NCBI GenBank assembly: GCA_048885535.1 | Contig: JBHLLO010000002.1 | Location: 31,081 to 95,080 of the forward strand | Reading direction: 5' to 3' | Length of the DNA: 64,000 nt | Source: Candidatus Hermodarchaeota archaeon | GTDB taxonomy: Archaea; Asgardarchaeota; Lokiarchaeia; Sigyniarchaeales; SOKP01 | In this document: piece after piece, positions 1-64,000 of the stretch | How positions within the stretch are numbered: position 1 is the first letter of the stretch | Layout: each line of letters begins with the position of its first letter | Position numbers and translations under genes: made by a program | The notes under the pieces: generated by a model | Told to the model about the DNA's origin: nothing | What the model saw: the letters and a program-made list of their open reading frames with translations, nothing else | Database searches by the model: none

Positions 1-581
1 TTTTGTTTATATTGTTCTATTAACTGTTTGTCAGTATTTGGGGGAATTTGGTTTAAATTTTTATTAAGTTTTTTATTAATTAAGATTTTGTAAAATTTCG
101 AGGCTTTTTTTATAGTTCTCAAAAAGATTGAATACTGATTTAATGATTCGGTTATATCTATCCATTCATTTAGCCCTACAGAAGGAATAAATGATATTTT
201 CCCAATAATTTTGGATACGCTTTTAGTTTCTATTAGATTTACTCCGATTTTTTTTGTAATATTTTCATCGAGTTTTACGACCATTAGTTTTTGTTTAACA
301 CTTTCTTTATATTTCTTTATTAAACTATCCTTGTAAAATTGGTGTAGATTTAAGTTTTCTTTTAAAGCCTTATTTAACTGTTCGTTTATGTTTTTTATGA
401 TTTCTAGTAATTCTTCATACTGATTAATAATGTTATCTTTAATAAACACTTCTGTGAGAGTGGTTTTTTTTTCCATCACTTTTCTTTTAATTTCATTTAA
501 TCTATTAAGATTAATTTGAAGATCTTCAATGGGAGAGCTAAATTCCTTAATTTTTTCAAGATTAAATAATGATGGTTTCAT
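1..581 (-). CDS. Hypothetical helical protein, partial (runs off window start); last visible gene of the AAA-ATPase operon
   Basis: Manual translation: open frame from ATG at 581 (MKPSLFNLEKIKEFSSPIEDLQINLNRL...) to base 1; an in-frame ATT at 608 could be the true start. Absent from the ORF track. Confidence 0.75.
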   Translation of the reverse strand, partial: MKPSLFNLEKIKEFSSPIEDLQINLNRLNEIKRKVMEKKTTLTEVFIKDNIINQYEELLEIIKNINEQLNKALKENLNLHQFYKDSLIKKYKESVKQKLMVVKLDENITKKIGVNLIETKSVSKIIGKISFIPSVGLNEWIDITESLNQYSIFLRTIKKASKFYKILINKKLNKNLNQIPPNTDKQLIEQYKQ

Positions 582-627
582 GTTTTTTAGGAAATAAGAT
601 TCATTAATTACCTTTCTCTATAGAAGA

Positions 628-1737
628 TTAGATTTCCGGAGGACCTTCAATTTTCATTGATTTATTTCCAGATCTATTTGTTTTTTCAGAAATTTGTTTA
701 ATATTACTTAAAATATCTTGACGTTCAACATGAATTGCCGTACCTCCAACCAATTTTAAAGCTTGATAAAACATATCATAAGTTAGAATCTCTTTATTTA
801 TAGCCTTTAACAGGGCAACTTTAGTACCTCGTTCAATATCAGAACCTGAATATCCATGAGTTAATTTCAAGATACCATTTATTTTACTCTTTTTTTTTAT
901 TTCATCCCAGAGGGTATTACTTTCAAATTCAGAGATTTTTTCTCCAATTTTACGCTTTAAATCTTTTTCTATGTTCTGTAATTCATCATATTCTTTATCT
1001 AAGTTCACATATATGGATTCATCAACTCCTATTTTGGCATTTTTTATCTTTTGTAAAAATGAATCAATTATTTGCTTTCGCAAATGAAAGTCAGGAAAAT
1101 CAAATTTGAGATGAAATGTGAATCTCCTCCAAATAGCGGAATCTAATTGATTTTGATGATTAGTTGCTCCAAATATAGCAAGTGGAACACCTTCGTAGTT
1201 AATTCTATCAATGACCTGTAAAAATGATATTACAGCTCTTTTTATTTCTCCTACTTCATGGATATTTGATCTTTCAGATCCAATGGCATCAATTTCGTCG
1301 AAAAATAAAATAAAAGCAGACCTTTCTCGAGCAATTTCAGCAGCTAAATCTACAACGCGTCTTATTTGTTTAATTGTGTCTCCTAAGAGAGGAGAGACTA
1401 ACCTGTCAGTTTCTACTACACATATTGGTATGTCGAATTTTTTTGCAAATCCTCTTGTTAATGATGTTTTACCAGTACCTGGAGGTCCGTATAAAAGGAC
1501 GGTTAAACTTGGATTTAATTTAGTTGCTTTTAGTTGTTCAGTAAATTCATCGTATTTTTTTAAAGCGTTGAAAAAGTCATTTAATATTTCTTTTTTTAGT
1601 TCATTACCTAAAATATCTTCAACATTTTCTTTGATATCATAAGGAAAATATACTGCACCATATTTACCTATTCTATCTTTAATAACATCATCTGTGTATG
1701 TAATCTTTTTCTCGGCTTCATTTTTTTTATTACTAAT
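628..1737 (-). CDS. AAA+ ATPase (~369 aa), probable ATT start
   Basis: The frame of track ORF 628..1083 is open upstream to a TGA at 1744-1746. It encodes Walker [11 protein letters not shown], Walker B ILFFDEIDAIG and SRH GATNHQNQLDSAIWRRF. No in-frame ATG/GTG/TTG lies upstream of 1083; ATT is at 1735-1737. Confidence 0.88.
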   Translation of the reverse strand: MSNKKNEAEKKITYTDDVIKDRIGKYGAVYFPYDIKENVEDILGNELKKEILNDFFNALKKYDEFTEQLKATKLNPSLTVLLYGPPGTGKTSLTRGFAKKFDIPICVVETDRLVSPLLGDTIKQIRRVVDLAAEIARERSAFILFFDEIDAIGSERSNIHEVGEIKRAVISFLQVIDRINYEGVPLAIFGATNHQNQLDSAIWRRFTFHLKFDFPDFHLRKQIIDSFLQKIKNAKIGVDESIYVNLDKEYDELQNIEKDLKRKIGEKISEFESNTLWDEIKKKSKINGILKLTHGYSGSDIERGTKVALLKAINKEILTYDMFYQALKLVGGTAIHVERQDILSNIKQISEKTNRSGNKSMKIEGPPEI

Positions 1738-1763
1738 AAAATCTCATCTCTTTTTTTTGTAAT

Positions 1764-3080
1764 TTAATTATTTTTTCTTTCTTTTTCAAATTTTTCACAA
1801 TATTCTGCAATCTCAGATATAAGGTTTTTCAGATTATCTATTTCAGCGCCCATAAAATTAAAAATTTCCTTTCTATATTGGGGTGAATCTCTGATTTTCA
1901 TTTTATCTAATCCTAGATAATTTGGAAAACAAATTAATTTCATTAAATAAGGAAGGACCTTCTCATTTGTTTGTAAATCTTTAAATATAGGATAAAAAAT
2001 ATTTTCATCAGACAGTTTCCATTTTAAAATCCCCATATAAATTAGGAAAGCAAAATTCATTGAGATCCAATTAATTAATTCTTTTGATAAAAAACCACGC
2101 CTTTGGGAAGCAAAAGCCAAGTAATAGAGAAATAATGTCTCATTACTAAACTGTGGATATAATCGTAAAATTCCATCTGATTGTTTATTTTCACGTAAAA
2201 AATTATTATCAATTAATATATTTACAAGATCTTCATTAGGGGCCAAAAAAAGATTATCTATTAAACGCAAGCCTATTCGTTCAACGATACTTTGTATTGC
2301 TTCTTCTTCAGCACTTGCAATCGAATCAATATAAGGTAGAAAAACGTCAACTTTTAATATCATTGGAAGCTCATAATTATCTTTTTCTGGATATGCCCCA
2401 AAATTCGGATCGAGATTAAAAAGTGAAGTTATATTATTTAAAATTTGAGATACCTTAGGTGATAAGGAGGGGATTTCAAAAACATCTGTATTTTCTAATT
2501 TCTCTCTATAATAGGTGTGTGATTGTATAATATGGCGTTGACAATCAAAAAAATTTTGAGAAAATCTTAATAACTTTTCATAAATGAATTTTAAATTTGC
2601 TCCTCTTGGAAATAATCTTTCTTCGATAAATTTTACTAAATTGAATAAATATGTAATTTCTAGATTTCTTTCATCTGGATTTGTGATGTGCCTTAAAATA
2701 TTTAAAGCATCTATGGATTCATAAAGAAAATCTACAATGTAATCTTTAATATCAATTATAGGTATTTCATTTCTATATTTCATAATAAAATCCTTAATAA
2801 TTTCATAAACATTTGTTCTATACATTGCTGAGAATTCTGATAATGCTCTTACCTTCCGAATATTTCTTTTTTCTTCCTCTTGGCGAATTTTATCTAAAAT
2901 TTCAGTATCTAGTAAAAGGTCTGCATCTAAATCGATAATAATTCTCCGAGTCTCTCTAAGGATTGGTCTCATATGACTAATAAAAGTCAAATACCTTGGA
3001 AGTAAATCTGTCCATTTTTCTCTTTTTCTTCCTGGTTTTACTGTTCTCGTTGATTTCTTTTTATAACTTATTCCAATCAC
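1764..3080 (-). CDS. Hypothetical protein (438 aa, helical, possible winged-helix segment)
   Basis: Long ORF, GTG start, operonic spacing; no recognisable catalytic motif. Confidence 0.8.
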   Translation of the reverse strand: MIGISYKKKSTRTVKPGRKREKWTDLLPRYLTFISHMRPILRETRRIIIDLDADLLLDTEILDKIRQEEEKRNIRKVRALSEFSAMYRTNVYEIIKDFIMKYRNEIPIIDIKDYIVDFLYESIDALNILRHITNPDERNLEITYLFNLVKFIEERLFPRGANLKFIYEKLLRFSQNFFDCQRHIIQSHTYYREKLENTDVFEIPSLSPKVSQILNNITSLFNLDPNFGAYPEKDNYELPMILKVDVFLPYIDSIASAEEEAIQSIVERIGLRLIDNLFLAPNEDLVNILIDNNFLRENKQSDGILRLYPQFSNETLFLYYLAFASQRRGFLSKELINWISMNFAFLIYMGILKWKLSDENIFYPIFKDLQTNEKVLPYLMKLICFPNYLGLDKMKIRDSPQYRKEIFNFMGAEIDNLKNLISEIAEYCEKFEKERKNN

Positions 3081-3088
3081 CTAGATTA

Positions 3089-4228
3089 TCATTCTTCTTT
3101 ATATCCTACTAATATTTCAGTTAAAATATTTCCTATACTAATGAATATAGGTATTTCTACTCTAACTAATTGTCCAAGGATCCATTTATTAACATCTTTG
3201 ATTAAAAATCGTATTTGATTTATTATTTTTTTATTCACTTCAGAATCTATTATTTTCGACATCCATAAGCCACCCCCTAACCTATATGCAACTATTTTAA
3301 TAAGAGGAGCGAATAAGAATTCCAATACCTGCTTCATCATCCATGACTTTGGAATTATACTCATATTCGACTCATCAAAATTTGGATCATTTAAGATAGG
3401 GCTTGTTTCATCAACTGTAATCTTTGGTAAAAAACTTAATAGCAATATTAAAGCAAATATCGCAGAGATCCCATTAATAGTATAAGTTCCTCCAATCTTT
3501 TCTATATCATCCCGATTAATTGCTATATTAGCTAAGAACATACAAATAAACACGTTTCTATCGAATTCTTCAGAAACATAAGCATAACCTAATTCTTCAT
3601 CGATTGATAAATATTTCTCCTCTAGAATTTTAATTATATCATCAGGAAAAGTGTAAAAAGTATATATTCTTTTTTGACTAGATCTGATATCTTTTTCTAC
3701 AATAAGTTCTTTTGATATTAAACCAAACATATCTATAAGTTCTTCAAGTTGCTTTTTCACATAATGTTTAGGTTTATTAGGATTTCCAAACATAGCATAG
3801 AATTGATGATCTACAATATGAAAGTCATTTCTCTTACTAAATGCTTCAACCATTCTATCTATTATTGGTCCTTGAGTTCCAGTTGCTATTGCCTTTGCTT
3901 TAGAAGTTACAAATCCATTTAACAATTCGTTAATAATGAAGTCTTGTTCATGAGTTCTTGACTTTAAAATTTTTTTAAAAGCTTCTGAAAAATTCTTTGT
4001 ATTTGGAAAAAAAGTATTTTGAATCTTATCATTAATAGATTTTATAAATATCTCTCCATTATTTTTAGGAAAAATAAGTTTCATATCATTCAATCGTTGT
4101 ATTAAAGCTACTTTAGCACCTGGAATGTTCTCAATATCTCTATTTTCAAGGCGCTCTATTGCATTTTCTAAACTCTTCTCAAAATCTAAAAGCAATTCTT
4201 TCCAATTTGGGTCTTGAACTTCAGACAT
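3089..4228 (-). CDS. Hypothetical protein (379 aa, possible central winged helix)
   Basis: Long ORF; segment HYVKKQLEELIDMFGLISKE...RIYTFYTF has a wHTH-like helix/wing pattern (inference). Confidence 0.8.
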   Translation of the reverse strand: MSEVQDPNWKELLLDFEKSLENAIERLENRDIENIPGAKVALIQRLNDMKLIFPKNNGEIFIKSINDKIQNTFFPNTKNFSEAFKKILKSRTHEQDFIINELLNGFVTSKAKAIATGTQGPIIDRMVEAFSKRNDFHIVDHQFYAMFGNPNKPKHYVKKQLEELIDMFGLISKELIVEKDIRSSQKRIYTFYTFPDDIIKILEEKYLSIDEELGYAYVSEEFDRNVFICMFLANIAINRDDIEKIGGTYTINGISAIFALILLLSFLPKITVDETSPILNDPNFDESNMSIIPKSWMMKQVLEFLFAPLIKIVAYRLGGGLWMSKIIDSEVNKKIINQIRFLIKDVNKWILGQLVRVEIPIFISIGNILTEILVGYKEE

Positions 4229-4249
4229 TTTTTAAATTATTTTTTAAAT

Positions 4250-5209
4250 TTAATCAATATTCCAATTCATTTCTATAGATACTTTATTTAGAGCATTTAT
4301 TAGAGGTTTTATTAACTTTTTATCAAAAATGTTAGGGGAAGCCATACCTTTCTGAGTTTTCCAACCCATTTGAACACCCTCACCCATTTCTCTTTTACCA
4401 AATTTAATGAAATTAGTTAGATCTCGAACCCACCAATAAAATCTTAACCACTTTTTGTTTGGATTATCTTTGGAATAGATAATTGCGAGAGCTTTCCATT
4501 CTCCAACTAGCCACTTTACTGTAATACCACTTATAGGCATGTAATAATTAATTGGAAAGTTACTATGAAAACTTAGGTTTAGATCTGACGGTGGTATACT
4601 AAAAATCGGTTGATTATATCCCTCTAATATCACAATTTCAGAGCAATTTTGACAAATATAATGTGATTTATTTTTCTCCATCTTATTCTGGCAATTCGGA
4701 CATGTTCGATTCTCAATAATTCGGGCTTTAATTATATCTAAATTTCTTTCTTTTTCTAATTCCTCCTTAGTTTTTTGTTTAGATTTACCATATTTTCCCC
4801 TCCAGTTCCAATTTTCATCGAAAGCATCATCGATCTTTTTTAAAGCAATGATAATATTTCTAAGGACTTCTCTATTATAAATTTTAATTAATCCAGCATG
4901 TTGATAATTTTTCCACCATGACAATCTTATATATCTTTCTTTATATGAACTTTCACAAATTAAAACCGCCATAACGTAATTAGAAGTTTTGGAAACAACT
5001 ATTCCCTTTTCACAAACTTCGAAATCTTTATTCAAACTAAGATTTTTATGAAAATATTCACCATCTTGAAACTCACCCTCCGCAATCACTTTTTTTTGTT
5101 CTTCTTCAACTTTTTCATCGGAATGCTTTAATATTTTTCTGCATTGAGGACATTGAAATATTCCAGCAACTAAAGGTTCCATATTAATATTACATGAAGG
5201 GCATTTCAA
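4250..5209 (-). CDS. Tandem (Zn-ribbon + PC4-like) x2 protein
   Basis: CPSC..CPQC and CPNC..CQNC ribbons, each followed by a similar unit (YIRLSWWK / WLRFYWWVR, then a terminal helix); TTG start. Confidence 0.7.
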   Translation of the reverse strand: MKCPSCNINMEPLVAGIFQCPQCRKILKHSDEKVEEEQKKVIAEGEFQDGEYFHKNLSLNKDFEVCEKGIVVSKTSNYVMAVLICESSYKERYIRLSWWKNYQHAGLIKIYNREVLRNIIIALKKIDDAFDENWNWRGKYGKSKQKTKEELEKERNLDIIKARIIENRTCPNCQNKMEKNKSHYICQNCSEIVILEGYNQPIFSIPPSDLNLSFHSNFPINYYMPISGITVKWLVGEWKALAIIYSKDNPNKKWLRFYWWVRDLTNFIKFGKREMGEGVQMGWKTQKGMASPNIFDKKLIKPLINALNKVSIEMNWNID

Positions 5210-5211
5210 AA

Positions 5212-6312
5212 TTAATCATCACTCCCTATAATGATAGCTCTCTCATAATCTAGATTTAAAAGTTTAATATCTTTTTGGGATAGTTTAGAAATTTCATTAT
5301 TAATTTCAACCAATTTTTCTCGAAGAGATAATAAAGATTCTTGAATTTCGTCAACAATATTTTCCTCATTATATGAGACTTTTTCAATGAAGTTTAGATA
5401 ACTATGTTTCCTACCCTTACCAGTGTAAATTCTTTTGATATCTACTAGATTTTTCTCAATATCATTTAATTTAAAACTAAAATTTAGCAACTCAAGTAAA
5501 GTCGATTTCCATTGTAAAAATAATTCGTTTTCTGAATCTATTTTTTCAAAATTAAATTTTTCTGGGAGTGTAATTTTATGATCTTTGAGATAGTTAAAGA
5601 TTTCCATGCTTTCTTCTATTGCTTTATATATTTTAGTCAAAACGGTTTTACTATTTAATATGGGTTCGAAAATGCTTATAAGTTTAGTGGTTTTATCTTG
5701 AATTTCTTTAAATCTTTTGAAAAACCCCTCTATTGTCATTTCTATTTTTACAGCGTGATACACATTACCAAATTGATCTAAAATATAATATAAATCATCA
5801 GATAAAGCATAATCATGATCTCCGATTTCATATATTAAAGAATGGATAACATTGGTAGATTCGCATCTTACACTCTTTAATTTAGTAAGAGCTAAATTGA
5901 AATTTCTTCTTAATATCGATTTGAATTTTTTATTTAACATTAGAAAGAGAGTATCATCTGGCACAGATATTGCATTTTTTTCAACTGTAATTGTTTCTTC
6001 CCCTAATTTTATAATGAAATCATCTTCCTTTCTATCAAATTCTCTTAAGGTTCGAATATTTTTGAATAATCCTAAGTCAATTGCAATCTCAATAAATTCG
6101 TTTGACCAAAATTTTGTAATATTACTTTTATAAATGTCATCTAATATTAGTACCCTCTCATACGATTCTATACGACTTTTTTCTTTCAAATCTTTAAATA
6201 AATCATTCCTGATAACATAAAGAAACAATATGATATATCTCGTATCCAGATCGTCAAGGATTTTTTCAATTAAATTCCTATCGTGCTCTAATGATAAATC
6301 TCTATGTTCCAT
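5212..6312 (-). CDS. Hypothetical protein (366 aa; possible wHTH followed by coiled coil)
   Basis: Long ORF, first gene of the operon; heptad-rich C-terminus. Confidence 0.8.
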   Translation of the reverse strand: MEHRDLSLEHDRNLIEKILDDLDTRYIILFLYVIRNDLFKDLKEKSRIESYERVLILDDIYKSNITKFWSNEFIEIAIDLGLFKNIRTLREFDRKEDDFIIKLGEETITVEKNAISVPDDTLFLMLNKKFKSILRRNFNLALTKLKSVRCESTNVIHSLIYEIGDHDYALSDDLYYILDQFGNVYHAVKIEMTIEGFFKRFKEIQDKTTKLISIFEPILNSKTVLTKIYKAIEESMEIFNYLKDHKITLPEKFNFEKIDSENELFLQWKSTLLELLNFSFKLNDIEKNLVDIKRIYTGKGRKHSYLNFIEKVSYNEENIVDEIQESLLSLREKLVEINNEISKLSQKDIKLLNLDYERAIIIGSDD

Positions 6313-6504
6313 GCCTAAAATCCACTAATTATGTTAAAATTATTATAATTCTTTCAGTTAAAAAGAGTAATTAACAGAATTAAACATTCCTAAAAAATCT
6401 TACGATTTCCTCTAAATTTAAATCAAAAAGAAAAAATTTTTTAGATTTGATTCCTAATTTCATAATAAAGTAGATTAAGAAAAATTCAATCATAATGATT
6501 TCAT

Positions 6505-7086
6505 ATGGGAAGAAGAAAAAGAAAACAACAGACATATAAAAGAGTTAAGAAAGTACCAAAAATATTTACTTGTCCTTCATGTGGAGAGAAGTCTGTAAAA
6601 GTTGAGGGGCTTAGAAAAGGCATAATTGCAACAGTTAAGTGTGGCTATTGTGGTTTAACAAAAGACGTATTAGTTAATTCAATATCAGAACCTGTTGACG
6701 CTTTTGGTGATTTTATTGATGTTTATTACGCTGATCAAGAAATGCAACGACTAGAGAGACGAGTTGAAAAGTTAAAAGAAGAAAATGCATGGGGTGAATT
6801 AGCTCTATGCTATTCAATTTTATCTGATCTTTGTAAAGTAAAGGCTGCGGAATTATTAGAAGATGAGGAGAACACGGATTTAGATGAAGTTAATAATTGG
6901 AAGCTAAGATCAGAAGAGTATAAGAAAAAAGAAAAAGATGCTCTTCATCAACTAGATCTCCTTGAAATGGAAAAAGGTATAAAAACTGATGAAGAATCGC
7001 TATTTTCTGAACATGATGAGAGTAGTATAAAAAAGGAGAAAAAAATTGATGATATCTTTGATGATCCTGGGTTTTTAGAGTTCTAA
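6505..7086 (+). CDS. elf1: Transcription elongation factor Elf1 with C-terminal extension
   Basis: MGRRKRK...PKIFTCPSCG...CGYCG...EPVDAFGDFIDVYY is the Elf1 signature. Confidence 0.9.
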   Translation: MGRRKRKQQTYKRVKKVPKIFTCPSCGEKSVKVEGLRKGIIATVKCGYCGLTKDVLVNSISEPVDAFGDFIDVYYADQEMQRLERRVEKLKEENAWGELALCYSILSDLCKVKAAELLEDEENTDLDEVNNWKLRSEEYKKKEKDALHQLDLLEMEKGIKTDEESLFSEHDESSIKKEKKIDDIFDDPGFLEF

Positions 7087-7094
7087 AATATAGA

Positions 7095-8801
7095 CTATTC
7101 TTTTAAGATTTTAGATTTGATATTCTGGGGGATATATTTCCATATTGGTAGTTTTAAAATAAAATCATAAAACTTTTTCCGATTTAATTTATTTTTTAAA
7201 ATAAAGTAACCCCAATTATAAAAAGCCAATCTATTGAAAAGGTGCATTAAATTTATACCAAATGGGTTATATTTTGAAGTTAAAAAGCTTGCAATGTAAG
7301 CACCTAACCTTTTTGTATGTGGAATGGATTCTGGATAAATCGATTCGGACAGTGGTCTATTAAATATTTCATAAATTGAAAATATTGGAATAAGTGCATC
7401 TAAAATTTTACTAACTTTGAGATCATAATTTTGACTATTAATAGAGTACATAGAGAGTTGATTTAGCTCTTTTATCGCAAAGTTAAAATAGCGTTCTTTG
7501 AAATTTAACCACATTTTTGCCATTAAATCCTTTATTTCAACTATTTCATTAAGGATCTCTTCTTCTTCAAAATCAAAGCCATATTTTTTTTCATAATATT
7601 TTAGACATAATAAAAAAATCGAATCTATTGATTCATAGTTTAATTCTTCATCATTTTTCTTGCCTTGAATTAAATACTTCATTTCTTCATTTGTTAAAGG
7701 ATGTAATGTATGAGTATATAGTGGAGTTGTCCATAATAGTTTCAAAATTTTTTCCATAACGTAGATATATAGGTTAAATTTCTCAATCTCAAAAAGTTTT
7801 TTAGAAGATTCAAGTATAGCCCATTTAAATCTTTTTGATCTATTGAAAAATAATTTTAGCTTATTATATCGGCTTAATCTACTTTTTAGATTTCTTTTTT
7901 CATTTTTATAGACTATAATTTTTTCAATTAAAATTTTTTTAAATGATATGAGTTTCTTAATATATGCATAAAAATCTATGTTATAGTTCTCATTCACTTT
8001 ATCATGAGGAATTAAAGGAATATTTAATATTTTTTTAGGCGGAGTTAATTCAATACTCATAGAGTGATCTCCAATTGAATAGGAAAAGTAAATTTCTTGA
8101 AGAACTTCATCTAATGATCTAAAAGTCCCAAGATTTTTTGGATCTTTAGTAAAATATCCATGTAAAAGAGTATCTATGCCTTTATAGACGTTGTTATTAT
8201 ATTCTGAGATAATTATTGACTCAAATTCCCCAGGGTGATGTCTTTTAATATTATATCTTTTGGATACTAAAAAGATTGCCTGGTTTGCTCTGTGGCATAC
8301 AGTGTGACTCCATTTTAAAATTGGTTCCAAAATTTTTCCATAAGTCAATATATATCCATAGAATTCAGGACCAAAATATATTGGAAAACCAAATCCACGA
8401 GATGTTGCAAATGTAAATTGAAAGAGGTGTCTTACTTTCTCCCCTTTTAATAATCCTGGGAATTTATAATGTAATACAAGCTTAGGATATAATGCATCAC
8501 AACCTAGATTCATCCAAGCTTCGAATAAAATGAAACTATCAGGAAATTCCGACGAATCTCTATTGTAAATTAAATCACTCGTTAATGTATCTAAAGCCGA
8601 TGGAAGTAAATAAAGCTTATCTCCTTTATAATTGATAGTTTCACGTATAAAAGGTTTTATTTGATTCTTTATTTGAGCTTTTTTATAATAATAGCGATTC
8701 ATTACTCTTATTAATGAAGGAATCTCTAAAATCTGCCTTTTGAGATCATGGGAAACTTTTATAGTAGAATAGCCTTGAATTTCATGTTTAGATTGCTCCA
8801 A
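7095..8801 (-). CDS. Hypothetical protein (568 aa)
   Basis: Long ORF, TTG start, no recognisable motif. Confidence 0.8.
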   Translation of the reverse strand: MEQSKHEIQGYSTIKVSHDLKRQILEIPSLIRVMNRYYYKKAQIKNQIKPFIRETINYKGDKLYLLPSALDTLTSDLIYNRDSSEFPDSFILFEAWMNLGCDALYPKLVLHYKFPGLLKGEKVRHLFQFTFATSRGFGFPIYFGPEFYGYILTYGKILEPILKWSHTVCHRANQAIFLVSKRYNIKRHHPGEFESIIISEYNNNVYKGIDTLLHGYFTKDPKNLGTFRSLDEVLQEIYFSYSIGDHSMSIELTPPKKILNIPLIPHDKVNENYNIDFYAYIKKLISFKKILIEKIIVYKNEKRNLKSRLSRYNKLKLFFNRSKRFKWAILESSKKLFEIEKFNLYIYVMEKILKLLWTTPLYTHTLHPLTNEEMKYLIQGKKNDEELNYESIDSIFLLCLKYYEKKYGFDFEEEEILNEIVEIKDLMAKMWLNFKERYFNFAIKELNQLSMYSINSQNYDLKVSKILDALIPIFSIYEIFNRPLSESIYPESIPHTKRLGAYIASFLTSKYNPFGINLMHLFNRLAFYNWGYFILKNKLNRKKFYDFILKLPIWKYIPQNIKSKILKE

Positions 8802-8940
8802 TTAACTCAGCTGTTAACTAGTCTTATAGTTTACTAATAATATTAAATGCTTATTTAATTATAATCTTAATTAAAATTCGAAATAAGAGATAAGAGTTAA
8901 TTGTTCCTAAATGTTAAAAGATTTTTAAGTGAAAATAAAA

Positions 8941-9405
8941 TTAACTTGGTGTTTTTCGTTTATTAAAAAGTTGTTTAAGTTCACTCATTATAGCTCCTCT
9001 CAAAGTTATTGGACTAGCAGGTCGAGCGGATCCTGGACCTCCAGGTGGACCTCCAGGGGGCGGTGGTGGACCTCCAGGGGGTGGACGAGGACTTCCTGCA
9101 GGTGTACCACTGGGTGGACCTCCAGGGGGTGGAGGAGCACTATTTGGAGCTTTTGGTGCGGATACTATAGGCGCTACGGTACCTCCAGTTGACTTATAAA
9201 TAGCTATTTCGTTACTCAATGTATTAACTTTAGTTTCTAATGTTGATAATTTTTGATGAATAGATGATAATGATTGATCTACTAAATCAGGAATTCTAAG
9301 AATCATAGACATCATTCTTTCGACAATATCTCCGAAAGCATTTAACTTTTCTTCGAGAGGAGCCTTTCTAGTTTCTTGCATGAAATTTGCGAATTCTTCT
9401 GCCAT
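8941..9405 (-). CDS. Coiled-coil + polyproline + amphipathic basic C-terminal helix protein (VASP/WASP-like architecture)
   Basis: Heptads LSSIHQKLSTLETKVNTLSNEI; APPPPGG/RPPPGGPPPPPGGPPGG; C-terminal LRGAIMSELKQLFNKRK. The CDS is secure; the function is inference. Confidence 0.75.
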   Translation of the reverse strand: MAEEFANFMQETRKAPLEEKLNAFGDIVERMMSMILRIPDLVDQSLSSIHQKLSTLETKVNTLSNEIAIYKSTGGTVAPIVSAPKAPNSAPPPPGGPPSGTPAGSPRPPPGGPPPPPGGPPGGPGSARPASPITLRGAIMSELKQLFNKRKTPS

Positions 9406-9547
9406 TTTTTTATCTCAATTTTTATAATTAAAGAATTATACAATAATTTTTCTAATAATTATATATCTGAATTATTTAATAAATTTAAGTCCGTGTGTAT
9501 TAAAACTATTTTGAGTAAAATTATAAAAAATATTAAAAAAAAAGAAG

Positions 9548-10180
9548 TTAACTTGATTTTGATACAGAATCTTTTATAACCATCCACAATTCATCTAATT
9601 CATTTCTCACTTCTAAAAATTGATGAATTTTTTTCAATAATACATCTCTAGCTATATCAAAGTCTCTTTGATAATCATTGAATTCTGCATCTAAAATTTT
9701 AAGTTTTTCCCCTTCAATTAGTTTATTTTTCATTTTTTCAACATTTAGAGCCTTTTTAATGACTGCATTTCTTTTATTGGCTACTTCATTTAACGCATCT
9801 GCAAATTCTATTTTTTTCTCAATAAAATATTCTTTCTTCAAAGCAAGGTTTTTAATTGCATCTATGTATTTATTATTCACTGCTATATATCCATCATTTT
9901 TACGAATGATATCTAAATATAAATTTATCTCTTCTTCTTGAATATTTGATTTTTTCTCTCTTACTAAAGTTTGCATTTGTTTAATTACGTCTCTAAAAGT
10001 CCGATTTAACATTTCTCTTCCTAAATTTGCTTTAGTAAGATTTTCTGCATATTTTTTTTGAGCATTGATAAGATCATATTGAGCTTTTGCCAGTTTTCTT
10101 ATTTGATTGACTAACTCTTTCTCTGTTCCTGCTAATTCAAGCTCATCCTCATGCGTAATAATAGGGCTCATTTTTATCAA
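9548..10180 (-). CDS. All-helical protein, BAR-domain-like
   Basis: ~210 aa with long amphipathic helices and no Pro after residue 6; basic tip KRNAVIKKALNVEKMKNK followed by EKLKILDAEF resembles SNX-BAR helices 2-3. Start may be the ATG at 10171. Confidence 0.6.
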   Translation of the reverse strand: MIKMSPIITHEDELELAGTEKELVNQIRKLAKAQYDLINAQKKYAENLTKANLGREMLNRTFRDVIKQMQTLVREKKSNIQEEEINLYLDIIRKNDGYIAVNNKYIDAIKNLALKKEYFIEKKIEFADALNEVANKRNAVIKKALNVEKMKNKLIEGEKLKILDAEFNDYQRDFDIARDVLLKKIHQFLEVRNELDELWMVIKDSVSKSS

Positions 10181-10270
10181 TTTTTATTAAAGATTAATTA
10201 TATTAATTTTTAGTATGTTTTTTATGCCAATACTTAGTTATATATTTTAGTTTTTTAAATTTATTCATAA

Positions 10271-11305
10271 TTATAACGGAAATAACGCTGTTAAGATATT
10301 GTCTCTATAGTTTGCCTTTATAACTTTAGCCTTGATTTTTTTGTTTAAAATTTCATCAGAATAAAGGAAAGGTTTTTTTAATAAGACCTTTATACCAAAA
10401 TTTCTACTAATTTTTCCAATACACTCATAATTCCAACGCCCTATTGATACTATCTCCAATTCTATTATATCATGTTTTTTTAAATTAATGTTTGAAACAG
10501 GAAGGCGTTTATGAATCCCAAAATCTAAAGGTCCGAGTTTTAATTTGATATTGTATTTTTTTTCTAACTCAGTTAAATGTTTATAGAAATAAGTCCATGA
10601 TTTTGGACGAATTTTTTTTAACTTTCTTCCTGTTTTATATATTAAGTATTTCTGAATGCCAATTTGGACCTTTTCTTTAGAGTATCCTTCATTCCTTAAT
10701 TGAATGACAAATTTAATTATATCCTCAATATCTTTATCATTTTGGTTTGGAAACCATACAGGTGCAATTAATACATTAATATTGGAGTCTAACAAGTAAT
10801 AGATGTTCTGGATAAGAGCCTCAAGATTGTATTGCCTACAATCGCATAAATAATTTGCTTTGCTTTCATTTAGTGTATTTAAACTAATATTTATACGTGT
10901 AAGATTTAAGAGATTCAACTTTTTAATAATTTGTTTTGATAGTAGCAACCCATTACTTTGCATTGAGATAATTTTTACTCCCTCAATTTCCCAAAGTTGG
11001 CTTAGTAACCTATACAATTCGGAGTATAAAAGGATTTCACCATAGGGAGCAATATGAATTTCTATATTAAAATTTCCTTTAATAGTGACAGCTTTTCTTA
11101 CTTCTTTAGCCAAATAATTGGAATTTACTATAAAATTAGTATTATAATCACCTGCATTTACAAAACAATATTTACATTTCAAGTTACATAAAGTTAAAGG
11201 TTTTATTTCAATTACATTAGTACTACGATCTATTAAACCAATAAAATCAACCCCCATTAGGGGTATTTCTGATTTTTCATCAATATATATTGTATTAGTA
11301 GTCAT
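10271..11305 (-). CDS. Radical SAM protein (archaeal family, C-terminal TRAM-like region)
   Basis: CNLKCKYC motif; GLIDRSTNVIEIKP N-terminus; SMQSNG. Confidence 0.88.
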   Translation of the reverse strand: MTTNTIYIDEKSEIPLMGVDFIGLIDRSTNVIEIKPLTLCNLKCKYCFVNAGDYNTNFIVNSNYLAKEVRKAVTIKGNFNIEIHIAPYGEILLYSELYRLLSQLWEIEGVKIISMQSNGLLLSKQIIKKLNLLNLTRINISLNTLNESKANYLCDCRQYNLEALIQNIYYLLDSNINVLIAPVWFPNQNDKDIEDIIKFVIQLRNEGYSKEKVQIGIQKYLIYKTGRKLKKIRPKSWTYFYKHLTELEKKYNIKLKLGPLDFGIHKRLPVSNINLKKHDIIELEIVSIGRWNYECIGKISRNFGIKVLLKKPFLYSDEILNKKIKAKVIKANYRDNILTALFPL

Positions 11306-11336
11306 ATGAGTTTTAGGTTAATACTTTTTCATTTCT

Positions 11337-12410
11337 CTAAGGTTTATACCTCAAAATAGCTACTATATCACCTAAAGCAATAATTTGTTGACCAGTAGGT
11401 TGTTCACTACTCAAAATGTAATATTTCCCATCAGATTTTTCTATATCAGTTAAAATCTCTTCAATTTCAAGTTTTTTCTCTTTTGAGATACCACGTATTA
11501 AAATATCTGTAATAAATAATTCTTCTATCACTCCACTTTTGGATAAATTAGAGATCTCTTTCACTCCAATAGCAATTAAGTCTGGATCAGTTGCTAAAAT
11601 TGCAAAAATTTTCTCTATCTTATCTGTTTCTTGAAAAATTTTTACCTTTTCTTTTAAATTCTTTAATTGGGGAGATTTTAAGGTTTCAAATATTGCACTC
11701 TCAGTACCTGAGCTTGCATGAATAATATTAATTTTAGATAGATAATCCGGTTGTTTCTTGTCTTTAAGGTATTTTAGAAATTTGTCTTTAATATTTCCAG
11801 GACCACACAAGATAATTAGATTTATATTTATGTTTTTGACGTTTTCATCCAATACTTTATTAATATCACCAAAAAATTCTTCATATGCTTTATTTCGATG
11901 GATTTGTTCATATCTTTTTCCGGGAATTGTTTTTTTAATAGTGGCTATTCTTGTATGACTAAAGTTAGTGATAAGTGCAGCATTTGCTAATCCGCTTTCA
12001 ATTGCAATTATAAGTAGTACAAAATTAACATCAAATTTTGAAAATTCCGTTAATCTTTTTATCTCACTCCTTAACCACATCTCCTTTATAATACTTAATT
12101 CGTTACCCACTTCGATATTAAATGTATGATAAGTTCCGAAACTCACAAAATCTTCAGGACCTTCACTAATTGTACCTTTAACTCTTAATCTATTTGAAAA
12201 TTCATGGAATGAAACAGATTCTACCTTTAATTTTATCCACATTTTTTTTCGTTCTCCTTTTGTACCTTCCCTTAATACTACTCTTCTAGAAGTTCGCGTA
12301 GAAACATAATCATTCTTAGAAATAACATTATAAAGTGTCCATAAATCATTTAATGTTTCAATTTTAACAATGACTTCTTGATTTTTATTATCTATTTCAA
12401 GAATCTTCAA
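11337..12410 (-). CDS. pelota: mRNA surveillance / ribosome rescue protein pelota
   Basis: NDLWTLYNVI, FHEFSNRLRVKG, GTYHT, IPGKR and C-terminal AILRY; TTG start. Confidence 0.95.
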   Translation of the reverse strand: MKILEIDNKNQEVIVKIETLNDLWTLYNVISKNDYVSTRTSRRVVLREGTKGERKKMWIKLKVESVSFHEFSNRLRVKGTISEGPEDFVSFGTYHTFNIEVGNELSIIKEMWLRSEIKRLTEFSKFDVNFVLLIIAIESGLANAALITNFSHTRIATIKKTIPGKRYEQIHRNKAYEEFFGDINKVLDENVKNININLIILCGPGNIKDKFLKYLKDKKQPDYLSKINIIHASSGTESAIFETLKSPQLKNLKEKVKIFQETDKIEKIFAILATDPDLIAIGVKEISNLSKSGVIEELFITDILIRGISKEKKLEIEEILTDIEKSDGKYYILSSEQPTGQQIIALGDIVAILRYKP

Positions 12411-12542
12411 ATATCAAATCAACTTTCTTAAACTGGTTATTCCTAATTTAGTTAAAGAATAGATATTAGAAAAGCTTACTTTTTTAGAAGGTATAAACAG
12501 TAAATAAATAAAAAAAGGAAAATGAAACAAAAATACAAAGAT

Positions 12543-12695
12543 TTATTCTTTTTCTCCTAAGGCTTCCCTAATTTTTTCAAGTTCTTCCATTCTTTTCTTC
12601 TTTTCTTCTTCCCTTTTTCTCAGTTCTTCCACACTAACCTTTTGGAGAGTGACTCCCTTCTTAATCTCATCTTGTAACTCTTTATCAATTGGCAT
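12543..12695 (-). CDS. 50-aa microprotein with WH2/actobindin-like motif followed by a charged helix
   Basis: Manual translation MPIDKELQDEIKKGVTLQKVSVEELRKREEEKKKRMEELEKIREALGEKE*; SD-like AAAGGAG ~10 nt upstream; fills an otherwise empty 400-bp gap; below the ORF-track size cut-off. Confidence 0.8.
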   Translation of the reverse strand: MPIDKELQDEIKKGVTLQKVSVEELRKREEEKKKRMEELEKIREALGEKE

Positions 12696-12773
12696 TATAC
12701 CACAACTCCTTTACAATCAATAATTCTTGAGAAGAAATTATAATCTTAATTTACAGATATTATAACAATTTTT

Positions 12774-12784
12774 ATTTATAAGTT
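12774..12784 (-). promoter_or_regulatory. Putative TATA box for the 50-aa microprotein gene
   Basis: Minus strand reads ACTTATAAATA, preceded by an A-rich BRE-like stretch, ~80 bp upstream of the ATG. Confidence 0.35.
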
Positions 12785-12819
12785 TAAGTTTATAGAAAAA
12801 CATTAAAACTAAAAGAAAA

Positions 12820-13272
12820 TTAAAGAGTTATTTCCATTAAATAAGCACTTTCTCGATTACTATAATAATTTTCAATTTCTTGAACTATTTGGAAATTAAA
12901 TTTTTGATAAAGTCTTATTGCAATCCAATTTTTTTTATTAACAGTTAATATAATTTTCTTTATTTCTTGATATGCTTTGATTAGTTCTAATGCTGCTTGA
13001 AATAAGTATGAACCATAACCCTTATTTTGATAGGTTTTTTTTATTAAAAAGTTTATTATATTAACTCTATCTCTTCCGTCTCGAATAGCAATTATATAAC
13101 CAATGATATTAGAGCTGTTTTTGCTCAATAGCTTTAAAAATAAAGAATTTCGTAAAATCAATTTTGTCATAGTTTGTTTTGAAAATGAATCTTGTTTGAA
13201 TATCTGGTACTCCATTTTCATAATTTCCTTTAAATCATCTAAAACGACTCTCTTTATCTCCAAATTATTCAA
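12820..13272 (-). CDS. GNAT N-acetyltransferase, RimI/Ard1-like
   Basis: YQNKGYGSYL, LTVNKKNWIAIRLYQKFNF, YYSNRESAYLM. Confidence 0.9.
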   Translation of the reverse strand: MNNLEIKRVVLDDLKEIMKMEYQIFKQDSFSKQTMTKLILRNSLFLKLLSKNSSNIIGYIIAIRDGRDRVNIINFLIKKTYQNKGYGSYLFQAALELIKAYQEIKKIILTVNKKNWIAIRLYQKFNFQIVQEIENYYSNRESAYLMEITL

Positions 13273-14404
13273 TCTCTTCTTTAAATTCTTTTATTGGAGT
13301 CTTTTCAGTTATTTGCATGTACTTTTCATCTCTAAACGGGGTAATTTCTACAATAAATCCTTGTAATTTATACTGATCTAATAATTCTATGAATCTCTCT
13401 TCTAAAGCAAATGCTACTGGTATTTTCATCTTTTGTTTATCATAAAAGACATATTTCTGAGGTATTCTTATTTTATTCAATAACAATTCATTAAGTTTAA
13501 ATAAAGATTGCTCACTTCCTTCAATCTGAGCAAATAATAGTAATCCATCATTATTAATAGATTCAAATGGTTTTTTGATTGATTTTGCGCGACGTAAATA
13601 TCGTTCTTTTAGTTGCCAATAATCTTTTGCGCTTATAGAACAAAAATGGATTTTCATAGAAACTTCAGGGTAAATTTTTTTTAGTAATTTAAGAGCCGTC
13701 TTTTTGCTGTTCTCTACAGCTGCAATTGAATTTTTTTTTAGTCTGAAACCTTTTTCTCTTAAATATTGACTATTGGTAAATGAAAATTCAAATTCGTTTA
13801 AATTTATAAATTGGACCCCTATTTTATCTAGAAATAATATTAATTCTTGGAGTTGCTCCATGTATTCTTTAGTTGGAATTACTGGTACCTCAACTCCAAC
13901 AGTCATTCCTTTTTTTAATGCTAATGAGATTACTTTCCATCTATCTTTAGGAGGATTAAATCTTATTTCATTTAGCCCTGCTTCAGCTAATTGATTAGCT
14001 AGTTCTTCACTGAAGTTCAACCCATTTGTATATAAATGTATATGAAACCTCTTCCCTTTTTTTCTCTTAACATATTTTATAATATCTATTGTTTTTTGAA
14101 AATTGGTATCAGAGAGGGGTTCCCCACCCGTAATACTCATTCCTTTTGCTTTGGTTTTATTAATTTCGTGAATTATTTCTTCGTGGGAATTAATTTTAAT
14201 TTCGTTTGCGAAGCTAAAATCTTTTCCTTTTCTTTCAAAAGAAATTGGGCAGTACCAATAACAATGTTTGGGATTTTGGCATATTCCGTTTAGGAACAAG
14301 ACAGTTTTCTCTCCGTTTAGGCATAACTGGCATCCTTTTGGAATCCCTCTACCTTTAATATAGTATGTTAGTGCTTTTGATTGTATTATTCTTACATTTT
14401 TCAT
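13265..14404 (-). CDS. Radical SAM protein (archaeal COG2108-like)
   Basis: PKGCQLCLNGEK, CQNPKHCYWYCP, ITGGEP, HIHLYTNG, FINLNEFE. Confidence 0.88.
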   Translation of the reverse strand: MKNVRIIQSKALTYYIKGRGIPKGCQLCLNGEKTVLFLNGICQNPKHCYWYCPISFERKGKDFSFANEIKINSHEEIIHEINKTKAKGMSITGGEPLSDTNFQKTIDIIKYVKRKKGKRFHIHLYTNGLNFSEELANQLAEAGLNEIRFNPPKDRWKVISLALKKGMTVGVEVPVIPTKEYMEQLQELILFLDKIGVQFINLNEFEFSFTNSQYLREKGFRLKKNSIAAVENSKKTALKLLKKIYPEVSMKIHFCSISAKDYWQLKERYLRRAKSIKKPFESINNDGLLLFAQIEGSEQSLFKLNELLLNKIRIPQKYVFYDKQKMKIPVAFALEERFIELLDQYKLQGFIVEITPFRDEKYMQITEKTPIKEFKEEIE

Positions 14405-15108
14405 TTTTTATAGAGCTTTTTTCTTACTATAGATTTTTTATTTGAAAGTTTCTTCAATACTTCTTCTGTGCTTTCTTGAATATCAATTACTTTCTTTAAA
14501 AATACTCCTGTTCTTCCGTATTTTTCTCTTTTCAATAAAACTTTTACTCTTTCTTTTACGGTATTCAAACTTATTTTTAATTCTTTTGCTACTAAATGTT
14601 CATTTCCAATAATAGAGTACTCATCATGCCCTTTATAATTAGGTTTAATCATTACTAATCGTTTATCAACTCCAGGTACTCTGAGGTGAGCCTTTAATTG
14701 ATTAAGACTTACTTTTCCTCCAAAGTCATAGAATTCTATCGAATTCATATCCAGTTTAGAAAGGGGAACTGTTATACTTTCCATTTCATTCAAATATATG
14801 TATAATTTTAGAGAATCATTTGGAGTTGCCATAATTATTTCTCGAAAATAATTATTAAATCCATTTTTATTAAGGATATATTCAATCTGATAGGATGAGG
14901 TTGATTGAAGAAAAATTATATCTAAATCGCTCTCTTCATGAACATCCCCACGCGCAATACTTCCGTAGATGTATGGATTAAATCCTGCTTTTACAAAAAT
15001 ATTTAATAGTTCTATTGCTCTCTTTCTTTTTAATTTAATAAGTTCCCATTGATTTTTGGAGTATGTATGCGATTGATAATGCTCTCTTAATATTTTTTCC
15101 CTTTTCAT
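14401..15108 (-). CDS. Pol-beta-like nucleotidyltransferase (archaeal conserved)
   Basis: YGSIARGDVHEESDLDI; RVPGVDKRL; GRTGVFL. Confidence 0.9.
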   Translation of the reverse strand: MKREKILREHYQSHTYSKNQWELIKLKRKRAIELLNIFVKAGFNPYIYGSIARGDVHEESDLDIIFLQSTSSYQIEYILNKNGFNNYFREIIMATPNDSLKLYIYLNEMESITVPLSKLDMNSIEFYDFGGKVSLNQLKAHLRVPGVDKRLVMIKPNYKGHDEYSIIGNEHLVAKELKISLNTVKERVKVLLKREKYGRTGVFLKKVIDIQESTEEVLKKLSNKKSIVRKKLYKK

Positions 15109-15132
15109 AGATTTAGCTTCTTATAATAGAAT

Positions 15133-15942
15133 TTATTTATTTTCTATGACGTTAATTATAGATCTGAAGAGTATAGTCTCATAATACTTGAATGTATTAG
15201 ATGCTTTTTTAAAAAGGTAAAATCCACTTGCAATTTCTCCAAATGATTTAAAATCATGAATAAATTGTTTTAAAGAAATTTTTTTTAGAAATCGATTAAT
15301 CTTTCCGCTAAAAATTACAAATAATCTGGATCTTAAATCTTTTGATTTAAAGATATTGATTAAAAGCGTTTTATTTAGCTTATTTAGTTTAGGATTGATT
15401 AAGATTAATTTATCATTATTCATATCGTTAATAAATGCTTTATACATCAGATTTGTAGGAATAAAATTTACCAAAAAATAGTTTTTATTTATTTTAATTT
15501 TGTTTCGAGAAAAAAAAAGAAATAAGGATTGGATTAACTTCATAATTTCTTTTTGACTTTCTATCTTCTCATTTTCTTTTCTTGGCTTTTTAAGAACTTT
15601 GCAGTTCAATATAATTACGTCCACACCATAAGTGCTTATAGCTTCGGCTAGTGCATTAACTAATTTTCTGTTTTTTGAAGTTTTAATAATTATCATTAAT
15701 TTTTTATTATTTTTTTCAATACTGTCTTTTATTAATTCAAATTTTTTAATTGAAATATTTTTATACTCAGCCTTAATGGCAGATCCTTCAAAAATTATTC
15801 TGGACAATCTTTCATTAGATAATGAAGTTCTCCATCTATTCAAATATTTAAAAATTCTAACACTCAGTAATAAAAGAAGTAAAAAAGAAATTATTATAGC
15901 ATCTACTAATATCCAATCTACGCGAAATATATCAAAAGCCAT
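15133..15942 (-). CDS. Membrane-anchored hypothetical protein (possibly degenerate alpha/beta-hydrolase fold)
   Basis: N-terminal TM helix (ILVDAIIISFLLLLLLSV); no catalytic motif retained. Confidence 0.7.
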   Translation of the reverse strand: MAFDIFRVDWILVDAIIISFLLLLLLSVRIFKYLNRWRTSLSNERLSRIIFEGSAIKAEYKNISIKKFELIKDSIEKNNKKLMIIIKTSKNRKLVNALAEAISTYGVDVIILNCKVLKKPRKENEKIESQKEIMKLIQSLFLFFSRNKIKINKNYFLVNFIPTNLMYKAFINDMNNDKLILINPKLNKLNKTLLINIFKSKDLRSRLFVIFSGKINRFLKKISLKQFIHDFKSFGEIASGFYLFKKASNTFKYYETILFRSIINVIENK

Positions 15943-15965
15943 AAATATTCATTAAAGAATTTAAA

Positions 15966-16280
15966 CTATTTTATATTTTCATCTATCCAATTCAAATATT
16001 TTTCAGATCCTTTTTCAATTTCCACTCCTATGCATTCTGGTGTGTCATAGCTATGAATTTCATTAATTTTTTCAATTAATTGTTTTGAATTTCTTTCAGT
16101 CGTCTTAATCAAAAGTAAGTGTTCATTAGCGTCTTCAATTCTTCCTTTCCATCTATATATAGAAAGAATATTTTGAATTATATTTACACAAGCTGCATAT
16201 TTACTTTCTACCAAATGTTTTGCGATTTTTTTTCCTTCTTCAAGATTAGGAACAGTAACAAAAAAGATATAATAACGCAT
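15966..16280 (-). CDS. cutA: Divalent-cation tolerance protein CutA
   Basis: AACVNI, SIYRWKG, LLIKT, HSYDTPE, YLNWI. Confidence 0.95.
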   Translation of the reverse strand: MRYYIFFVTVPNLEEGKKIAKHLVESKYAACVNIIQNILSIYRWKGRIEDANEHLLLIKTTERNSKQLIEKINEIHSYDTPECIGVEIEKGSEKYLNWIDENIK

Positions 16281-16408
16281 TTTAATTAATTACTTTAATT
16301 CCATTTATCTATTACTATTATACTGATATACAAATCTTTTAAGATTTATTAAATCTTAATGTACTAAAAATTAGTGTAAAATATTAAACTAAATTTAAAA
16401 TAAAATTA

Positions 16409-16702
16409 ATGAATAGCAATTATGAAGACTGGTGGTACAATAAAATCTTTAGAGGGTATGCTAAAGCACGAAAAAATAGGTATGAAACATTATGGTTATG
16501 TAAAATGCTTAAAAAGCTTATGTTTCTATTAAATACAACTCAAGATACTACATTGGTAAAAAATAGTTTAATTATATTACTCAACCTTTTTGAAGATTTT
16601 CCTTTAGATAGATTTGAAAAGAAGGGTAGAGATACAAAATATTTATCTCAAAAAGAGAAAAATGAACTTAAAAAACTCTTAAAAGATGCTTTGATAACTT
16701 AA
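16409..16702 (+). CDS. Small hypothetical protein
   Basis: 97-aa ORF with ATG start filling an intergenic gap. Confidence 0.65.
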   Translation: MNSNYEDWWYNKIFRGYAKARKNRYETLWLCKMLKKLMFLLNTTQDTTLVKNSLIILLNLFEDFPLDRFEKKGRDTKYLSQKEKNELKKLLKDALIT

Positions 16703-16899
16703 CTCAAAATAAAGGTTAGGATAACAGGATTATCTTGGATAGAAATTGAATGTATAATTGTATCAGAAATTATAAATAATAGTATTTCTATTATAAATAA
16801 AAATAGGAATTTAATATCTAAAATTATTAATCAATTAAATTACACATTAATAATTAATGCTACATATCTATACAGAATGAACGATTAGGGTGGGATAAA

Positions 16900-17625
16900 A
16901 TAATCCATAATGTTTACTTGATTGACCAATTTACGGGAATTTGTTTAATTCATAGGAAGTATGGAACTATCGAATTTAATCAGGATTTAGTTTCGGGATT
17001 TTTAACAGCCCTTAAAGATTTTAGTGTCGAGTTTTCAAAAGGTTCTGGGGAATTAAAAGTTATTGACATGCAAATCTTTTATCTACTCTTAGTTTTTAAA
17101 GAGGGCGTATTATGTACTGCTGCGGCTGATAAAAATGATGACGCTAAAATTACTCATAAAGCATTGAGTGATATTATTGATAAATTTATTACTGTACATG
17201 GTGAAACAATTAAAAACTGGGGAGGAGATGTACGTCTTTTTAGAGAATTTGAACCAATAATAGATGAGGTTCTAGAAAGTGGAAGGATAGCAGAAATCCA
17301 AATGAAGATACCCATTCTAAAGATTTATGAAAAGGATTTCCTGAAATCTCGTAAACAAATTACAAAAAAAGGACTGATTATTACCGAAGAAGATTTACGT
17401 CAATCTCAGAATCAAAAGCCTGAGTGGACTTCGAAGAGATTACCAACTCAAGTGATAACCCAGGGTTTTTTAGATGAGGAAATGTATAAAATAGCACATT
17501 TAGCAGATGGTTTCCACACAATTTCCGATATTGCTGAGGAAAGTGGAAAACCTGAAAGTGAGATTCAAGTAATGATAGATGATTTAGACGATTTAGGTCT
17601 GTTAAAATTTATTGAAATAAAATAA
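16900..17625 (+). CDS. Longin-like domain + C-terminal winged-helix protein; probable ATA start
   Basis: IHNVYLIDQFTGICL...DLVSGFLTALKDFS is the longin-like pattern; DGFHTISDIAE...LDDLGLL is wHTH-like. In-frame ATA at 16900 follows GGGTGGGA and restores the first beta strand cut by the track's TTG at 16918. Confidence 0.8.
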   Translation: MIHNVYLIDQFTGICLIHRKYGTIEFNQDLVSGFLTALKDFSVEFSKGSGELKVIDMQIFYLLLVFKEGVLCTAAADKNDDAKITHKALSDIIDKFITVHGETIKNWGGDVRLFREFEPIIDEVLESGRIAEIQMKIPILKIYEKDFLKSRKQITKKGLIITEEDLRQSQNQKPEWTSKRLPTQVITQGFLDEEMYKIAHLADGFHTISDIAEESGKPESEIQVMIDDLDDLGLLKFIEIK

Positions 17626-17801
17626 AGTAGATCTTAGAAAATTTTTGAATTCTACTCAAAATGATTATCATTGTAATGAAGATTGCTTCTTTTTCTAATA
17701 TTCGCATTAATTCTCATTGGTTTAAGAATAATAATTGAAATTAAATTGTTATTAAAATAAATGAAAATATTTATGAAAATTCTTGTACTAATTAATGTAT
17801 T

Positions 17802-19274
17802 ATGAATGTCAATAAAATTGATGACAATATATACGAGATAGCACCAACAACGTTAATGGCACGAGTAGAAGGGAGAATTGAGAAATTTCAGATGTATGTA
17901 CCAGTACATATTTATGCTAATGAATACATTCTCGAGAAAATCAAACTAGATAAAACTCTTGATCAAATTGCGAACGTAGCTTGTTTAAAAGGGGTTGAAA
18001 AACATGTAATCGCACTTTCAGACGCTCATCAAGGATATGGATTTTGCATTGGAGGTGTCGCAGGGACAGATGCTGAAATTGGTATGATATCCCCTGGAGG
18101 TGTTGGATATGATATTAATTGTGGAGTTAGATTATTGAGAACAAACTTAATGCTTTACGAGATAAATAATACTCTACCTAGTTTATTAAATACAATTTTT
18201 AAAAATATACCTTCGGGTTTGGGTTCAAAGGGGAAATTAAATATTAACTTTTCAGATCTAGATAATGTATTAAATACAGGAATGAATTGGACGTTAGAGA
18301 ATAACTATGCTATTGAAGAAGATCTCAAACATTGTGAAGAGAATGGTTGTTTGAAAGATGCGGATGCCAGTCTAGTTTCTCAAAAAGCTAAAGAAAGAGG
18401 TTTTAAGCAACTTGGATCCCTCGGAAGTGGTAATCACTTTCTTGAGATTCAGAAGGTTGATGAGATATATAATGAATCAATTGCAAAAAAGTTAGGAATA
18501 TATGAAATTAATCAAATAACAATTATGGTTCATACAGGATCTAGGGCTCTTGGGCATCAAGTGTGTACAGATTCTTTGCGGAACGTAGAACGTGCTATGA
18601 AAAAATACAAGGTTAGAGTTCCAGATCGGGAATTAGCTTGTGTTCCTGCAAATACTCCTGAAGCTCAGAATTACCTTAGCCAAATGGCTTGTGCAGCCAA
18701 TTTTGGATTTGCTAATCGTCAATTGATAACTCATTGGTTAAGAGAGTCTTTCCAACGACATTTTAATAAAAGTTTTAATGATTTAGATTTGCATTTGATA
18801 TATGGAGTTTGCCATAATATTCTAAAAGTTGAGGAACATGAAATAAATGGGAAAAAGGTGAAATTAAATGTACATCGTAAAGGCGCTACTAGAGCATTTC
18901 CACCGGGACATCCAGTACTTCCTCAAGAATACAAAGAGATTGGACAACCGGTATTAATTCCCGGTACAATGGGGAGCGCATCATATCTATGTGTTGGAAA
19001 GCCCAAATCGATGGAACTTTCATTTGGATCTACAGCTCATGGATCAGGAAGGGTTATGTCGAGATCTAAAGCAATAGCAAAATATAGGGGCTCGAATGTT
19101 AGAGAAGATCTAAGTAATAGAGGGATTTTAGTTAAAGCCGCATCAATGAAAGTCATTGCTGAAGAAGCTCCTGGAGCTTATAAAGATATTGATCAAGTTG
19201 TTCAAGTAAGCCATGATTTAGAAATTGTAGAAAAAGTTGTTAGATTAGTTCCTATAGGCGTTGTTAAGGGTTAA
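17802..19274 (+). CDS. rtcB: tRNA-splicing ligase RtcB
   Basis: DAHQGYGF, VGYDINCGVR, GSGNHFLE, HTGSR, HRKGATRA, HGSGR, EEAPGAYKD. Confidence 0.97.
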   Translation: MNVNKIDDNIYEIAPTTLMARVEGRIEKFQMYVPVHIYANEYILEKIKLDKTLDQIANVACLKGVEKHVIALSDAHQGYGFCIGGVAGTDAEIGMISPGGVGYDINCGVRLLRTNLMLYEINNTLPSLLNTIFKNIPSGLGSKGKLNINFSDLDNVLNTGMNWTLENNYAIEEDLKHCEENGCLKDADASLVSQKAKERGFKQLGSLGSGNHFLEIQKVDEIYNESIAKKLGIYEINQITIMVHTGSRALGHQVCTDSLRNVERAMKKYKVRVPDRELACVPANTPEAQNYLSQMACAANFGFANRQLITHWLRESFQRHFNKSFNDLDLHLIYGVCHNILKVEEHEINGKKVKLNVHRKGATRAFPPGHPVLPQEYKEIGQPVLIPGTMGSASYLCVGKPKSMELSFGSTAHGSGRVMSRSKAIAKYRGSNVREDLSNRGILVKAASMKVIAEEAPGAYKDIDQVVQVSHDLEIVEKVVRLVPIGVVKG

Positions 19275-19289
19275 TTCACATTATAGGTT

Positions 19290-19727
19290 TTAGACATCAA
19301 AAATTATTTCTATTTCTATTTTACTTCTTTTTTTTTTAATAGTCATAAATGAATAAGTCACAGCCTTCACCTCTGTACCAATTTCATGTTTATCTCGATC
19401 AAATTTCTCACCACTCATAATTGCTTTTAAAAAATATTCATCGTTCTTAGTTTTGTTTAAATTTACAATAATATCGCTAAAAATTAGGCCTTCAACATCA
19501 AAAAAGTAAAGAAACTCGGAGAGAAAGTCGAATAATAAAGCATAAGTATCTTCTGATGTTATTTCGATACTTCTTTTCACAAGTGGTGAAATTCTTTTCA
19601 AATCTGGAGTCATAATAGTCATCAGACTTAAAGCTGTTTGTATAAATGCGTCCTCTAAAGTTCTACCCCAACTCCTTACTTTTATATCTGCTGTATGTTC
19701 TTCAAATTCAAATCCTGCTTCTTTCAT
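19290..19727 (-). CDS. Archease (RtcB cofactor)
   Basis: EHTADI, EVKAVTY, C-terminal IFDV; adjacent and convergent with rtcB. Confidence 0.95.
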   Translation of the reverse strand: MKEAGFEFEEHTADIKVRSWGRTLEDAFIQTALSLMTIMTPDLKRISPLVKRSIEITSEDTYALLFDFLSEFLYFFDVEGLIFSDIIVNLNKTKNDEYFLKAIMSGEKFDRDKHEIGTEVKAVTYSFMTIKKKRSKIEIEIIFDV

Positions 19728-19746
19728 TATTAAGTCAAAAACATAA

Positions 19747-20322
19747 TTGGAATTTATTAAGTTGTTGTCTAAATTTGATTTTTTTAGGACTTTAAATCTC
19801 TTCTTAAAAAGATTCTTATGTATGCTTTATACGATCTTAGATGATTTAATTTTTTATCAGTCTTTGAAATTTATTAGAAAATATACTAATTTCGAACTTA
19901 AACTATTCGATTATTTTTATAATAAAACAAATATTTATCCTAAAAACATTGTTGTCATCAATCAGATCGTATTTTTTTTCGTTGATAATGAAGATTATTT
20001 TGAAGCAAAGTTGTATTTGAGTTCTCTTAGATTTAAATTATGCAGAAAGGTAGCTTTAATTCGCGCAGAAAACACTCTAATTAATTTAATACATAGCTTT
20101 TTTCCTGATATATATATACATGATATAAGAGTAGAATATAACATTTATTCGCGTAAGCGAGAGATATCTGTTAACTTTCTGACCTTCAAGGAGAGGGGGA
20201 TCGCAATAGGTAAGAATGGAGATTATATAAAAGCAATTAACGAATTACTTGAAAAATATATTGAGTTCCAAAAGTTTGGAAAACCAGTAAAAATATCTTG
20301 CAAAGTTACAAAATTAGACTAG
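19747..20322 (+). CDS. NusA-like KH-domain protein
   Basis: RGIAIGKNGDYIK GxxG KH loop; the true start may be the ATG at 19822. Confidence 0.7.
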   Translation: MEFIKLLSKFDFFRTLNLFLKRFLCMLYTILDDLIFYQSLKFIRKYTNFELKLFDYFYNKTNIYPKNIVVINQIVFFFVDNEDYFEAKLYLSSLRFKLCRKVALIRAENTLINLIHSFFPDIYIHDIRVEYNIYSRKREISVNFLTFKERGIAIGKNGDYIKAINELLEKYIEFQKFGKPVKISCKVTKLD

Positions 20323-20326
20323 GAAT

Positions 20327-21100
20327 TTACCAGGGGACATCTTTTAGACCAGTAATATAAGCAACTGTATTAGCAATAATGCTTACTGAAGGTGTCAAAA
20401 TTAATAAGAAAATGATAATAAATATATCTGGGGCAAGATATAGTCCTGGAATTATTAAAGCGGGAATAGCTGCAAAGAGAATCGCAAAAGAGACAAAATC
20501 AAGTTGATCAATTATCCAAAAGGGTGCTCCACTCTGAATATTCAATCTTCTTTTGAAGAAGGAGCCAATTAGATCTCCAAAAGCAGCACCGTAAGAACAT
20601 AATATAATTCTTAATAATATTATTGGTAAACCTGAGGGGAATGACCCACCAATGAAATAAAATTGATAATAAATTAAATCAGTATAGAGTTTATATATTC
20701 CATGTGTCATTCCAGAAAGAGGGATCACCTCAATAGCAGGCCATAGTGCTAAAAACAAAAGATAGATCCCGAAGGATATTGGAATCCCTAAATAAAGAGG
20801 TCCAAAAATGAAACCTCGCCAGGTCTTATGCTCTCCAAATAATCTCCGCCCATCTTTACAGAATTTTCCACGATCTATTGGTTTACCTCCTCCAACAATT
20901 ACCATTCCAGCATTTGAAATATACCCAGGTGTTATAAATAATAAACTAAAAATAAGAAGTGCAATCCAATCTGTCCATGCAAATATTAGAGAAATAAATA
21001 AAAAATTCATTATAAGCAAAAGTGTGAAACTAATCGCTAATATTTTAGCAATTTTTGTATTTCTCTTCTTGAAAGAATAAGTAATATCATTTTGAGACAT
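20327..21100 (-). CDS. carS: CDP-archaeol synthase
   Basis: PID.G....DGRRLFGEHKTWRG, GDLIGSFFKRRL, DQLDF, GLKDVPW; multiple TM helices. Confidence 0.95.
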   Translation of the reverse strand: MSQNDITYSFKKRNTKIAKILAISFTLLLIMNFLFISLIFAWTDWIALLIFSLLFITPGYISNAGMVIVGGGKPIDRGKFCKDGRRLFGEHKTWRGFIFGPLYLGIPISFGIYLLFLALWPAIEVIPLSGMTHGIYKLYTDLIYYQFYFIGGSFPSGLPIILLRIILCSYGAAFGDLIGSFFKRRLNIQSGAPFWIIDQLDFVSFAILFAAIPALIIPGLYLAPDIFIIIFLLILTPSVSIIANTVAYITGLKDVPW

Positions 21101-21362
21101 TTTTCCTTAGTGATCTGTAAGAGAACTTAGATGAAATAATTATTTATTAAAATTAAATATTGGTAAAAATAAAGAAATATAATAAATCATTAATATATTG
21201 TTCTATAAATAATAATCTTTTAAAAGTGAAACTGTGATATTAAAAAATACAGAAAAGATAAGTCAGAATATATTAACGATTTAACAGCTCTCGATTAATT
21301 TGTCGGTTAACAAATAGTTTTTAAATACTTGTTAATAATAAATATAGCGTAGGTGTTATTGT

Positions 21363-22685
21363 TTGTTGACGGATTCAAAAGATAATGACAATTACTCTTT
21401 TAATATCGATAGATTTTACAAGAATTATTTGAAAGGACCTAAAATTTTTAAGATGCGTGAAGCTTTAGAGCCCTCATATATTCCTGATGAATTACCTCAT
21501 CGAGATAATGAGATTAAAAAAATTGCGGGGATTACTGCATGTGCACTAAATGGAGATGTACCACCTAATTTTTTATGCTATGGAATGACGGGTACTGGAA
21601 AAACGGCAACAATCAGATATATCAGTCAAAAACTGGCTCAACATTGTGAAGGATCCCCTCCCTGGTGGATTTATATAAATTGCAATATAATATCTACACC
21701 ATATCGTATTTTAGCTCATATTTATAACACTATAGTAGGAAAAGAAAAAATACCCCCAACTGGATTACCAAAAGACATTATCTTCAAAAAACTACTCGGG
21801 ATACTAGATTTAAAAATAAAAAATAGTGTATGTTTCCTTGTTTTAGATGAGATTGATGTTCTTATTGAGCGTAGAGGGGGGAATGAAATTTTATATGACT
21901 TAACAAGGCTAAATGAAAATTTAGATTCATGTAGAACCTGTTCAATAGGTATTTCCAATAAGTTAAGATTTATGGATCATTTGGATTCGAGAGTTACTTC
22001 AGCATTATCGGGGCAAGAACCTATAGTGTTTCACCCATATAATGCTAATGAATTAGCAGATATACTCAAACAACGTTCGGATATTGCTTTTAATGAGAAC
22101 GTTTTGGGCGAAGGCGTTATAAAATTATGTGCTGGTTTAGCTGCAAAAGAGCATGGTGATGCAAGAAAGGCTCTTCAATTACTAAGGAAAGCTGGAGAGA
22201 TAGCTGAGAGAAAGCAACATAAAGAAATCTCAGAAATAGACGTTATTAAAGCTCAAAAAGATCTTGAAAAAGATCATATAGTAGAATATATATTATCTAT
22301 GCCCCTCCAAGCGCAATTAACGTTAACAGCCATTTATATTTTGAAAAAATTTGGAAAAGATCATATTATTACTTCTGGTGATATATATGAAACCCACTCA
22401 GAATTAACTAAAATGTTACCTGGTGTAAAACAACTAACACACAGGAGAATTAGTGATTATATTAATGAATTATCGTTAGCAGGGATAATAAATGCTAGTA
22501 CAAAATCTATGGGGCATTATGGTAGGACAAAATTGATTGAAATTGATATCGAAAAAGATATACTTGAACGAGCTTTATCCCAAATAAAAAAATTTAAAGT
22601 GACTGGTATTTTAAACTATAAACCAATAACTTTGCAAAGTGATAAGGTTAAGATTAAGAACAATGTATTCAGAAAATTAATTTAA
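21363..22685 (+). CDS. cdc6: Orc1/Cdc6 replication initiator
   Basis: YIPDELPHRDNEI, GMTGTGKT, LDEID, HGDARKAL, C-terminal wHTH with GHYGRT; TTG start. Confidence 0.95.
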   Translation: MLTDSKDNDNYSFNIDRFYKNYLKGPKIFKMREALEPSYIPDELPHRDNEIKKIAGITACALNGDVPPNFLCYGMTGTGKTATIRYISQKLAQHCEGSPPWWIYINCNIISTPYRILAHIYNTIVGKEKIPPTGLPKDIIFKKLLGILDLKIKNSVCFLVLDEIDVLIERRGGNEILYDLTRLNENLDSCRTCSIGISNKLRFMDHLDSRVTSALSGQEPIVFHPYNANELADILKQRSDIAFNENVLGEGVIKLCAGLAAKEHGDARKALQLLRKAGEIAERKQHKEISEIDVIKAQKDLEKDHIVEYILSMPLQAQLTLTAIYILKKFGKDHIITSGDIYETHSELTKMLPGVKQLTHRRISDYINELSLAGIINASTKSMGHYGRTKLIEIDIEKDILERALSQIKKFKVTGILNYKPITLQSDKVKIKNNVFRKLI

Positions 22686-23360
22686 AAATTCTATTTCTTC
22701 AATCTCATCAGCTATTCGTTTAAGGAAGGAAGCTGTCAAATTTTCATCTTTTTCCTTTAACAAGAGGAATAATCTAACAAGATGCTTGCAAAACTTTTTT
22801 TCCACTGATTTTCTTGTCTGGAAATCATGACAATTATGCTTCAATTTTTTTTTATTTAAATCTATTTTAAGTATATAAGCTTCCTCTTTAGACCCTTTCA
22901 CAGTTGCATCTATTAAACCTTTATCTAAGTTAATTATTCGAAAACTAAATGCTGATTCAGAAATACTGACTGCTCGATTTATTGTCGATTTATCTGAAAA
23001 TCCTTTTAAAATAATATTAAATTCATTTTTACTGTTTTTTTGGAATTGATTACTAAGTTTAATTTGTATTTTATAAGAAGCCATTTTTGCTAGAATGTCT
23101 AACTTTCTCTCATTTTGCCAATTTAATAGAGCTAAATTTAGCTTCTTAGACAATTTAAGGTTTTTATTTTCGTCTTGTATGATAAACTGGTTTTTGATGG
23201 CGTTACTAATAAACCTTTCTGCCTCATTGGGAGAATAAAGGAACAATTCAAAAGATAATTTATATAGCAGGTCATTGAATGAAATGTATGGGAAATTTAG
23301 GATTTTCCATATATATAATACCATTTCTGAGACTTTTTGTCTAGGAATTGGAAAAGACAT
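22677..23360 (-). CDS. Hypothetical protein with C-terminal SWIM zinc finger
   Basis: VKGSKEEAY...HNCHDF...FCKHL. Confidence 0.8.
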   Translation of the reverse strand: MSFPIPRQKVSEMVLYIWKILNFPYISFNDLLYKLSFELFLYSPNEAERFISNAIKNQFIIQDENKNLKLSKKLNLALLNWQNERKLDILAKMASYKIQIKLSNQFQKNSKNEFNIILKGFSDKSTINRAVSISESAFSFRIINLDKGLIDATVKGSKEEAYILKIDLNKKKLKHNCHDFQTRKSVEKKFCKHLVRLFLLLKEKDENLTASFLKRIADEIEEIEFLN

Positions 23361-23393
23361 GAGAAGTAGATTTGATTTATTTAATATATTTAA

Positions 23394-25169
23394 TTAATAA
23401 TTGCTTTTTAAGTCTAGTTCAAATGCTTTTAAATCATCTAGTTGAATAATTGGTACTATTCCTGGTGTTGGATTTATTCCAAAACTCTTCATAAAATCTG
23501 TTTGGGCTTGAAAGCATCCAGAATTGACTAATGTTATGTTATTATACTTTCCACTTCCATTTATATGAATATGTCCCGTGTGAAAAATGTCAGGAATATT
23601 ATCTATCACAAGCCAATCTGTTTCTAAAGGAGCTATTTGTGTTTTTTCTCCGTAGACGGGAGCTAGGTGCCTGCAGATAAGAAGTTCTTTCATAGCATCA
23701 ATAGGCTTATTAATATCTAATTCGTGTATCAATAAATTTAAATCGTGAATGCTTTCCCCATGATAAATGAGAGTATCAACATTGTGAGTCTTAATTAAAG
23801 AAGGATTGCCTAGGCATGATACATTTAGATTCAGTAAGTCTAAACTATACTTCTTGGAAACTGCGGGTCTAGGAATTGCGTTTCTCACGGGTTCATGATT
23901 ACCTGATACATAAAAAATTTTTATATATTCAGGAATTTGGTGTACAAATTCTAATGCTTTTTTATATTGATCATAAATATCTGAAATAATTAAATCTTTT
24001 TGTTGGTTAGGGTAAACACCAATTCCATCTACCAAATCACCATTTATTATAAGATACTTTACTCTTCCAGCAATTTCTCTTAATTTTTTATTACCTATTT
24101 CTCCATTCAAAAATTTGATGAATCTTTTGAATAAAGGTTCTTCAAACTCTTTACTACCAATATGCGTATCCGAAATTAAAGCGATAGAAATAGGTTCGAA
24201 TGACTTATTTGGTTGATAATCTCTAGGGAGTTCTGCTTTTGAAATATAATTAGCGAAAATAATTCCATTATTAAATTTATCACCCTTATTGTAAAATCCC
24301 TTTACGTAGATCATTTGATCATAGATAGTTCTTTTAATTGTTTTAATAGAATCTTGATCCTCTAAATCTTTTCTAACAAGTACGTTGATTATTCCCGTTA
24401 GATCTTCTAAAGCAAATAAATAATTTCCATTTTTAGTCTGACGGATATCTTTAACTAATCCTATCAGTGATATTTCATTTTCTTTTGGAAACCTATCAAG
24501 ATTTCTTATTTTAACTGTTGAACGAATATCAAATCGCTTCTTCATAAGAGATTCCAGCTTTTCGAATTTGTTTAAAGTTAATCTGTAAAAATCAGAATAT
24601 TCTCCATCTGTATATAACTTTCCTGTTGGATCCTTTAGAATTTCATATTCGGCTTCATAATTCTTAGCAATGGGAGAAAAGTGAGTAGTTGATTTAGTCG
24701 CTCCACTCTGTCTAAACTTTTGTTCTATAGAGTTTAATAAATCTTTATCAGAATTCGATGCCTTTCCTATTTGTGAATTTATATTATTCGATTCTGGTTC
24801 TATTATATTATCTAACTCTTGAGTTTCACTTTCAATTTCAATATTTAAGGATTGATTTAACAGGTCCCCTTCTAAAGCTTTCTTCTTAATTACTCTTTTT
24901 AACACTTTTTGTATTTTTTCATTCGAAATTTGGAGTAAAATATTTTCTGTTAGGTGACTTTTAAAATTTGGAATAAAGCTTAACTCTTTTATTATTAAAC
25001 TTAAACTTTTTTGAGGATTCTTCAAATTTAAAATGTATTCCAAACTTTCAGGTGTAATATTAATCCCTGAATTGACTAGCTTATTAATTATTATCCGTTT
25101 TAGTTCTATTAAATCCCTCTCCAATGATATCTCTTCCCCTTTGCAATTATAATACTTATATTGAAACAA
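23394..25169 (-). CDS. polB: DNA polymerase D small (proofreading) subunit DP1
   Basis: OB fold LEDLTG; SDTHIGS, GDLVDGIGVYP, GNHE, HLAP, HTGHIH, NSGCFQ; exact start uncertain. Confidence 0.95.
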   Translation of the reverse strand: MFQYKYYNCKGEEISLERDLIELKRIIINKLVNSGINITPESLEYILNLKNPQKSLSLIIKELSFIPNFKSHLTENILLQISNEKIQKVLKRVIKKKALEGDLLNQSLNIEIESETQELDNIIEPESNNINSQIGKASNSDKDLLNSIEQKFRQSGATKSTTHFSPIAKNYEAEYEILKDPTGKLYTDGEYSDFYRLTLNKFEKLESLMKKRFDIRSTVKIRNLDRFPKENEISLIGLVKDIRQTKNGNYLFALEDLTGIINVLVRKDLEDQDSIKTIKRTIYDQMIYVKGFYNKGDKFNNGIIFANYISKAELPRDYQPNKSFEPISIALISDTHIGSKEFEEPLFKRFIKFLNGEIGNKKLREIAGRVKYLIINGDLVDGIGVYPNQQKDLIISDIYDQYKKALEFVHQIPEYIKIFYVSGNHEPVRNAIPRPAVSKKYSLDLLNLNVSCLGNPSLIKTHNVDTLIYHGESIHDLNLLIHELDINKPIDAMKELLICRHLAPVYGEKTQIAPLETDWLVIDNIPDIFHTGHIHINGSGKYNNITLVNSGCFQAQTDFMKSFGINPTPGIVPIIQLDDLKAFELDLKSNY

Positions 25170-25393
25170 AATTTAATGGTTTGTTATTAAACTAAAAACA
25201 AATTATTCTTTTTTATAAATTGGGAGGGTTCAAAATATCAATATCATAGTATTAAAGGGTTTATTAAAAATTCTTTAACTCTATCAATTAAAATAGAGGG
25301 CGTCAATTAGCCTATTAATAAATTAATTTATTTAGTTTATTGTTATTAAGAAGATAAATTTTTTTGTATTATTTTTTTTAAAGCTGATTAACT

Positions 25394-28300
25394 ATGGTTG
25401 AAATGTCTAATGAAATGGAAAATTATTTTTCAGAGATTCAAAATCAAGTAGATGATTGTTATAACATAGCAGAAAAAGCTCGTAAAAAAGGTTTAGATCC
25501 TGAGATGTTTGTGGAGTGTCCACAAGCAAGAGATTTAGCTGGAAGAGTAGAAAAACTTGTAGGCCCAGAAGGAGTTGCTAAACTTATAAGAGAACTTAAA
25601 AATAAGGGAAAAAGCGATGATGAAATAGTATTTCAAGTAGTTAAAGATATATTAGATCAAAGAGTTGGCAATATAAATTCATTAGAGGAGAGGGTGGAAA
25701 GAGCGATTAGAGTCGGTCTAGCTATAAAAACTATGGGGGTTGTGAGTGCTCCTTTGGAAGGAATTTCAAAAATACTCGTTCGAAATGATAAGCAAGGAAA
25801 TAGATACCTCTCACTTTATTTTGCGGGACCAATAAGGGCCGCTGGAGGAACAACGGCAGCATTATGTGTTTTAATTGCTGATTATGTTAGAGAAAAGACA
25901 AATATACCTAAATATGAGGCCACAGAAGCAGAAATTGGAAGATATGTAGAAGAAGTAAAGCTATATGACCGGAGGGTTCATTTACAATATCCATCCTCTA
26001 ACGATGAAATTAGATTTGCAGTGAAGAATCTACCTGTTGAAATAAATGGGGATTCAACTGAAGATGAAGAAGTATCAGCATTTCGAAATTTACCACGGAT
26101 TGATACAAACAAAATTCGTGGAGGTGCTTGTTTAGTTTTAAATGATGGAATTCTTTTAAAAGCACCAAAACTATTAAAAATAGCAAGTGCAATGAATTTA
26201 GAAGGTTGGAATTGGTTAGATGATTTGAAAAAAATCGCTAGTAAAGGAGAAAGCAAAAATAAAGTAAAAGAAAAAGAATTTGCAGGAAAAGACAAAAACA
26301 AAATACCCCCAAACTCAAAATTTGTTGCTGATATTATTGCTGGAAGACCTGTATTTAGCCACCCATCAAATGTTGGGGGCCACAGAATAAGATATGGAAG
26401 ATGTAGAAACACTGGTTTAGCTGCAGCAGGTATCCATCCTGCTACAATGGGAATTTTAGATAACTTTATCTCAATTGGCACACAACTAAGGACTGAAAGA
26501 CCGGGGAAAAGTGCTAGCATTTGTCCTGTTAGTTCTATTGAACCCCCAATCGTCAAATTAAAGAATGGAAGTGTAGTTAAAGTAAAAAATTATAATTTAG
26601 CAGTCAAATACTTTCCAGAAGTTGAAGAGATATTATTTCTTGGTGACATTCTTTTTAGTTTTGGAGAATTCGCCGAAAATAATCATGTGTTAATACCTTC
26701 CGGTTATGTTGAAGAATGGTGGGCTTTAGATTTAGAAAAAGTAGTTAAAGACATCCAGAGTATAGATCAAAAAATAAAGGACTATATACGTAATCCATTT
26801 AGATTCAAACCTACTCCAGAGGATGCCATTAAGTTATCACTAAAGTATAATATCCCTTTACATCCATCTTATACTGATTTTTGGGGAAATGTTTCAGTTG
26901 ATGATTTAATTTTATTAAGAAATGCCTTCTTGTTAAATTTTTCAAAAAATAATGATAAATTGATTATAGATAATGATAAGGAAGTTAAAGAAGTTTTAGA
27001 AAAAGCTTTTATTCCACATAAAGTAAAGGAAAATAAAATAACCTTTAAGAAATCTAAAAGTTATGTATATAAAATATTGTTTAATCTTAAAGAAAAGCAA
27101 AGCAACGTAGTAAATAAGGAAGAAGATGTGTTTACTTACTTTTATAGATTATCTACTATAAGAGTGAAGAATAAAGCTCCTTATTACATGGGAACTAGAA
27201 TGGGACGACCTGAAAAATCTGAGCGAAAAAGCATGAAAGGGATACACACTTTGTTTCCTCTAAGCGATAAAGTAGGAAATTCGAGATCAGTTGAGAAAGC
27301 GATGGATTTACATAAAGTAAAAATAGATGTATGTAGAAGATTATGTCCTAATTGCAATAACGTAAGTATCTTTAATTTATGTCCTAATTGTAAAACTCAT
27401 ACTGATTTAAAATCAATCTGTTTAAAATGTAAGAGTTTATATCCAGCATCAGATCCTCAAGAAAAGGAAGTATGCCCAAAATGCAAGGAAATGTTGAAAT
27501 CTTCAAGTGATGCTTTATTTGATATTAAATCATATATAGATATGGTATTAGATTCTCTTCAGATATCTTTTCCAAAAAAGCTAAAGGGTATTTTTGGTTT
27601 AACCAACACTTTCAAAGTACCAGAACCAATAGAGAAAGGTATTTTAAGAGCTAAAAATGATGTTTTGGTTTATAAAACTGCTGAGATAAGATACGATGCT
27701 ACTGATATACCTTTAACCCATTTTAAAGCTGAAGAAGTGGGCGTCTCCATTGAAAAGTTAAAAGATTTAGGATATACCTTAGATTTCAAGGGCGAGCCAT
27801 TAAATAGAGAAGATCAGATTATTGAACTGAAAGTGCAAGATGTAATTATCTCTGATGATTGTGCTAATTATTTAGTTAAGGTTTCAACTTTTTTAGATGA
27901 TGAATTAGAGTATTTTTATAAAATGAATAGATACTATAATATTTCCGACAAGAAAGATTTAATTGGACATTTGATAGTAGGATTAGCGCCTCACACCAGT
28001 GCTGGAATTATCGGTCGTATTATCGGTTTTTCTCCTGTAAGGGGTATTTATGCTCATCCCTATTGGCATGCGGCAAAGAGGAGGAATTGCGATGGGGATG
28101 AGGATGGAATCATGCTACTTTTAGATCCCCTTTTAAATTTTTCAAGATATTATTTACCTAGTAAAATTGGAGGAAGAATGGATGCTACACTAGTTATTGG
28201 AACATTACTTGATCCAAATGAAATAGATGTCGAAGCACATAATATAGATACACTATTCAATTATCCTTTGGAGTTTTATGAAGCAACAGAGATATATAAA

Positions 28301-28846
28301 TCCCCTTCAGAAATAGAACATCTAATGAATCTTGTAAAAAGCCGATTAGGCTCTCCAGAACAATATGAAAATATTGGGTTTAATATTCCTACAGATAATA
28401 TTAACGATGGTCCGACTGTAACAGCATATAAAACCTATGAATCCATGGATAGCAAAATAGACGGTCAATTACATTTGGCTAAAATCATTAAGGCCGTAAA
28501 TGCAAAAAAAGTTGCTGAAAAAATATTGATGACACACTTCAACCCAGATATTTTAGGTAATTTGAGAAAATTTTCTGTGCAAGAATTTAGATGTGTGAAA
28601 TGTAATGAAAAGTTCAGAAGACCTCCCATTTCAAATTCAGGAAATTGTACTAAATGTGGGAATAGAGTTATATTAACAGTCAATAAAGGTGGAATTGAAA
28701 AATATATCCCCCGGGCAATTAAATTATGCAAAAATTTCAAACTAGATAAATATACTGTTCAGAGAATGGAATTGATCCAAGAGTACGTTGAAAGTCTAAC
28801 TAATAATCCGAGAATCAAACAGCAAAAACTTTCTGATTTTTTCTAA
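25394..28846 (+). CDS. polC: DNA polymerase D large catalytic subunit DP2
   Basis: YFAGPIRAAGGT, RYGRCRNTG, RMGRPEKS, HAAKRRNCDGDED, Zn fingers, C-terminal PIP-like QQKLSDFF; no intein. Confidence 0.98.
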   Translation: MVEMSNEMENYFSEIQNQVDDCYNIAEKARKKGLDPEMFVECPQARDLAGRVEKLVGPEGVAKLIRELKNKGKSDDEIVFQVVKDILDQRVGNINSLEERVERAIRVGLAIKTMGVVSAPLEGISKILVRNDKQGNRYLSLYFAGPIRAAGGTTAALCVLIADYVREKTNIPKYEATEAEIGRYVEEVKLYDRRVHLQYPSSNDEIRFAVKNLPVEINGDSTEDEEVSAFRNLPRIDTNKIRGGACLVLNDGILLKAPKLLKIASAMNLEGWNWLDDLKKIASKGESKNKVKEKEFAGKDKNKIPPNSKFVADIIAGRPVFSHPSNVGGHRIRYGRCRNTGLAAAGIHPATMGILDNFISIGTQLRTERPGKSASICPVSSIEPPIVKLKNGSVVKVKNYNLAVKYFPEVEEILFLGDILFSFGEFAENNHVLIPSGYVEEWWALDLEKVVKDIQSIDQKIKDYIRNPFRFKPTPEDAIKLSLKYNIPLHPSYTDFWGNVSVDDLILLRNAFLLNFSKNNDKLIIDNDKEVKEVLEKAFIPHKVKENKITFKKSKSYVYKILFNLKEKQSNVVNKEEDVFTYFYRLSTIRVKNKAPYYMGTRMGRPEKSERKSMKGIHTLFPLSDKVGNSRSVEKAMDLHKVKIDVCRRLCPNCNNVSIFNLCPNCKTHTDLKSICLKCKSLYPASDPQEKEVCPKCKEMLKSSSDALFDIKSYIDMVLDSLQISFPKKLKGIFGLTNTFKVPEPIEKGILRAKNDVLVYKTAEIRYDATDIPLTHFKAEEVGVSIEKLKDLGYTLDFKGEPLNREDQIIELKVQDVIISDDCANYLVKVSTFLDDELEYFYKMNRYYNISDKKDLIGHLIVGLAPHTSAGIIGRIIGFSPVRGIYAHPYWHAAKRRNCDGDEDGIMLLLDPLLNFSRYYLPSKIGGRMDATLVIGTLLDPNEIDVEAHNIDTLFNYPLEFYEATEIYKSPSEIEHLMNLVKSRLGSPEQYENIGFNIPTDNINDGPTVTAYKTYESMDSKIDGQLHLAKIIKAVNAKKVAEKILMTHFNPDILGNLRKFSVQEFRCVKCNEKFRRPPISNSGNCTKCGNRVILTVNKGGIEKYIPRAIKLCKNFKLDKYTVQRMELIQEYVESLTNNPRIKQQKLSDFF

Positions 28847-30036
28847 ATCGATTCATCTATAGTTTTTACAGCATCAAAACATATTTCTAAACATCCACTC
28901 AGATTTTTCAAATAAATTCTTTTTGGAGTGTCTTTAGAGGAATGAATATATTTAGAATCTTTTGCTGAATGAAAGCAAGCTACTTGTAGGTTTGTTTTTG
29001 TCTTTTTAGCAAATTTCTTAAAAGATATATGGTCTGTTCCTGGTCTAATTGATCGATCATAGTTTACAACAGGAATCTTATTTCTAATTGCAGAAGCCTT
29101 TAATATTTCATTTAAATTTTTATTGGTGTCTTTTTTAAAAATTCCAGTCCTATTAAGAAGACCTATATAAGATCCAACCATATCGATAATTATACTAAAA
29201 GAGTTATCAAGATCGTAAGTTTGTTTAAACTCCTCCCTGTGTTTTTTTAAAAATCTATTTGCTCCAACTAATCCCCATTCTTCAGCTCCACTCCAAAGAA
29301 ATATTACATCAAAATTTTTAATAGGATTCCTTTTTAAGATTTTCATTAACTCAATTAAGATTGAAACCCCAGATGCATTATCAATAGAACCTTTGGATTT
29401 CTTATTATCATAAATTAATAGAAAAATTAATAAAATTATCCCAAATTCAATTCCAGTGGTAATAAATATAAATGGTTCAAGAGCAAATCTATGTTCATAT
29501 AAAGAAAATACATCAGATATGACTAATATAGAAGTAAATATCATAATCGTAAAGTATGGAATAATTATCATTCTAAAGATAAAGAATAAGACATTTTGCA
29601 ACCTGTAAGGGGCAGTTGCCGAAAATGAGTCATAATGTGCACAGAAAAAAATAACTGGTCTTTTTTCTTTTTGGTTTTCAGCTGGAATTATAGTATAAAT
29701 ATTTCTAGATTCTTCCTTTTGAATTAAGGAATATTCACGAAGTTTGGGGAAGAGATATTTTATTGCAAAAAAGATAATTAAAATTAATACAGTTTCATAC
29801 CTTAATATAAAATAAATTATGAAAATCACATAAAATAGTCTCATTAAAGCTCTTTTAGGTCCTGTCCAGTCAAAAAATTCAATTACAGGTTTTAGATTTT
29901 CTTTATTTATAGTATTTTCAAGATAAACAAGAGCTTTTGTCTCTCCACTAGTGGTAGCCGTACGAGGGAAAGACAGTTCATATATATGATCAAGTAGGGC
30001 AATCTCCTCATATAATTTACTTTCCAAAATAGTCAT
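28843..30036 (-). CDS. M28 family metallopeptidase with inserted TM segments
   Basis: AHYDS, GSIDNASG, GAEEWGLVG, TDH, IHS; hydrophobic inserts. Confidence 0.88.
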   Translation of the reverse strand: MTILESKLYEEIALLDHIYELSFPRTATTSGETKALVYLENTINKENLKPVIEFFDWTGPKRALMRLFYVIFIIYFILRYETVLILIIFFAIKYLFPKLREYSLIQKEESRNIYTIIPAENQKEKRPVIFFCAHYDSFSATAPYRLQNVLFFIFRMIIIPYFTIMIFTSILVISDVFSLYEHRFALEPFIFITTGIEFGIILLIFLLIYDNKKSKGSIDNASGVSILIELMKILKRNPIKNFDVIFLWSGAEEWGLVGANRFLKKHREEFKQTYDLDNSFSIIIDMVGSYIGLLNRTGIFKKDTNKNLNEILKASAIRNKIPVVNYDRSIRPGTDHISFKKFAKKTKTNLQVACFHSAKDSKYIHSSKDTPKRIYLKNLSGCLEICFDAVKTIDESI

Positions 30037-30135
30037 ATCATAATCTGATTATTTTGGGAAACTTATGTAGGTTATGGTTTTTAATAATAAATAAAATCTA
30101 TTTTCTAGAAAAAAATGTCTATAATTTTAAAAAAA

Positions 30136-30220
30136 TGCAGGGAGAGGGATTTGAACCCTCGAACTCCTATGAGACTAGAGCCTCGGTCTAGCACCGTTGA
30201 CCAGGCTTGGCTACCCCTGC
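30136..30220 (-). tRNA. tRNA-Leu(GAG)
   Basis: Cloverleaf GCAGGGG/TCCCTGC-A, anticodon arm CTAGA-CCGAGGC-TCTAG, long variable arm, T arm GAGGG-TTCAAAT-CCCTC; no encoded CCA. Confidence 0.92.
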
Positions 30221-30430
30221 CAAGATTGAATTTTGAAATCAGTCTAATAGGATAAATTAATACTAATTATCATTATAAATTAATGAAATAAAGTTTTGGA
30301 GATTTTAAAAATTTATTTTATCTTTTTCTTTTTGTTTCAAAAAGATTTTTATTAGAACATAGTTAACTAGTTATATAATTTATAAGATTCTTATTTCAAT
30401 ATCCTCAAATTGCAAAAAGAGTTGTAGATA

Positions 30431-31444
30431 TTGTCAGTTGACACAAAAAAATTGAAAGCTTTGTTGCAATGGTATTCACAAAGTATCGGGGACGATTTAG
30501 TTGCAGCTCTTGTGGTAAATAGACAGGGATTGGTTATTGATGCTCTCTCAAAATCATCAGAAAAAACTCTAGATGAAGAGATTTTGGGAGGAGTTAGTGC
30601 ATTGGTTGAGCCGGTATTAACAAGAATCACCGAAGAGTTTAGTTCTGGCTCTTTTGGAACAGGTACTTTTGATACTGAGGATTATAGGTTGATTTTTTGT
30701 GAAGCTGGACCAGAAGCAGTGTTTGTAACAATTTTAGATGCTATTGCTGGTGTAGATCCAATATTTCCTTATGCTTATTTAACCGCAGAAAAAATTGCTA
30801 GGATTTTTGACGGGAGATCTGTAAGCCCTGTAATTCCAAAATTGATAACAAAAGAAGATTCTAAAAATATCCAAAGAAAAGTAGATAAACTTCAAAAAGT
30901 TAAAGCAAAGTCTGGTGAATATGCTTTCAAGTTAATTTTGGGAGGAGATGGTAACGTTGGAAAAACTAGTATGGTACACAGATTTGTTGAGAATACTTTT
31001 GCTCAGGATTATAAATCTACTATTGGAACTTCAATTATGAAAAAAGAATGCAACTTTGAAGGACTTAAGAGCTCTGTACGATTTATCATTTGGGATTTAG
31101 CTGGACAAGCTCAATTCAAAAGAGTTCGGTTATCTTATTTAGCTAATGCCGAAGCAGGAATTTTAGTCTTTGATGTGACAAATATAACATCTTATGAAAA
31201 TCTTGTAAATTGGTTTAACGAGATAAATAGAGCCTCACCAGACATTTCATTAATTCTAGTTGGTAATAAAATTGATTTAAAAAATAAAAGAGAAGTTTCA
31301 ACTGAGGACGGTGAAGAAATTGCTAAGAAACTTAATTTATCTTATATTGAAACTTCAGCAAAAACGGGAGAAAATATTAATGACGCTTTTAGGACACTAG
31401 CTCTACAAATGATAAAAAAATATTTAACAACTGAAGATATGTAA
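30431..31444 (+). CDS. Roadblock/LC7 domain - Rab-like small GTPase fusion
   Basis: N-terminal LVAALVVNRQGLVI roadblock pattern; GDGNVGKT, YKSTIG, WDLAGQ, GNKID, ETSAKTG. Confidence 0.9.
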   Translation: MSVDTKKLKALLQWYSQSIGDDLVAALVVNRQGLVIDALSKSSEKTLDEEILGGVSALVEPVLTRITEEFSSGSFGTGTFDTEDYRLIFCEAGPEAVFVTILDAIAGVDPIFPYAYLTAEKIARIFDGRSVSPVIPKLITKEDSKNIQRKVDKLQKVKAKSGEYAFKLILGGDGNVGKTSMVHRFVENTFAQDYKSTIGTSIMKKECNFEGLKSSVRFIIWDLAGQAQFKRVRLSYLANAEAGILVFDVTNITSYENLVNWFNEINRASPDISLILVGNKIDLKNKREVSTEDGEEIAKKLNLSYIETSAKTGENINDAFRTLALQMIKKYLTTEDM

Positions 31445-31448
31445 TTAA

Positions 31449-31549
31449 AGCCTCTGGGGGGATTTGAACCCCCGACCTATTCATCCTTATGGATTATCTC
31501 CAATTCGACTGATTACGAATCAGTTGCTCTACCACTAAGCCACAGAGGC
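31449..31549 (-). tRNA. tRNA-Thr(CGT) with a 29-nt insertion at a non-canonical position
   Basis: GCCTCTG/CAGAGGC-T acceptor, ACTGA-TTCGTAA-TCAGT anticodon arm, AGGTC, GGGGG-TTCAAAT-CCCCC; removing 31479..31507 gives a 72-nt cloverleaf. Confidence 0.88.
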
Positions 31550-31600
31550 CAAAAATTTGACTAATTAAATATAAATTTAAGAAATAATAAAATTTTTCTG

Positions 31601-32608
31601 ATGAATGATAAAAAATTTATGGGATCTATAGGAGAATCAAAAATCATTGAACGAATAGGAGAGTTAATTTTAAAGACAACTGGTAAGAAACTACTCTTTG
31701 ATGATAGCTTCTTTTTTGCTTGTAAAAAGAAACATTGTCTAGTTTCGAATTCTGATATGTTCGTATCCACAACTGATGCTCCAAAACAGATGAATTTTTA
31801 TCAAATGGGACGTAAGTCTGTTCTAATGAATATTAGTGATTTAATGACTAAAGGCGTACAACCTAAGGCAATCATCATCTCACTAGGCATCCCAAAAGAT
31901 TTGAGTATCAGTGACTTCGATCAATTAATGAACGGTATTATTACATACTGTAAAAAGTGGAATGTCGAATATATTGGTGGGGATATTAATGAAACAAAAG
32001 AATTAATCATAAGCCCTACTATTTTTGGTTTTAAAAATCCTTCAAATATATTATTTAGAGAAGGAATAGAAACAGGGGATGTTCTAATAATTAATAACAA
32101 ATTTGGTTTAACAGGAGTAGGATTTGATATACTTTTAAGAAAAGGTGGTACATTAGAGGATTACCCACAATATGAGAGGGCAATATTAAGTGTTTTAGAA
32201 CCAAATGATCCTGGGAATGAAGGATGCATTTTAGCCAACAATAGTTTAGCCACTTCAAGTATAGATTCATCAGATGGTTTAGCAAGATCCTTGAGAGAAT
32301 TAATGCTATCTAATCCTCAGTTTGGATTTGAAATTACATATAGTGATGATTTAGTTGATAAGGAGGCAGTAAATTACTGTATAAACTACAATATTCCATT
32401 AGAACAAGTAATATTTGAGGGGGGAGAGGAGTTTATTCAAATTTTTACAATTAACGCAAATAAATATGAAAAAGCTCAAAAAAAGGTTAAAATGGCAGGT
32501 GGGCAGTTAATAAAAGTAGGAAATGTCATCTCTATAGGAAAAATATTTTTTAAAAAGAATAATACCAAGATAGAATTAAAAAGACAGGGTTTCGAGCATT
32601 TTGTATAA
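31601..32608 (+). CDS. thiL: Thiamine-monophosphate kinase
   Basis: MNISDL, IGGD, DSSDGL, GGEEF, GFEHF. Confidence 0.93.
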   Translation: MNDKKFMGSIGESKIIERIGELILKTTGKKLLFDDSFFFACKKKHCLVSNSDMFVSTTDAPKQMNFYQMGRKSVLMNISDLMTKGVQPKAIIISLGIPKDLSISDFDQLMNGIITYCKKWNVEYIGGDINETKELIISPTIFGFKNPSNILFREGIETGDVLIINNKFGLTGVGFDILLRKGGTLEDYPQYERAILSVLEPNDPGNEGCILANNSLATSSIDSSDGLARSLRELMLSNPQFGFEITYSDDLVDKEAVNYCINYNIPLEQVIFEGGEEFIQIFTINANKYEKAQKKVKMAGGQLIKVGNVISIGKIFFKKNNTKIELKRQGFEHFV

Positions 32609-32727
32609 TTTTAAAAAAGATTTTTCTTTCGAAAAAATACACAGAAAAAATTTTATACTATTATAGATTTGTAAAATTGTAATTATAGTTAAAACATAAT
32701 AATTTATCTTTAACAAAATTACTGGTA

Positions 32728-32801
32728 GGGCTATTAGCGCAGACAGGTAGCGCAGCAGGCTTTTAACCTGAAGGTCGGGGGTTCGAATCCCCCATAGCCC
32801 G
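32728..32801 (+). tRNA. tRNA-Lys(TTT)
   Basis: GGGCTAT/ATAGCCC-G acceptor, CAGG-CTTTTAA-CCTG, GGGGG-TTCGAAT-CCCCC. Confidence 0.95.
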
Positions 32802-32934
32802 TATTATTTAATATATATAAAAAATCATTAATAATCATACTTTTTTTTATTTCTTTTTTACTTAAAATCAATAAAAATAAAATTTTACTCTACTCTAATT
32901 TAATTATCGAAAATAGATTTTTGATTATTTTAAA

Positions 32935-33942
32935 ATGGAAAATTCTAAGTTACCATCAGATGATCCTGAGCAATTATTAATTAAATCTGAAGATAATACG
33001 GATTATAAATATGGTTGTGATCCAGAAAAACGAAAAATTGATGATTTACTAAAGTATGGAGTAATTAATTTAGATAAACCTAAAGGTCCGACAAGTCATG
33101 AAATAGTCTCATGGGTCCGAAAAATATTAGCCATTTCTAATGCAGGTCATGGTGGTACATTAGATCCTAAAGTTACTGGAATTCTTCCATGTGCACTTGG
33201 AAGAGCAACTCGCGCTTTAGCTGCCTTACTAGATGTTGGTAAAGAATATGTAGGGATAATGTATTTACATAGCCTTGAACCAAAAAAAAAAATTGAAAAG
33301 GCATTTCAAATCTTTACAGGGAAGATTTATCAAACACCGCCTTTAAAATCTTCTGTTGTTAGGAGATTAAGAATTAGAGAGATATATTACAGCAAAGTGC
33401 TTGATGTAAATGAAAATTACGTTCTATTTAAAGTAGGTTGTGAGGCGGGAACTTACATACGTAAGCTATGTTTTGATATAGGTGAAGCATTATGTTCAGG
33501 AGCCCATATGCTTGAGTTAAGAAGAACTAGAGTAGGCAACTTCCGAGAAGATGATACTCTTGTGACTTTACAAAATGTAAAAGATGCTGTTACTATATAT
33601 AGAAATGAGGGTGATGAATATTATTTCAGGAAGGTTATCCTCCCAATGGAAAGTATGGTTTCTCATTTTCCTAAAATATTTATTAGAGATACTGCTGTTG
33701 ATGCAATATGTCATGGTGCTGATCTTGCTGCCGCAGGAGTTTGTTATATTGATGCGAAGATTAAAACAGGAGGTTTAGTGGTCTTAATGACTCTTAAGAA
33801 GGAATTAATTGGATTTGGAATTGCTAAAATGGGTGCAATGAAGATATTCAAAGCAAAATCAGGGATTGTAGTAGAAACAAATAAAATCCTTATGGAACGT
33901 GGCATTTATCCTCACTGGAGTGAATCAAAGGCTAAAAAGTGA
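32935..33942 (+). CDS. cbf5: H/ACA pseudouridine synthase Cbf5
   Basis: NLDKPKGPTSHE, GHGGTLDPKVTG, CEAGTYIRKL, C-terminal PUA domain. Confidence 0.97.
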   Translation: MENSKLPSDDPEQLLIKSEDNTDYKYGCDPEKRKIDDLLKYGVINLDKPKGPTSHEIVSWVRKILAISNAGHGGTLDPKVTGILPCALGRATRALAALLDVGKEYVGIMYLHSLEPKKKIEKAFQIFTGKIYQTPPLKSSVVRRLRIREIYYSKVLDVNENYVLFKVGCEAGTYIRKLCFDIGEALCSGAHMLELRRTRVGNFREDDTLVTLQNVKDAVTIYRNEGDEYYFRKVILPMESMVSHFPKIFIRDTAVDAICHGADLAAAGVCYIDAKIKTGGLVVLMTLKKELIGFGIAKMGAMKIFKAKSGIVVETNKILMERGIYPHWSESKAKK

Positions 33943-33950
33943 AATAAAAA

Positions 33951-34583
33951 ATGAATAATAAAAATCAACACTATTACAGTGCCTTTCCAGATTCAAAAGT
34001 CAAATTTCATTCTATTTCGGTAAGTCTAAGGCGTCACTTATATATATTTAAAACAATTTCAGGAGTATTTGCGTATAAAAAGTTGGATTTAGGTACAAAA
34101 ATCTTAGTTGAAAATATGATGATTCCTCAGCAACCTGGTAATTTCATAGACCTAGGATGTGGGTATGGGGTTATCGGGATTGTTTTAGCATATGAATCTC
34201 CCTTAAGCATAATTTATTTAGTTGATGTAAATAAAAGAGCTATTTGGTGTACCAAAGAAAACATTAAGTTAAATTTGCCTGAAAGCAAAAATCGTGTTTC
34301 TGTTTTACGTGGGAATTATTTTGAACCAATTAAAGATAGAGGGATACTGTTTGATGGAATTTTTATGAATCCCGCCTTAAGACAAGGAAGAAAGACATTT
34401 TTAAATCTTTTTAAGGAGATAGTTTGCTATTTAAAATTAAATGGTAGTTTTCAATTTGTAATCAGGAGAAAAATGGGAGCGGATTATGTCCTAAATTATT
34501 TAAGAGCCAAATATCCTGAGGAAAGTGTCATTGTATTATGTAAGCAGAGTGGATATTGGGTTTTTATGTTCACTAAGCGATAA
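33951..34583 (+). CDS. Class I SAM-dependent methyltransferase (RsmC/MTS-like)
   Basis: GVFAYKKLDLGT, DLGCGYGVIG, VDVNKRA, MNPALRQG. Confidence 0.9.
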   Translation: MNNKNQHYYSAFPDSKVKFHSISVSLRRHLYIFKTISGVFAYKKLDLGTKILVENMMIPQQPGNFIDLGCGYGVIGIVLAYESPLSIIYLVDVNKRAIWCTKENIKLNLPESKNRVSVLRGNYFEPIKDRGILFDGIFMNPALRQGRKTFLNLFKEIVCYLKLNGSFQFVIRRKMGADYVLNYLRAKYPEESVIVLCKQSGYWVFMFTKR

Positions 34584-34691
34584 GTTAAAATAAATTTTTG
34601 ATAAGTGATAGAGATGTTCATTATAAATAGTAAAATTTTTTAGAAATCTCCCCCTTTTTATTATTAATTTGTTAGAGAAGAGGATTTTTTC

Positions 34692-34949
34692 TTGACAAAA
34701 AAACGTAAAATTGATGTCTTACTTCATGAGTTAGTTCCTAAACACCAACTTCTAACTAAAGAAGAATCGCAGAAACTCTTAGAAAGATACAAAATCGGGG
34801 TAATAGATTTACCCCAGATGTCCGAAAAGGATCCAGTGGCAATTGCTATTGGAGCCAAAGAAGGAGATATAGTTAAAATTATAAGAGATTCTCATACGAC
34901 TGTAAAACTCATTAATTATTATAGGTATGTTACAAAAGAAAAAGTCTAA
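34692..34949 (+). CDS. rpoH: RNA polymerase subunit Rpo5 (H)
   Basis: HELVPKH, LPQM...DPVA, GDIVKIIRDS; TTG start after GAGGA. Confidence 0.96.
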   Translation: MTKKRKIDVLLHELVPKHQLLTKEESQKLLERYKIGVIDLPQMSEKDPVAIAIGAKEGDIVKIIRDSHTTVKLINYYRYVTKEKV

Positions 34950-34995
34950 CAATCAAATTAGTCTACGTGTGAAATTAATAAGGAGTTAAGTAAAA

Positions 34996-37900
34996 TTGAG
35001 TTCTGAATATTTATCTAATAATGACAAATGGGTTGTCTTAAAAAGTCTATTTGACGAAAAAGGCTTAGTTCGTCAACATTTAGATTCATATAATAATTTC
35101 ATCGAGCATGAAATGCAAGAAATTGTCGATGAATCAGGAGAAGTTATTCCAGACATTCCAGGTTTTAAGATAAAATTTGGTAAAATTAAAGTGGGTGTCC
35201 CTAAAGTTAGGGAAGCTGATGGAGCAACAATGGAAATAACTCCAATCGAAGCCAGAATCAGAGAATTAAGTTATGCAGCAGATATAACTTTGGAAATGAC
35301 ACCAATTACTATTGATGAGCGTACTCAAAGGGAAGAAGCTGAAGAAACATTGGAGATATATATTGGAAAAATCCCTATAATGTTAAAAAGCTGCAGATGT
35401 CCTTTGGAGAATCTCTCTGAACAAGAATTAATTAATAGGGGAGAGGATCCTTTAGATCCGGGAGGATATTTTATTATAAACGGAACTGAACGTGTTCTTG
35501 TTACCCAAGAGGATTTAGCTCCAAATAGAATTCTTGCTGAAGAAGCAAGCAGAAGTTCCAGTGCAACTCATCAAGCGAAAGTTTTTTCTACTCGAAGTGG
35601 GTTCAGAGCCCCTGTTACAATTGAAAGAAAGAAAGATGGTAATTTAAGAGTATCATTCCCCTCAGTTCCGGGAAAGATTCCTCTAGCAATTCTTATGCGG
35701 GCTTTAGGTTTACACTCAGATAGAGAAATTTTTGAGGCTATATCTGAAAATGAAGAAATTCAGAAAGAATTAATTCCTGTAATAGATGTTGCTTCTGAAA
35801 TTCAGGTATTGAAGGATGCTGAGAAATCTCAACAAAACGCTTTGGATTATATTGGAAAAAGAGTAGCTATTGGGCAAACAAAAGATTATCGTATTCGACG
35901 TGCCCTTCAAGTTTTGGATAGATATCTTTTACCCCATATTGGTAATTCTGAAGAAGACAGAATAAAAAAGGCTTATTATTTGGGACAAATGGCTCAAAAA
36001 GTTATGGAACTCGCTTTAGGTTTGAGAGAACCAGATGATAAGGATCATTATGCGAATAAAAGGTTAAAATTAGCTGGAGAATTATTTACTTCATTATTCA
36101 GAGTTGCTTTCTTAAATCTAGTAAAAGATATAAAGTATCAATTAGAAAGAACTGCTGTAAGAGGGAGAGCTCCTAACATAAAGACGGCAGTAAGAGCTGA
36201 CGTAATTACAGAAAGAATAAGACATGCGTTAGCAACTGGAAATTGGGTAGGTGGAAAAGCGGGAGTTAGCCAATTATTAAATAGAACTAACCATGTTGGA
36301 ACATTAAGCCATTTAAGGAGAGTAATATCCCCTTTAAGTCGAAGTCAACCTCATTTTGAAGCTAGAGACTTACACCCTACTCAATGGGGCAAAATTTGTC
36401 CTGCTGAAACCCCAGAGGGCCCGAATTGTGGCTTAGTAAAAAATCTTGGTTTAGCATCAATTATCTCGGTTGGAGCTGATGAGAGAATTATTGAAAATAT
36501 CCTGATTGATTTAGGAGTTATACCCATAAATGAGGTTAAGAATGTTAAGGGTTCAAAAGTAAAAGTGTTTTTAAATGGAAAACTAGTAGGTATCCACCAG
36601 AAACATAACCCATTCATCAACCAACTTAGAGAAAAGAGGAGGAAAGGAGAAATTGGTCAACATGTAAATATTGGATATTATCATGAGTCAAAAGAAATTC
36701 AAATTAACTGTGATGCGGGGAGAGCAACTAGACCTTTATTTGTCATAAAAAATAAAAAATTACTTATCTCAAAAGAGGATATTGAGAAGCTTAGACAAGG
36801 AAAGTTTTTATGGTCAGATTTGATCCAGAAAGGTGTAATTGAATATTTAGATGCTGAAGAAGAGGAAAACGCTTACATTGCTATGTTTGAAGAAGATATA
36901 ACAGCTGAACATACTCATATGGAGATTTCACCAGCAGCTATTTTAGGAATTTGTGCTTCAATTATTCCCTTCCCTGAACATAATCAATCTCCTAGAAATA
37001 CTTATGAAGCAGGAATGGTAAAACAAGCATTAGGTTTGTTTGCTGCTAATATGCACTTAAGACTTGATACAAGGGGACATACACTTCATTATCCTCAACA
37101 GCCTTTAGTTAAAACAAGCCCAATGGAAATTATTGGTATAAATAAAAGACCTGCTGGCCAAAATTTCATTATTGCAATGATGAGTTATGAGGGTTTCAAT
37201 ATTGAAGATGCTATTATTATCAATAAAGCTTCTATAAATCGTGGATTAGCTCGAAGTCATTTTTTCAGAACATATGATGCTGAAGAAAGAAAATATCCTG
37301 GCGGCGAAGTTGATAAATTCGAAATCCCAGAAAGAGGTGTTAGAGGATTCAAGTCAGCAGAGTCATATAGATTGTTATCTGAAGATGATGGAATAATCGA
37401 ACCTGAAACAACAGTTAATGGAGGAGATGTTTTAATTGGTAGGACATCTCCACCAAGATTTATTAAATCCTACGAAGAGTTTGAGTTAATGCAACCTAAT
37501 AGGAGAGAGACTTCTAAGAATATGAGACACAATGAAAAAGGAATAGTAGACACCGTAATAATATCAGAAACTGTGGACGGTAATAAGTTAGTCAAGATAA
37601 AAGTTAGGGATTTAAGAATTCCAGAATTAGGAGATAAATTCTCTTCCCGTCATGGTCAAAAAGGAGTACTTGGATTAATTCAACCTCAGGAGGATATGCC
37701 ATTTACATCTTCCGGTGTTATTCCAGATATTATTGTTAATCCTCATGCGATGCCATCAAGAATGACATTGGGGCAACTATTTGAAGGGATTAGTGGAAAA
37801 ATAGCAAGTACAACTGGTAAATTGGGTGATGCAACTGCATTTGAATGGAAAGATATTACTGAATTACAGGAACAATTAGTTGAGGCAGGTTTCGAGTTTA

Positions 37901-38367
37901 ATGGAAGAGAGATCATGTATAACGGAATTACTGGTGAAAAATATGAGGCAGGGATTTATTGTGCTCCTATTTATTACCAAAAGTTATATCACCTCGTGGC
38001 AGATAAACTTCATGCCAGAGCTAGAGGCCCAGTTCAAATATTAACAAGACAACCAACAGAGGGTCGTGCACGCGAGGGAGGGCTTCGTTTTGGAGAAATG
38101 GAACGAGATTGCCTAGTCGGTCACGGATCCGCATTATTATTAAAAGAACGACTACTTGATGAGTCTGATAAAACAGTTATTTTAGTTTGTGAAAAATGTG
38201 GTTTATTAGCAACGTATGATAGAAATAGAGATAAACGATATTGTCCAGTTTGCGGTGAAGGAACAATTATTTCAAAAGTGGTTTGTTCTTATGCATTTAA
38301 ATTGCTTCTACAGGAAATGATGAGTTTAGGATTAGCACCTAGACTTAAATTAAAGGAAAAGATTTAG
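34996..38367 (+). CDS. rpoB: RNA polymerase subunit Rpo2 (B), unsplit
   Basis: GYFIINGTER, ETPEG, GDKFSSRHGQKG, RFGEMERD, C-terminal Zn finger. Confidence 0.99.
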   Translation: MSSEYLSNNDKWVVLKSLFDEKGLVRQHLDSYNNFIEHEMQEIVDESGEVIPDIPGFKIKFGKIKVGVPKVREADGATMEITPIEARIRELSYAADITLEMTPITIDERTQREEAEETLEIYIGKIPIMLKSCRCPLENLSEQELINRGEDPLDPGGYFIINGTERVLVTQEDLAPNRILAEEASRSSSATHQAKVFSTRSGFRAPVTIERKKDGNLRVSFPSVPGKIPLAILMRALGLHSDREIFEAISENEEIQKELIPVIDVASEIQVLKDAEKSQQNALDYIGKRVAIGQTKDYRIRRALQVLDRYLLPHIGNSEEDRIKKAYYLGQMAQKVMELALGLREPDDKDHYANKRLKLAGELFTSLFRVAFLNLVKDIKYQLERTAVRGRAPNIKTAVRADVITERIRHALATGNWVGGKAGVSQLLNRTNHVGTLSHLRRVISPLSRSQPHFEARDLHPTQWGKICPAETPEGPNCGLVKNLGLASIISVGADERIIENILIDLGVIPINEVKNVKGSKVKVFLNGKLVGIHQKHNPFINQLREKRRKGEIGQHVNIGYYHESKEIQINCDAGRATRPLFVIKNKKLLISKEDIEKLRQGKFLWSDLIQKGVIEYLDAEEEENAYIAMFEEDITAEHTHMEISPAAILGICASIIPFPEHNQSPRNTYEAGMVKQALGLFAANMHLRLDTRGHTLHYPQQPLVKTSPMEIIGINKRPAGQNFIIAMMSYEGFNIEDAIIINKASINRGLARSHFFRTYDAEERKYPGGEVDKFEIPERGVRGFKSAESYRLLSEDDGIIEPETTVNGGDVLIGRTSPPRFIKSYEEFELMQPNRRETSKNMRHNEKGIVDTVIISETVDGNKLVKIKVRDLRIPELGDKFSSRHGQKGVLGLIQPQEDMPFTSSGVIPDIIVNPHAMPSRMTLGQLFEGISGKIASTTGKLGDATAFEWKDITELQEQLVEAGFEFNGREIMYNGITGEKYEAGIYCAPIYYQKLYHLVADKLHARARGPVQILTRQPTEGRAREGGLRFGEMERDCLVGHGSALLLKERLLDESDKTVILVCEKCGLLATYDRNRDKRYCPVCGEGTIISKVVCSYAFKLLLQEMMSLGLAPRLKLKEKI

Positions 38368-38442
38368 TTATCAAATTATTAATTAACTCATTTTAATTTG
38401 AGATTCTTTTAATTAAAAATAAAAAAAAATAGGATTAAATTC

Positions 38443-38862
38443 TTATAAGGTAAAACCTAGAAATTGTGCGAATCCTGGAATCATTGTATATAATAGAAAT
38501 AAAATAAACAATGTTAATAGAGAAATCCATACTGAATTATCCCATTGGACATCAAGTAAGTATTTTGTTAAGACTAAAATTATTAAAAAACCAATTACAG
38601 TTGTCAATAATGGTAAATAATTAGTTCCGCTAAAAGCAATGTAAGTCCCAATTACACTCAACACAGTATTAATTGCTCCAAATACAATGGGTAATACTAA
38701 TACAAATATCAGTGCTAATAAAATGATTAGGAATTTTTTATCAGATGCTTTTGTTTTTGAAACTATCAGTATAACAGCAATATAAAGTATTAAAGTTACG
38801 ATTACAGTAGCTAGCACTAACCACAAAATAAAGAAAAGAGTTTGTTCCCACTGAAATAACAT
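38443..38862 (-). CDS. Four-TM membrane protein
   Basis: Four hydrophobic segments. Confidence 0.8.
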   Translation of the reverse strand: MLFQWEQTLFFILWLVLATVIVTLILYIAVILIVSKTKASDKKFLIILLALIFVLVLPIVFGAINTVLSVIGTYIAFSGTNYLPLLTTVIGFLIILVLTKYLLDVQWDNSVWISLLTLFILFLLYTMIPGFAQFLGFTL

Positions 38863-39002
38863 ATTTTTCCACTCTAATTAATTAAATAAGCAATTGATTA
38901 AAGAATTAAGAATATTATAATTTCTTCTTTTTTAAACCTTAAGAATTCTCCTCCAAAATCGTTTAAGCCTTTCTGGTGTAGGAATAACGTATTTAGTAAT
39001 TA

Positions 39003-39230
39003 TTAAATTCCAAAATTAAGCAGGAAAAAATGAATTGAAAAGCCTAAAAATACCGCTGCAATGACAATCGCGAGTAATGAAAGCCTAATCGATATCTCTC
39101 TGCCATATCTAGTATATACGATTAAAATCGTTATAGCAATTAATCCCACGACTAAGAAAATCCATGCTAATATCCATAATGTTAATGATGGTACTTCAAA
39201 TTGAGTATCTTGGAAAATCATAAGGAACAT
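39003..39230 (-). CDS. Small two-TM membrane protein
   Basis: Two hydrophobic helices. Confidence 0.7.
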   Translation of the reverse strand: MFLMIFQDTQFEVPSLTLWILAWIFLVVGLIAITILIVYTRYGREISIRLSLLAIVIAAVFLGFSIHFFLLNFGI

Positions 39231-39313
39231 TGATATTAATTAATATTTTTCTAAACTTGTTATTATCAAATTCTTCATTTTTTTTTAATTTTTGCAAGTT
39301 TTTTTTGAATTTA

Positions 39314-39366
39314 TAAAATTTCAAAATTTAACTGTAAAATTTCAAATTTTAACGTTAAAATTTAAA
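39314..39366. repeat. 21-bp imperfect tandem repeat (~2.5 copies) containing a 20-bp palindrome
   Basis: TAAAATTTCAAAATTTAACTG / TAAAATTTCAAATTTTAACGT / TAAAATTTAAA; palindrome AAATTTTAACGTTAAAATTT at 39344..39363. Confidence 0.6.
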
Positions 39367-39420
39367 GAGATGAACTTTTTAATAAAATTATTAGATCATC
39401 AAATCAGATGAATTTTAAAA

Positions 39421-40203
39421 ATGCACTTTCTAAAACAAATAGTTGAAACACCCATATTAGAGAAACCCTCTGAGAATTATATGAATGTTCATCGCCACTT
39501 TTATAGATATTCCAGAGGTGATTTCACAGGTCCAGCATTGAAGATTTCAAAAACGAGTGCAAAAATTACTTTAAAAGGATCACATGAATATGAAGATTTA
39601 ATTTTGGAACTTACGACAAGATCAATTTCTAATCCTAATGAAGAATTTGTGATTAAAGGCAATTTAGTTACGGGAACCGACATTCATGAGCAGTTATCTC
39701 AGTTAGGATTAAATTGGGATTTAAAATTGTCAACTGGAAAAACCAGAAATTATAAATCAGAAATTAATGATATGATAAAGAAAGAGAAACTATTGAAAAT
39801 TATTGATCCTTTAAGAGCAACTAGTTATCTTTTACTGTCTTTTAATATCAACCCGAATTGCAAATTAACTACCAAAAAAAATATTCCGCAACCATCTAAA
39901 AAGAAAGTAGAGGATGATGATGTAAATAAAAGAATTCAATTTTGTACAGGTTATTTGATTAATAAAGGTAACAATATAAATCATATTTTAGATTCTGCTC
40001 TTTATGATTTTAAAACTGAAATTCCTATTAAATGGAAAGCAATTACAATCTTAAATTATTATAAGATTAACGATATAATATTACCAAAAGATGTCAAAGA
40101 TTCCAAAGTTTTAAGGATAATGGCAATCAGAAAGGGTGTTCTTATGCGTTCTGTAGATATAGATGGTGATTTAATTGAAAAGCAATATAAGATAGTTGTT
40201 TAA
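39421..40203 (+). CDS. Hypothetical archaeal protein
   Basis: 260-aa ORF; VHRHFYRYSRGDFTGPAL and AIRKG segments. Confidence 0.8.
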   Translation: MHFLKQIVETPILEKPSENYMNVHRHFYRYSRGDFTGPALKISKTSAKITLKGSHEYEDLILELTTRSISNPNEEFVIKGNLVTGTDIHEQLSQLGLNWDLKLSTGKTRNYKSEINDMIKKEKLLKIIDPLRATSYLLLSFNINPNCKLTTKKNIPQPSKKKVEDDDVNKRIQFCTGYLINKGNNINHILDSALYDFKTEIPIKWKAITILNYYKINDIILPKDVKDSKVLRIMAIRKGVLMRSVDIDGDLIEKQYKIVV

Positions 40204-40274
40204 GTTAATTTATATCAAAAATATTTTTAAAAAGATTTAATTTTTATAACAGATTTATTGGTATCAACAAGAGA

Positions 40275-40883
40275 TTGAAAGGAAAAGTCTTGAAAGAATT
40301 AAGCTCCATGTTAAGATCATTTCTATATATCATCGGGGGTGATATCGCAATTGAAGTTGGAATCGAATTATTAAATTCAGAAAACAAAGATATCACAGAT
40401 GAAGATATTACAGAAAATATTAAAGAAAGGATTGAAAAAGAAGGAAGAGAGATAGATTTCGAACCCGATGATACTGAAATTTTAAAATTAAATACTGTAC
40501 GTAAGACCTTATACAAATTATATAGTGAAAAGTTAGCTCAATTCAGAAGGATTAGGGATAAATCAACAGGTTGGTTTATTTATTATTGGTGGCATGAATT
40601 TGATTTGCTTGAGGAAATTTTAATGGAAAAGAAAAAGGTTTTAGAACAAAAATTAAGAGAAAAACTACAGTTTGAAGAGAATAATTATTTCTTTATTTGT
40701 AAGGATTGTGAAACAACACTTACAAAATATAATTTCGAAGAGGCTTTCGAGCTCAATTTTAGATGTCCTGAGTGTGGTGGTCCTTTAGAAGCTCAAGATA
40801 ATAATCAATTAATCCAATTTTTGAAAGAAAAGATTGTCCTTATTGAAAAAGCCCAATTCGTATCAATTGATAAAAAAGAATAG
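40275..40883 (+). CDS. tfe: Transcription factor E (TFIIE alpha)
   Basis: LNTVRKTLYKLY, RIRDKSTGWFIYYW, FEEAFELNFRCPECG, DN. Confidence 0.95.
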   Translation: MKGKVLKELSSMLRSFLYIIGGDIAIEVGIELLNSENKDITDEDITENIKERIEKEGREIDFEPDDTEILKLNTVRKTLYKLYSEKLAQFRRIRDKSTGWFIYYWWHEFDLLEEILMEKKKVLEQKLREKLQFEENNYFFICKDCETTLTKYNFEEAFELNFRCPECGGPLEAQDNNQLIQFLKEKIVLIEKAQFVSIDKKE

Positions 40884-40942
40884 AGGCTAATTGGTTAAAA
40901 TTCTATAAATTTTTCAAAGTATTTTAAATAATATAATTTAAT

Positions 40943-42991
40943 TTGGGATTTAGTTTGGTATTATTTTTATCAAATAAAAGAAGATTCGGAACTTGTTCAA
41001 AGGATTGTTATGGATCTTGTGTTTTTGTGAGTGAATGGGATGATGAGGCACCAGAATTTAAATTTAAATCTGCTCAAGCTTTAAAGCAGCATCCTTTCAC
41101 TAATGGCTTTTTTTGTGTTAAATATAATCATAGAGAAAAATTAATTTATCATCCTCATCGAATCAGAAAGCCTTTAATTCGTGAAAATGATAAAGGTAAT
41201 AATCAATTCAAATCTGTCAGTTTCAAGGTAGCCCTAAATATTATTGCTAGTAAGATTTTCCAAATTAAGAAGAACTTTGGATCCACATCTATAGTAGCAG
41301 CTTTTAATTCTGGAAATTTTGGCCTAATATCAAGATTTGGACCATTAAGACTCTTTGAGAAATTAGGAGCAACAATTACTACAGGGGGAATTTGTAACGA
41401 AGGAGGATGTGCTGGTCTTAAAAACTTATTTGGTACTTATTCCACTACAAATCCATTTCAAATCAATAATGCATCAACAAAATTAATTGTAGTTTGGGGA
41501 AGTGATCTATCTAATAGAAATGTCCATGCATATTATTTAGTAAAACAAGCTCAAAAAAGAGGAGTAAAACTTATTGTTATCGATTCCCGTAAGACTAAGA
41601 TTGCCCAAGAAGCGGACATTTATATATATACTAAACCAGGTACGGATTACATTTTAGCTCAGGCAATTCTGAAAATGTTAATTGATGATAAATCTGTAGA
41701 TCATAATTTCTTAGAAAAACACGTCGATGGACATGAGGAAATTCTATTAAAGTTATCCGAATTAGATCTAAAAGAGAAAATATCTTATTTAAGAATAGGT
41801 TTTAAGAAATTACGACAAATTGTGGATTTGTTAATTGAATTCAAGCATTATACTCTTTTTAATGTAGGTTATGGGGTTCAAAAAGATTTTTTTGGAGGTA
41901 GAATTGTTCAAGCAATTGCATTAATACAAATATTTCTTGGAAATCTTGGAAAACCTGGAACCGGTTTGATATATTCACAAAGTGATTTTAATAAGGAATT
42001 CTTATCAAACATTATAAATTATATTACGAAGATAACTCCTAGTTCGAATATATCCGAAATAACTTTAATCAGCTTAGGTGAAAGTTTAGCTTCTGAAGAA
42101 TATAAGATGTTATTTATTTACAATTTCAATCCTGCAAGTTCTCTTCCTAACCAAAATCAAGTTCAGAAATCATTTATGAGAAATGATCTATTTATAGTTG
42201 TACTCGATAACTTTTTAAATGAGACAACAAAATTCGCAAATGTCGTGATCCCTTCAAAATTTGATATCGAGACATACGATTTAATTTCTCCATATTATAT
42301 TCCAGGAATATCTATTAATCAAGCAGGACCGTGTCCTTACGAAGAATGTTTTTCTAATTATGAATTCTTTCAGCATCTTGCAGTAAAACTTGGCTTTCAA
42401 AATGACCCGATATTTGGAGAGGATCAAAAAGTTATCTATACAACGTGTTTAAGTATATTACCTTTAGAAATCCAAAAGAGTATTGAGGAAAAAGGTTATT
42501 ACTTATTATTTGAACATGATACTATTCCTTTTAAGAACCTAAGATTCCCTACTCATAATGGTAAGATACAACTTCAGAATGTAAAGTTTAAATTCGAAAT
42601 GTCTCATTTAAAAGATAATTCATTAGTTAGGATTAACGAGTTTTCTCTAATAACTCCCTCTCATGAATATTTCATCCATTCTCAGTTTGCTCAAATTCAT
42701 CCAGAGTATTTAGAAGATTTCCAGAAAGTTTTTTTATGCTCAGATGATATCAAAAGATTAGGTTATTCGTTAGGAGAAAAACTTAGAGTTTCAAATAAGT
42801 ATGGATCCTCTGTATATATATTGGGAGAAGAAAATTCATTGAATATGGGTACAGCTATGATATATTCAGGTGCTCCATTAAAGATATCAAATAATCAAAA
42901 TGTTAATATTTTTATATCAAATATACCTGAAGAATTAGGTTTATCAGGTGCATATAATTCTGCTAAAGTCTTAATTAAAAAAGTAAAATAG
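40943..42991 (+). CDS. Molybdopterin-dependent oxidoreductase (DMSO reductase superfamily)
   Basis: CSKDCYGSC...GFFCVK 4Fe-4S motif, VVWGSD, PGTD, FLNETTKFANVVIPS; start uncertain. Confidence 0.9.
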   Translation: MGFSLVLFLSNKRRFGTCSKDCYGSCVFVSEWDDEAPEFKFKSAQALKQHPFTNGFFCVKYNHREKLIYHPHRIRKPLIRENDKGNNQFKSVSFKVALNIIASKIFQIKKNFGSTSIVAAFNSGNFGLISRFGPLRLFEKLGATITTGGICNEGGCAGLKNLFGTYSTTNPFQINNASTKLIVVWGSDLSNRNVHAYYLVKQAQKRGVKLIVIDSRKTKIAQEADIYIYTKPGTDYILAQAILKMLIDDKSVDHNFLEKHVDGHEEILLKLSELDLKEKISYLRIGFKKLRQIVDLLIEFKHYTLFNVGYGVQKDFFGGRIVQAIALIQIFLGNLGKPGTGLIYSQSDFNKEFLSNIINYITKITPSSNISEITLISLGESLASEEYKMLFIYNFNPASSLPNQNQVQKSFMRNDLFIVVLDNFLNETTKFANVVIPSKFDIETYDLISPYYIPGISINQAGPCPYEECFSNYEFFQHLAVKLGFQNDPIFGEDQKVIYTTCLSILPLEIQKSIEEKGYYLLFEHDTIPFKNLRFPTHNGKIQLQNVKFKFEMSHLKDNSLVRINEFSLITPSHEYFIHSQFAQIHPEYLEDFQKVFLCSDDIKRLGYSLGEKLRVSNKYGSSVYILGEENSLNMGTAMIYSGAPLKISNNQNVNIFISNIPEELGLSGAYNSAKVLIKKVK

Positions 42992-42995
42992 TTTA

Positions 42996-43523
42996 CTAGT
43001 TATCTTTTTTTTTTTTCTTTATAAAAGCTATATCTCCTAGTGAGCTACCAGTGTTTTTTTTCAAAAACTTTTCTGTTTGGACACTTGCTTCCACTTTATT
43101 AGTTTTTATGAGCAATTTGATATTATAAACGTTCTCAATTTTTTTTGCTAATTTAATGGTTGGTTGGACTTTACCTGCTTCAATTCTTCTTATTAAAGAA
43201 GGTTTTTCGTTAAGCTTTTGTGCAAATTGATCTTGATTAAGCTTTAGAGCTTGCCTTACTTTCCTTATTTTATGATTAAAATCATCCACGATTTCAAAAT
43301 TATCTTCAAACTCAGATTTTTTAAAATCTCTCCGTGTTTGTGAACTTTTTGTTTGTTTGGTTGTACTCTTTTCAGGTGTGATTATTTTCTTCCCATGTTT
43401 CGCACAAACTTGACATACAACAATTTTAGCCCCTTCAATCAAAACATTAATTCCCTTACCCCATATTATACTACCGCAAATAGGGCATTCTTTATTTAAA
43501 TCATTAATTCTTTTTTTAGCCAT
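42996..43523 (-). CDS. mbf1: Multiprotein bridging factor aMBF1
   Basis: CPICG..IEGAKIVVCQVC Zn ribbon, HTH, SLGD tail. Confidence 0.93.
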   Translation of the reverse strand: MAKKRINDLNKECPICGSIIWGKGINVLIEGAKIVVCQVCAKHGKKIITPEKSTTKQTKSSQTRRDFKKSEFEDNFEIVDDFNHKIRKVRQALKLNQDQFAQKLNEKPSLIRRIEAGKVQPTIKLAKKIENVYNIKLLIKTNKVEASVQTEKFLKKNTGSSLGDIAFIKKKKKDN

Positions 43524-43756
43524 AATTTCAAATATATAATTAAGGAGGTGTTTATAAAAATAAAATTGGTTTGAGGATTCTTATAATTTTTGGTTTTAAG
43601 GAGTAATTCATTATAAAATATAACCTATAAATTTTTTAGAAATCAACTTTTAAATGATATATTGGTATTACCTTAAATTTAAATGAACTAATGGTTATTA
43701 TAAATTTAAGCAATAATCTTTAAAATTAAAACTTTTATAAAGGGGTATTTTGCTTT

Positions 43757-44965
43757 TTGACAACGACTAAGGAAAAACGAAAAAAAGAAGAAACAAAGGA
43801 TGGAGAATATCTGATAACTTATACCAGACATTTGGAGAAAAGACTTCGCAATTTAGAGACTGAAAAACAATTACTAGATGCGGAAAGAATACGATTAGAA
43901 CAAGAATTACATAGTCTGAGGAATGAAATTGATAGATTAAGAGAACCTCCATTGGTATCAGCAACAATTATTGACATTCTAGATGAAAAGGGACGAGCAA
44001 TAGTAAAAAGTTCTACAGGTCCTAGTTTTGTAGTTAACATGAGTAGAAAGGTAAAAAACGAAAAATTAACTTCTGGAATGAGAGTTGCCCTAAATCAAAG
44101 AACCTTTGCCATTATGGAGGTTTTACCAACAAAATTAGATCCTTTTGTTAAGGGAATGGAAGTTATAGATTCTATTCCCGATGTTTCTTATGAAGATGTT
44201 GGAGGTTTGAATCAACAATTACAGGAGGTAAGAGAAACTGTTGAATTGCCTTTACTTAAGCCAGATTTGTTTAAAAAAGTTGGAATAGAACCACCTAAAG
44301 GTGTTTTGTTATATGGTCCTCCTGGAACGGGCAAAACATTAGTTGCCAAAGCTGTTGCTCATGAGACAGAAGCTACGTTTATTCGAATAATAGGATCTGA
44401 GCTCGTTCAAAAATTTATTGGAGAAGGAGCAAGACTAGTTAGAGAAATATTTAACTTAGCAAAAGATAAATCCCCTACGATATTATTTATAGATGAATTA
44501 GATGCAATTGCATCCCAAAGACTTAAAATTGCGACATCGGGGGACAGAGAAGTCCAAAGAACATTGATGCAATTATTGAGCGAATTAGATGGTTTTGAAC
44601 AAAGAGGAGATGTTAAAATAATTGGTGCAACTAATAGAGTTGATATATTAGATCCAGCTTTATTAAGGCCCGGTAGGTTTGATAGAATGATCGAATTCCC
44701 AATACCTGATGAAGAAGCAAGGAGAGCAATCTTTCAAATTCATATGAGAAATCTAACTATTGAAGAGAACATAAATCTAAAGAAACTAGTAGAATTAACA
44801 GAGGGTGCTACAGGTGCTGATATAAAAGCGATTTGTACTGAAGCAGGAATGTTTGCAATTAGAAAAAATGCAGAAATTATTATCCAAGATGATTTTATCA
44901 AAGCGATTGAAAAAGTAATGCATAAAGTAAAAGAAAAAGCAATAGAGTCAAGACTTTATACTTAA
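43757..44965 (+). CDS. pan: Proteasome-activating nucleotidase
   Basis: Coiled coil + OB fold, [33 protein letters not shown]-terminal LYT (HbYX). Confidence 0.97.
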
Positions 44966-45044
44966 ATTAAAATCTTTTTCTTCAAGTAATTTCAGTGATT
45001 ATTCTATTACTTACTTTTAAAATAAATATTTCTTGTAGAATATT

Positions 45045-45536
45045 ATGGAACAAGATTTTCTGTTAACATTAAGAAAAGTTAAAGCAATTAGTGATTACCA
45101 ATTTGGAACAAAAATAACAGATATTTTATTTGATAATAGTGAAAAAGTGCATGTTTCTTTTTCCAAAAACACGGGGACAATTAGACATGTCTATTATGAC
45201 AACAATTTAATGTTAAATTTTCGACCTGATAATGGGTTCTTTACTTTAACGTTATTTGCAGCTAAAAGAATTATCTCTAATATTTCAACGCCAAAATTGC
45301 GAGTTATAGTCTTAAATGAAATATCAGAATTTATAAAAAAGGGTAGAAATGTATTTTGTAAGCATGTAATTGATATTGATGCTGATTTGAGAGCTTTAGA
45401 TGAGGTAATTGTTGTTAATCAAGATGATGAATTATTAGCAATCGGTAAATTAATGTTCCCTACTCCTTATGTGAAAAGTTTTAAGAGAGGAATCGCTGTA
45501 AATGTTAGAAAAGGATTAAATAAATCTAAAATTTAA
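45045..45536 (+). CDS. PUA-domain protein (archaeosine TGT C-terminal-like)
   Basis: DYQFG, GRNVFCKHV, DEVIVV, GIAVNVRKG. Confidence 0.85.
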   Translation: MEQDFLLTLRKVKAISDYQFGTKITDILFDNSEKVHVSFSKNTGTIRHVYYDNNLMLNFRPDNGFFTLTLFAAKRIISNISTPKLRVIVLNEISEFIKKGRNVFCKHVIDIDADLRALDEVIVVNQDDELLAIGKLMFPTPYVKSFKRGIAVNVRKGLNKSKI

Positions 45537-45576
45537 ATACATATAAAACAAAAAAATAGTAAAAACTGAGGATTAA

Positions 45577-46056
45577 ATGGTCAAATTGCCTAAAGAAATG
45601 CAAAAAAAAGAAAAGGGTAAACCAAAGAGACCTCAAGCAGTTAAGAAAAGAGAAGGTTCTCAAATGGGGTCAAGACAAATGCGTCGAAGGATGCAACAAC
45701 AAGGGATTGATATGGATCAGATTGAAGCAAATAGAGTGATTATTGAAGGTCCGGAAAAAACTCTCGTAATAGAACAGCCTGAAGTGATCCTTATGACACA
45801 AATGGGTCAACAAATTTATCAGGTAATAGGAGATGCAAAAGAATTCTCTCCAGAGGAATTATTAGTTGAGGCAAAAGAAGAAGTAGAGATTCTTGAATCC
45901 TCTGAAGAAATTGAAACTAAGCCAATAATAACAGAAAATGATATTATGCTTGTTGCAGCCCAAGCAAATGTAGATAAGGAAGAAGCTAAAGCTGTTTTAA
46001 TTTCATGTGATGGAGATATCGCAAAAGCAATTTTGCAGCTTAAAAATAGACCTTAA
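45577..46056 (+). CDS. nac: Nascent polypeptide-associated complex protein
   Basis: RQMRRRMQQQG, VIEQPEV, YQVIG, UBA domain DIMLVAAQA...GDIAKAI. Confidence 0.93.
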   Translation: MVKLPKEMQKKEKGKPKRPQAVKKREGSQMGSRQMRRRMQQQGIDMDQIEANRVIIEGPEKTLVIEQPEVILMTQMGQQIYQVIGDAKEFSPEELLVEAKEEVEILESSEEIETKPIITENDIMLVAAQANVDKEEAKAVLISCDGDIAKAILQLKNRP

Positions 46057-46118
46057 TTTAAAAAAAAATAATAATTATCAATAATTTTAGTCATATAATC
46101 TAAAGAAGGTAATAAATA

Positions 46119-46472
46119 ATGTCAAAAATTAAGAAAAAAGCAAAGGAAACTATAGAGAATTCGCTAAAACAAGATATAATATTTGAAAAAATCATTCGAT
46201 TTTCGGGATGGATGTTTTTACTTTCTCTAATTGCATTTTTAGGAGGTTGGTTTGCCCTAGATATAATCCTAGACCTAGATATATTATCATTAGGCGCCTC
46301 AACACTTACAGTTACAATTTTCTTGGGAATTAACTCTGCATTTAGTTTTGGTTTAGCCTCAAAAGTTAAAGAAAATAGAGAACAGAAGAAAAAATTCTAT
46401 ATTGATTGGTTAATCGCTGAGTTTTTATTCAGTATGATTGCAATTTTTGCAATCTCAGTTTATCAATGGTAG
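46119..46472 (+). CDS. Three-TM membrane protein
   Basis: Three hydrophobic helices. Confidence 0.75.
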   Translation: MSKIKKKAKETIENSLKQDIIFEKIIRFSGWMFLLSLIAFLGGWFALDIILDLDILSLGASTLTVTIFLGINSAFSFGLASKVKENREQKKKFYIDWLIAEFLFSMIAIFAISVYQW

Positions 46473-46544
46473 ATTAAGTTTTTTATTAAGTTTTCAACCT
46501 AACCTACAATTTTGCATACTTTTTATGCACGAATTATACTATAA

Positions 46545-46874
46545 TTATTTATAATCTTCTCTTGGTGGATTGAAAACATCAATTACATTCGAATCTTCTA
46601 AGATAATGGCTCCATGGTTTTCAAAAGAGTCGAATACATAACTATCCCCCTCTTTAACAATGAAGCTGCCGTTGTCAGTGATAAATTTTAATTTTCCTTT
46701 CAAAACATATCCTACTTGATGTTCTTTATGAGAATGAACAGGTACTTCTGATCCCTTATGAAGCATAAAGTAACACAACATTAAGTTATCATTGTAAGCA
46801 AGAGTTTTTCTATAAATTCCATTTAATGCTTCTATAAAATCTATAGCCTCCCCGTTAACTATCTTATTTTTCAT
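46545..46874 (-). CDS. Cupin domain protein
   Basis: PVHSHKEHQVGYVLKG, GDS..F.....HG, DVFNPPREDY. Confidence 0.92.
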   Translation of the reverse strand: MKNKIVNGEAIDFIEALNGIYRKTLAYNDNLMLCYFMLHKGSEVPVHSHKEHQVGYVLKGKLKFITDNGSFIVKEGDSYVFDSFENHGAIILEDSNVIDVFNPPREDYK

Positions 46875-47284
46875 TTTATATTTCCTATTTAACCATTTTA
46901 TTAAATTTTTTTATTTAAATATACACATGATTATTTACATTTAAAATTCTATAAGAAATTAAAAAATCAATGAAGACGACATTTTTTTATATTTACTACA
47001 ATTTATGAATTCTTGACTGTTTTGAATTACATAGACAGAAAGGGAAAATAACCTGTCGTGATTAAGATGTACTGAACATAAAAATCGAAATATTAGATTA
47101 ATAAAGTAAATTTAAATTCGAAAGATAAATAAATTTTTATATCAGAAGAGGTAAAATATTAACGTTAATAATTTTTTAATAAATTTTTTGTCCCAAGTCT
47201 CCTTACCGACAAAATTATTTAATTATTAATAGTATAATATACCTGCTTAAGATATAAGAATATTAAAAAATGTGTTAGGTTGTT

Positions 47285-49420
47285 ATGGCTTTGATACCAA
47301 ACTCTCAAATTATTAATGGAAATAATTCTCGGAAATTAAATAGTGGAATTTTAAAAAATTTGTTGCCTAGAGTGTTTAGAACCGAAGGTGATGTAGTTCC
47401 TTTTGATCCAGTTAAAATTGAACAGAGTTTGATAAAAGAAACTGGGTTAGACAAAAATTTTGCTGATAAAATAACAGAATTAGTTGTACGGCGTATTATT
47501 TCTTCGGGTATAAAATTTCTTTCTGGACCACATATTCGTGAGATTGTATGTTCAATCTTATCAGAACAACATTATGAAGAAGAACGCAAATTATATACTA
47601 GAATAGGTATGCCTTTAATGGATTATGAGGCTATTTTAGAGAATGGTATTAACGAAAATGCTAATCAAGATATGAACCCAGAAAGTATTCATCATTGGGC
47701 AGCAAATAGAATATCTGACGAATATGCTTTGCTAAGAATTTTGGATTCTGAAGAAGCTCATGCACATTTATATGGTGATATTCATGTTCATATGCTTAGA
47801 TATTTTGATTTAAGACCATTTTGTCAAGAATGGGATCCTCGGATGATTCTTGAGCATGGATTGCCACCTGTAGATAGTTGGGCGCATTGTAGTAGATCAG
47901 GACCAGCTGGAAGTCTAAGAGTAGCAGTTACTCATCTGGCAAAGTGGCTAGGTATTATTCAAGGTGAATTCAGTGGAGGTCAAGGTTATGATTATATAAC
48001 TACATTTCTAGCACCATATGCTCGAGGGATTTCAGATAGAGAAATTGAACAATCAATGCAATGTCTTATTTTTGAAACAAATCAAATTTTTGCAGCAAGA
48101 GGTGGCCAAGTTCCATTTACTTCAATTTCTTGCACTCCAACTATTCCTGATGGTTTATTTAATATTCCTGCCATAGGTCCGCATGGTAAGGCTGTGGGTA
48201 AATATGGAGATTACAAAGATGAATGCTTAAAGCTATTTGATGCCCTAACTGATGTTTATATCCAAGGAGATTATAATGGAAAATTGTTTGCATTTCCAAA
48301 ACATGAAATAAAGTTAAAAAGAGAGTGGATAAAAGAGTTTGAACCTTCATATCTGAAAGTTATGGAAGAAACTTCAAAAATGGGAACTCCTTATTTCTTA
48401 AATATGTGTCCAGATTGGATGCCCGATGAAATACATAGCCAGTGTTGCAGGAAATTTTTAAGTGGTAATGAAATAATCAGTAAATGTATTTCAGATCCTG
48501 AAGAGAGAGATAATTTTAACGTTTGGGAAAATTACGTTACTATTGGATCTCTACAGAGTGTTAGTCTTAATTTACCTCGTTATTCATACTTATCAAATAA
48601 TGAAGATGAGTACTTTAAGATATTGGATAAAAAGATGGAATTATGTGCAAGAATTTTAATAAAAAAATGGAAATTAATGGAAAAAAGATTAAAATCAGGC
48701 CATTTACCCTTATGTAGTGGTAAAATCAATGGAAAATCAATTTTTAATTTACATGATCAGAATGTATCTATTGGGTTTACAGGGCTAAATGAAGCTGTGA
48801 AAAGTTTAATTAATGAGGAATTGCATGAAAGCGAAAATGCATATAATTTAGGCAAGAAAATTCTGAATTATATGGTGGCAAAATGTAATACAATGACAGA
48901 TCGGGATGGATATTCTTATTCATTGTGGGAACAACCTAGTGAGCACACTGCTAGACGTTTAGCAATTTTGGATTTGAAACATTTTCCTAAAAAGGCTATA
49001 GTTCAATCTTCAGGTAATTCAGCTTATTATACCAATTCAAGTCACATTCGTTATGATATAAATATTCCTTTGTCAAAGCGGATTCAGTTACAGGGAGATT
49101 TTCATCCGATTGTGAATGGAGGTGTGATTACACATATTTGGCTTGGGGAACAAAAACCTGATGTCCAAGGGTTATGGGAATTAACAAAAAGAATTTGTTT
49201 AAATACTAACACAGCGTATTTTGCTTATACTATTGACTTTACCTTCTGCCCTCATTGTAGAAAGATGTATCGAGGGGGGCAATTTACTTGTCCAAAATGT
49301 AGTTCTCTAGATGTAAAAGTTTATTCAAGAATTACTGGGTATTATAGCGATGTTAATAGGTATAATCCAGGGAAAAGAGCAGAATGGGAATCAAGAAAAA
49401 GGTATAATTTATTCAATTAA
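47285..49420 (+). CDS. nrdD: Anaerobic (class III) ribonucleoside-triphosphate reductase with N-terminal ATP cone
   Basis: ATP cone, ENAN, RGGQVPFT, SLNLPR, YYTNS, CPHC/CPKC, glycyl loop YSRITGY. Confidence 0.95.
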   Translation: MALIPNSQIINGNNSRKLNSGILKNLLPRVFRTEGDVVPFDPVKIEQSLIKETGLDKNFADKITELVVRRIISSGIKFLSGPHIREIVCSILSEQHYEEERKLYTRIGMPLMDYEAILENGINENANQDMNPESIHHWAANRISDEYALLRILDSEEAHAHLYGDIHVHMLRYFDLRPFCQEWDPRMILEHGLPPVDSWAHCSRSGPAGSLRVAVTHLAKWLGIIQGEFSGGQGYDYITTFLAPYARGISDREIEQSMQCLIFETNQIFAARGGQVPFTSISCTPTIPDGLFNIPAIGPHGKAVGKYGDYKDECLKLFDALTDVYIQGDYNGKLFAFPKHEIKLKREWIKEFEPSYLKVMEETSKMGTPYFLNMCPDWMPDEIHSQCCRKFLSGNEIISKCISDPEERDNFNVWENYVTIGSLQSVSLNLPRYSYLSNNEDEYFKILDKKMELCARILIKKWKLMEKRLKSGHLPLCSGKINGKSIFNLHDQNVSIGFTGLNEAVKSLINEELHESENAYNLGKKILNYMVAKCNTMTDRDGYSYSLWEQPSEHTARRLAILDLKHFPKKAIVQSSGNSAYYTNSSHIRYDINIPLSKRIQLQGDFHPIVNGGVITHIWLGEQKPDVQGLWELTKRICLNTNTAYFAYTIDFTFCPHCRKMYRGGQFTCPKCSSLDVKVYSRITGYYSDVNRYNPGKRAEWESRKRYNLFN

Positions 49421-49491
49421 TGATTATTATTTTGCATACGTGAATATTAGATTTCTCCTATTTTTAAATAGTTATAAAAAATAACTTATTT

Positions 49492-49809
49492 ATGCTATCT
49501 TTTAATTGTCTTGAGGAAATTCAGCAAAAGGTTGATGAGTGGATCACTAGTCATGGTGGATATTGGTCTCCATTAGCTATGTTAGCAGCAATTATGGAAG
49601 AATTAGGCGAATTAGCTAGAGAAATTAATTGTAACGAAGGGTTTAAACCAAAAAAGAATATAATTGAGCAATCAAAACTTGGAGAAGAGCTTGGTGACCT
49701 ACTTTTTTCTTTAATTTGTCTCGCCAATTACTATAAAATTGATTTGAATAGCGAATTTAAAAAGGTTTTAACTAAGTATTTAGAAAGAGATTCAAAAAGA
49801 TTTCTTTAA
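49492..49809 (+). CDS. MazG-like nucleotide pyrophosphohydrolase
   Basis: EELGELARE, EELGDLLF, CLAN, RDSKRF. Confidence 0.9.
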   Translation: MLSFNCLEEIQQKVDEWITSHGGYWSPLAMLAAIMEELGELAREINCNEGFKPKKNIIEQSKLGEELGDLLFSLICLANYYKIDLNSEFKKVLTKYLERDSKRFL

Positions 49810-49908
49810 TTTTTAATGTTTTTTGCAAGTTTATAATTGAGTAAGTATTTTCATTTGTTAAGTATTTAAATTTGAACTAAAAAAATTGAAATGATTATAC
49901 AATAGAAG

Positions 49909-51087
49909 ATGCAAGAAGAAGGACTTGAAAAACAAGAAATAATTAAATTGCTTGAGAAAAAATTAGAAAGAGATTTTACTTATCAATCTGGATTAATTTT
50001 AGGTTCAATGAATACAGAACCTCTGGACTTTGGTAAGGAACTGTATAATAAATACGTATCTAAGAATTTAGGAGACCCCGGACTATTTCTAGGATGCGCT
50101 AAATTGGAAGAAGAGATTGTGGAAGAAATTGGAAATCTTTTTGGGGGTAAAAATATCATTGGTACTTTTACAACAGGGGGATCTGAGGCTAATTTGATTG
50201 CTATGAGAATTGCTAAGAAATTAAGACCTGATATTAAACATCCCGAGTTTGTAGTTCCAATCTCAGCTCATATATCATTTGATAAAGCAGCAGACTTATT
50301 AGATATTAAACTAAAAAAAGCAAGACTCAAAAAAGATTTCAGTCTTGATCTAGATCACTATAAGACCTTAATTAATAAAAAAACATGTGGAGTGGTTGGA
50401 ATTGCTGGCACGACATCCTTAGGTTTGGTTGACCCCATTAAAGAAATAGGTGAATTTATAGAAAAGAGGAATATCTTTTTTCATGTTGATGCTGCTTTTG
50501 GTGGGTTTGTACTTCCGTTTCTAAAAAGATTAAATTATATAACCCCCGACTGGGATTTTACTGTTAAGGCTGTTGATTCTATTACAGCAGATCCACATAA
50601 AATGGGATTAGGTGTAATTCCTTCTGGAGGTTTTTTTATAAGAGATGCTTCAATATTGCAAAAAACAGGATTTCAAATTCCTTATTTAGCGGGAGGAAAC
50701 TTTAAGCATTTCCACATGGTTGGTACTAGACCTGGAGGGCCAATAATAGCATTTTGGGGAATATTAAGACTTCTCGGTATAAATGGTTTTAAAGAAGTTA
50801 TCAAGAGTTGTATGGATAATACTGAGTTTTTATCTAAAAAAATAACCGAGATTGAAGGTTTAAAGTTAGCAGTAAAACCAGTTATGAATATAGTAGGAAT
50901 AACTACTGAAAATGGCAAAAGTATATGTGAAATAGACATGGAGTTACGTAAGAGAAATTGGATGTTAGGTAAGTTCGAAGATTTTAATCTTATTAGAATT
51001 GTTATTATGCCTCATGTAGATAGAGAACATTTATCTCAATTTGTAAGCGATTTGGAAATAATAGTAAAAAGGTTAAAAATAGTCTGA
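49909..51087 (+). CDS. mfnA: PLP-dependent L-tyrosine/L-aspartate decarboxylase
   Basis: NLGDPGLF, GGSEAN, HVDAAFGG, DPHKMG, GTRPG, RIVIMPH. Confidence 0.92.
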   Translation: MQEEGLEKQEIIKLLEKKLERDFTYQSGLILGSMNTEPLDFGKELYNKYVSKNLGDPGLFLGCAKLEEEIVEEIGNLFGGKNIIGTFTTGGSEANLIAMRIAKKLRPDIKHPEFVVPISAHISFDKAADLLDIKLKKARLKKDFSLDLDHYKTLINKKTCGVVGIAGTTSLGLVDPIKEIGEFIEKRNIFFHVDAAFGGFVLPFLKRLNYITPDWDFTVKAVDSITADPHKMGLGVIPSGGFFIRDASILQKTGFQIPYLAGGNFKHFHMVGTRPGGPIIAFWGILRLLGINGFKEVIKSCMDNTEFLSKKITEIEGLKLAVKPVMNIVGITTENGKSICEIDMELRKRNWMLGKFEDFNLIRIVIMPHVDREHLSQFVSDLEIIVKRLKIV

Positions 51088-51113
51088 ACTTCTGATCGAA
51101 TCTTAAAATACGT

Positions 51114-51701
51114 TTAAGACTTCATTTTATATATTTCAATTTTTCTATTTATTTTCTTTTCCAATAAATCTAACTCTTCCAAGATAATTAGATCAGTCAG
51201 ATTGTCTTTTTCGTATAAGAAGATTATTTTATTTTCTGTCTTTGCAAATTTTTCAATTAGATTTAATAGATGTTCACTTCTTTTTTTAATATTTGATAAA
51301 GCTTCATCAGACAATGTGGGATTTAACTTCTTGTAATTTTCAACAAATAAAGGTCCACCAGTCACAATTAAATTCCGGGGATCTACTCCAAAATTTTTTA
51401 ATTTCTTTTTTAAATAACTTGCTGAAATTATAATTATATTTTCCTTTTTAATCAAGTCAGTTACGTCACTTTTTGATAAAATTTTATCTTTCTCTATTTC
51501 AAAAGAATTTAACAAATATTTATGAAAAAGGGGTTGAAGCTCTAAATTCAGCATTTTTAATAGATTTAAAAATTTTTTATTAAGTTTATCATCTAAGTCA
51601 TAATTTGGAGCAATTTTTCTGATTAAAATTTTAATATCAATTAAGCTATCAATAGCAGCTAGTATAGCTTTTACTTCTTCAGAAGTAATTTTATGTTTCA
51701 C
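51114..51701 (-). CDS. DUF2100-like hypothetical protein
   Basis: KKLKNFGVDPRNLIVTGGPL; TTG start. Confidence 0.65.
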   Translation of the reverse strand: MKHKITSEEVKAILAAIDSLIDIKILIRKIAPNYDLDDKLNKKFLNLLKMLNLELQPLFHKYLLNSFEIEKDKILSKSDVTDLIKKENIIIISASYLKKKLKNFGVDPRNLIVTGGPLFVENYKKLNPTLSDEALSNIKKRSEHLLNLIEKFAKTENKIIFLYEKDNLTDLIILEELDLLEKKINRKIEIYKMKS

Positions 51702-51843
51702 AATCTCTTTCTCTTTTAATTTTAATTATAATAATAATTATAAAATAAGAATTTTAATACTATTGTATTGAAATATATTTATAAGCTAAAAAGTAATTAA
51801 ATTAATTATTAGGGTTAAATTCTCATTAAAATTGAAATAGAGA

Positions 51844-52647
51844 ATGGCTAAGAATAAAAAAAAAACTTTCGGAATAAAAACAACTCGTTATTTTACGAAA
51901 ACATGTTCTAAGTGCAAACTTGAGTATCCTAATTGGTTTACTAATTGTCCGAAATGTGGAGTAGCATGGGATGAGACAGAAGCCGAAGGAATAGAAGAAA
52001 CAGGCGAGCTAAAAAAGAAAACTATTAAGATAGTTGTAAAAATAACTGAAGAGGATTTTGATAATAAATTAGAGCTAGTCAAACTGATTTTTAGTGCCGA
52101 TAATGGCAAATCATGGTACCAAATGAAAATGGAGAATAAACTAGATTATTTTATAGCCGAAATAACAGAAGTTCCGATCGGTTCGCTAGTAATTTATTAT
52201 ATCGAAGTAATCTTTGTAAATGGGGAAAAAGTGATTGAGAATAATGAAGGAAAATATTATCTTTATAATGTTGGTGCAACCTTAGAAAAACAAAATCAAG
52301 ATACTAGGATTCTGGAGGAACAGATTTCTCAATCTGGTAAAGAGGCTAAAGAGTATGCCGTAATTGGTGAGAATAGAGTCGAATCGTTAGAAATTACTGA
52401 TGTATCTAATGATTTAAAAATTGTTAAACCTGCCGAAAATTTGAGTAAAGAGACAATAAAGAAGAATTCCAATCTTTCATTTATTCAGCCTCCTATAAAA
52501 CCTATGGATTATAACATTAAAGATAGTTTAACAATATTTGGAAAACCTCAAACTCAAATCGATCCGGAATTAAAAATATGCTCCAGTTGTAATTCAAAAA
52601 TTAAAAAAATGTGGAGTACTTGTCCAATTTGTGGAAAGCCTATTTAA
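51844..52647 (+). CDS. Protein with N- and C-terminal zinc ribbons and a central beta-sandwich-like domain
   Basis: CSKC..CPKCG; FSADNGKSW..YYIEV..NNEGKYY; CSSC..CPICG. Confidence 0.8.
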   Translation: MAKNKKKTFGIKTTRYFTKTCSKCKLEYPNWFTNCPKCGVAWDETEAEGIEETGELKKKTIKIVVKITEEDFDNKLELVKLIFSADNGKSWYQMKMENKLDYFIAEITEVPIGSLVIYYIEVIFVNGEKVIENNEGKYYLYNVGATLEKQNQDTRILEEQISQSGKEAKEYAVIGENRVESLEITDVSNDLKIVKPAENLSKETIKKNSNLSFIQPPIKPMDYNIKDSLTIFGKPQTQIDPELKICSSCNSKIKKMWSTCPICGKPI

Positions 52648-52688
52648 ATAAGTCTATTTCAAGTAAATCGTTAAATTAAAACATAAAT

Positions 52689-54329
52689 TTATAGTTTACT
52701 TCCACATTTATTGCAAAATGCATAATCAGAAGATAAAACAGCCCCGCATTGTCTACAAACCAATAATTCTTGCGATTTTGAGGAAACCTTTTGTTTTTCG
52801 CCAGATGGAGGACTTATTGGCATAAAGCCGCTTGTTTGAGTTTCAGTGTCAGCAATATTTGGTATTATCCTTAATTTTGAAGTTTCTTCTGATTCAATTT
52901 TCTTTGTAGCAACAAAAGGTAGATTAAGAGTTCCTTTCTCATCTGTTGTTTCACTAGTCCGTTGAGTCAATGTTTGAAATAATGAAGTAGAACCTGATAT
53001 TTCTAGATACTCTTTTTTCTCTTTCTTCTTTTTTTCTTTTTTTTTCTTTTCCTTCTCTAACTTCTTCTTTTCTTTTTTCGATAAAATTGTTTGAGGCATA
53101 TAGTCTACGAGAGATTGACTACTTGATTCTATCGGTAGGGAGGTCGTTTCTTCTTTTGTTTGAAGCTCCTGACTTGGAGGTCTAAATGTCATTGAGGCTG
53201 GTTTAGGTTTAGTCGGTTCTTCTCTTTTTATCACTTGGAAAGGGGTTTTAGAGGGGATTTCTTCCTTTTGAGTTTTTGTTTTTTCAATAGATGGAAATCC
53301 TTCTGGAGGTTTGGTAGGCTCAGCTGTGAAAGGGGAGAAAGGGATATTTCTTGGTTTATAAGTTTCAGTTTCAGTTGTTTCAATTACTTTATCAAACTGA
53401 AATTCTTGTTTCGTTATCTCTGATTTCTCAGATAAAATTTCTTCAGGAGTTTTAAATTCAATTTCATTTTGCTCAGGTAAATTTATTTTAGGCACAATTT
53501 CGTCTTTAGTAGGGCTCGTTATTGATTTCATACTAGAAGGCTTAGGAACAGGAGGAGCAGCATAATCTGTCTCTGGTTGCCGCTTAATAGCAGGTACAGG
53601 CTCAGGAACAGGAGGAGCCGCATAATCTGTCTCTGGTTGCCGCTTAATAGTAGGTACAGGTTCAGGAACAGGAGGAGCACTATAATCAATCTGAGGTTCT
53701 GGTTCGACAGTTCTTCTAGCGGGTATAGGCACCGCTTCTTTTAAGGGGATATTTCCTGGACCAAAAACAGTTTCATTATTAATTAACTGTTCAGGGACTC
53801 CAGATCCAATCATAAGACATGCTAAGATATAAAAACAATCTCCTACACCATCACCGGTCTTAGCTGAGGTTTCCATGTAATATAGGTTAAAATCTCTAGT
53901 AAAGTTATTCACCTCTCTAAGGGACACAGCCCTTTGATCCATTAAATCGCTTTTATTGCCTACGAGTAAAAGAGGTATTTCAGCTTTAATATTAGCCCGA
54001 ACTTCTTCTATCCACTGAGGAAGATGCTCAAAACTAGAATAATTTGTAAGATCAAACACTAAAACTGCTCCTAAAGAACCTCGATAATACATGGGTCTGA
54101 TTGAACTAAATCTTTCCTGACCTCCGGTATCCCATAATTGCAATTTACATTTAATTAAACCTTCAGCCGTTTCAATAGAAATTGTCTTAACATGAAAATC
54201 TACCCCGATTGTCATCTTATAATCTTCAGTGTAAAATCCTTTTGAAAATCTAAGAGTTAATGCTGTCTTACCTACACCTCCATCTCCTACAACAATTGAT
54301 TTAAAAAGAAAATCATATTCTTCTGCCAT
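52689..54329 (-). CDS. Rab-like small GTPase with long Pro-rich disordered tail and C-terminal zinc ribbon
   Basis: GDGGVGKT, TIGVDF, WDTGGQERF, YYRGS, GNKSD, ETSAKTG; CRQC..CNKC. Confidence 0.92.
   Translation of the reverse strand: MAEEYDFLFKSIVVGDGGVGKTALTLRFSKGFYTEDYKMTIGVDFHVKTISIETAEGLIKCKLQLWDTGGQERFSSIRPMYYRGSLGAVLVFDLTNYSSFEHLPQWIEEVRANIKAEIPLLLVGNKSDLMDQRAVSLREVNNFTRDFNLYYMETSAKTGDGVGDCFYILACLMIGSGVPEQLINNETVFGPGNIPLKEAVPIPARRTVEPEPQIDYSAPPVPEPVPTIKRQPETDYAAPPVPEPVPAIKRQPETDYAAPPVPKPSSMKSITSPTKDEIVPKINLPEQNEIEFKTPEEILSEKSEITKQEFQFDKVIETTETETYKPRNIPFSPFTAEPTKPPEGFPSIEKTKTQKEEIPSKTPFQVIKREEPTKPKPASMTFRPPSQELQTKEETTSLPIESSSQSLVDYMPQTILSKKEKKKLEKEKKKKEKKKKEKKEYLEISGSTSLFQTLTQRTSETTDEKGTLNLPFVATKKIESEETSKLRIIPNIADTETQTSGFMPISPPSGEKQKVSSKSQELLVCRQCGAVLSSDYAFCNKCGSKL
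53538..53687. repeat. In-frame 60-bp tandem repeat (~2.5 copies; DYAAPPVPEPVPAIKRQPET)
   Basis: Lines starting at 53521, 53581 and 53641 are near-identical at 60-bp period. Confidence 0.92.
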
Positions 54330-54606
54330 TCAAGTCTACCATTATTAAAGTTTATATAAATTTTTATCAATTATTCAAGTTCTTTACTATTATATTAATT
54401 AATATAAATTTTCTTAATTATATTTTTGCTTAATTTTCTAAACATTAAATTTTTAAGTTCTTGAAATGATATAGTTAAATTAGAAGTTTGAAAAGTCAAG
54501 AAGGATTTTTAAATTCAAATATTTTGGTGTATGTTAAATGAAAGCCTTTCTAAACACTAAGATGATTATCGTTTTTTATGAATTAATTTAAAGATTTCAT
54601 TAATTT

Positions 54607-55479
54607 TTATAATTCCTTATCAAAGTCTACATTATTGAGCCATTGAGTAATTTCATTAAGATCATCACTTGGAAACTCATAAGAGTGTACTAAATCAGGA
54701 TAAATGTTTTGGTTCACTTCTTTCTTATAGAGTTCTAATGCATTTCTAATAGATTTTCCAATATCTCCAAAATATTTAAGAAATTTTGGTTTAATTTCAG
54801 TAAAAATGCCCAACATATCGTGAATTACTAGTATTTGACCATCACAATAACTTCCCGCTCCAATACCTATAGTTGGGATTTTTAATTGGCTAGTTATTAA
54901 TTTTGCTATTTGCCATGGTATACTCTCCAACACTATAGAAAAGACCCCTGTTTTTTCTAAGTTTACAGCATCTAAAATCAACTTTTTTGCGGCATCTACA
55001 GTTTTTCCTTGAACTAAAAATCCCCCAAATTGATATATTGCTTGGGGAGTCAAACCGATATGTCCCATGACTTGAATATCGGCATCAATCATTCTTTTTA
55101 TTGTTGGACATATTTCAGTACCTCCTTCCACTTTAACAGCCTCAGCGCCGCCCTCTTGTATAAATCTTCCAGCGTTTTTTACTGCTTCAGTTTTATTCAC
55201 TTTATAGGATAAGAAAGGCATGTCCCCAACAATTAGAGCATTTTTGACTGCCTTACTCACTGCTTTTGTATGGTGAATCATCTCATCCATAGTTACTGAA
55301 AGCGTATTTTTATAACCCAGTACTACCATTGCGAGTGAATCTCCAACAAGTACTAAGTCTATACCGGATTCATCTACAATTTTTGCAAAAGAATAATCAT
55401 AAGAAGTTATTGTTACAATCTTTTCCCCGTTCTTCTTCTTTTCAATTAATTTTTTTGCTGTGACTTTCTGTAATGACAT
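54607..55479 (-). CDS. panB: 3-methyl-2-oxobutanoate hydroxymethyltransferase
   Basis: LVGDSL, DMPFLSY, VKVEGG, GHIGLTPQ, IGIGAG..CDGQILV. Confidence 0.97.
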   Translation of the reverse strand: MSLQKVTAKKLIEKKKNGEKIVTITSYDYSFAKIVDESGIDLVLVGDSLAMVVLGYKNTLSVTMDEMIHHTKAVSKAVKNALIVGDMPFLSYKVNKTEAVKNAGRFIQEGGAEAVKVEGGTEICPTIKRMIDADIQVMGHIGLTPQAIYQFGGFLVQGKTVDAAKKLILDAVNLEKTGVFSIVLESIPWQIAKLITSQLKIPTIGIGAGSYCDGQILVIHDMLGIFTEIKPKFLKYFGDIGKSIRNALELYKKEVNQNIYPDLVHSYEFPSDDLNEITQWLNNVDFDKEL

Positions 55480-55568
55480 ATGTTCAAATAACTAGGACAT
55501 TTTGATAAATTTTTTGAAAAAAACACATTTTAAATTAATTTTTTATATTCATCATTATTGTAATCGAG

Positions 55569-55641
55569 AGCCAGAGGGGAGATTTGAACTCCCGTTAACA
55601 ACTCTGCAGGCTGTCGCTCAACCAATCTAAGCGACTCTGGC
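55569..55641 (-). tRNA. tRNA-Cys(GCA)
   Basis: GCCAGAG/CTCTGGC-T (U73), ACAGC-CTGCAGA-GTTGT, GGGAG-TTCAAAT-CTCCC. Confidence 0.95.
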
Positions 55642-55823
55642 GAAAACATTCAAATTTCTAAGATAGGACTTCCCCAAAGTAAAAAGAAGGGAGGGATTTA
55701 ACTTTTTACTCTAGTCCATATATTTGTGTATGAATCGTTGTAAATTATAGTTTTCTCAAATTCTTAGATCTCAATAACATTTTTTAATGCAGTATACATT
55801 AAATAACTCTGATATATAACAAT

Positions 55824-56858
55824 GTGATGTTTATGGACCCTAAATTTATTGATTATGATTCATTAGGCTTTGATTTTATACCAACTAAAACGATGTTTGT
55901 ATCAGATTATAAGGATGGTAAATGGGATACAGGAAAACTAGTTCCTTTTGGTAATTTTGAAATCTCACCAGCAGCTTGCATATTAAATTACGGGCAAGGA
56001 ATTTTCGAAGGAATGAAAGCTTTAAGAACAAAAAGTGGAGAGATAGTTCTGTTTAGACCCGGATTAAATGCCATAAGATTCAATAAGAGTGCTGATAGAA
56101 TGCTAATGCCAAATTATAATCCTGATGATTTCATTAAAAATATCAAAGAAGTAGTAAAAGCAAATGAAGAATATATACCTCCTTATAATAGTGGAGGAGC
56201 CTTATATATTCGTCCCTTAATGATCGGAAATGGTCCAATAGTCGGAGTAAAACCTGCAAAAGAATATAAACTCATTATTTTTGTCACACCTGTTGGACCA
56301 TATTTCCCTGAGGGATTCCAAGGTATTGATTTAGAAATTACTAAAAAATACACTAGGGCGGCTCCTGGAGGGACAGGTGCTGCTAAAACCTGTTGTAATT
56401 ATGCAGGATCCATGTTACCAGCAAAAGAAACTAAAGAAAAAGGTTATGCACAAGTGATTTTCCTTGATGCGGTCCATACAGAATATATTGATGAAGTTGG
56501 TACAGCAAATTTCTTTACTGTAATCAATGGGACGTTAATAACCCCTAGCTTAAGTGGAACAATATTACCAGGGATTATAAGAAGATCGATTCTAGAGCTA
56601 ACTAACAGAAAATTAGGATTGAAAACTGAAGAGAGAGATATTTCGTATAAAGAACTGTTCGAAGATTCCTGTTCCGAAGCTTTTTGTACGGGAACGGCGG
56701 CAGTTATTACTCCAATAAAGTCTGTAGTTATAGAAGACAAAAAAAGGATTTTTAGTGAAGGAAAACCAGGCGAAATTACAAGAAAGCTGTATGAATTATT
56801 GATTAGTATACAGAGATTAGATATTGAAGATGAATATGGATGGATTGTTAAAGTCTAA
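55824..56858 (+). CDS. ilvE: Branched-chain amino acid aminotransferase
   Basis: YGQGIFEGMKA, LYIRP, GGTGAAK..NY, ILPGIIR, EAFCTGTAAVITP. Confidence 0.95.
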   Translation: MMFMDPKFIDYDSLGFDFIPTKTMFVSDYKDGKWDTGKLVPFGNFEISPAACILNYGQGIFEGMKALRTKSGEIVLFRPGLNAIRFNKSADRMLMPNYNPDDFIKNIKEVVKANEEYIPPYNSGGALYIRPLMIGNGPIVGVKPAKEYKLIIFVTPVGPYFPEGFQGIDLEITKKYTRAAPGGTGAAKTCCNYAGSMLPAKETKEKGYAQVIFLDAVHTEYIDEVGTANFFTVINGTLITPSLSGTILPGIIRRSILELTNRKLGLKTEERDISYKELFEDSCSEAFCTGTAAVITPIKSVVIEDKKRIFSEGKPGEITRKLYELLISIQRLDIEDEYGWIVKV

Positions 56859-56928
56859 AAAAAATCAAAGAATATTTTCTCTTTTTTCATCCAAATGGTG
56901 GATTTTTAAAGATGTCAGTTAAGTGAAA

Positions 56929-57438
56929 CTATTGATTTAACTTCATAATTAACAATTTAAATGCTTGATTTATATTAAATCCTGTTTTAGATGAAATCTT
57001 CAAATATTCAATTATATTTTTATTAAAAAGCATAAAATTTGACATATATTCATCTAATGAAGAACAGGTTTCAGCATCAATTAGGTCATATTTAGTACCT
57101 AAAATTATAATAGGGATATTTCCTAATTCTTTTAATTTATTTGTCCAACTGTAAACTCCCTCGATTGTATTAATTCTTGTAAGATCAAAAAGGACAAATG
57201 CAGCGATGGAGCCTTCTACAAAATCATCTAGGATTTCCTTAAATTGTGATTGACCTGCGAGATCCCATAATATAAAATTAAATTCTGTTCCATTAACATG
57301 CATTATCTTTGAATAAAAGTCGACACCTCTAGTCAACTCATTACTATCATTAAAGAAGTCATAGACTAATCTATTTAAAAAGGAAGTTTTCCCAACACCT
57401 CCATCTCCAGACACTACAATTTTAACCGTTTTTTTCAT
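56929..57438 (-). CDS. Rab-like small GTPase
   Basis: GDGGVGKTS, TRGVDF, WDLAGQ, variant G4 GTKYD, ISSKTG. Confidence 0.9.
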   Translation of the reverse strand: MKKTVKIVVSGDGGVGKTSFLNRLVYDFFNDSNELTRGVDFYSKIMHVNGTEFNFILWDLAGQSQFKEILDDFVEGSIAAFVLFDLTRINTIEGVYSWTNKLKELGNIPIIILGTKYDLIDAETCSSLDEYMSNFMLFNKNIIEYLKISSKTGFNINQAFKLLIMKLNQ

Positions 57439-57530
57439 CTTAATGTAATCTATGTAATTTTGGATATAAAAAGTTCGATTAGAAGATAGAGTGTGTAATA
57501 TTAGTACAAAAGATATTTTTAATTTGAATC

Positions 57531-57992
57531 TTAAAGTAATTTTTCTAAATGTCTAGAAAAAGTTTTAAATTGGCGAACATCCCTATTCCAATGTTGAACG
57601 GTATTATCATACATATCAGCAAACATTTTTGAAATATCCTTTATTAGATTCATGATTTTCTGAGAGCTATAAGGATGTTGATTTTGAAATCTGAATATGA
57701 ATAAAAAATTGCTTGTTTTTTTAAAGTATAATTTACTATTTGAAAATTTAATATAATTAATATTTTCTGCAAACACTTCTAATGCTAGCATGGAAATTGC
57801 AGATAAGAAGCCACATATTAAATTATTAGGGAACTGTATCTTTCTATTTTCTTCAAAGTTCTTCTCAAAAATGCAAATCCCAGAAGTTCTTTCAATTATC
57901 CATAAGTTTTGTATTAAGTTGGGACTTTTATCATCTAAATTTAATAGTTCAACTGTCATAATATGGTTGATTGAGAATTTTACCTTTAACAT
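57531..57992 (-). CDS. Longin-like domain protein
   Basis: IQNLWIIERTSGICIF...LICGFLSAI...WNRDVRQFKTF; true start may be the later ATG (MTVELL). Confidence 0.75.
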   Translation of the reverse strand: MLKVKFSINHIMTVELLNLDDKSPNLIQNLWIIERTSGICIFEKNFEENRKIQFPNNLICGFLSAISMLALEVFAENINYIKFSNSKLYFKKTSNFLFIFRFQNQHPYSSQKIMNLIKDISKMFADMYDNTVQHWNRDVRQFKTFSRHLEKLL

Positions 57993-58137
57993 ATTTTTAT
58001 AACATTATAAAATTAGGAGAGTAAAATATTTATGATTTTTAAAGGGAACAAATTTGCATAGTTTTTTATAGAAGTAAGAGAAATCAATATTAGCAAGAAT
58101 AAAAGCGACAAAAGTATAAAATAAGGTAATTTAATAG

Positions 58138-58566
58138 ATGGTTGATAAAAATTTAGCAATTGAAATTAAAGAAATGTATGATAAAAGGAAGGTAGGTGAA
58201 AAACCAGAAAACTTACTCAAAATTTATGAATTTGTAAAGCAACTATCTTTCGAGAATGAAGAATTGAAAGAGGAGTTAGAAGATATTAATGAATTTTCTG
58301 CTCAAATTATAATTAGTGATCCAGAATTTAAATGTTGGGTTAAGTTAGGTGGGGGAAATTTCGATTATGGGAAAGGCGAAATAAATAATTCTTCATATAC
58401 CTTATCCTGTAAACAAGAAATCATGGGTGGGATGATGCAAGGAGATATTGATTCCGCAAGTGCTTATATGGCGGGAGATATTACTATAGAAGGAAATCTT
58501 CAAGATGCTATGGCTTATGGTGAATTCCTAAGGCTAGCAATGGAAATATCAAGAGATTTAGAATAG
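58138..58566 (+). CDS. SCP2 (sterol carrier protein-2-like) lipid-binding protein
   Basis: GDIDSASAYMAGDITIEGNL. Confidence 0.88.
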   Translation: MVDKNLAIEIKEMYDKRKVGEKPENLLKIYEFVKQLSFENEELKEELEDINEFSAQIIISDPEFKCWVKLGGGNFDYGKGEINNSSYTLSCKQEIMGGMMQGDIDSASAYMAGDITIEGNLQDAMAYGEFLRLAMEISRDLE

Positions 58567-58605
58567 GGAGTACAATTACTTACTTTATATAACTAAAAAT
58601 TGGAA

Positions 58606-59051
58606 TTAAATTGATTCAGTTCCAACAACTTTAATAAGATTCCTTCTTTCCTCTTCAGTTTTAGTGAAGACATCAATATTTCCGATCTTCACATTCTTTA
58701 AACCAATGCTTTTAAGCCCTTTAAAAGTTTCCACAATTTCTGATAGTTTAGGAGGATGATAGTTGATTAATTCGTATTGTGGAAATAAAGCCAGAATGTG
58801 AAATGGTATATTTTCATCTAATTCAACAATTATTTGAGCAATTTTTCAAATTAGTCCACTTCAATTAAATCAGGGATATATACAGTTAGAACTTCTAGGA
58901 GAAATTCCCTTTTTAAAATTTCTTTTGGGCTACTAAGTACAGTTTTATTTTGAGTACCACACAATTTCTTATACAAATTCTCATCATAAGCTTTGATGTC
59001 AAGCCAAAAAGAATCCAATCCTGCTTTTTGGAACAGATTTTTAAGGGCCAT
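58606..59051 (-). pseudogene. Decayed radical SAM (PFL-activase-like) gene: 5'-truncated, nonsense codon and frameshift
   Basis: AGLDSFWLDIKA..LTVYIP, then TAA at 58851-58853, then a shifted frame continues IAQIIVELDENIPFHILALFPQY...GLKNVKIGN to TAA at 58606; no CxxxCxxC N-terminus. Confidence 0.85.
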
Positions 59052-59082
59052 ATCTGTATTAAATCTATAGATAATTTCTGTT

Positions 59083-59562
59083 TTAAATCAAATTTTGACT
59101 AATAGCATAATTTAATAAACTTTTACTTTTTTCTGGAAAAAGTTTTGATAGAACTTTTGCCGCAGTTTTTCTCACTTCAAGATTATCATCAGAAATTAAA
59201 CAATTTTCGAGTATATTATATGCTTTTTCACTACAAAGGTTAAGAAGTTCAAAAGCAGTTAAGCTATGTATACGATCATCAACACTAGTACTAGATTCAA
59301 TGAAAAAGTTAAGCATCTTTAGTGCTTCTGATTTATTTAATTCTTTTTTCAACACATAATCATAAATTTTAGCTACTGTTAATTTTTGGTCTATAAAATC
59401 TAAGGCATCTTCATAAAATATTTCCTGAGATTTAATGGTTAGATCAAACGAACAGGAATGATTTTCCGGTATTCTGTGATTATTACAAAATACAAGACCA
59501 CAATTTCTACATCTATAGGGGATTCCTTTAATAATGGCTTTACAAAAAAAGCATTTTGTCAA
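59083..59562 (-). CDS. AN1-type zinc finger + HEAT repeat protein
   Basis: CFFC..PYRCRNCGLVFCNNHRIPENHSC; LISDDNLEVRKTAAKVL. Confidence 0.88.
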   Translation of the reverse strand: MTKCFFCKAIIKGIPYRCRNCGLVFCNNHRIPENHSCSFDLTIKSQEIFYEDALDFIDQKLTVAKIYDYVLKKELNKSEALKMLNFFIESSTSVDDRIHSLTAFELLNLCSEKAYNILENCLISDDNLEVRKTAAKVLSKLFPEKSKSLLNYAISQNLI

Positions 59563-59702
59563 AATTATATAACGTCTGCGTTTTAAATTTTTTCTAATTT
59601 AAAATAAGATCCTAACATTATAACTTTATTTTAATTTAATAATAACAAGAAATTCCTAATTTTAATAACAATATTAATTTTGAAAGGTATATGAAATAAT
59701 TT

Positions 59703-60488
59703 ATGAAAGTTGGTTATGTTCAAAACTCTCCAATTTTTGGAGAGAAGAATAAAAATTTTGAGCAAGTTGAAGATCTATTAGGGCATAAGAAAGCAAATTT
59801 AATCGTCTTCCCTGAGCTCTTTGCTACTGGCTATACCTTCACTTCTAAAAGGGAAGTTCATGAGTTAGCAGAGGATAAAAATGGGGAAACTACAGATTTT
59901 TTAAAAAACCTCTCTAAAAAGACAGAATCTATAATAGTTGCTGGCTTTTTAGAAAAACATGAAAATCAAATTTTTAATTCTGCAGTAATGGTTTCTGGAA
60001 ATGAAGTTAATGGAATTTATCGGAAAATACATCTTTATTACAAGGAAAAATTATGGTGTTCCTCTGGAAATCTACCTTTACGCGTTTTTGAAATAGAAGG
60101 TACAAAAATTGGTATGATGATTTGCTTTGATTGGATTTTTCCAGAAACAATGCGAACACTTTCCCTTCTTGGGGCAGAGATAATAGCCCATCCTGCAAAT
60201 TTAGTGCTTCCATATTGCCAAAAAGCAATGATTATCCGATGTTTAGAGAATAGAGTTTATGCTATTACATCCAATCGTATAGGTCAAGAAATAAGAGGAG
60301 TTGATAGTTTTAAATTTACAGGAGAAAGCCAGATTACTTCATTTGAAGGAAAAATTCTTTCAAGTGCACCACATGATATATCTTTTGTAGACTTTGTTGA
60401 TATTGAGGTAAAAAGTGCAAGAAATAAAAAGATGAATGAATATAATGATTTATTTAAGGACCGCAGAATAGATTTTTATAGTTTATAA
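59703..60488 (+). CDS. Carbon-nitrogen hydrolase (nitrilase superfamily)
   Basis: FPEL, YRKIHL, ICFDWIFPE (E-K-C triad). Confidence 0.93.
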   Translation: MKVGYVQNSPIFGEKNKNFEQVEDLLGHKKANLIVFPELFATGYTFTSKREVHELAEDKNGETTDFLKNLSKKTESIIVAGFLEKHENQIFNSAVMVSGNEVNGIYRKIHLYYKEKLWCSSGNLPLRVFEIEGTKIGMMICFDWIFPETMRTLSLLGAEIIAHPANLVLPYCQKAMIIRCLENRVYAITSNRIGQEIRGVDSFKFTGESQITSFEGKILSSAPHDISFVDFVDIEVKSARNKKMNEYNDLFKDRRIDFYSL

Positions 60489-60516
60489 TATTAAACTGGT
60501 TTTTTCTAATTCCAAG

Positions 60517-61896
60517 CTAAAGTTCCTCTCTTAATTTTATTATCTTTTTTCTAAGCTTTTTTAATTGAGAATCTGCATCTGCAATGTTATAAATAACAAA
60601 ACTTTCAAGAATTTTTATTACTTTTTGATAATAGTGAATACTATTAATAAAATCCTTAGTTTTTTCATAATTTTCAGCCATTTCTAATGCAAAATCTAAT
60701 TCTACTTTCTTAGTAGTATTATCAAGTTGAAATAAAAGATGAGTAATCCTATTTATTTCATCCTTTAATTTAAGTTCTTTAGCAATATAAAGGGCTTTGC
60801 TGTATCCTTTGTGAGCAACTTGGTAGGCACGATCTTTTTCAGCAATTTTTGCTTTTCTTATAACCTCTTTTAGTAATTTTTTTACAGAGAATTCATCTTT
60901 AAAATCTATTTCATCTTTTAATTGCTCAAAATCACTCTCTATATTGATTAATGAAGAAATCGGTTTAATTGCATTTTCCTTTCTGTGATTTGCTTTTATA
61001 TGTGTTTCAATTTTATCAATAACAGCTTCAAGTTTAATTGGAACTATTATGTTTCGTTCTAAAAGTCTATTTATTTCGTAAAGAATTATATCAGCTTCTA
61101 TATTTACTATTCTTTTTACTTTATCAATTAATTTATTAATAAAGAAAATTTGCTTTGAAAGAAGCAATTCATTCGCTAAATTAAAGATTGCTTTTTGAAT
61201 GGGACTTCTACTAATCTTTTCAATTTCATAAGGGGGAATAGATTGAGCCAAATTCATTGGAAAGACTAGATTTGCATTAAATGTTCTGACAATATAATCA
61301 TTCATTTCCTCTAAGTCAATAGCTCCAGTCTCCTTAAATGCAACTAAAGGATCTTTAAAATTTTTCTCAAATTCATATAAAAATTTAATAACTTGATTTC
61401 TCATACTGTTTGAGGCTGTATTATCAAGAATCAGACAGATTCTACTATATTGCCCATTTCTTAATAAGATGTTAAAGTTCTTATACTGAAATTCATAAAA
61501 AGGATGTTCTTCAACCGAATTTAAGTTGTTTGGTGATACTTCCTCTGATTCAGAAAAAGTGATATTTGCCTGAATAAATCCACTTAGTAATCCTGCATCT
61601 ATATCTACTCCTGAGACGGCATAATTTAAAATAGGTAAACCAGAATCCTTATCCATAATAATAATATGTTTTATATTCAAAACATCTAAAAATTTCTGCC
61701 ATATCCGCTCTCTTTCTGCTTTTATATGTTTTTCATTAGATTCAATTTCAAAAATCCTAAATTCTGAGTCAATTTCAAATCCCATCTCGCATAATCGATT
61801 TTTTATACATTGATAACATGAACTAACATTTTTAGGGCAAGCTTCTTTAATATGGCTACAATTAAATCCTATTCCATCTAATATAAAGAATGGCAT
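60517..61896 (-). CDS. Multidomain protein: Cys cluster + longin-like + wHTH-like + TPR-like
   Basis: CSHIKEACPKNVSSCYQC; IIIMDKDSGLPI..LLSGFIQA; C-terminal TPR-like helices. Confidence 0.75.
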   Translation of the reverse strand: MPFFILDGIGFNCSHIKEACPKNVSSCYQCIKNRLCEMGFEIDSEFRIFEIESNEKHIKAERERIWQKFLDVLNIKHIIIMDKDSGLPILNYAVSGVDIDAGLLSGFIQANITFSESEEVSPNNLNSVEEHPFYEFQYKNFNILLRNGQYSRICLILDNTASNSMRNQVIKFLYEFEKNFKDPLVAFKETGAIDLEEMNDYIVRTFNANLVFPMNLAQSIPPYEIEKISRSPIQKAIFNLANELLLSKQIFFINKLIDKVKRIVNIEADIILYEINRLLERNIIVPIKLEAVIDKIETHIKANHRKENAIKPISSLINIESDFEQLKDEIDFKDEFSVKKLLKEVIRKAKIAEKDRAYQVAHKGYSKALYIAKELKLKDEINRITHLLFQLDNTTKKVELDFALEMAENYEKTKDFINSIHYYQKVIKILESFVIYNIADADSQLKKLRKKIIKLREEL

Positions 61897-62043
61897 TACT
61901 AAATCCTATAAAAAGAAGATTAATATCTAAAAGAGCTTCTATTAAAATTTTATTTTGTTTTAATAGTAAATTTTGAATTTTTAAATTTTTAGATATAGAA
62001 ATTGTAGGAAAAAAATAATTTAATGGTGATTTTTGACCAACTA

Positions 62044-62478
62044 TTATGCATTCTTAATTTTCTCAAAGGATTTTTTATATTCTTTAGAATTTCCACCAGC
62101 CATAATAAATTCGACATAAACCTTCAAACTCTTTAAAAATAAATCTGCAGCCATTTCAAGAATACTTTTTTGGTTCTCAAGCTCAAATTCAGACCAAATT
62201 GTGACCTCTGTAGTAGATCCTTTAGGTTTAAATATATATCCTATTTTTTCCATTGGACTACCTTCTTGAATAGAGGTCATCCTCTGTTCTGGAATATTTT
62301 CTATCTCTATATTTATAATATCTCCCACATTTGTCTTTAAAAAATATTTCTTCGGTTCGAGTTGTTTTATTTCATTCACTACAATATTCCAAACTGGTAA
62401 ACTCATATAATCATTTAAAATTTCGTAAACGATCTTAAGAGGTGCTTTTAATTCAATAATCCTTTCTAATTTCGGCAT
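62044..62478 (-). CDS. SRPBCC/START-like ligand-binding protein
   Basis: IELKAPLKIVYEILND...LPVW, terminal helix LKSLKVYVE. Confidence 0.8.
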   Translation of the reverse strand: MPKLERIIELKAPLKIVYEILNDYMSLPVWNIVVNEIKQLEPKKYFLKTNVGDIINIEIENIPEQRMTSIQEGSPMEKIGYIFKPKGSTTEVTIWSEFELENQKSILEMAADLFLKSLKVYVEFIMAGGNSKEYKKSFEKIKNA

Positions 62479-62619
62479 TTAAATTCACACTTTTACATTA
62501 ATTAATTATCATTTGGCTAATATACTTATTAATTTTTTTTTTTAGATGGGATTTCTAATTCTTCATTTGGGGTAGTTAAACTTTTTATCTTTTAATTTCA
62601 TTTACTTTATTGAAAAAAA

Positions 62620-62901
62620 ATGGGAGAATCAACAAATGATTTGAAGGAAAAAATCAGTATAGCTGCTTACTTCCTTGCTAAAGAAAATCACCCCTACGAT
62701 ACTTTATGTTGGATGCTTGCGGAAAGACAGTTATTTATCCAATTTAACTTTAGAAGACCTCAAGAAGATCTTATAAGACATAAAGCAGCAGAGATATTTT
62801 TTTCTAACCCAAATTATGATGTTCTATGTTGGTTAATAGCAGAAAAAAATATATTGATAAAGGATAAGAAATCAGAACGGAATAGTAAACATACTTTTTA
62901 A
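62620..62901 (+). CDS. Small protein with two DUF2934-like repeats
   Basis: IAAYFL..YDTLCWMLAERQL / KAAEIF..YDVLCWLIAEKNI. Confidence 0.7.
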   Translation: MGESTNDLKEKISIAAYFLAKENHPYDTLCWMLAERQLFIQFNFRRPQEDLIRHKAAEIFFSNPNYDVLCWLIAEKNILIKDKKSERNSKHTF

Positions 62902-62948
62902 TCAAAGGAATCAACTGTATTAGAATGAATTGAATAATTATAGTAAGT

Positions 62949-63083
62949 TCATTTATTTCTCTTTTTTTTCCCTTTATTACTGAAATCTTTACTGCAAATA
63001 CTGCATTTTTTACTATATGATTCTAGTTCAGCCCCACAATCTGGACAGTATTTTGGTCCTGTTAAACAATTATTCTTCTTCAT
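62949..63083 (-). CDS. 44-aa CPxCG zinc-ribbon microprotein
   Basis: Manual translation MKKNNCLTGPKYCPDCGAELESYSKKCSICSKDFSNKGKKKRNK*; not in the ORF track. Confidence 0.65.
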   Translation of the reverse strand: MKKNNCLTGPKYCPDCGAELESYSKKCSICSKDFSNKGKKKRNK

Positions 63084-63249
63084 ATCGGAATTATTGAACT
63101 TTTAAGGTTTTTATATCTCATAATTTGTATTTCTAGATATAATATATTGCTAACATAAAAAAAGAATAACTCAGGAACATACTACCTCCTATTATCTTAC
63201 TCACACAAACCTAAAGTACTCTAAGCCTGAATCCTTGAATCCTCTTTCG

Positions 63250-64000
<751 letters not shown>

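What the first reader, a model, noticed from the sequence alone, without database searches (positions are those of the whole stretch)
8941..12695. Candidate Asgard actin-regulation and membrane-shaping locus (VASP-like + BAR-like + WH2 microprotein)
Seen: within 3.8 kb on one strand lie a coiled-coil/polyproline/FAB-like protein, an adjacent BAR-like helical protein and a 50-aa WH2-like peptide; a radical SAM gene and pelota lie between the last two. Known: Lokiarchaeia have actin filaments, profilins, gelsolins and membrane protrusions, and in eukaryotes BAR/I-BAR proteins recruit VASP/WASP-type factors to build protrusions. Inference: a primitive membrane-curvature/actin-elongation/monomer-binding toolkit; I know of no description of it. 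The genes probably have separate promoters, so the linkage may be loose.
Basis: inference. Interest (0 to 1): 0.85.

Follow-up and report, generated by a model that had tools for sequence, protein, structure and literature searches.

The report
WH2-like microprotein beside BAR-adaptor gene pair
In this Lokiarchaeal genome, a conserved 50-residue protein looks like the short actin-binding peptides of eukaryotes, and it lies near a conserved pair of genes for a membrane-curving (BAR-type) protein and a proline-rich adaptor, so all three are candidates for controlling the actin skeleton in our closest archaeal relatives.

Summary
The 50-aa gene is under purifying selection. It belongs to a family of at least 202 unnamed Asgard proteins, found only in the window's order among 121 phylum genomes searched.

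Its N-terminus is WH2/beta-thymosin-like. Unbiased searches return WH2 or thymosin, and one family member passes Pfam's WH2 cut-off. The same 45-aa unit also occurs as about 10 tandem copies in ~490-aa proteins, and as 1-4 copies fused behind an Asgard profilin domain.

The 207-aa protein is predicted with high confidence as three long helices. Its best structural match is arfaptin, followed by other BAR domains.

The 154-aa protein has a coiled coil, an invariant polyproline tract and a conserved basic C-terminal helix. It is not a VASP member. It occurs across Asgard archaea (66 of 121 genomes), and its module also ends Arf-like GTPases.

The BAR and adaptor genes stay adjacent in four families despite rearrangement. 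The microprotein is linked to them only in one family. Its own conserved neighbours are a GNAT acetyltransferase, pelota and the radical SAM gene. So there are two units here, not one operon.

Actin and membrane binding are inferred, not shown. The scan had already flagged the 50-codon gene in an overlapping window (e1-2392771).

The parts
12543..12695 (-). 50-aa microprotein. It has an N-terminal WH2/beta-thymosin-like motif (ELQDEIKKGVTLQKV) followed by an invariant charged helix (EEKKKRxEEL).
9548..10180 (-). BAR-fold protein, 207 aa from the ATG at 10171. Three long helices; arfaptin is the best structural match.
8941..9405 (-). 154-aa adaptor: an N-terminal helical/coiled-coil domain, an invariant polyproline tract, and a C-terminal basic helix (LRGAIMSELKQLFNKRK).
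10271..11305 (-). Radical SAM enzyme. It is a bystander to the BAR-adaptor pair and a conserved neighbour of pelota and the microprotein.
11337..12410 (-). Pelota (mRNA surveillance factor), a conserved neighbour of the microprotein gene.
12820..13272 (-). GNAT acetyltransferase, a conserved neighbour of the microprotein gene in f1 and in f2 genera g5 and g10.
6505..7086 (+). Elf1-like zinc-ribbon protein with a C-terminal extension. The same gene lies next to the 154-aa protein's orthologue in two complete genomes, G032 and G038.

Best explanation
The stretch holds two separate units that probably both serve the Lokiarchaeal actin-membrane system.

Unit 1 is the 50-aa gene. It encodes a disordered peptide that folds on binding, of the WH2/beta-thymosin type. 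Inferred mechanism: its short amphipathic helix sits in the barbed-face cleft of monomeric Lokiactin, the LxKV stretch runs up the actin surface, and the invariant charged helix makes a second contact or pairs with itself. This would sequester actin monomers or hand them over. Relatives with about 10 tandem units would line up several monomers, as nucleators do. Profilin-fused forms would combine two monomer-binding modules in one chain.

Unit 2 is the gene pair. The 207-aa protein has a BAR-type three-helix fold and is presumed to dimerise and bind membrane. Its neighbour is an oligomeric coiled-coil adaptor that presents, on a proline-rich arm, a basic C-terminal helix. That helix is of the same kind that precedes the LxKV motif in long forms of the microprotein module. 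The same adaptor module ends Arf-like GTPases.

The pair would couple a curved membrane, and possibly small-GTPase signals, to a shared partner, most likely actin or profilin-actin.

What is shown: the gene reality, conservation, folds, motif similarity, fusions and adjacencies. What is inferred: every binding step.
For: Microprotein:
- The family has 202 proteins at E<=0.01, and every name the sources give for the 120 listed is uninformative, nearly all 'hypothetical protein', from Asgard MAGs. It has 80 representatives at 50% clustering.
- A family profile searched against 177,635 PDB sequences gave 5 hits at E<=10. Three are WH2 peptides solved with actin: N-WASP 3m3n_W (E 0.0029), MIM 2d1k_C and N-WASP 2vcp_D.
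- In a Pfam scan of 56 representatives, WH2 has the lowest E of 73 families (3.6e-5) and matches 5 of 56. P0393 scores 23.7 bits against a cut-off of 23.1.
- WH2 is the only Pfam hit on a tandem relative (13.3 bits).
- In the ESM Atlas, named clusters at ranks 2 and 3 carry PF01290 Thymosin, with scores 0.85 and 0.84. This is a lead only.
- P0388, P0399 and P0432 have a profilin-like domain followed by 4, 2 and 1 units. For the profilin domain, Pfam Profilin gives 19.1 and 21.6 bits over nearly the full length. P0388 matches PDB 5zza_P at 5.2e-8 and 7pbh_A, named 'Profilin', at 1.2e-4.
- The tandem protein is predicted as 23-41-residue helices, most of them 36-38, joined by low-confidence LxKV linkers, with pTM 0.17 and no compact fold.

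BAR protein:
- pLDDT is 92.3.
- In Foldseek, the top 4 hits are arfaptin (TM 0.60/0.61), followed by SNX, Lsp1, F-BAR and I-BAR domains.
- In an all-against-48,161-chain VIA search, arfaptin scores Z 13.7 over 186 residues, and 14 of the top 19 hits are BAR-type.

Gene pair:
- The two genes are adjacent in 22 of 25 genus genomes. They are also adjacent in G026, G030, G031, G034 and G027 (hhalign 99.2%), in three different orientations and two different genomic contexts.

Adaptor helix:
- It is present at the C-terminus of an Arf-like GTPase in this genome and of L076 (Pfam Arf 83 bits).
- It runs directly into the microprotein module in P0416 (hhalign E 5.9e-6).

Literature:
- In L. ossiferum, a Lokiactin co-immunoprecipitation enriched an ARF GTPase and detected two BAR proteins, the latter not significant (PMC13716822, passages read).
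Against: No binding was tested.

Microprotein:
- The window's own copy has no Pfam WH2 or Thymosin hit, and a whole-genome scan with PF02205 found nothing at E<=10.
- Only 5 of 56 representatives touch WH2, while 12 of 56 each touch H-NS_N and DUF3006 through the charged helix.
- The best-conserved part, EEKKKRxEEL, is not a WH2 feature.
- WH2 is a short motif that can arise by chance or convergence.
- The microprotein's conserved neighbours are pelota, GNAT and radical SAM, not actin genes. Genes around the tandem form are unrelated to actin.
- The family was found in only 18 of 121 phylum genomes, all in one order.

BAR protein:
- It has no Pfam BAR hit.
- For long-helix models, Z below about 13 can reflect a common arrangement (note).
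- The dimer and the charge on the concave face were not examined.

Adaptor:
- Its C-terminal helix against the microprotein family directly is not significant (hhalign probability 1%), and the helix profile alone finds nothing in the PDB.
- Loki profilins were reported not to bind VASP polyproline (PMC8410842, passages).
- Outside the order, the linker is merely rich in P, A, S and T.

Gene pair:
- It is split in two complete genomes, G032 and G038.
Confidence: 0.5

Rival explanations
1. The C-terminal helix of the 154-aa protein, and of the Arf-like GTPases that carry it, is a membrane-targeting amphipathic basic helix on a flexible linker. It would resemble the C-terminal anchors of MinD or FtsA, or the hypervariable tail of Rab/Ras (these comparisons are recalled, not from a call). 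On this view the BAR-adaptor pair is a membrane-remodelling or GTPase-scaffolding module with no direct actin contact.
For: The helix is hydrophobic and basic, and it is terminal in the 10 full-length adaptor orthologues of the 11-sequence alignment and in the 12 distant P1-like ORFs read. It follows a low-complexity linker and ends small GTPases that lack lipidation signals. Its partner gene has a BAR fold. A 150-aa gene of unknown family sits between the pair in family f4. The helix profile finds no actin binder in the PDB.
Against: E, L and K inside the helix are invariant across the order and kept across the phylum. That points to a specific protein partner rather than to bulk lipid. In L074 the motif is internal, not terminal. 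In P0416, P0433 and P0435 the helix continues into the WH2-like module. The hydrophobic moment of the 19-residue stretch is low, 0.15.
Confidence: 0.3
2. The 50-aa protein is a charged helical microprotein with a role unrelated to actin, for example in translation quality control or ribosome association. Its WH2 resemblance would be chance or low-complexity similarity.
For: The gene order GNAT, microprotein, pelota, radical SAM is kept in family f1 and in f2 genera g5 and g10. The most conserved segment is the charged helix, not the WH2 part. The window's copy has no Pfam WH2 hit. Through the charged helix, 12 of 56 members match H-NS_N and 12 of 56 match DUF3006.
Against: In g2, g9 and f4 the neighbours are different. 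The gene has its own promoter-like region and terminator. The L..I..G..LxKV pattern is conserved in 56 representatives that were clustered at 50% identity; their identity to the window copy is 33-65%. Three independent searches return WH2 or thymosin. The unit is fused to profilin domains in Asgard MAG proteins. No ribosomal or translation family was hit.
Confidence: 0.2
3. The three genes lie close together only through inherited gene order in one family. They do not work together.
For: The microprotein lies 77 kb from the pair in G030, and on other contigs or far away in the remaining non-f1 genomes. Two unrelated housekeeping genes separate it from the pair. Each gene has its own intergenic T-run and AT-rich upstream region.
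Against: This rival holds for the microprotein against the pair, but not within the pair. The BAR and adaptor genes remain neighbours after at least three rearrangements. A shared helix type links the adaptor and the microprotein module through intermediate proteins.
Confidence: 0.6

Closest known systems
WH2 domain / beta-thymosin (Pfam PF02205, PF01290), e.g. N-WASP, MIM, thymosin beta-4
   Same: A short amphipathic helix, a G-containing linker and an LxKV motif, in a 50-aa acidic-basic peptide. The top profile hits in the PDB are WH2 peptides. One family member passes the Pfam WH2 cut-off. Thymosin clusters are the nearest named clusters in the ESM Atlas.
   Different: Most members, including the window's copy, fall below Pfam thresholds. 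An invariant EEKKKRxEEL helix follows the motif. The family is archaeal and confined to one order among the genomes searched. Whether the similarity is by descent or convergence is open.
Tandem WH2 or beta-thymosin repeat proteins (Spire, Cordon-bleu, VopL/VopF, Ciboulot; names recalled)
   Same: Relatives in family f2 carry about 10 head-to-tail units of about 45 aa. They are predicted as helices joined by flexible LxKV linkers, with no compact fold.
   Different: There are more repeats and no other domains. Each linker helix is continuous with the next unit's N-terminal helix. No activity is known.
Arfaptin and other BAR-domain proteins
   Same: A three-long-helix monomer of about 200 aa. 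The best match is arfaptin 1i49_A (Foldseek TM 0.60; VIA Z 13.7 over 186 residues). BAR-domain proteins have already been reported in Lokiarchaeia (PMC13716822, passages).
   Different: Sequence identity is 9-11% and no Pfam BAR family is hit. The N-terminus is a conserved acidic peptide, not an N-BAR amphipathic helix. Dimer formation, curvature and GTPase binding were not tested.
Ena/VASP
   Same: An oligomerising coiled coil, a polyproline tract and a short helix that may bind actin, all in one small protein.
   Different: There is no EVH1 domain, the order of elements is reversed (coiled coil at the N-terminus), there is no sequence similarity, and the family is pan-Asgard.
WH2-like motif between the gelsolin domains of Loki/Heimdall 2DGel (LVDV, LKDV)
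   Same: It is an Asgard actin regulator that uses an LKKT-type motif on actin (PMC9433394, abstract and passages).
   Different: There the motif is a linker inside a folded gelsolin. Here the module stands alone, is repeated, or is fused to profilin.
Arcadin-2 of Crenarchaeota
   Same: It is an archaeal protein whose peptide binds the hydrophobic groove of an actin homologue, a site it shares with WH2 and thymosin (PMC5173319, passage).
   Different: It belongs to an unrelated sequence family, a different phylum and a different actin (crenactin).

Membership tests
WH2 (PF02205) | Sequence motif: an amphipathic helix with L/I at i and i+4, a short linker, then LKKV/T | tested here: met
   The pattern EL..EI..G..L.KV is conserved. 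L17 and V20 are nearly invariant and K19 is invariant in 22 sequences. The consensus holds in 56 representatives.
WH2 (PF02205) | Score at or above Pfam's gathering cut-off (23.1 bits) | tested here: inconclusive
   The window's copy has no hit. Of 56 representatives, 5 hit the family. P0393 scores 23.7 bits, above the cut-off, and the four other matching members that were scored individually score 13.0-16.5 bits (P0407, P0405, P0383, P0378).
WH2 (PF02205) | [quoted passage not shown] | not testable with these tools
   The one complex job was not folded by the tool. There is no biochemistry.
Beta-thymosin (PF01290) | Pfam model match | tested here: not met
   Thymosin does not appear for the window's copy, nor among the 25 most-matched families of 56 members. 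The only signal is an ESM Atlas lead at 0.85.
BAR domain superfamily | A monomer of three long kinked helices in an antiparallel bundle | tested here: met
   The AF2 model has helices at 7-71, 79-149 and 154-206, with pLDDT 92.3. BAR domains head both structure searches.
BAR domain superfamily | Sequence-family membership (Pfam BAR, Arfaptin, Vps5, IMD and similar) | tested here: not met
   No such family appears at E<=1. NCBIfam gives nothing.
BAR domain superfamily | A crescent homodimer with a basic membrane-binding face | not tested
   No dimer model was made. Net charge per helix is only +2, +2 and -3.
Ena/VASP | N-terminal EVH1 domain | tested here: not met
   There is no Pfam hit above noise on the 154-aa protein.
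Ena/VASP | Proline-rich region | tested here: met
   PPPP is invariant, and the fifth P and the following G are nearly invariant, in 18 aligned orthologues.
Ena/VASP | C-terminal tetramerisation coiled coil after GAB/FAB | tested here: not met
   The coiled coil is N-terminal, at residues 35-85, and its hits are trimeric coiled coils.
Profilin (for the fusion partners P0388 and P0399) | Profilin domain | tested here: met
   P0388 matches PDB 5zza_P at 5.2e-8, and 7pbh_A, named 'Profilin', at 1.2e-4. P0399 matches 5yed_A at 4.7e-4. Pfam Profilin covers nearly the full length but scores 19.1 and 21.6 bits, below the cut-off of 25.

The most novel reading that the evidence does not exclude
Lokiarchaeales would have a WH2/beta-thymosin-type actin-binding module of their own in three forms. 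The first is an abundant 50-aa monomer binder. The second is a protein of about 10 repeats that nucleates Lokiactin filaments as Spire or Cordon-bleu do. The third is a set of profilin-WH2 fusions. A BAR protein and a trimeric polyproline adaptor carrying the same helix would direct this machinery to curved membranes under Arf-like GTPase control. If so, the WH2 way of nucleating and feeding actin filaments would have existed in archaea before eukaryotes, or been invented twice.
Probability: 0.3. Interest if true: 0.9.

Novelty: new variant of a known kind. Interest (0 to 1): 0.75.

Why it matters
Asgard archaea have actin, profilins and gelsolins. No filament nucleator, elongator or dedicated monomer-sequestering peptide has been described for them, so how Lokiactin assembly is started and aimed at protrusions remains open. 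In the four literature searches made here (WH2 + Asgard, thymosin + Asgard, WH2 + archaea, BAR domain + Asgard + actin) only WH2-like linkers inside gelsolins appeared.

This work gives short, easily synthesised candidates:
- a 50-aa peptide;
- a roughly 10-repeat protein;
- profilin fusions;
- a BAR-adaptor pair.

All can be tested directly on Lokiactin or rabbit actin and on liposomes, and looked for in existing pull-down data from cultured Lokiarchaeia.

If they bind, they would date a core eukaryotic actin-regulation principle to archaea, or reveal a striking convergence.

Tried and rejected
- Complex prediction of Lokiactin with the microprotein.
- RNA evidence. No RNA holder was listed.
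- Fold search 'pdb_via' was busy three times. 'pdb_via_wide' was run instead.
- A profile of the adaptor's C-terminal motif against the PDB found 0 hits at E<=10.
- The same motif against the microprotein family by hhalign gave probability 1%, so the link rests on intermediate proteins only.
- A whole-genome scan with PF02205 found 0 matches.
- The 150-aa gene between the pair in family f4 looked roadblock-like by eye, but Pfam gave nothing, so it is left unnamed.
- The neighbours of the tandem-repeat gene are a YggS-like protein, a thermosome and a methyltransferase-like protein (judged by eye), with nothing actin-related.
- This genome's own 202-aa profilin-like protein has a different tail, so no profilin-unit fusion was seen in this genome.
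- The ESM Atlas returned only uncharacterised archaeal clusters for the 154-aa protein.
- Supplementary Table 2 of PMC13716822 holds the accession numbers of the co-purified ARF and BAR proteins. It could not be opened, so it is unknown whether they are orthologues of the proteins here.
- Main-text term searches (whole words BAR, WH2, arfaptin plus VASP/proline or thymosin/actin-binding) in PMC12962969 and in the structural-clustering preprint 10.64898/2026.10.28.762692 returned no passage on WH2, arfaptin or BAR domains; 'bar' matched only chart and scale bars.

Full report
**Where the window lies.** The window is contig C2 of a 3.09-Mb assembly that is 91.6% complete and about 29% G+C. The assembly encodes two 381-aa actins with Pfam Actin scores of 442 and 439 bits. 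Public copies of the proteins studied here are labelled by their sources as Promethearchaeota or Lokiarchaeota MAG proteins. Family and genus handles (f1-f4, g1 and so on) are those of the genome search.

**Observation.** One search confirms five minus-strand ORFs at the stated coordinates. I call the 154-aa one the adaptor, the 210/207-aa one the BAR protein, and the 50-aa one the microprotein. Between the last two lie a radical SAM gene (Pfam 76 bits) and pelota (TIGR00111, 227.7 bits). None of the three proteins of interest has a significant Pfam or NCBIfam hit.

**The microprotein is a real gene.**
- It is kept as a 49-55-aa ORF in 24 of 24 genomes of the genus and matches in 40 of 41 relatives at E<=10.
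- It has 202 database relatives at E<=0.01, every one of which the sources name uninformatively, nearly all as 'hypothetical protein'.
- dN/dS is 0.09, 0.14 and 0.12 against three diverged orthologues, and 0.52 against a near-identical one with only 7 differences.
- It has an AAGGAG site 8 nt upstream of the ATG and a T-rich stretch after the stop codon.

**What the microprotein resembles.** In 22 aligned sequences, K19 is invariant, and L17 and V20 are at least 90% conserved. These are the LxKV residues. A charged segment, EEKKKRxEEL, is equally fixed. Across 56 representatives the consensus of the N-terminal half reads ELKxEIxxGxxLxKV. Four searches made without presupposing the answer point the same way.
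1. The family profile against all 177,635 distinct PDB sequences gave five hits at E<=10. Three are WH2 peptides crystallised with actin: N-WASP 3m3n_W (0.0029), MIM 2d1k_C (0.73) and N-WASP 2vcp_D (0.76). The other two are an M protein, matched through the charged helix, and a designed protein.
2. A Pfam scan of all 56 representatives at E<=10 found 73 families. WH2 had the best E (3.6e-5) and matched 5 of 56. H-NS_N and DUF3006 each matched 12 of 56 through the charged helix. P0393 scores 23.7 bits on WH2, above the curated 23.1. Four other members score 13-16.5 bits.
3. WH2 is the only Pfam hit (13.3 bits) on a 488-aa tandem relative.
4. The nearest named ESM Atlas clusters carry PF01290 Thymosin, at scores 0.85 and 0.84, which that tool itself rates as a lead only.

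Against this, the window's own copy does not hit WH2 or Thymosin, and PF02205 finds nothing in the whole genome at E<=10.

**Other architectures of the same unit.** In family f2, proteins of about 480-497 aa consist of roughly ten 45-aa copies of the unit. The representative search counted 9 and 8 matched stretches in two of them. An AF2 model of one, from an 8-row alignment, has pLDDT 64 and pTM 0.17. It is a string of mostly 36-38-residue helices separated by low-confidence 8-10-residue linkers that coincide with the LxKV segments. This gives no sign of a compact solenoid, but the alignment is shallow.

Three representatives (P0388, P0399, P0432) carry 4, 2 and 1 units behind an N-terminal domain. 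That domain is a profilin.
- Pfam Profilin scores 19.1 and 21.6 bits over positions 4-114 and 4-106 of 127, below the cut-off of 25.
- P0388 matches PDB 5zza_P (5.2e-8), 5yed_A, 5zzb_A and 7pbh_A, the last named 'Profilin'.
- P0399 matches 5yed_A at 4.7e-4.
- That 5zza, 5yed and 5zzb are Asgard profilins is my recollection. The tool calls them 'Uncharacterized protein'.

P0388 is an NCBI Promethearchaeota MAG protein. A fusion of the unit to a known actin-monomer binder is the strongest contextual argument for an actin role.

**The BAR protein.** An 18-row alignment gave a model with pLDDT 92.3, pTM 0.77 and helices at 7-71, 79-149 and 154-206. In Foldseek against the PDB, ranks 1-4 are arfaptin chains (E 3.4e-3, TM 0.60/0.61). 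Then come SNX1/5, Lsp1, Syp1 F-BAR, ACAP4, MIM IMD, IRSp53, FAM92A and amphiphysin. No hit reaches E<=0.001.

An independent VIA alignment to 48,161 chains puts arfaptin first (Z 13.7, rmsd 4.7, 186 aligned residues). Of the first 19 rows, 14 are BAR, F-BAR, I-BAR or eisosome domains. The tool warns that Z below about 13 is common for long-helix models. I therefore accept the fold, but not curvature sensing or membrane binding. The N-terminus is a conserved acidic peptide, not an amphipathic helix.

**The adaptor.** Its orthologues share an N-terminal helical domain, an invariant PPPP followed by a nearly invariant P and G, and a C-terminal motif with I, E, L and K invariant and M nearly so. 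A profile search of the PDB matches residues 35-85 to trimeric coiled coils, at best 1e-4. It is not VASP-like by descent: it has no EVH1 domain and the order of elements is reversed.

Unlike the other two proteins, it is pan-Asgard.
- It was found in 66 of 121 phylum genomes at E<=1e-5, including f5 4/4, f9 16/17, f10 5/5 and f18 5/5.
- In those lineages the C-terminal helix is kept, but the linker is only rich in P, A, S and T.

By contrast, the microprotein was found in 18 of 121 genomes and the BAR protein in 17 of 121, all within f1 and f2.

The adaptor's helical domain plus C-terminal helix also end Arf-family GTPases. One example is L076 (Pfam Arf 83 bits). Another is a 408-aa protein of this genome. 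The helix alone occurs inside a Ras-family protein and a membrane protein.

In P0416, P0433 and P0435 the same helix runs straight into the microprotein unit. hhalign of the motif profile to P0416 gives E 5.9e-6 over residues 283-302, overlapping the unit match at 293-342. A direct profile-to-profile comparison with the microprotein family is not significant. The idea that the adaptor's helix is the long form of the WH2-like helix is therefore moderate inference.

**Gene order.** The BAR and adaptor genes are adjacent in several settings.
- They are adjacent in 22 of 25 genus genomes. The other three have contig breaks or no hits.
- They are adjacent in all 15 further f1 genomes sampled.
- Outside f1 they are adjacent in G030 and G034 (order inverted), in G026 (convergent), and in G031 and G027 (one 150-aa gene between them). 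The G027 homologue was missed by the search and confirmed by hhalign at 99.2%.
- In those genomes the pair lies beside archease and an RtcB-like gene (archease by Pfam, 112 bits; RtcB judged by eye from the translation), not beside pelota.

They are apart in eight genomes. Two of these are complete genomes, G032 and G038, where the separation is real.

The microprotein follows a different rule. The order GNAT, microprotein, pelota, radical SAM is kept in f1 and in f2 genera g5 and g10. In g2, g9 and f4 its neighbours differ. The three-gene 'locus' is therefore a feature of family f1. Only the BAR-adaptor pair behaves like a functional unit.

**Literature.** I searched WH2 + Asgard, thymosin + Asgard, WH2 + archaea, BAR domain + Asgard + actin, Lokiarchaeota + polyproline + profilin, and a structure-based ESP query. 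Passages read gave the following.
- A WH2-like LVDV/LKDV linker lies inside Loki gelsolins (PMC9433394; preprint 10.1101/2025.11.30.690169).
- Polyproline motifs are said to be widespread in Asgard archaea, and Loki profilins did not bind VASP polyproline (PMC8410842).
- In L. ossiferum, a Lokiactin co-IP enriched an ARF GTPase and detected two BAR-domain proteins, the latter not significant (PMC13716822).
- Vps5-BAR homologues are reported in Asgard archaea, fused to Vps28 in Thorarchaeia (PMC10307638).
- Arcadin-2 uses the actin hydrophobic groove in Crenarchaeota (PMC5173319).

I found no description of a stand-alone, tandem or profilin-fused WH2/thymosin-like module in archaea, nor of the adaptor family. 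Supplements were closed, so an entry in a table cannot be excluded.

**Verdict.** The most valuable piece is the microprotein family with its tandem and profilin-fused forms. The BAR-adaptor pair is a second, separately conserved unit. All binding claims remain to be tested. The single complex-prediction job did not run.

Noticed in passing
L002:1471-3870 (own genome, contig C58): The second Lokiactin paralogue is followed 50 bp later by a 400-aa gene. Its N-terminal domain is profilin-like (PDB 5zza_P 8.5e-9; 7pbh_A, named 'Profilin', 9.5e-7), and the rest carries a TrmB-type winged helix (Pfam 43 bits). Comparing positions, the same actin-then-profilin-like gene adjacency appears in at least 9 other genomes of the genus. 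This could be an actin-sensing transcription regulator.
   Followed up: partly
window 7095-8801 (-): A 568-aa ORF between the Elf1-like gene and the adaptor has no Pfam or NCBIfam hit.
   Followed up: no
window 6505-7086 (+): An Elf1-like zinc ribbon (Pfam 66.7 bits) carries a roughly 100-aa acidic, coiled C-terminal extension. The same gene lies next to the adaptor's orthologue in the complete genomes G032 and G038.
   Followed up: partly
L066:2552-3007 and L068:4797-5249: In family f4, a conserved 150-aa gene of no known family sits between the adaptor and the BAR gene.
   Followed up: partly
P0414 (representative search, not in the window): A 762-aa protein with FHA, PP1-binding and two SAP domains carries about a dozen tandem WH2-like units (Pfam WH2 18.1 bits). 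It looks eukaryotic and matched the microprotein profile only through the WH2-like part.
   Followed up: no
P0388, P0399, P0432, P0430, P0418: These proteins share a conserved C-terminal domain of about 55 aa, of unknown family, after the microprotein-like units. Pfam gave nothing for it.
   Followed up: no
window 9040-9140: The polyproline tract makes a local G+C-rich island in a genome of about 29% G+C.
   Followed up: no

Follow-up and report, generated by a model that had tools for sequence, protein, structure and literature searches.

WH2 and FAB motifs bind the hydrophobic groove of actin. The GAB and FAB motifs of human VASP are available in print (PMC10340426), and in Pyrobaculum the C-terminal helix of arcadin-2 alone binds the hydrophobic groove of crenactin with a Kd of 31 nM (PMC5173319). 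Asgard archaea form dynamic actin-filled protrusions and crawl (PMC13716822), and their filament nucleation machineries are still awaiting discovery (PMC9433394). In the portions of the literature consulted, profilins and gelsolins are the only recognised Asgard actin regulators, and no family composed of a coil, an arm and an end helix is described there. Co-immunoprecipitation with Lokiactin of L. ossiferum enriched one profilin, five gelsolins and an ARF GTPase, which is specified only in the supplement; a pair of proteins with a BAR domain was recovered too, below significance (PMC13716822). Loki profilins have been reported not to bind a VASP polyproline peptide, whereas a Heimdall and a Thor profilin bound it weakly (PMC8410842, PMC9433394). 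Polymerases of the formin or Ena/VASP type are assigned by a 2025 preprint to the more complex migration machinery of metazoans and amoebozoans.

The protein P0001 is encoded on the minus strand of the window (the whole stretch of DNA analysed, 64,000 nucleotides). Judged from its sequence, it is a candidate archaeal actin regulator with the layout of a miniature actin-assembly factor. The initial annotation had described an open reading frame with N-terminal heptads, a Pro/Gly tract including GPPPPP and a C-terminal RGAIMSELKQLFNKRK, and all of these are present in the 154 amino acids of P0001. The heptad stretch LSSIHQKLSTLETKVNTLSNEI occupies residues 46-67, GPPPPP residues 112-117 and RGAIMSELKQLFNKRK residues 136-151. 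The proposed layout was also borne out, with an oligomerising-type helix, a proline arm carrying GPPPPP and a conserved basic end helix. The features of the gene and its upstream region are as follows.

8941..9405, minus strand: P0001 coding sequence, 154 aa, a single ATG-to-stop open reading frame with N-terminus MAEEF
9367..9402, minus strand: short N-terminal helix, residues 2-13, with an AEEFxxF motif (AlphaFold2)
9190..9357, minus strand: long helix, residues 17-72, a single helix in AlphaFold2 (pLDDT 91-97)
9013..9189, minus strand: disordered linker, residues 73-131, without predicted secondary structure (pLDDT 44-57)
9031..9138, minus strand: Pro/Gly tract, residues 90-125, with APPPPG, RPPPG and GPPPPPG units (read directly)
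8953..9012, minus strand: C-terminal helix, putatively for docking, residues 132-151, with a LRGAIMSELKQLFNKRK core (AlphaFold2, pLDDT 70-84)
9475..9489, minus strand: promoter-like element CTTAAATTTA(t/a)TAAA, lying roughly 85 nt upstream of the start codon and unchanged in all 10 intergenic regions aligned
9548..10180, minus strand: conserved upstream neighbour, a 210-aa all-helical protein, on the same strand and directly upstream

An open reading frame on the opposite strand (8929..9192, 87 codons) mirrors the Pro/Gly codons and is regarded as spurious. The AT-rich CTTAAATTTA(t/a)TAAA element is probably the gene's own promoter.

The AlphaFold2 model of P0001 was made with an alignment of 39 diverse family members. 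It places helices at residues 2-13, 17-72 and 132-151 and disorder at 73-131, and its pTM of 0.34 is the kind of value expected for a chain predicted to be extended. The long helix contains a conserved N-module (EEKxxxFGDIVE...IPDLVD) and a heptad coil at residues 46-70, whose a and d positions are L, I, V or M nearly throughout. This helix is probably an oligomerisation and targeting module. When the family profile was compared with the PDB, the top matches (the best 60 of 323) were generic and mostly trimeric coiled coils such as autotransporter stalks, Lpp, sigma-1 and spike HR1, with a best E-value of 1.5e-5. The long helix probably oligomerises as a three-stranded coil.

The same coil had been likened to BRK1/HSPC300. 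The N-terminal helix might share true homology with CCDC53 and BRK1/HSPC300, small three-stranded coils of the eukaryotic WASH and WAVE complexes, which would make P0001 a subunit of an archaeal nucleation-promoting complex and would overlap with the explanation preferred below. An ungapped alignment of the N-module with the N-terminal part of Pfam CCDC53 (profile positions 5-50) is obtained for 3 of 12 long-form members, which come from another Asgard family and are described below, and for 4 of 39 short-form members. The best of these matches, in one member, scores 25.5 bits (E 2.1e-5), the cut-off being 24.6, but no single stretch of that member passes on its own. P0001 itself has no match to Pfam CCDC53, nor do 44 of the 51 members; the proposed resemblance survives as a borderline likeness in seven of the 51. 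Sub-threshold Pfam matches of the short-form members are mostly to coiled-coil families, with HSBP1 in 5 of 39, a point in favour of such homology together with the trimeric PDB coils. Against it, more members match unrelated coiled-coil families (Baculo_PEP_C in 27 of 39, NPV_P10 in 13 of 39) than match CCDC53 (4 of 39), the best 60 PDB matches include no chain of WAVE or WASH, and short coiled coils yield spurious similarity. Common ancestry with these eukaryotic coils is given a low probability on this evidence.

P0001 is a free-standing member of a real, strongly conserved pan-Asgard family. A word-indexed search returned 197 relatives at E<=0.01, and an exhaustive HMMER search of 1.84 billion representatives returned 101 at E<=0.001. 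The named relatives are all labelled 'hypothetical protein' and come from Promethearchaeota, Lokiarchaeota or Thorarchaeota MAGs. A genome census with a profile of the 39 diverse members as query found family matches in 339 of 400 genomes of the phylum, in 82 of 90 high-quality genomes and in 81 of 85 genera. For one Asgard family this general profile matched 15 of 31 genomes, and a family-specific query matched 27 of 31. Both the N-module and the tail, as the end helix is also called here, were detected by HMM in 175 of 220 retrieved proteins. P0001 fits this unnamed family well, with E-values of 1.4e-32 for the N-module and 5.3e-16 for the tail. Its members have a conserved N-module and a conserved C-terminal helix with a variable linker between them, which is 11-78 aa long in the 175 members, and the family tail stops a median of 2 residues short of the C-terminus.

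Purifying selection is strong on both the N-terminal module and the C-terminal helix. Pooled Nei-Gojobori dN/dS values from 17 orthologues (136 pairs), for which dS is near saturation, are 0.06 for residues 1-43, 0.19 for the coil at 44-72, 0.23 for the linker and 0.08 for the tail. The first 43 and last 20 residues are nearly invariant among 34 close relatives, including strictly invariant A2, E4, F5 and F8, whereas the coil and linker vary. Strict invariance across the 39 diverse members is limited to E142 and K144, with P124, P129, R136, L143, L146 and F147 kept at 90% or more. The variable positions of the tail helix (141, 145 and 148) lie on one face. The conservation of the C-terminal helix, on which the initial annotation had made its proposal depend, thus extends across the family.

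Kinship with Ena/VASP or WAVE proteins, which had also been proposed, found no support in the searches. A Pfam scan of P0001 gave no match above cut-off, and EVH1/WH1, WH2 and VASP_tetra had no match in P0001 or in the 39 family members scanned singly. The Pfam WH2 model (PF02205) had no match at E<=10 over the whole genome. Chains of VASP, WAVE and WASH are missing from the best 60 of 323 PDB profile matches, a PDB phmmer search with P0001 returned no usable match, and a search of the ESM Atlas brought up no named cluster, only uncharacterised ones belonging to the family itself. P0001 lacks the L-K/R-K-V motif of the GAB, the WH2-like G-actin site of VASP with its KLRK core, and its tail has no significant sequence match to WH2, VASP or any actin-binding family. 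On these tests, membership of P0001 in the Ena/VASP, WH2 or WAVE/WASH families is unsupported at the level of sequence.

G+C content rises to 58% in the island formed by the Pro/Gly tract, against about 25% in the rest of the window. At least five consecutive prolines occur in only 6 of 18,887 six-frame open reading frames of the genome, and proline makes up 3.6% of the proteome (long open reading frames of the genome). Since the tract is such an island and polyproline is rare in this genome, its Pro/Gly composition is kept up against mutational bias. Runs of at least five prolines are found in 100 of 119 close Loki-type relatives as opposed to 17 of 56 diverse relatives, several of which have linkers rich in Ser, Thr, Gln and Lys without polyproline. 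A copy of the module fused to an Arf GTPase has a short linker without polyproline in 29 of 29 same-genus full-length orthologues read. Beyond the close Loki-type relatives the tract behaves as a variable linker, which goes partly against the initial proposal. With polyproline frequent in close Loki-type relatives, much less so in diverse ones, and lacking in the GTPase-fused copy, the ancestral role of the Pro/Gly segment is, as read from these sequences, that of a flexible arm. A profilin-binding role may be at most a Loki-type addition, and any such role must be squared with the reported failure of Loki profilins to bind polyproline.

The C-terminal helix was said in the initial annotation to share the hydrophobic/basic spacing of the VASP FAB helix, and this spacing is indeed found. 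Aligned without gaps to the human VASP FAB site, the tail agrees in residue class at 11 of 15 positions, namely a Gly, two hydrophobic residues, a Glu, one hydrophobic, two further hydrophobic and three basic residues. The corresponding class pattern, G-x-h-h-x-E-h-x-x-h-h-x-B-B-B, has the P0001 tail as its only match in 18,887 open reading frames (1.83 million residues, six-frame) and no match in 20 shuffles, values that measure rarity and not kinship because the pattern was derived post hoc, with both sequences already seen. A shortened pattern also matches the tail of an Arf-like GTPase of the genome. The tail HMM matches exactly 2 of the 18,887 open reading frames, P0001 and one Arf-like GTPase. 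The C-terminal extension of the genome's 202-aa profilin candidate was considered as a further copy of the tail on the basis of likeness by eye and was rejected, the tail HMM having no match to it at E<=10.

A long form of the protein (269-332 aa) is present in 27 of 31 genomes of one other Asgard family. It is homologous to P0001 in the N-module (hhalign 94.4%, E 9e-8), and its arm contains two or three conserved units of a helix and an L-x-K-V/A motif. The long form also has a tail-like helix inside the chain that ends in KRK, an acidic stretch containing a Phe and, at the end, a second tail-like helix. This end helix, which is homologous to the tail of P0001, is followed by acidic and not basic residues. 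L230 in the second motif and E261 in the tail-like helix, both invariant, are separated by 31 residues, as are L235 and E266 in the GAB and FAB of VASP; the count is that of the long-form reference sequence, from which orthologues differ by a few residues. The WH2 model does not match the long form and a PDB phmmer search with its repeat region gave 0 matches, so the GAB/WH2-like motifs remain a resemblance.

A basic helix at a C-terminus could also be a membrane-targeting amphipathic helix of the MinD or FtsA type, in which case P0001 would be a membrane tether and the same helix would anchor the Arf-like GTPases to which it is fused. The C-terminal position agrees with such a role, as do a HeliQuest-type discriminant of 1.63, a net charge of +4 and a single arc that gathers six large hydrophobic residues. 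The hydrophobic moment, however, is only 0.33, a value attained by 22% of random 18-mers from the genome's open reading frames, and the acidic E142, invariant with K144 across the 39 diverse members, is unusual for a lipid-binding helix. The occurrence of the tail on small GTPases, which need membrane anchors, and the 210-aa helical protein adjoining the gene within one family would suit a membrane tether. The acidic residues after the homologous end helix of the long form would not. With the variable positions 141, 145 and 148 on one face while E142 is invariant, and with acidic residues after the long-form helix, docking on a protein fits better than lipid binding, and membrane targeting is considered improbable.

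The N-module and end helix are portable and are also carried by small GTPases. P0182 is an Arf/Gtr1-like GTPase with the whole module, comprising N-module, coil and end helix. The same three parts are found in the genome's own 408-aa Arf-like GTPase (Pfam Arf, 80.3 bits), which ends in ...VLDELKQLFDKKK. Its full-length relatives are present throughout the order, and the tail is kept in all 29 of the full-length same-genus orthologues read. Ras-family GTPases with the N-module are represented by P0187 and P0178. The N-module is also joined to gelsolin domains: it precedes one in P0144 (Loki 2DGel 7whg_G, E 9e-11; human gelsolin, about 2e-5), follows one in P0158, and lies within P0341, which combines a Rab-like GTPase, the N-module, gelsolin and a Zn ribbon. 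The fusions thus tie the N-module, not the tail, to actin-binding domains.

Fusion to GTPases can also be read in another way. The end helix may dock on a different conserved partner, such as the MIT domain of Vps4 (with a MIM1-like tail), a small GTPase or the 210-aa neighbour, and P0001 would then be a membrane-traffic or ESCRT adaptor. The presence of the tail on Arf/Rag-like GTPases speaks for this. ESCRT-III proteins present their MIM motifs at the very C-terminus, behind a disordered arm, and the tail of P0001 is placed in the same way. The gene block of P0001 points in the same direction, as it has no actin, profilin or gelsolin genes. The 408-aa Arf-like GTPase has PAP2, TFIIB and acetyl-CoA hydrolase genes in its neighbourhood and no actin, profilin or gelsolin genes. 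Within one family, moreover, the P0001 gene adjoins the 210-aa helical protein. Among 80 related loci, 77 have this neighbour directly upstream of the family gene and on the same strand, with a median gap of 130 nt, and in the other 3 the contig ends. It has no Pfam match above cut-off, and FCH/F-BAR appears below threshold in 3 of 17 of its members.

Several findings count against a partner of this kind. The whole 15-kb block is syntenic in the related loci (radical SAM in 73 of 80, Elf1 in 72 of 80, Pelota-like in 69 of 80, and others), and the 210-aa neighbour does not lie within 7 kb of the family gene in any of 10 distant loci from 10 other families, including families of the same order and class. 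The pairing is hence a family-level feature; the neighbour cannot be a universal partner, and the idea of a general two-gene machine was rejected. In an AlphaFold2 model of a natural Arf-GTPase fusion the tail does not pack confidently against the GTPase, which is a weak counterpoint since coil and tail have pLDDT 34-59 and the model therefore says nothing on the docking site. Actin is instead the partner suggested by the gelsolin fusions and by the long form with its GAB/WH2-like motifs. Docking on a partner other than actin is, on balance, rather unlikely.

The best-supported reading takes P0001 for an oligomeric adaptor that docks on Lokiactin through its end helix; it is tentative, and we give it a probability of roughly 0.4. 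In this proposal an oligomer of the long helices would hold several end helices out on flexible arms. Each end helix would dock in the hydrophobic groove of Lokiactin with its hydrophobic face (L135, I139, L143, L146 and F147), which E142, K144 and the KRK end flank. The resulting multivalent actin-binding adaptor could tether or bundle filaments or help to elongate them, and small GTPases that bear this module or bind to it may control its action. The GPPPPP runs of Loki-type members might in addition recruit profilin or profilin-actin, which is the weakest step of the proposal. Actin docking is favoured by the FAB pattern, the fusions to gelsolin domains and GTPases, the GAB/WH2-like motifs of the long form, the precedent of arcadin-2 and the ARF GTPase in the Lokiactin co-immunoprecipitation. 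Actin as the partner is also supported by the near-universal presence of the family in a phylum that universally has actin, and the invariance of the tail fits a conserved partner; Asgard actins are 80-95% identical to one another. Docking on actin is opposed by the lack of a match to any actin-binding family, the lineage-specific polyproline, the profilin binding data, the lack of actin genes nearby and the main text of the Lokiactin co-immunoprecipitation study, in which no protein of this kind is named (PMC13716822).

A near-universal and constrained protein with a VASP-like layout is a concrete candidate to be placed alongside Lokiactin and Loki profilin. If P0001 binds actin, multivalent actin factors with proline arms and their coupling to GTPases would predate eukaryotes. 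If it binds Vps4 or membranes instead, it would define a new pan-Asgard adaptor motif. In the broadest interpretation, the family would supply the actin-assembly factor that Asgard archaea have seemed to lack, and the eukaryotic factors would have grown from it; it would unite a trimer-type coil related to CCDC53 and BRK1, proline-rich arms, a FAB- or connector-like helix for the actin groove and control by small GTPases. Gains of WH2/GAB-like motifs in particular lineages would then foreshadow the VASP EVH2 and the WASP-family V-C-A before eukaryogenesis. So far-reaching an interpretation is a long shot.

P0001 can be compared with several known systems. In the composition of its parts it resembles the EVH2 and proline-rich region of Ena/VASP, with which P0001 shares a probably oligomerising coiled coil, a GPPPPP-type region and a short helix that follows the FAB residue-class pattern. 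The long form adds the GAB/WH2-like L-x-K-V motifs and the 31-residue GAB-FAB spacing. Unlike Ena/VASP, P0001 has no EVH1, no GAB and no detectable sequence kinship, and its coil is N-terminal and probably three-stranded, whereas that of Ena/VASP is a C-terminal right-handed tetramer. The connector helix of the WASP family has a pattern similar to the P0001 tail. As in WH2 and WASP V-C-A tails, a proline-rich region is followed at once by a short amphipathic helix that ends in basic residues, but P0001 lacks the L-K-K-V/T motif that follows the helix in WH2. With CCDC53/WASHC3 and BRK1/HSPC300 it has in common that it is a small protein with an N-terminal trimer-type coil.

Two archaeal systems complete the comparison. 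The tails of Asgard Arf/Gtr1-RagA-like GTPases have the same N-module, coil and end helix; these fused copies have a short linker and no polyproline, whereas P0001 is free-standing and has a 59-residue Pro/Gly arm. Arcadin-2 (PDB 5LY3), which is likened to P0001 by layout only, has a core, an unconserved and unstructured linker and a small conserved C-terminal helix. It belongs to another phylum and serves another actin, and it relies on a tryptophan that the P0001 tail does not have. Arcadin-2 is a sequestering depolymeriser, whereas the proposed oligomeric display of end helices by P0001 would more likely tether or bundle filaments.

Gene order around the gene for P0001, the 154-aa family protein, was compared over 80 related loci, and its surroundings in the window contain the following conserved features.

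9548..10180, minus strand: all-helical protein of 210 aa, directly upstream of the P0001 gene
9475..9489, minus strand: invariant AT-rich 15-nt element, CTTAAATTTA(t/a)TAAA, within the 130-nt gap 5' of the P0001 gene
7095..8801, minus strand: ORF of 568 aa, directly downstream of the P0001 gene
5212..6312, minus strand: protein of 366 aa, with a sub-threshold match to COG3_N
12543..12695, minus strand: microprotein of 50 aa with WH2-like residue spacing

The 210-aa protein is encoded directly upstream of the P0001 gene in 77 of the 80 related loci; its identity ranges from 43 to 89%, and its conservation exceeds that of P0001. Its Pfam matches, to FCH (3/17) and Talin helical bundles, are all sub-threshold, and in other Asgard families it was not found near the family gene. 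Between the two genes, the 15-nt element is followed about 30 nt downstream by a second conserved box, TATAATTATTAG. The 15-nt element resembles a promoter, implying a leader of some 50-60 nt.

Downstream, the 568-aa ORF is found in 56/80 related loci and gave no match in a Pfam scan. Since Elf1 lies directly after the family gene in about 22 related loci, the 568-aa gene is an insertion confined to some members of the clade. The 366-aa protein is conserved in 65/80 loci; its match to COG3_N (Golgi tethering complex subunit) scores 22.9 bits against a Pfam cut-off of 27.9. Locus L026 has complete Loki-type synteny, yet its sequence record is titled Nanopelagicaceae bacterium, and it is probably a mis-binned contig.

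The 50-aa microprotein was detected by tblastn in 48 of the 80 loci. Across 14 aligned orthologues, L7, I11, G14, L17 and K19 are invariant and V20 is retained in at least 90%; these positions show canonical WH2 spacing (L...I..G..L.KV), and a charged helix comes after them. The Pfam WH2 model gave no match to it at E ≤ 10.

The family module, or in the 291-aa ORF a weak match to its N-module, also occurs in longer proteins, for which the reference loci are as follows.

L134:1498-2460, minus strand: long form of the family, with 11 orthologues (L135-L143, L146, L147)
G000:C24 11990..12862, plus strand: source-genome ORF of 291 aa
G000:C29 4427..5653 (= L148), minus strand: source-genome Arf/Gtr1-like GTPase of 408 aa, with the P0001-family module at its C-terminus

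The long form (269-332 aa) is present in 27/31 genomes of one other Asgard family and contains APNLSAAP-type repeats, an acidic stretch with Phe, two tail-like helices, and two or three GAB/WH2-like L-x-K-V/A motifs. The 291-aa ORF carries a proline-rich tract at its N-terminus and a zinc ribbon at its C-terminus; it also has a Gln-rich coiled coil, and its coil matches the family N-module HMM weakly (E 0.006). In the 408-aa GTPase the N-terminal domain is helical, and the family N-module, coil and end helix lie at the C-terminus; full-length relatives are present in the order. P0341, a metagenomic protein of 438 aa, is a three-way fusion of a Rab-like GTPase, the family N-module and a gelsolin domain, with a zinc ribbon. 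Its residues 186-438 share 68% identity with P0144, a relative joining the N-module to a gelsolin domain, and its GTPase part matches Rab8A/Rab43 (E about 5e-33).

Follow-up and report, generated by a model that had tools for sequence, protein, structure and literature searches.

The 50-residue microprotein described here, encoded within a 64,000-nucleotide stretch of DNA (the window), is the product of a real gene under strong purifying selection. Its family is present in almost every genome searched from one order of Loki-type Asgard archaea, and the microprotein consists of one copy of a portable module of about 45 residues. The module is a candidate actin binder of the WH2/beta-thymosin-like kind, a reading to which we give a probability of about 0.45. 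This is the most likely reading because the conserved residues of the N-terminal half fall at WH2 contact positions, because the only solved relatives found through that half are WH2, and because the module is repeatedly joined, in rising copy number, to profilin, which holds actin monomers. As a possible new regulator of actin in archaea, the microprotein is a promising candidate, still unproven.

The gene lies on the minus strand, with its ATG at 12695-12693 and its stop codon at 12545-12543, and its 50 residues read MPIDKELQDEIKKGVTLQKVSVEELRKREEEKKKRMEELEKIREALGEKE. An earlier note on this DNA had proposed an open reading frame of 50 amino acids preceded by AAAGGAG and had given no strand; frame and element are both borne out, on the minus strand (Table 1). 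Of 44 orthologues, 38 have a purine-rich word (GGAG, GGTG, AGGA or GAGG) no more than 30 nt upstream, a raw count made without a chance control. The AT-rich, TATA-like words TTATAAATAAA and TTATAATAT also occur upstream, in DNA that is itself AT-rich, and the scan for sigma-70 promoters and intrinsic terminators uses bacterial models that are uninformative for an archaeon. The stretch was traced only in sediment DNA sequencing runs, with no RNA run listed. The earlier description of the gene as unannotated holds for the window and not elsewhere, as a collection of 5.8 billion proteins contains 202 homologues of 49-51 amino acids, the named ones entered as 'hypothetical protein' of Asgard MAGs.

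Table 1. Features of the microprotein gene, its surroundings and the proteins that carry the module. Plain numbers are window positions; L, P and G numbers denote loci, proteins and genomes.
Feature	Position or identifier	Strand	Basis or detail
Microprotein CDS, 50 aa plus stop codon	12543..12695	(-)	Frame reading, selection, orthologues
Residues 5-13, KELQDEIKK, predicted short amphipathic helix with near-invariant L7 and I11	12657..12683	(-)	AlphaFold2, conservation
Residues 14-21, GVTLQKVS, non-helical, with near-invariant L17 and K19	12633..12656	(-)	AlphaFold2, conservation
LQKV, LKKV-type motif in residues 14-21	12636-12647	(-)	HMMER alignment to N-WASP LKKV
Residues 22-48, predicted long charged helix	12552..12632	(-)	AlphaFold2, conservation
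Shine-Dalgarno-like AAAGGAG	12712-12706	(-)	10 nt before microprotein ATG
GNAT acetyltransferase, upstream, 124-nt gap	12820..13272	(-)	Pfam Acetyltransf_1, E 4e-13
Pelota (eRF1 domains 1-3), downstream, 132-nt gap	11337..12410	(-)	Pfam eRF1_1/2/3
Elf1-like zinc-ribbon protein, extended to 193 aa	6505-7086	(+)	E 2e-18
RtcB	17802-19274	(+)	E 3e-168
366-aa protein	5212-6312	(-)	Weak COG3 N-terminal row below cut-off, E 9e-5
ZPR1-adjacent loci	L028, L041, L042, L064		Genomes G050, G044, G055, G037
Array proteins	P0127, P0173; also L021, L022, L023		497 aa (P0127), 479 aa (P0173); L021, L022 and L023 in three genomes
Profilin-module fusion	L095		251 aa; 1 unit behind N-terminal profilin domain
Profilin-module fusion	P0174		302 aa; 2 units behind N-terminal profilin domain
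Profilin-module fusion	P0161		387 aa; 4 units behind N-terminal profilin domain
LRR proteins with one module, then RHH or zinc ribbon	L036, L037, P0182, P0203		
RHH proteins with one or two modules	L040, P0198, P0201, P0206		

A protein search of 61 related genomes identified orthologues of 50-53 amino acids in 35 of the 36 other genomes of the genus, 61-94% identical among the matches listed, with one further match truncated at 34 residues. Selection was assessed on 33 orthologues over a gap-free core of 42 codons (528 pairs). Mean nucleotide identity is 72%, third positions are variable in 42 of 42 codons, and mean pS is 0.83 against a mean pN of 0.15. dS is finite in 130 of the 528 pairs, which have a median dN/dS of 0.10; neither alternative frame is open in any pair. 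The pattern L..[DE][IVL]..G..L.K[VT] matches once, in the microprotein frame, amongst the 18,887 open frames of at least 40 amino acids (1.83 million residues) in the whole genome, and residue-shuffled frames gave 0, 1, 0, 1 and 0 matches. A WH2-type motif by itself is at chance level in this genome, and the microprotein rises above chance because it is conserved, not because of the motif alone.

Distribution was examined with a profile of eight diverse members, searched in six frames against 400 genomes of the phylum at E<=0.001. The profile matches 124 of the 134 other genomes of the window's family (f1) and all genomes of three other families of the same order (f2 14/14, f3 1/1, f4 4/4), so that 143 of the 153 other genomes of the order possess a match, against 1 of 246 (E 3.5e-4) in the rest of the phylum. 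On these counts the family is near-universal in the order and essentially unfound outside it with this query. Conservation of the frame, which the earlier note had singled out for a check in Asgard genomes, is evident within this order, with pN far below pS.

The AlphaFold2 model, based on an alignment of 44 sequences (mean pLDDT 88), predicts a helix, then an L-x-K-V stretch, then a second helix, just as the earlier note had read from the letters. The long charged helix is predicted at pLDDT 94; direct reading places in it an E/K/R run, RKREEEKKKR (residues 26-35), and a hydrophobic stripe of M36, L39, I42 and L46, as an ER/K single alpha-helix or a coiled coil might have. Across the 44 sequences the only invariant residues are E31, K34 and R35, all in this helix, and L7, I11, L17, K19, E38, L39, K41 and L46 are kept in at least 90%. 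In the N-terminal half the residues kept at that level are exactly L7, I11, L17 and K19, and the motif residues of the earlier reading are therefore not variable. The acidic E6 occupies the place of the first Leu in the WH2 'LL' pair. At V20 the alternatives are P, L and I, many members having Pro (LQKP, LAKP), and one genus replaces K19 with P (LSPV). Members from the second family read ...IEAMNKEKLKKV or ...IEEHDKSKMAKV, with the consensus IE(A/E)(M/H)(N/D)K(E/S)K(L/M)(K/A)KV, a segment which we take to resemble the central segment of beta-thymosin. Comparison of the 50-residue model with the PDB by Foldseek gave 0 matches at E<=10.

The likeness to WH2 is weak but repeatable at profile level. 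PF02205 (WH2), which the earlier note had named as a check, does not match the microprotein even at E<=10, nor anything in a six-frame search of its own genome; amongst the 44 family members none reaches the 23.1-bit gathering cut-off and two give a row at E<=10 (best E 0.025). Single-sequence Pfam rows are at noise level here, because 24 of the 44 members also weakly match DUF3006. PF01290 (thymosin) gave no row at E<=10 for the microprotein or among the families listed for the 8- and 44-member sets, 25 of 44 families in the latter case, and NCBIfam gave no match to the microprotein, an array or the profilin fusions. In profile searches of 177,635 distinct PDB sequences, the N-WASP tandem-WH2 chain 3m3n_W is the top match with the 8-sequence profile (E 0.002) and again with the 44-sequence profile (E 0.003). 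The N-terminal 27 residues alone place it first (E 0.026) among just three chains at E<=10, and at the level of sequence profiles N-WASP WH2 is the only solved-structure family found through this half. The HMMER alignment to the N-WASP repeats has L, I, G, L, K and V identical. The score of 3m3n_W, an engineered tandem chain, is the sum of three weak stretches of 5-8 bits each, and the single-WH2 chain 2vcp_D gives E 0.5 against the family profile. With the 44-sequence profile, the matches next below the WH2 chain are helical heterodimers of designed sequence and the coiled coil of a streptococcal M protein (7upo_B, E 0.03; 2xny_M, E 0.042).

A six-frame search of five related genomes with the Pfam WH2 model gave 10 matches at E<=10, three of which fall on module genes (the only match in G044, the best in G041 and one in G050); module genes make up far below a thousandth of the sequence searched. 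One array (E 0.072) and a fragment of an array (E 0.0055) have WH2 as their first-ranked Pfam row, the arrays reaching 13.2-16.8 bits against PF02205, below the 23.1-bit cut-off. Language-model features place the microprotein closest, among named ESM Atlas clusters, to one that is 52% PF01290 Thymosin (score 0.85), which is a lead only. The earlier reading of a WH2/actobindin-like protein is partly supported: it gains from the conserved gene, the architecture, the motif residues, the N-WASP match and the joining of the unit to Asgard profilin in relatives, and receives nothing from the PF02205 cut-off or from PF01290 rows.

A profile search of 1.84 billion representatives at E<=0.001 identified 83 proteins, which include microproteins, arrays and fused forms; about 14 further rows that matched only the E/K-rich stretch (profile positions 21-40) were taken as coiled-coil noise. 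Tandem arrays possess 9-10 units spaced 44-52 residues apart, the units often reading LLxEIxxxxxLKK[IV][DN]E, and the C-helix of one unit continues straight into the N-helix of the next. Exact look-up of three array proteins in the protein collection found none with the start codons chosen, the 497-residue array had no usable match in the ESM Atlas, and a profile search of the 5.8-billion collection for longer module proteins gave none at E<=0.001, which is weak evidence. The genome of the window has a single module gene, with no array or fused form at E<=0.1.

In a second group the module stands behind a profilin domain (Table 1). Pfam Profilin rows for these domains are sub-threshold (E 2e-4 to 1.5e-3; 19-22 bits against a cut-off of 25). 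The AlphaFold model of L095, with pLDDT of about 90 over residues 1-125, has as its best Foldseek match the Odin profilin 5zza_P (E 4e-10, TM 0.88, rmsd 1.4), and also matches Loki profilins 2 and 1 (5zzb and 5yee, E 1e-8 to 3e-9); all three are profilins solved in complex with actin. The search gave 65 matches at E<=0.001, and nearly all among the matches listed are profilins. Judged from the predicted model, the N-terminal domain of these fused relatives is a true Asgard profilin fold (PF00235). Other proteins join the module to LRR domains or to RHH (ribbon-helix-helix) domains, the latter of the NikA-like DNA-binding type.

Some further features of these proteins may be recorded. The profilin-module fusions L095, L096, L098, L099, P0161 and P0174 end in a conserved tail of about 50 residues, ...I(T/I)IK(T/S)(E/K)F.TDYIYDDFQLL(K/R)(V/I)K..IE.LI.K.FQ(I/V)H..., which no Pfam family matches. 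The same tail is found with one module and no profilin in P0181 (99 aa), and in P0196 (163 aa) behind a hydrophobic N-terminal stretch that is, by eye, a putative membrane anchor. The representative library also contains P0179, an eukaryote-looking protein of 762 aa with FHA, PP1-binding and two SAP domains, and with at least seven tandem repeats of TPLRNEIKAG(V/T)xL(R/K)x(V/T) that match the archaeal profile at E 6.5e-7 and Pfam WH2 at a sub-threshold E of 0.0021; they may be WH2 repeats that bind actin in a protein of nuclear type.

The genome of the window encodes two Lokiactins and two more distant actin-family proteins. The cleft segments of the Lokiactins are YASGRTTG and WIGGSILxSL..F..MW, which read like those of rabbit actin. 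A profilin-domain gene is located at L119:1091-1696 (-) on contig C22, with relatives L100-L118; genes of this type (about 200-230 aa) are present in 131 of the 134 other genomes of the family, a tally that includes longer forms. The forms of about 200 aa that were examined possess a Gly/Pro/Ser-rich linker followed by a conserved C-terminal extension, IDPQLKxEIxSFLEWIKDxxGLSGYINYYLQQNN...ELRQIFGV, the start of which is aligned by MAFFT with the first helix of the module. The second Lokiactin gene (L032:1471-2616, contig C58) is followed directly by a 400-aa open reading frame, L032:2668-3870 (+). Over roughly its first 135 residues this frame shares 45% identity (E 1e-34) with the profilin-family protein of 202 aa from the same genome, and a TrmB-type HTH (Pfam 4e-11) comes next; similar forms of 410-450 aa are found in many genomes of the family. 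The pairing of a profilin-like with a DNA-binding part beside an actin gene suggests a putative actin-sensing transcription regulator.

If the module binds actin, the helix with L7 and I11 would occupy the hydrophobic cleft that a Lokiactin monomer has at its barbed face, L17-x-K19-V would run along the actin surface like LKKT/V, and the conserved charged helix would extend up the monomer. On its own, the 50-residue protein would then retain or buffer monomeric actin; in relatives, several monomers would be gathered, or a filament lined, by the arrays and profilin fusions. Such tandem arrays and fusions offer a better route to multivalency than the hypothetical dimerisation by the E/K/R helix into a nucleator, which the earlier note had put forward as a possibility. 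The charged helix begins only 1-2 residues after L-x-K-V; thymosin beta-4 has a longer linker between motif and C-helix. Several points stand against actin binding, amongst them the Pfam scores below cut-off, the chance-level motif, the departures at E6, K19 and V20, and gene neighbours without actin links in the loci examined. In addition, the invariant residues lie in the charged helix, a helix absent from WH2, and some relatives join the module to LRR or RHH domains. The RHH objection is softened by the profilin-TrmB fusion beside a Lokiactin gene, which makes DNA-binding fusions of actin-binding parts unsurprising in this lineage.

The main rival to actin binding is a helix-loop-helix adaptor or oligomerisation module that makes no direct contact with actin. 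The charged helix would pair with itself or with another protein, G..L.K[VP]D would be a capped turn, and the profilin, LRR and RHH proteins would use the module as a tether or multimeriser. This explanation accounts for the invariant residues of the long helix better than actin binding does, and agrees with the hydrophobic stripe M36, L39, I42 and L46 and with the direct run of each array C-helix into the next unit. It also suits the helical heterodimers and the M-protein coiled coil that follow WH2 in the PDB searches, and the fusions to RHH domains, which are dimeric. From the residues themselves, ordinary helix capping might explain G14, D/S21-22 and E24-25. We nevertheless hold it somewhat less likely than actin binding, as the N-terminal half alone still ranks the WH2 chain first, a helix of nine residues keeps two exposed hydrophobic residues near-invariant, the one, two or four copies behind profilin resemble added binding sites, and the WH2 HMM falls on module genes in 3 of its 10 matches in the five related genomes.

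The gene neighbourhood bears on another explanation. Across three families, the genes for GNAT, microprotein, Pelota and radical SAM follow one another on one strand, even where Pelota identity is only 40-43%; Pelota adjoins in 42 of 50 orthologous loci and GNAT in 39 of 50. In four loci of the second family without Pelota adjacency, ZPR1 adjoins the microprotein gene on the opposite strand. Both Pelota and ZPR1 have EF1A as a partner, the former in archaea (aEF1-alpha) and the latter in eukaryotes (eEF1A), which may be coincidence. No actin, profilin or gelsolin gene stands beside microprotein or array genes in the loci examined. Such surroundings point towards a housekeeping function, perhaps one linked to translation, and are the chief positive evidence for the reading of the microprotein as a small translation or mRNA-surveillance factor, which might associate with the ribosome or with Pelota, aEF1-alpha or ZPR1; RtcB and Elf1 are also nearby in the window. 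Such a factor is improbable. Gaps of 124 and 132 nt separate the gene from its neighbours, ZPR1 is encoded on the other strand, and adjacency to Pelota is lost in 8 of the 50 loci. Nor was a translation domain found in the 10 longer proteins scanned among the 83 profile matches, and no Pfam or NCBIfam translation family matches the microprotein.

A small charged protein associated with nucleic acid or chromatin is more doubtful still and has very little probability. It would fit the fusions to RHH/NikA-like DNA-binding domains and the weak H-NS N-terminal rows obtained for 7 of the 44 members (best E 0.0033), but in those fusions the RHH domain itself provides DNA binding, and the net charge of the microprotein is about -1 (14 K/R against 15 D/E by direct count). 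The N-domain of H-NS is a coiled-coil dimeriser, and the part matched is thus not the one that binds DNA. Finally, a chance open frame in AT-rich spacer DNA, to which the shortness, the low-complexity E/K run and the chance-level motif might point, is refuted by conservation and has practically no probability, given its retention in 143 of the 153 other genomes of the order, pN of 0.15 against pS of 0.83 with every third position variable, and the 202 database homologues.

To return to actin binding, homology of the module to eukaryotic WH2 is unsupported by the sequences, and convergence would fit at least as well, because the one-order distribution and the sub-threshold scores suit it equally. 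Confinement to one order, though actin, profilin and gelsolin are Asgard-wide, argues against an ancestor shared with eukaryotic WH2. Published accounts of Asgard actin regulation, in the portions available, describe profilins and gelsolin/cofilin-like proteins. In those portions of the literature on Asgard WH2, thymosin and actin microproteins, no free-standing WH2- or thymosin-like protein was found, the only WH2-like element there being a four-residue gelsolin linker motif; no mention of WP_371806818, the accession of a 55-aa homologue, was found in the papers available. We tentatively suggest, at somewhat less than even odds for the whole of the proposal, that the module adds to the profilins and gelsolins of Asgard archaea a third kind of actin regulator, a monomer binder of WH2/thymosin type whose arrays and fusions would be primitive nucleators or filament rulers for Lokiactin, and that it already existed, or arose in parallel, in archaeal relatives of eukaryotes. 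In its boldest form, the eukaryotic WH2 and thymosin motifs would descend from such a module. The proposal bears on how Asgard actin filaments are initiated without formins or the Arp2/3 complex. If the 50-residue protein binds Lokiactin, WH2-type regulation would predate or parallel eukaryogenesis, and the arrays and profilin fusions would be candidate archaeal nucleators; if it does not, there is still a portable module whose single-unit form occurs in nearly every genome of an order and calls for an explanation.

Amongst the closest known systems is eukaryotic WH2 (PF02205; N-WASP, WAVE, WIP, Spire, Cordon-bleu, and bacterial VopL/VopF), which has the same short amphipathic helix, Gly and L-x-K-V; L, I, G, L, K and V of the module are identical to the N-WASP repeats. 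Both occur singly or in tandem arrays and are portable between domain contexts. The module departs from WH2 in that all 44 members fall below the Pfam cut-off, E6 stands in place of the first Leu, Pro is frequent at V20, and a conserved charged helix of 27 residues follows at once. The module is moreover archaeal and confined to one order, and its actin binding is putative. The beta-thymosins, with actobindin and ciboulot (PF01290), are stand-alone peptides comparable to the microprotein in size (about 50 residues) and in the order of its predicted elements, from N-helix through LKKT-like motif to C-helix. The microprotein differs from them in its linker of 1-2 residues, in a C-helix that is much longer (27 residues) and E/K/R-rich, and in giving no PF01290 row at E<=10 among the families listed. 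Leiomodin consists of an LRR domain with a C-terminal WH2, and the relatives L036, L037, P0182 and P0203 similarly carry LRR and then one module; unlike leiomodin, they continue into RHH or a zinc ribbon, with no tropomodulin-type elements seen.

Two further systems combine a WH2-like element with another actin-binding protein. Asgard two-domain gelsolins, in the portions of the reports available, carry a WH2-like linker motif (LRRV, LKHV, LVDV/LKDV) that contacts actin in crystal structures (PMC9433394, PMC7444086, bioRxiv 10.1101/2025.11.30.690169). That motif is four residues within a linker and has no WH2 helix of its own, whereas the microprotein is a free-standing module with its own gene. 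Profilin of Leishmania and Trypanosoma contains a WH2-like insertion, and both profilin and insertion aid actin binding according to the part of the report available (PMC10907219). As in these trypanosomatid proteins, profilin and a WH2-like element are joined in one polypeptide in the archaeal relatives, while the genome of the window keeps a separate gene; the trypanosomatid element is an internal insertion of about 20 residues, whereas the archaeal fusions possess one to four complete modules after the profilin domain.
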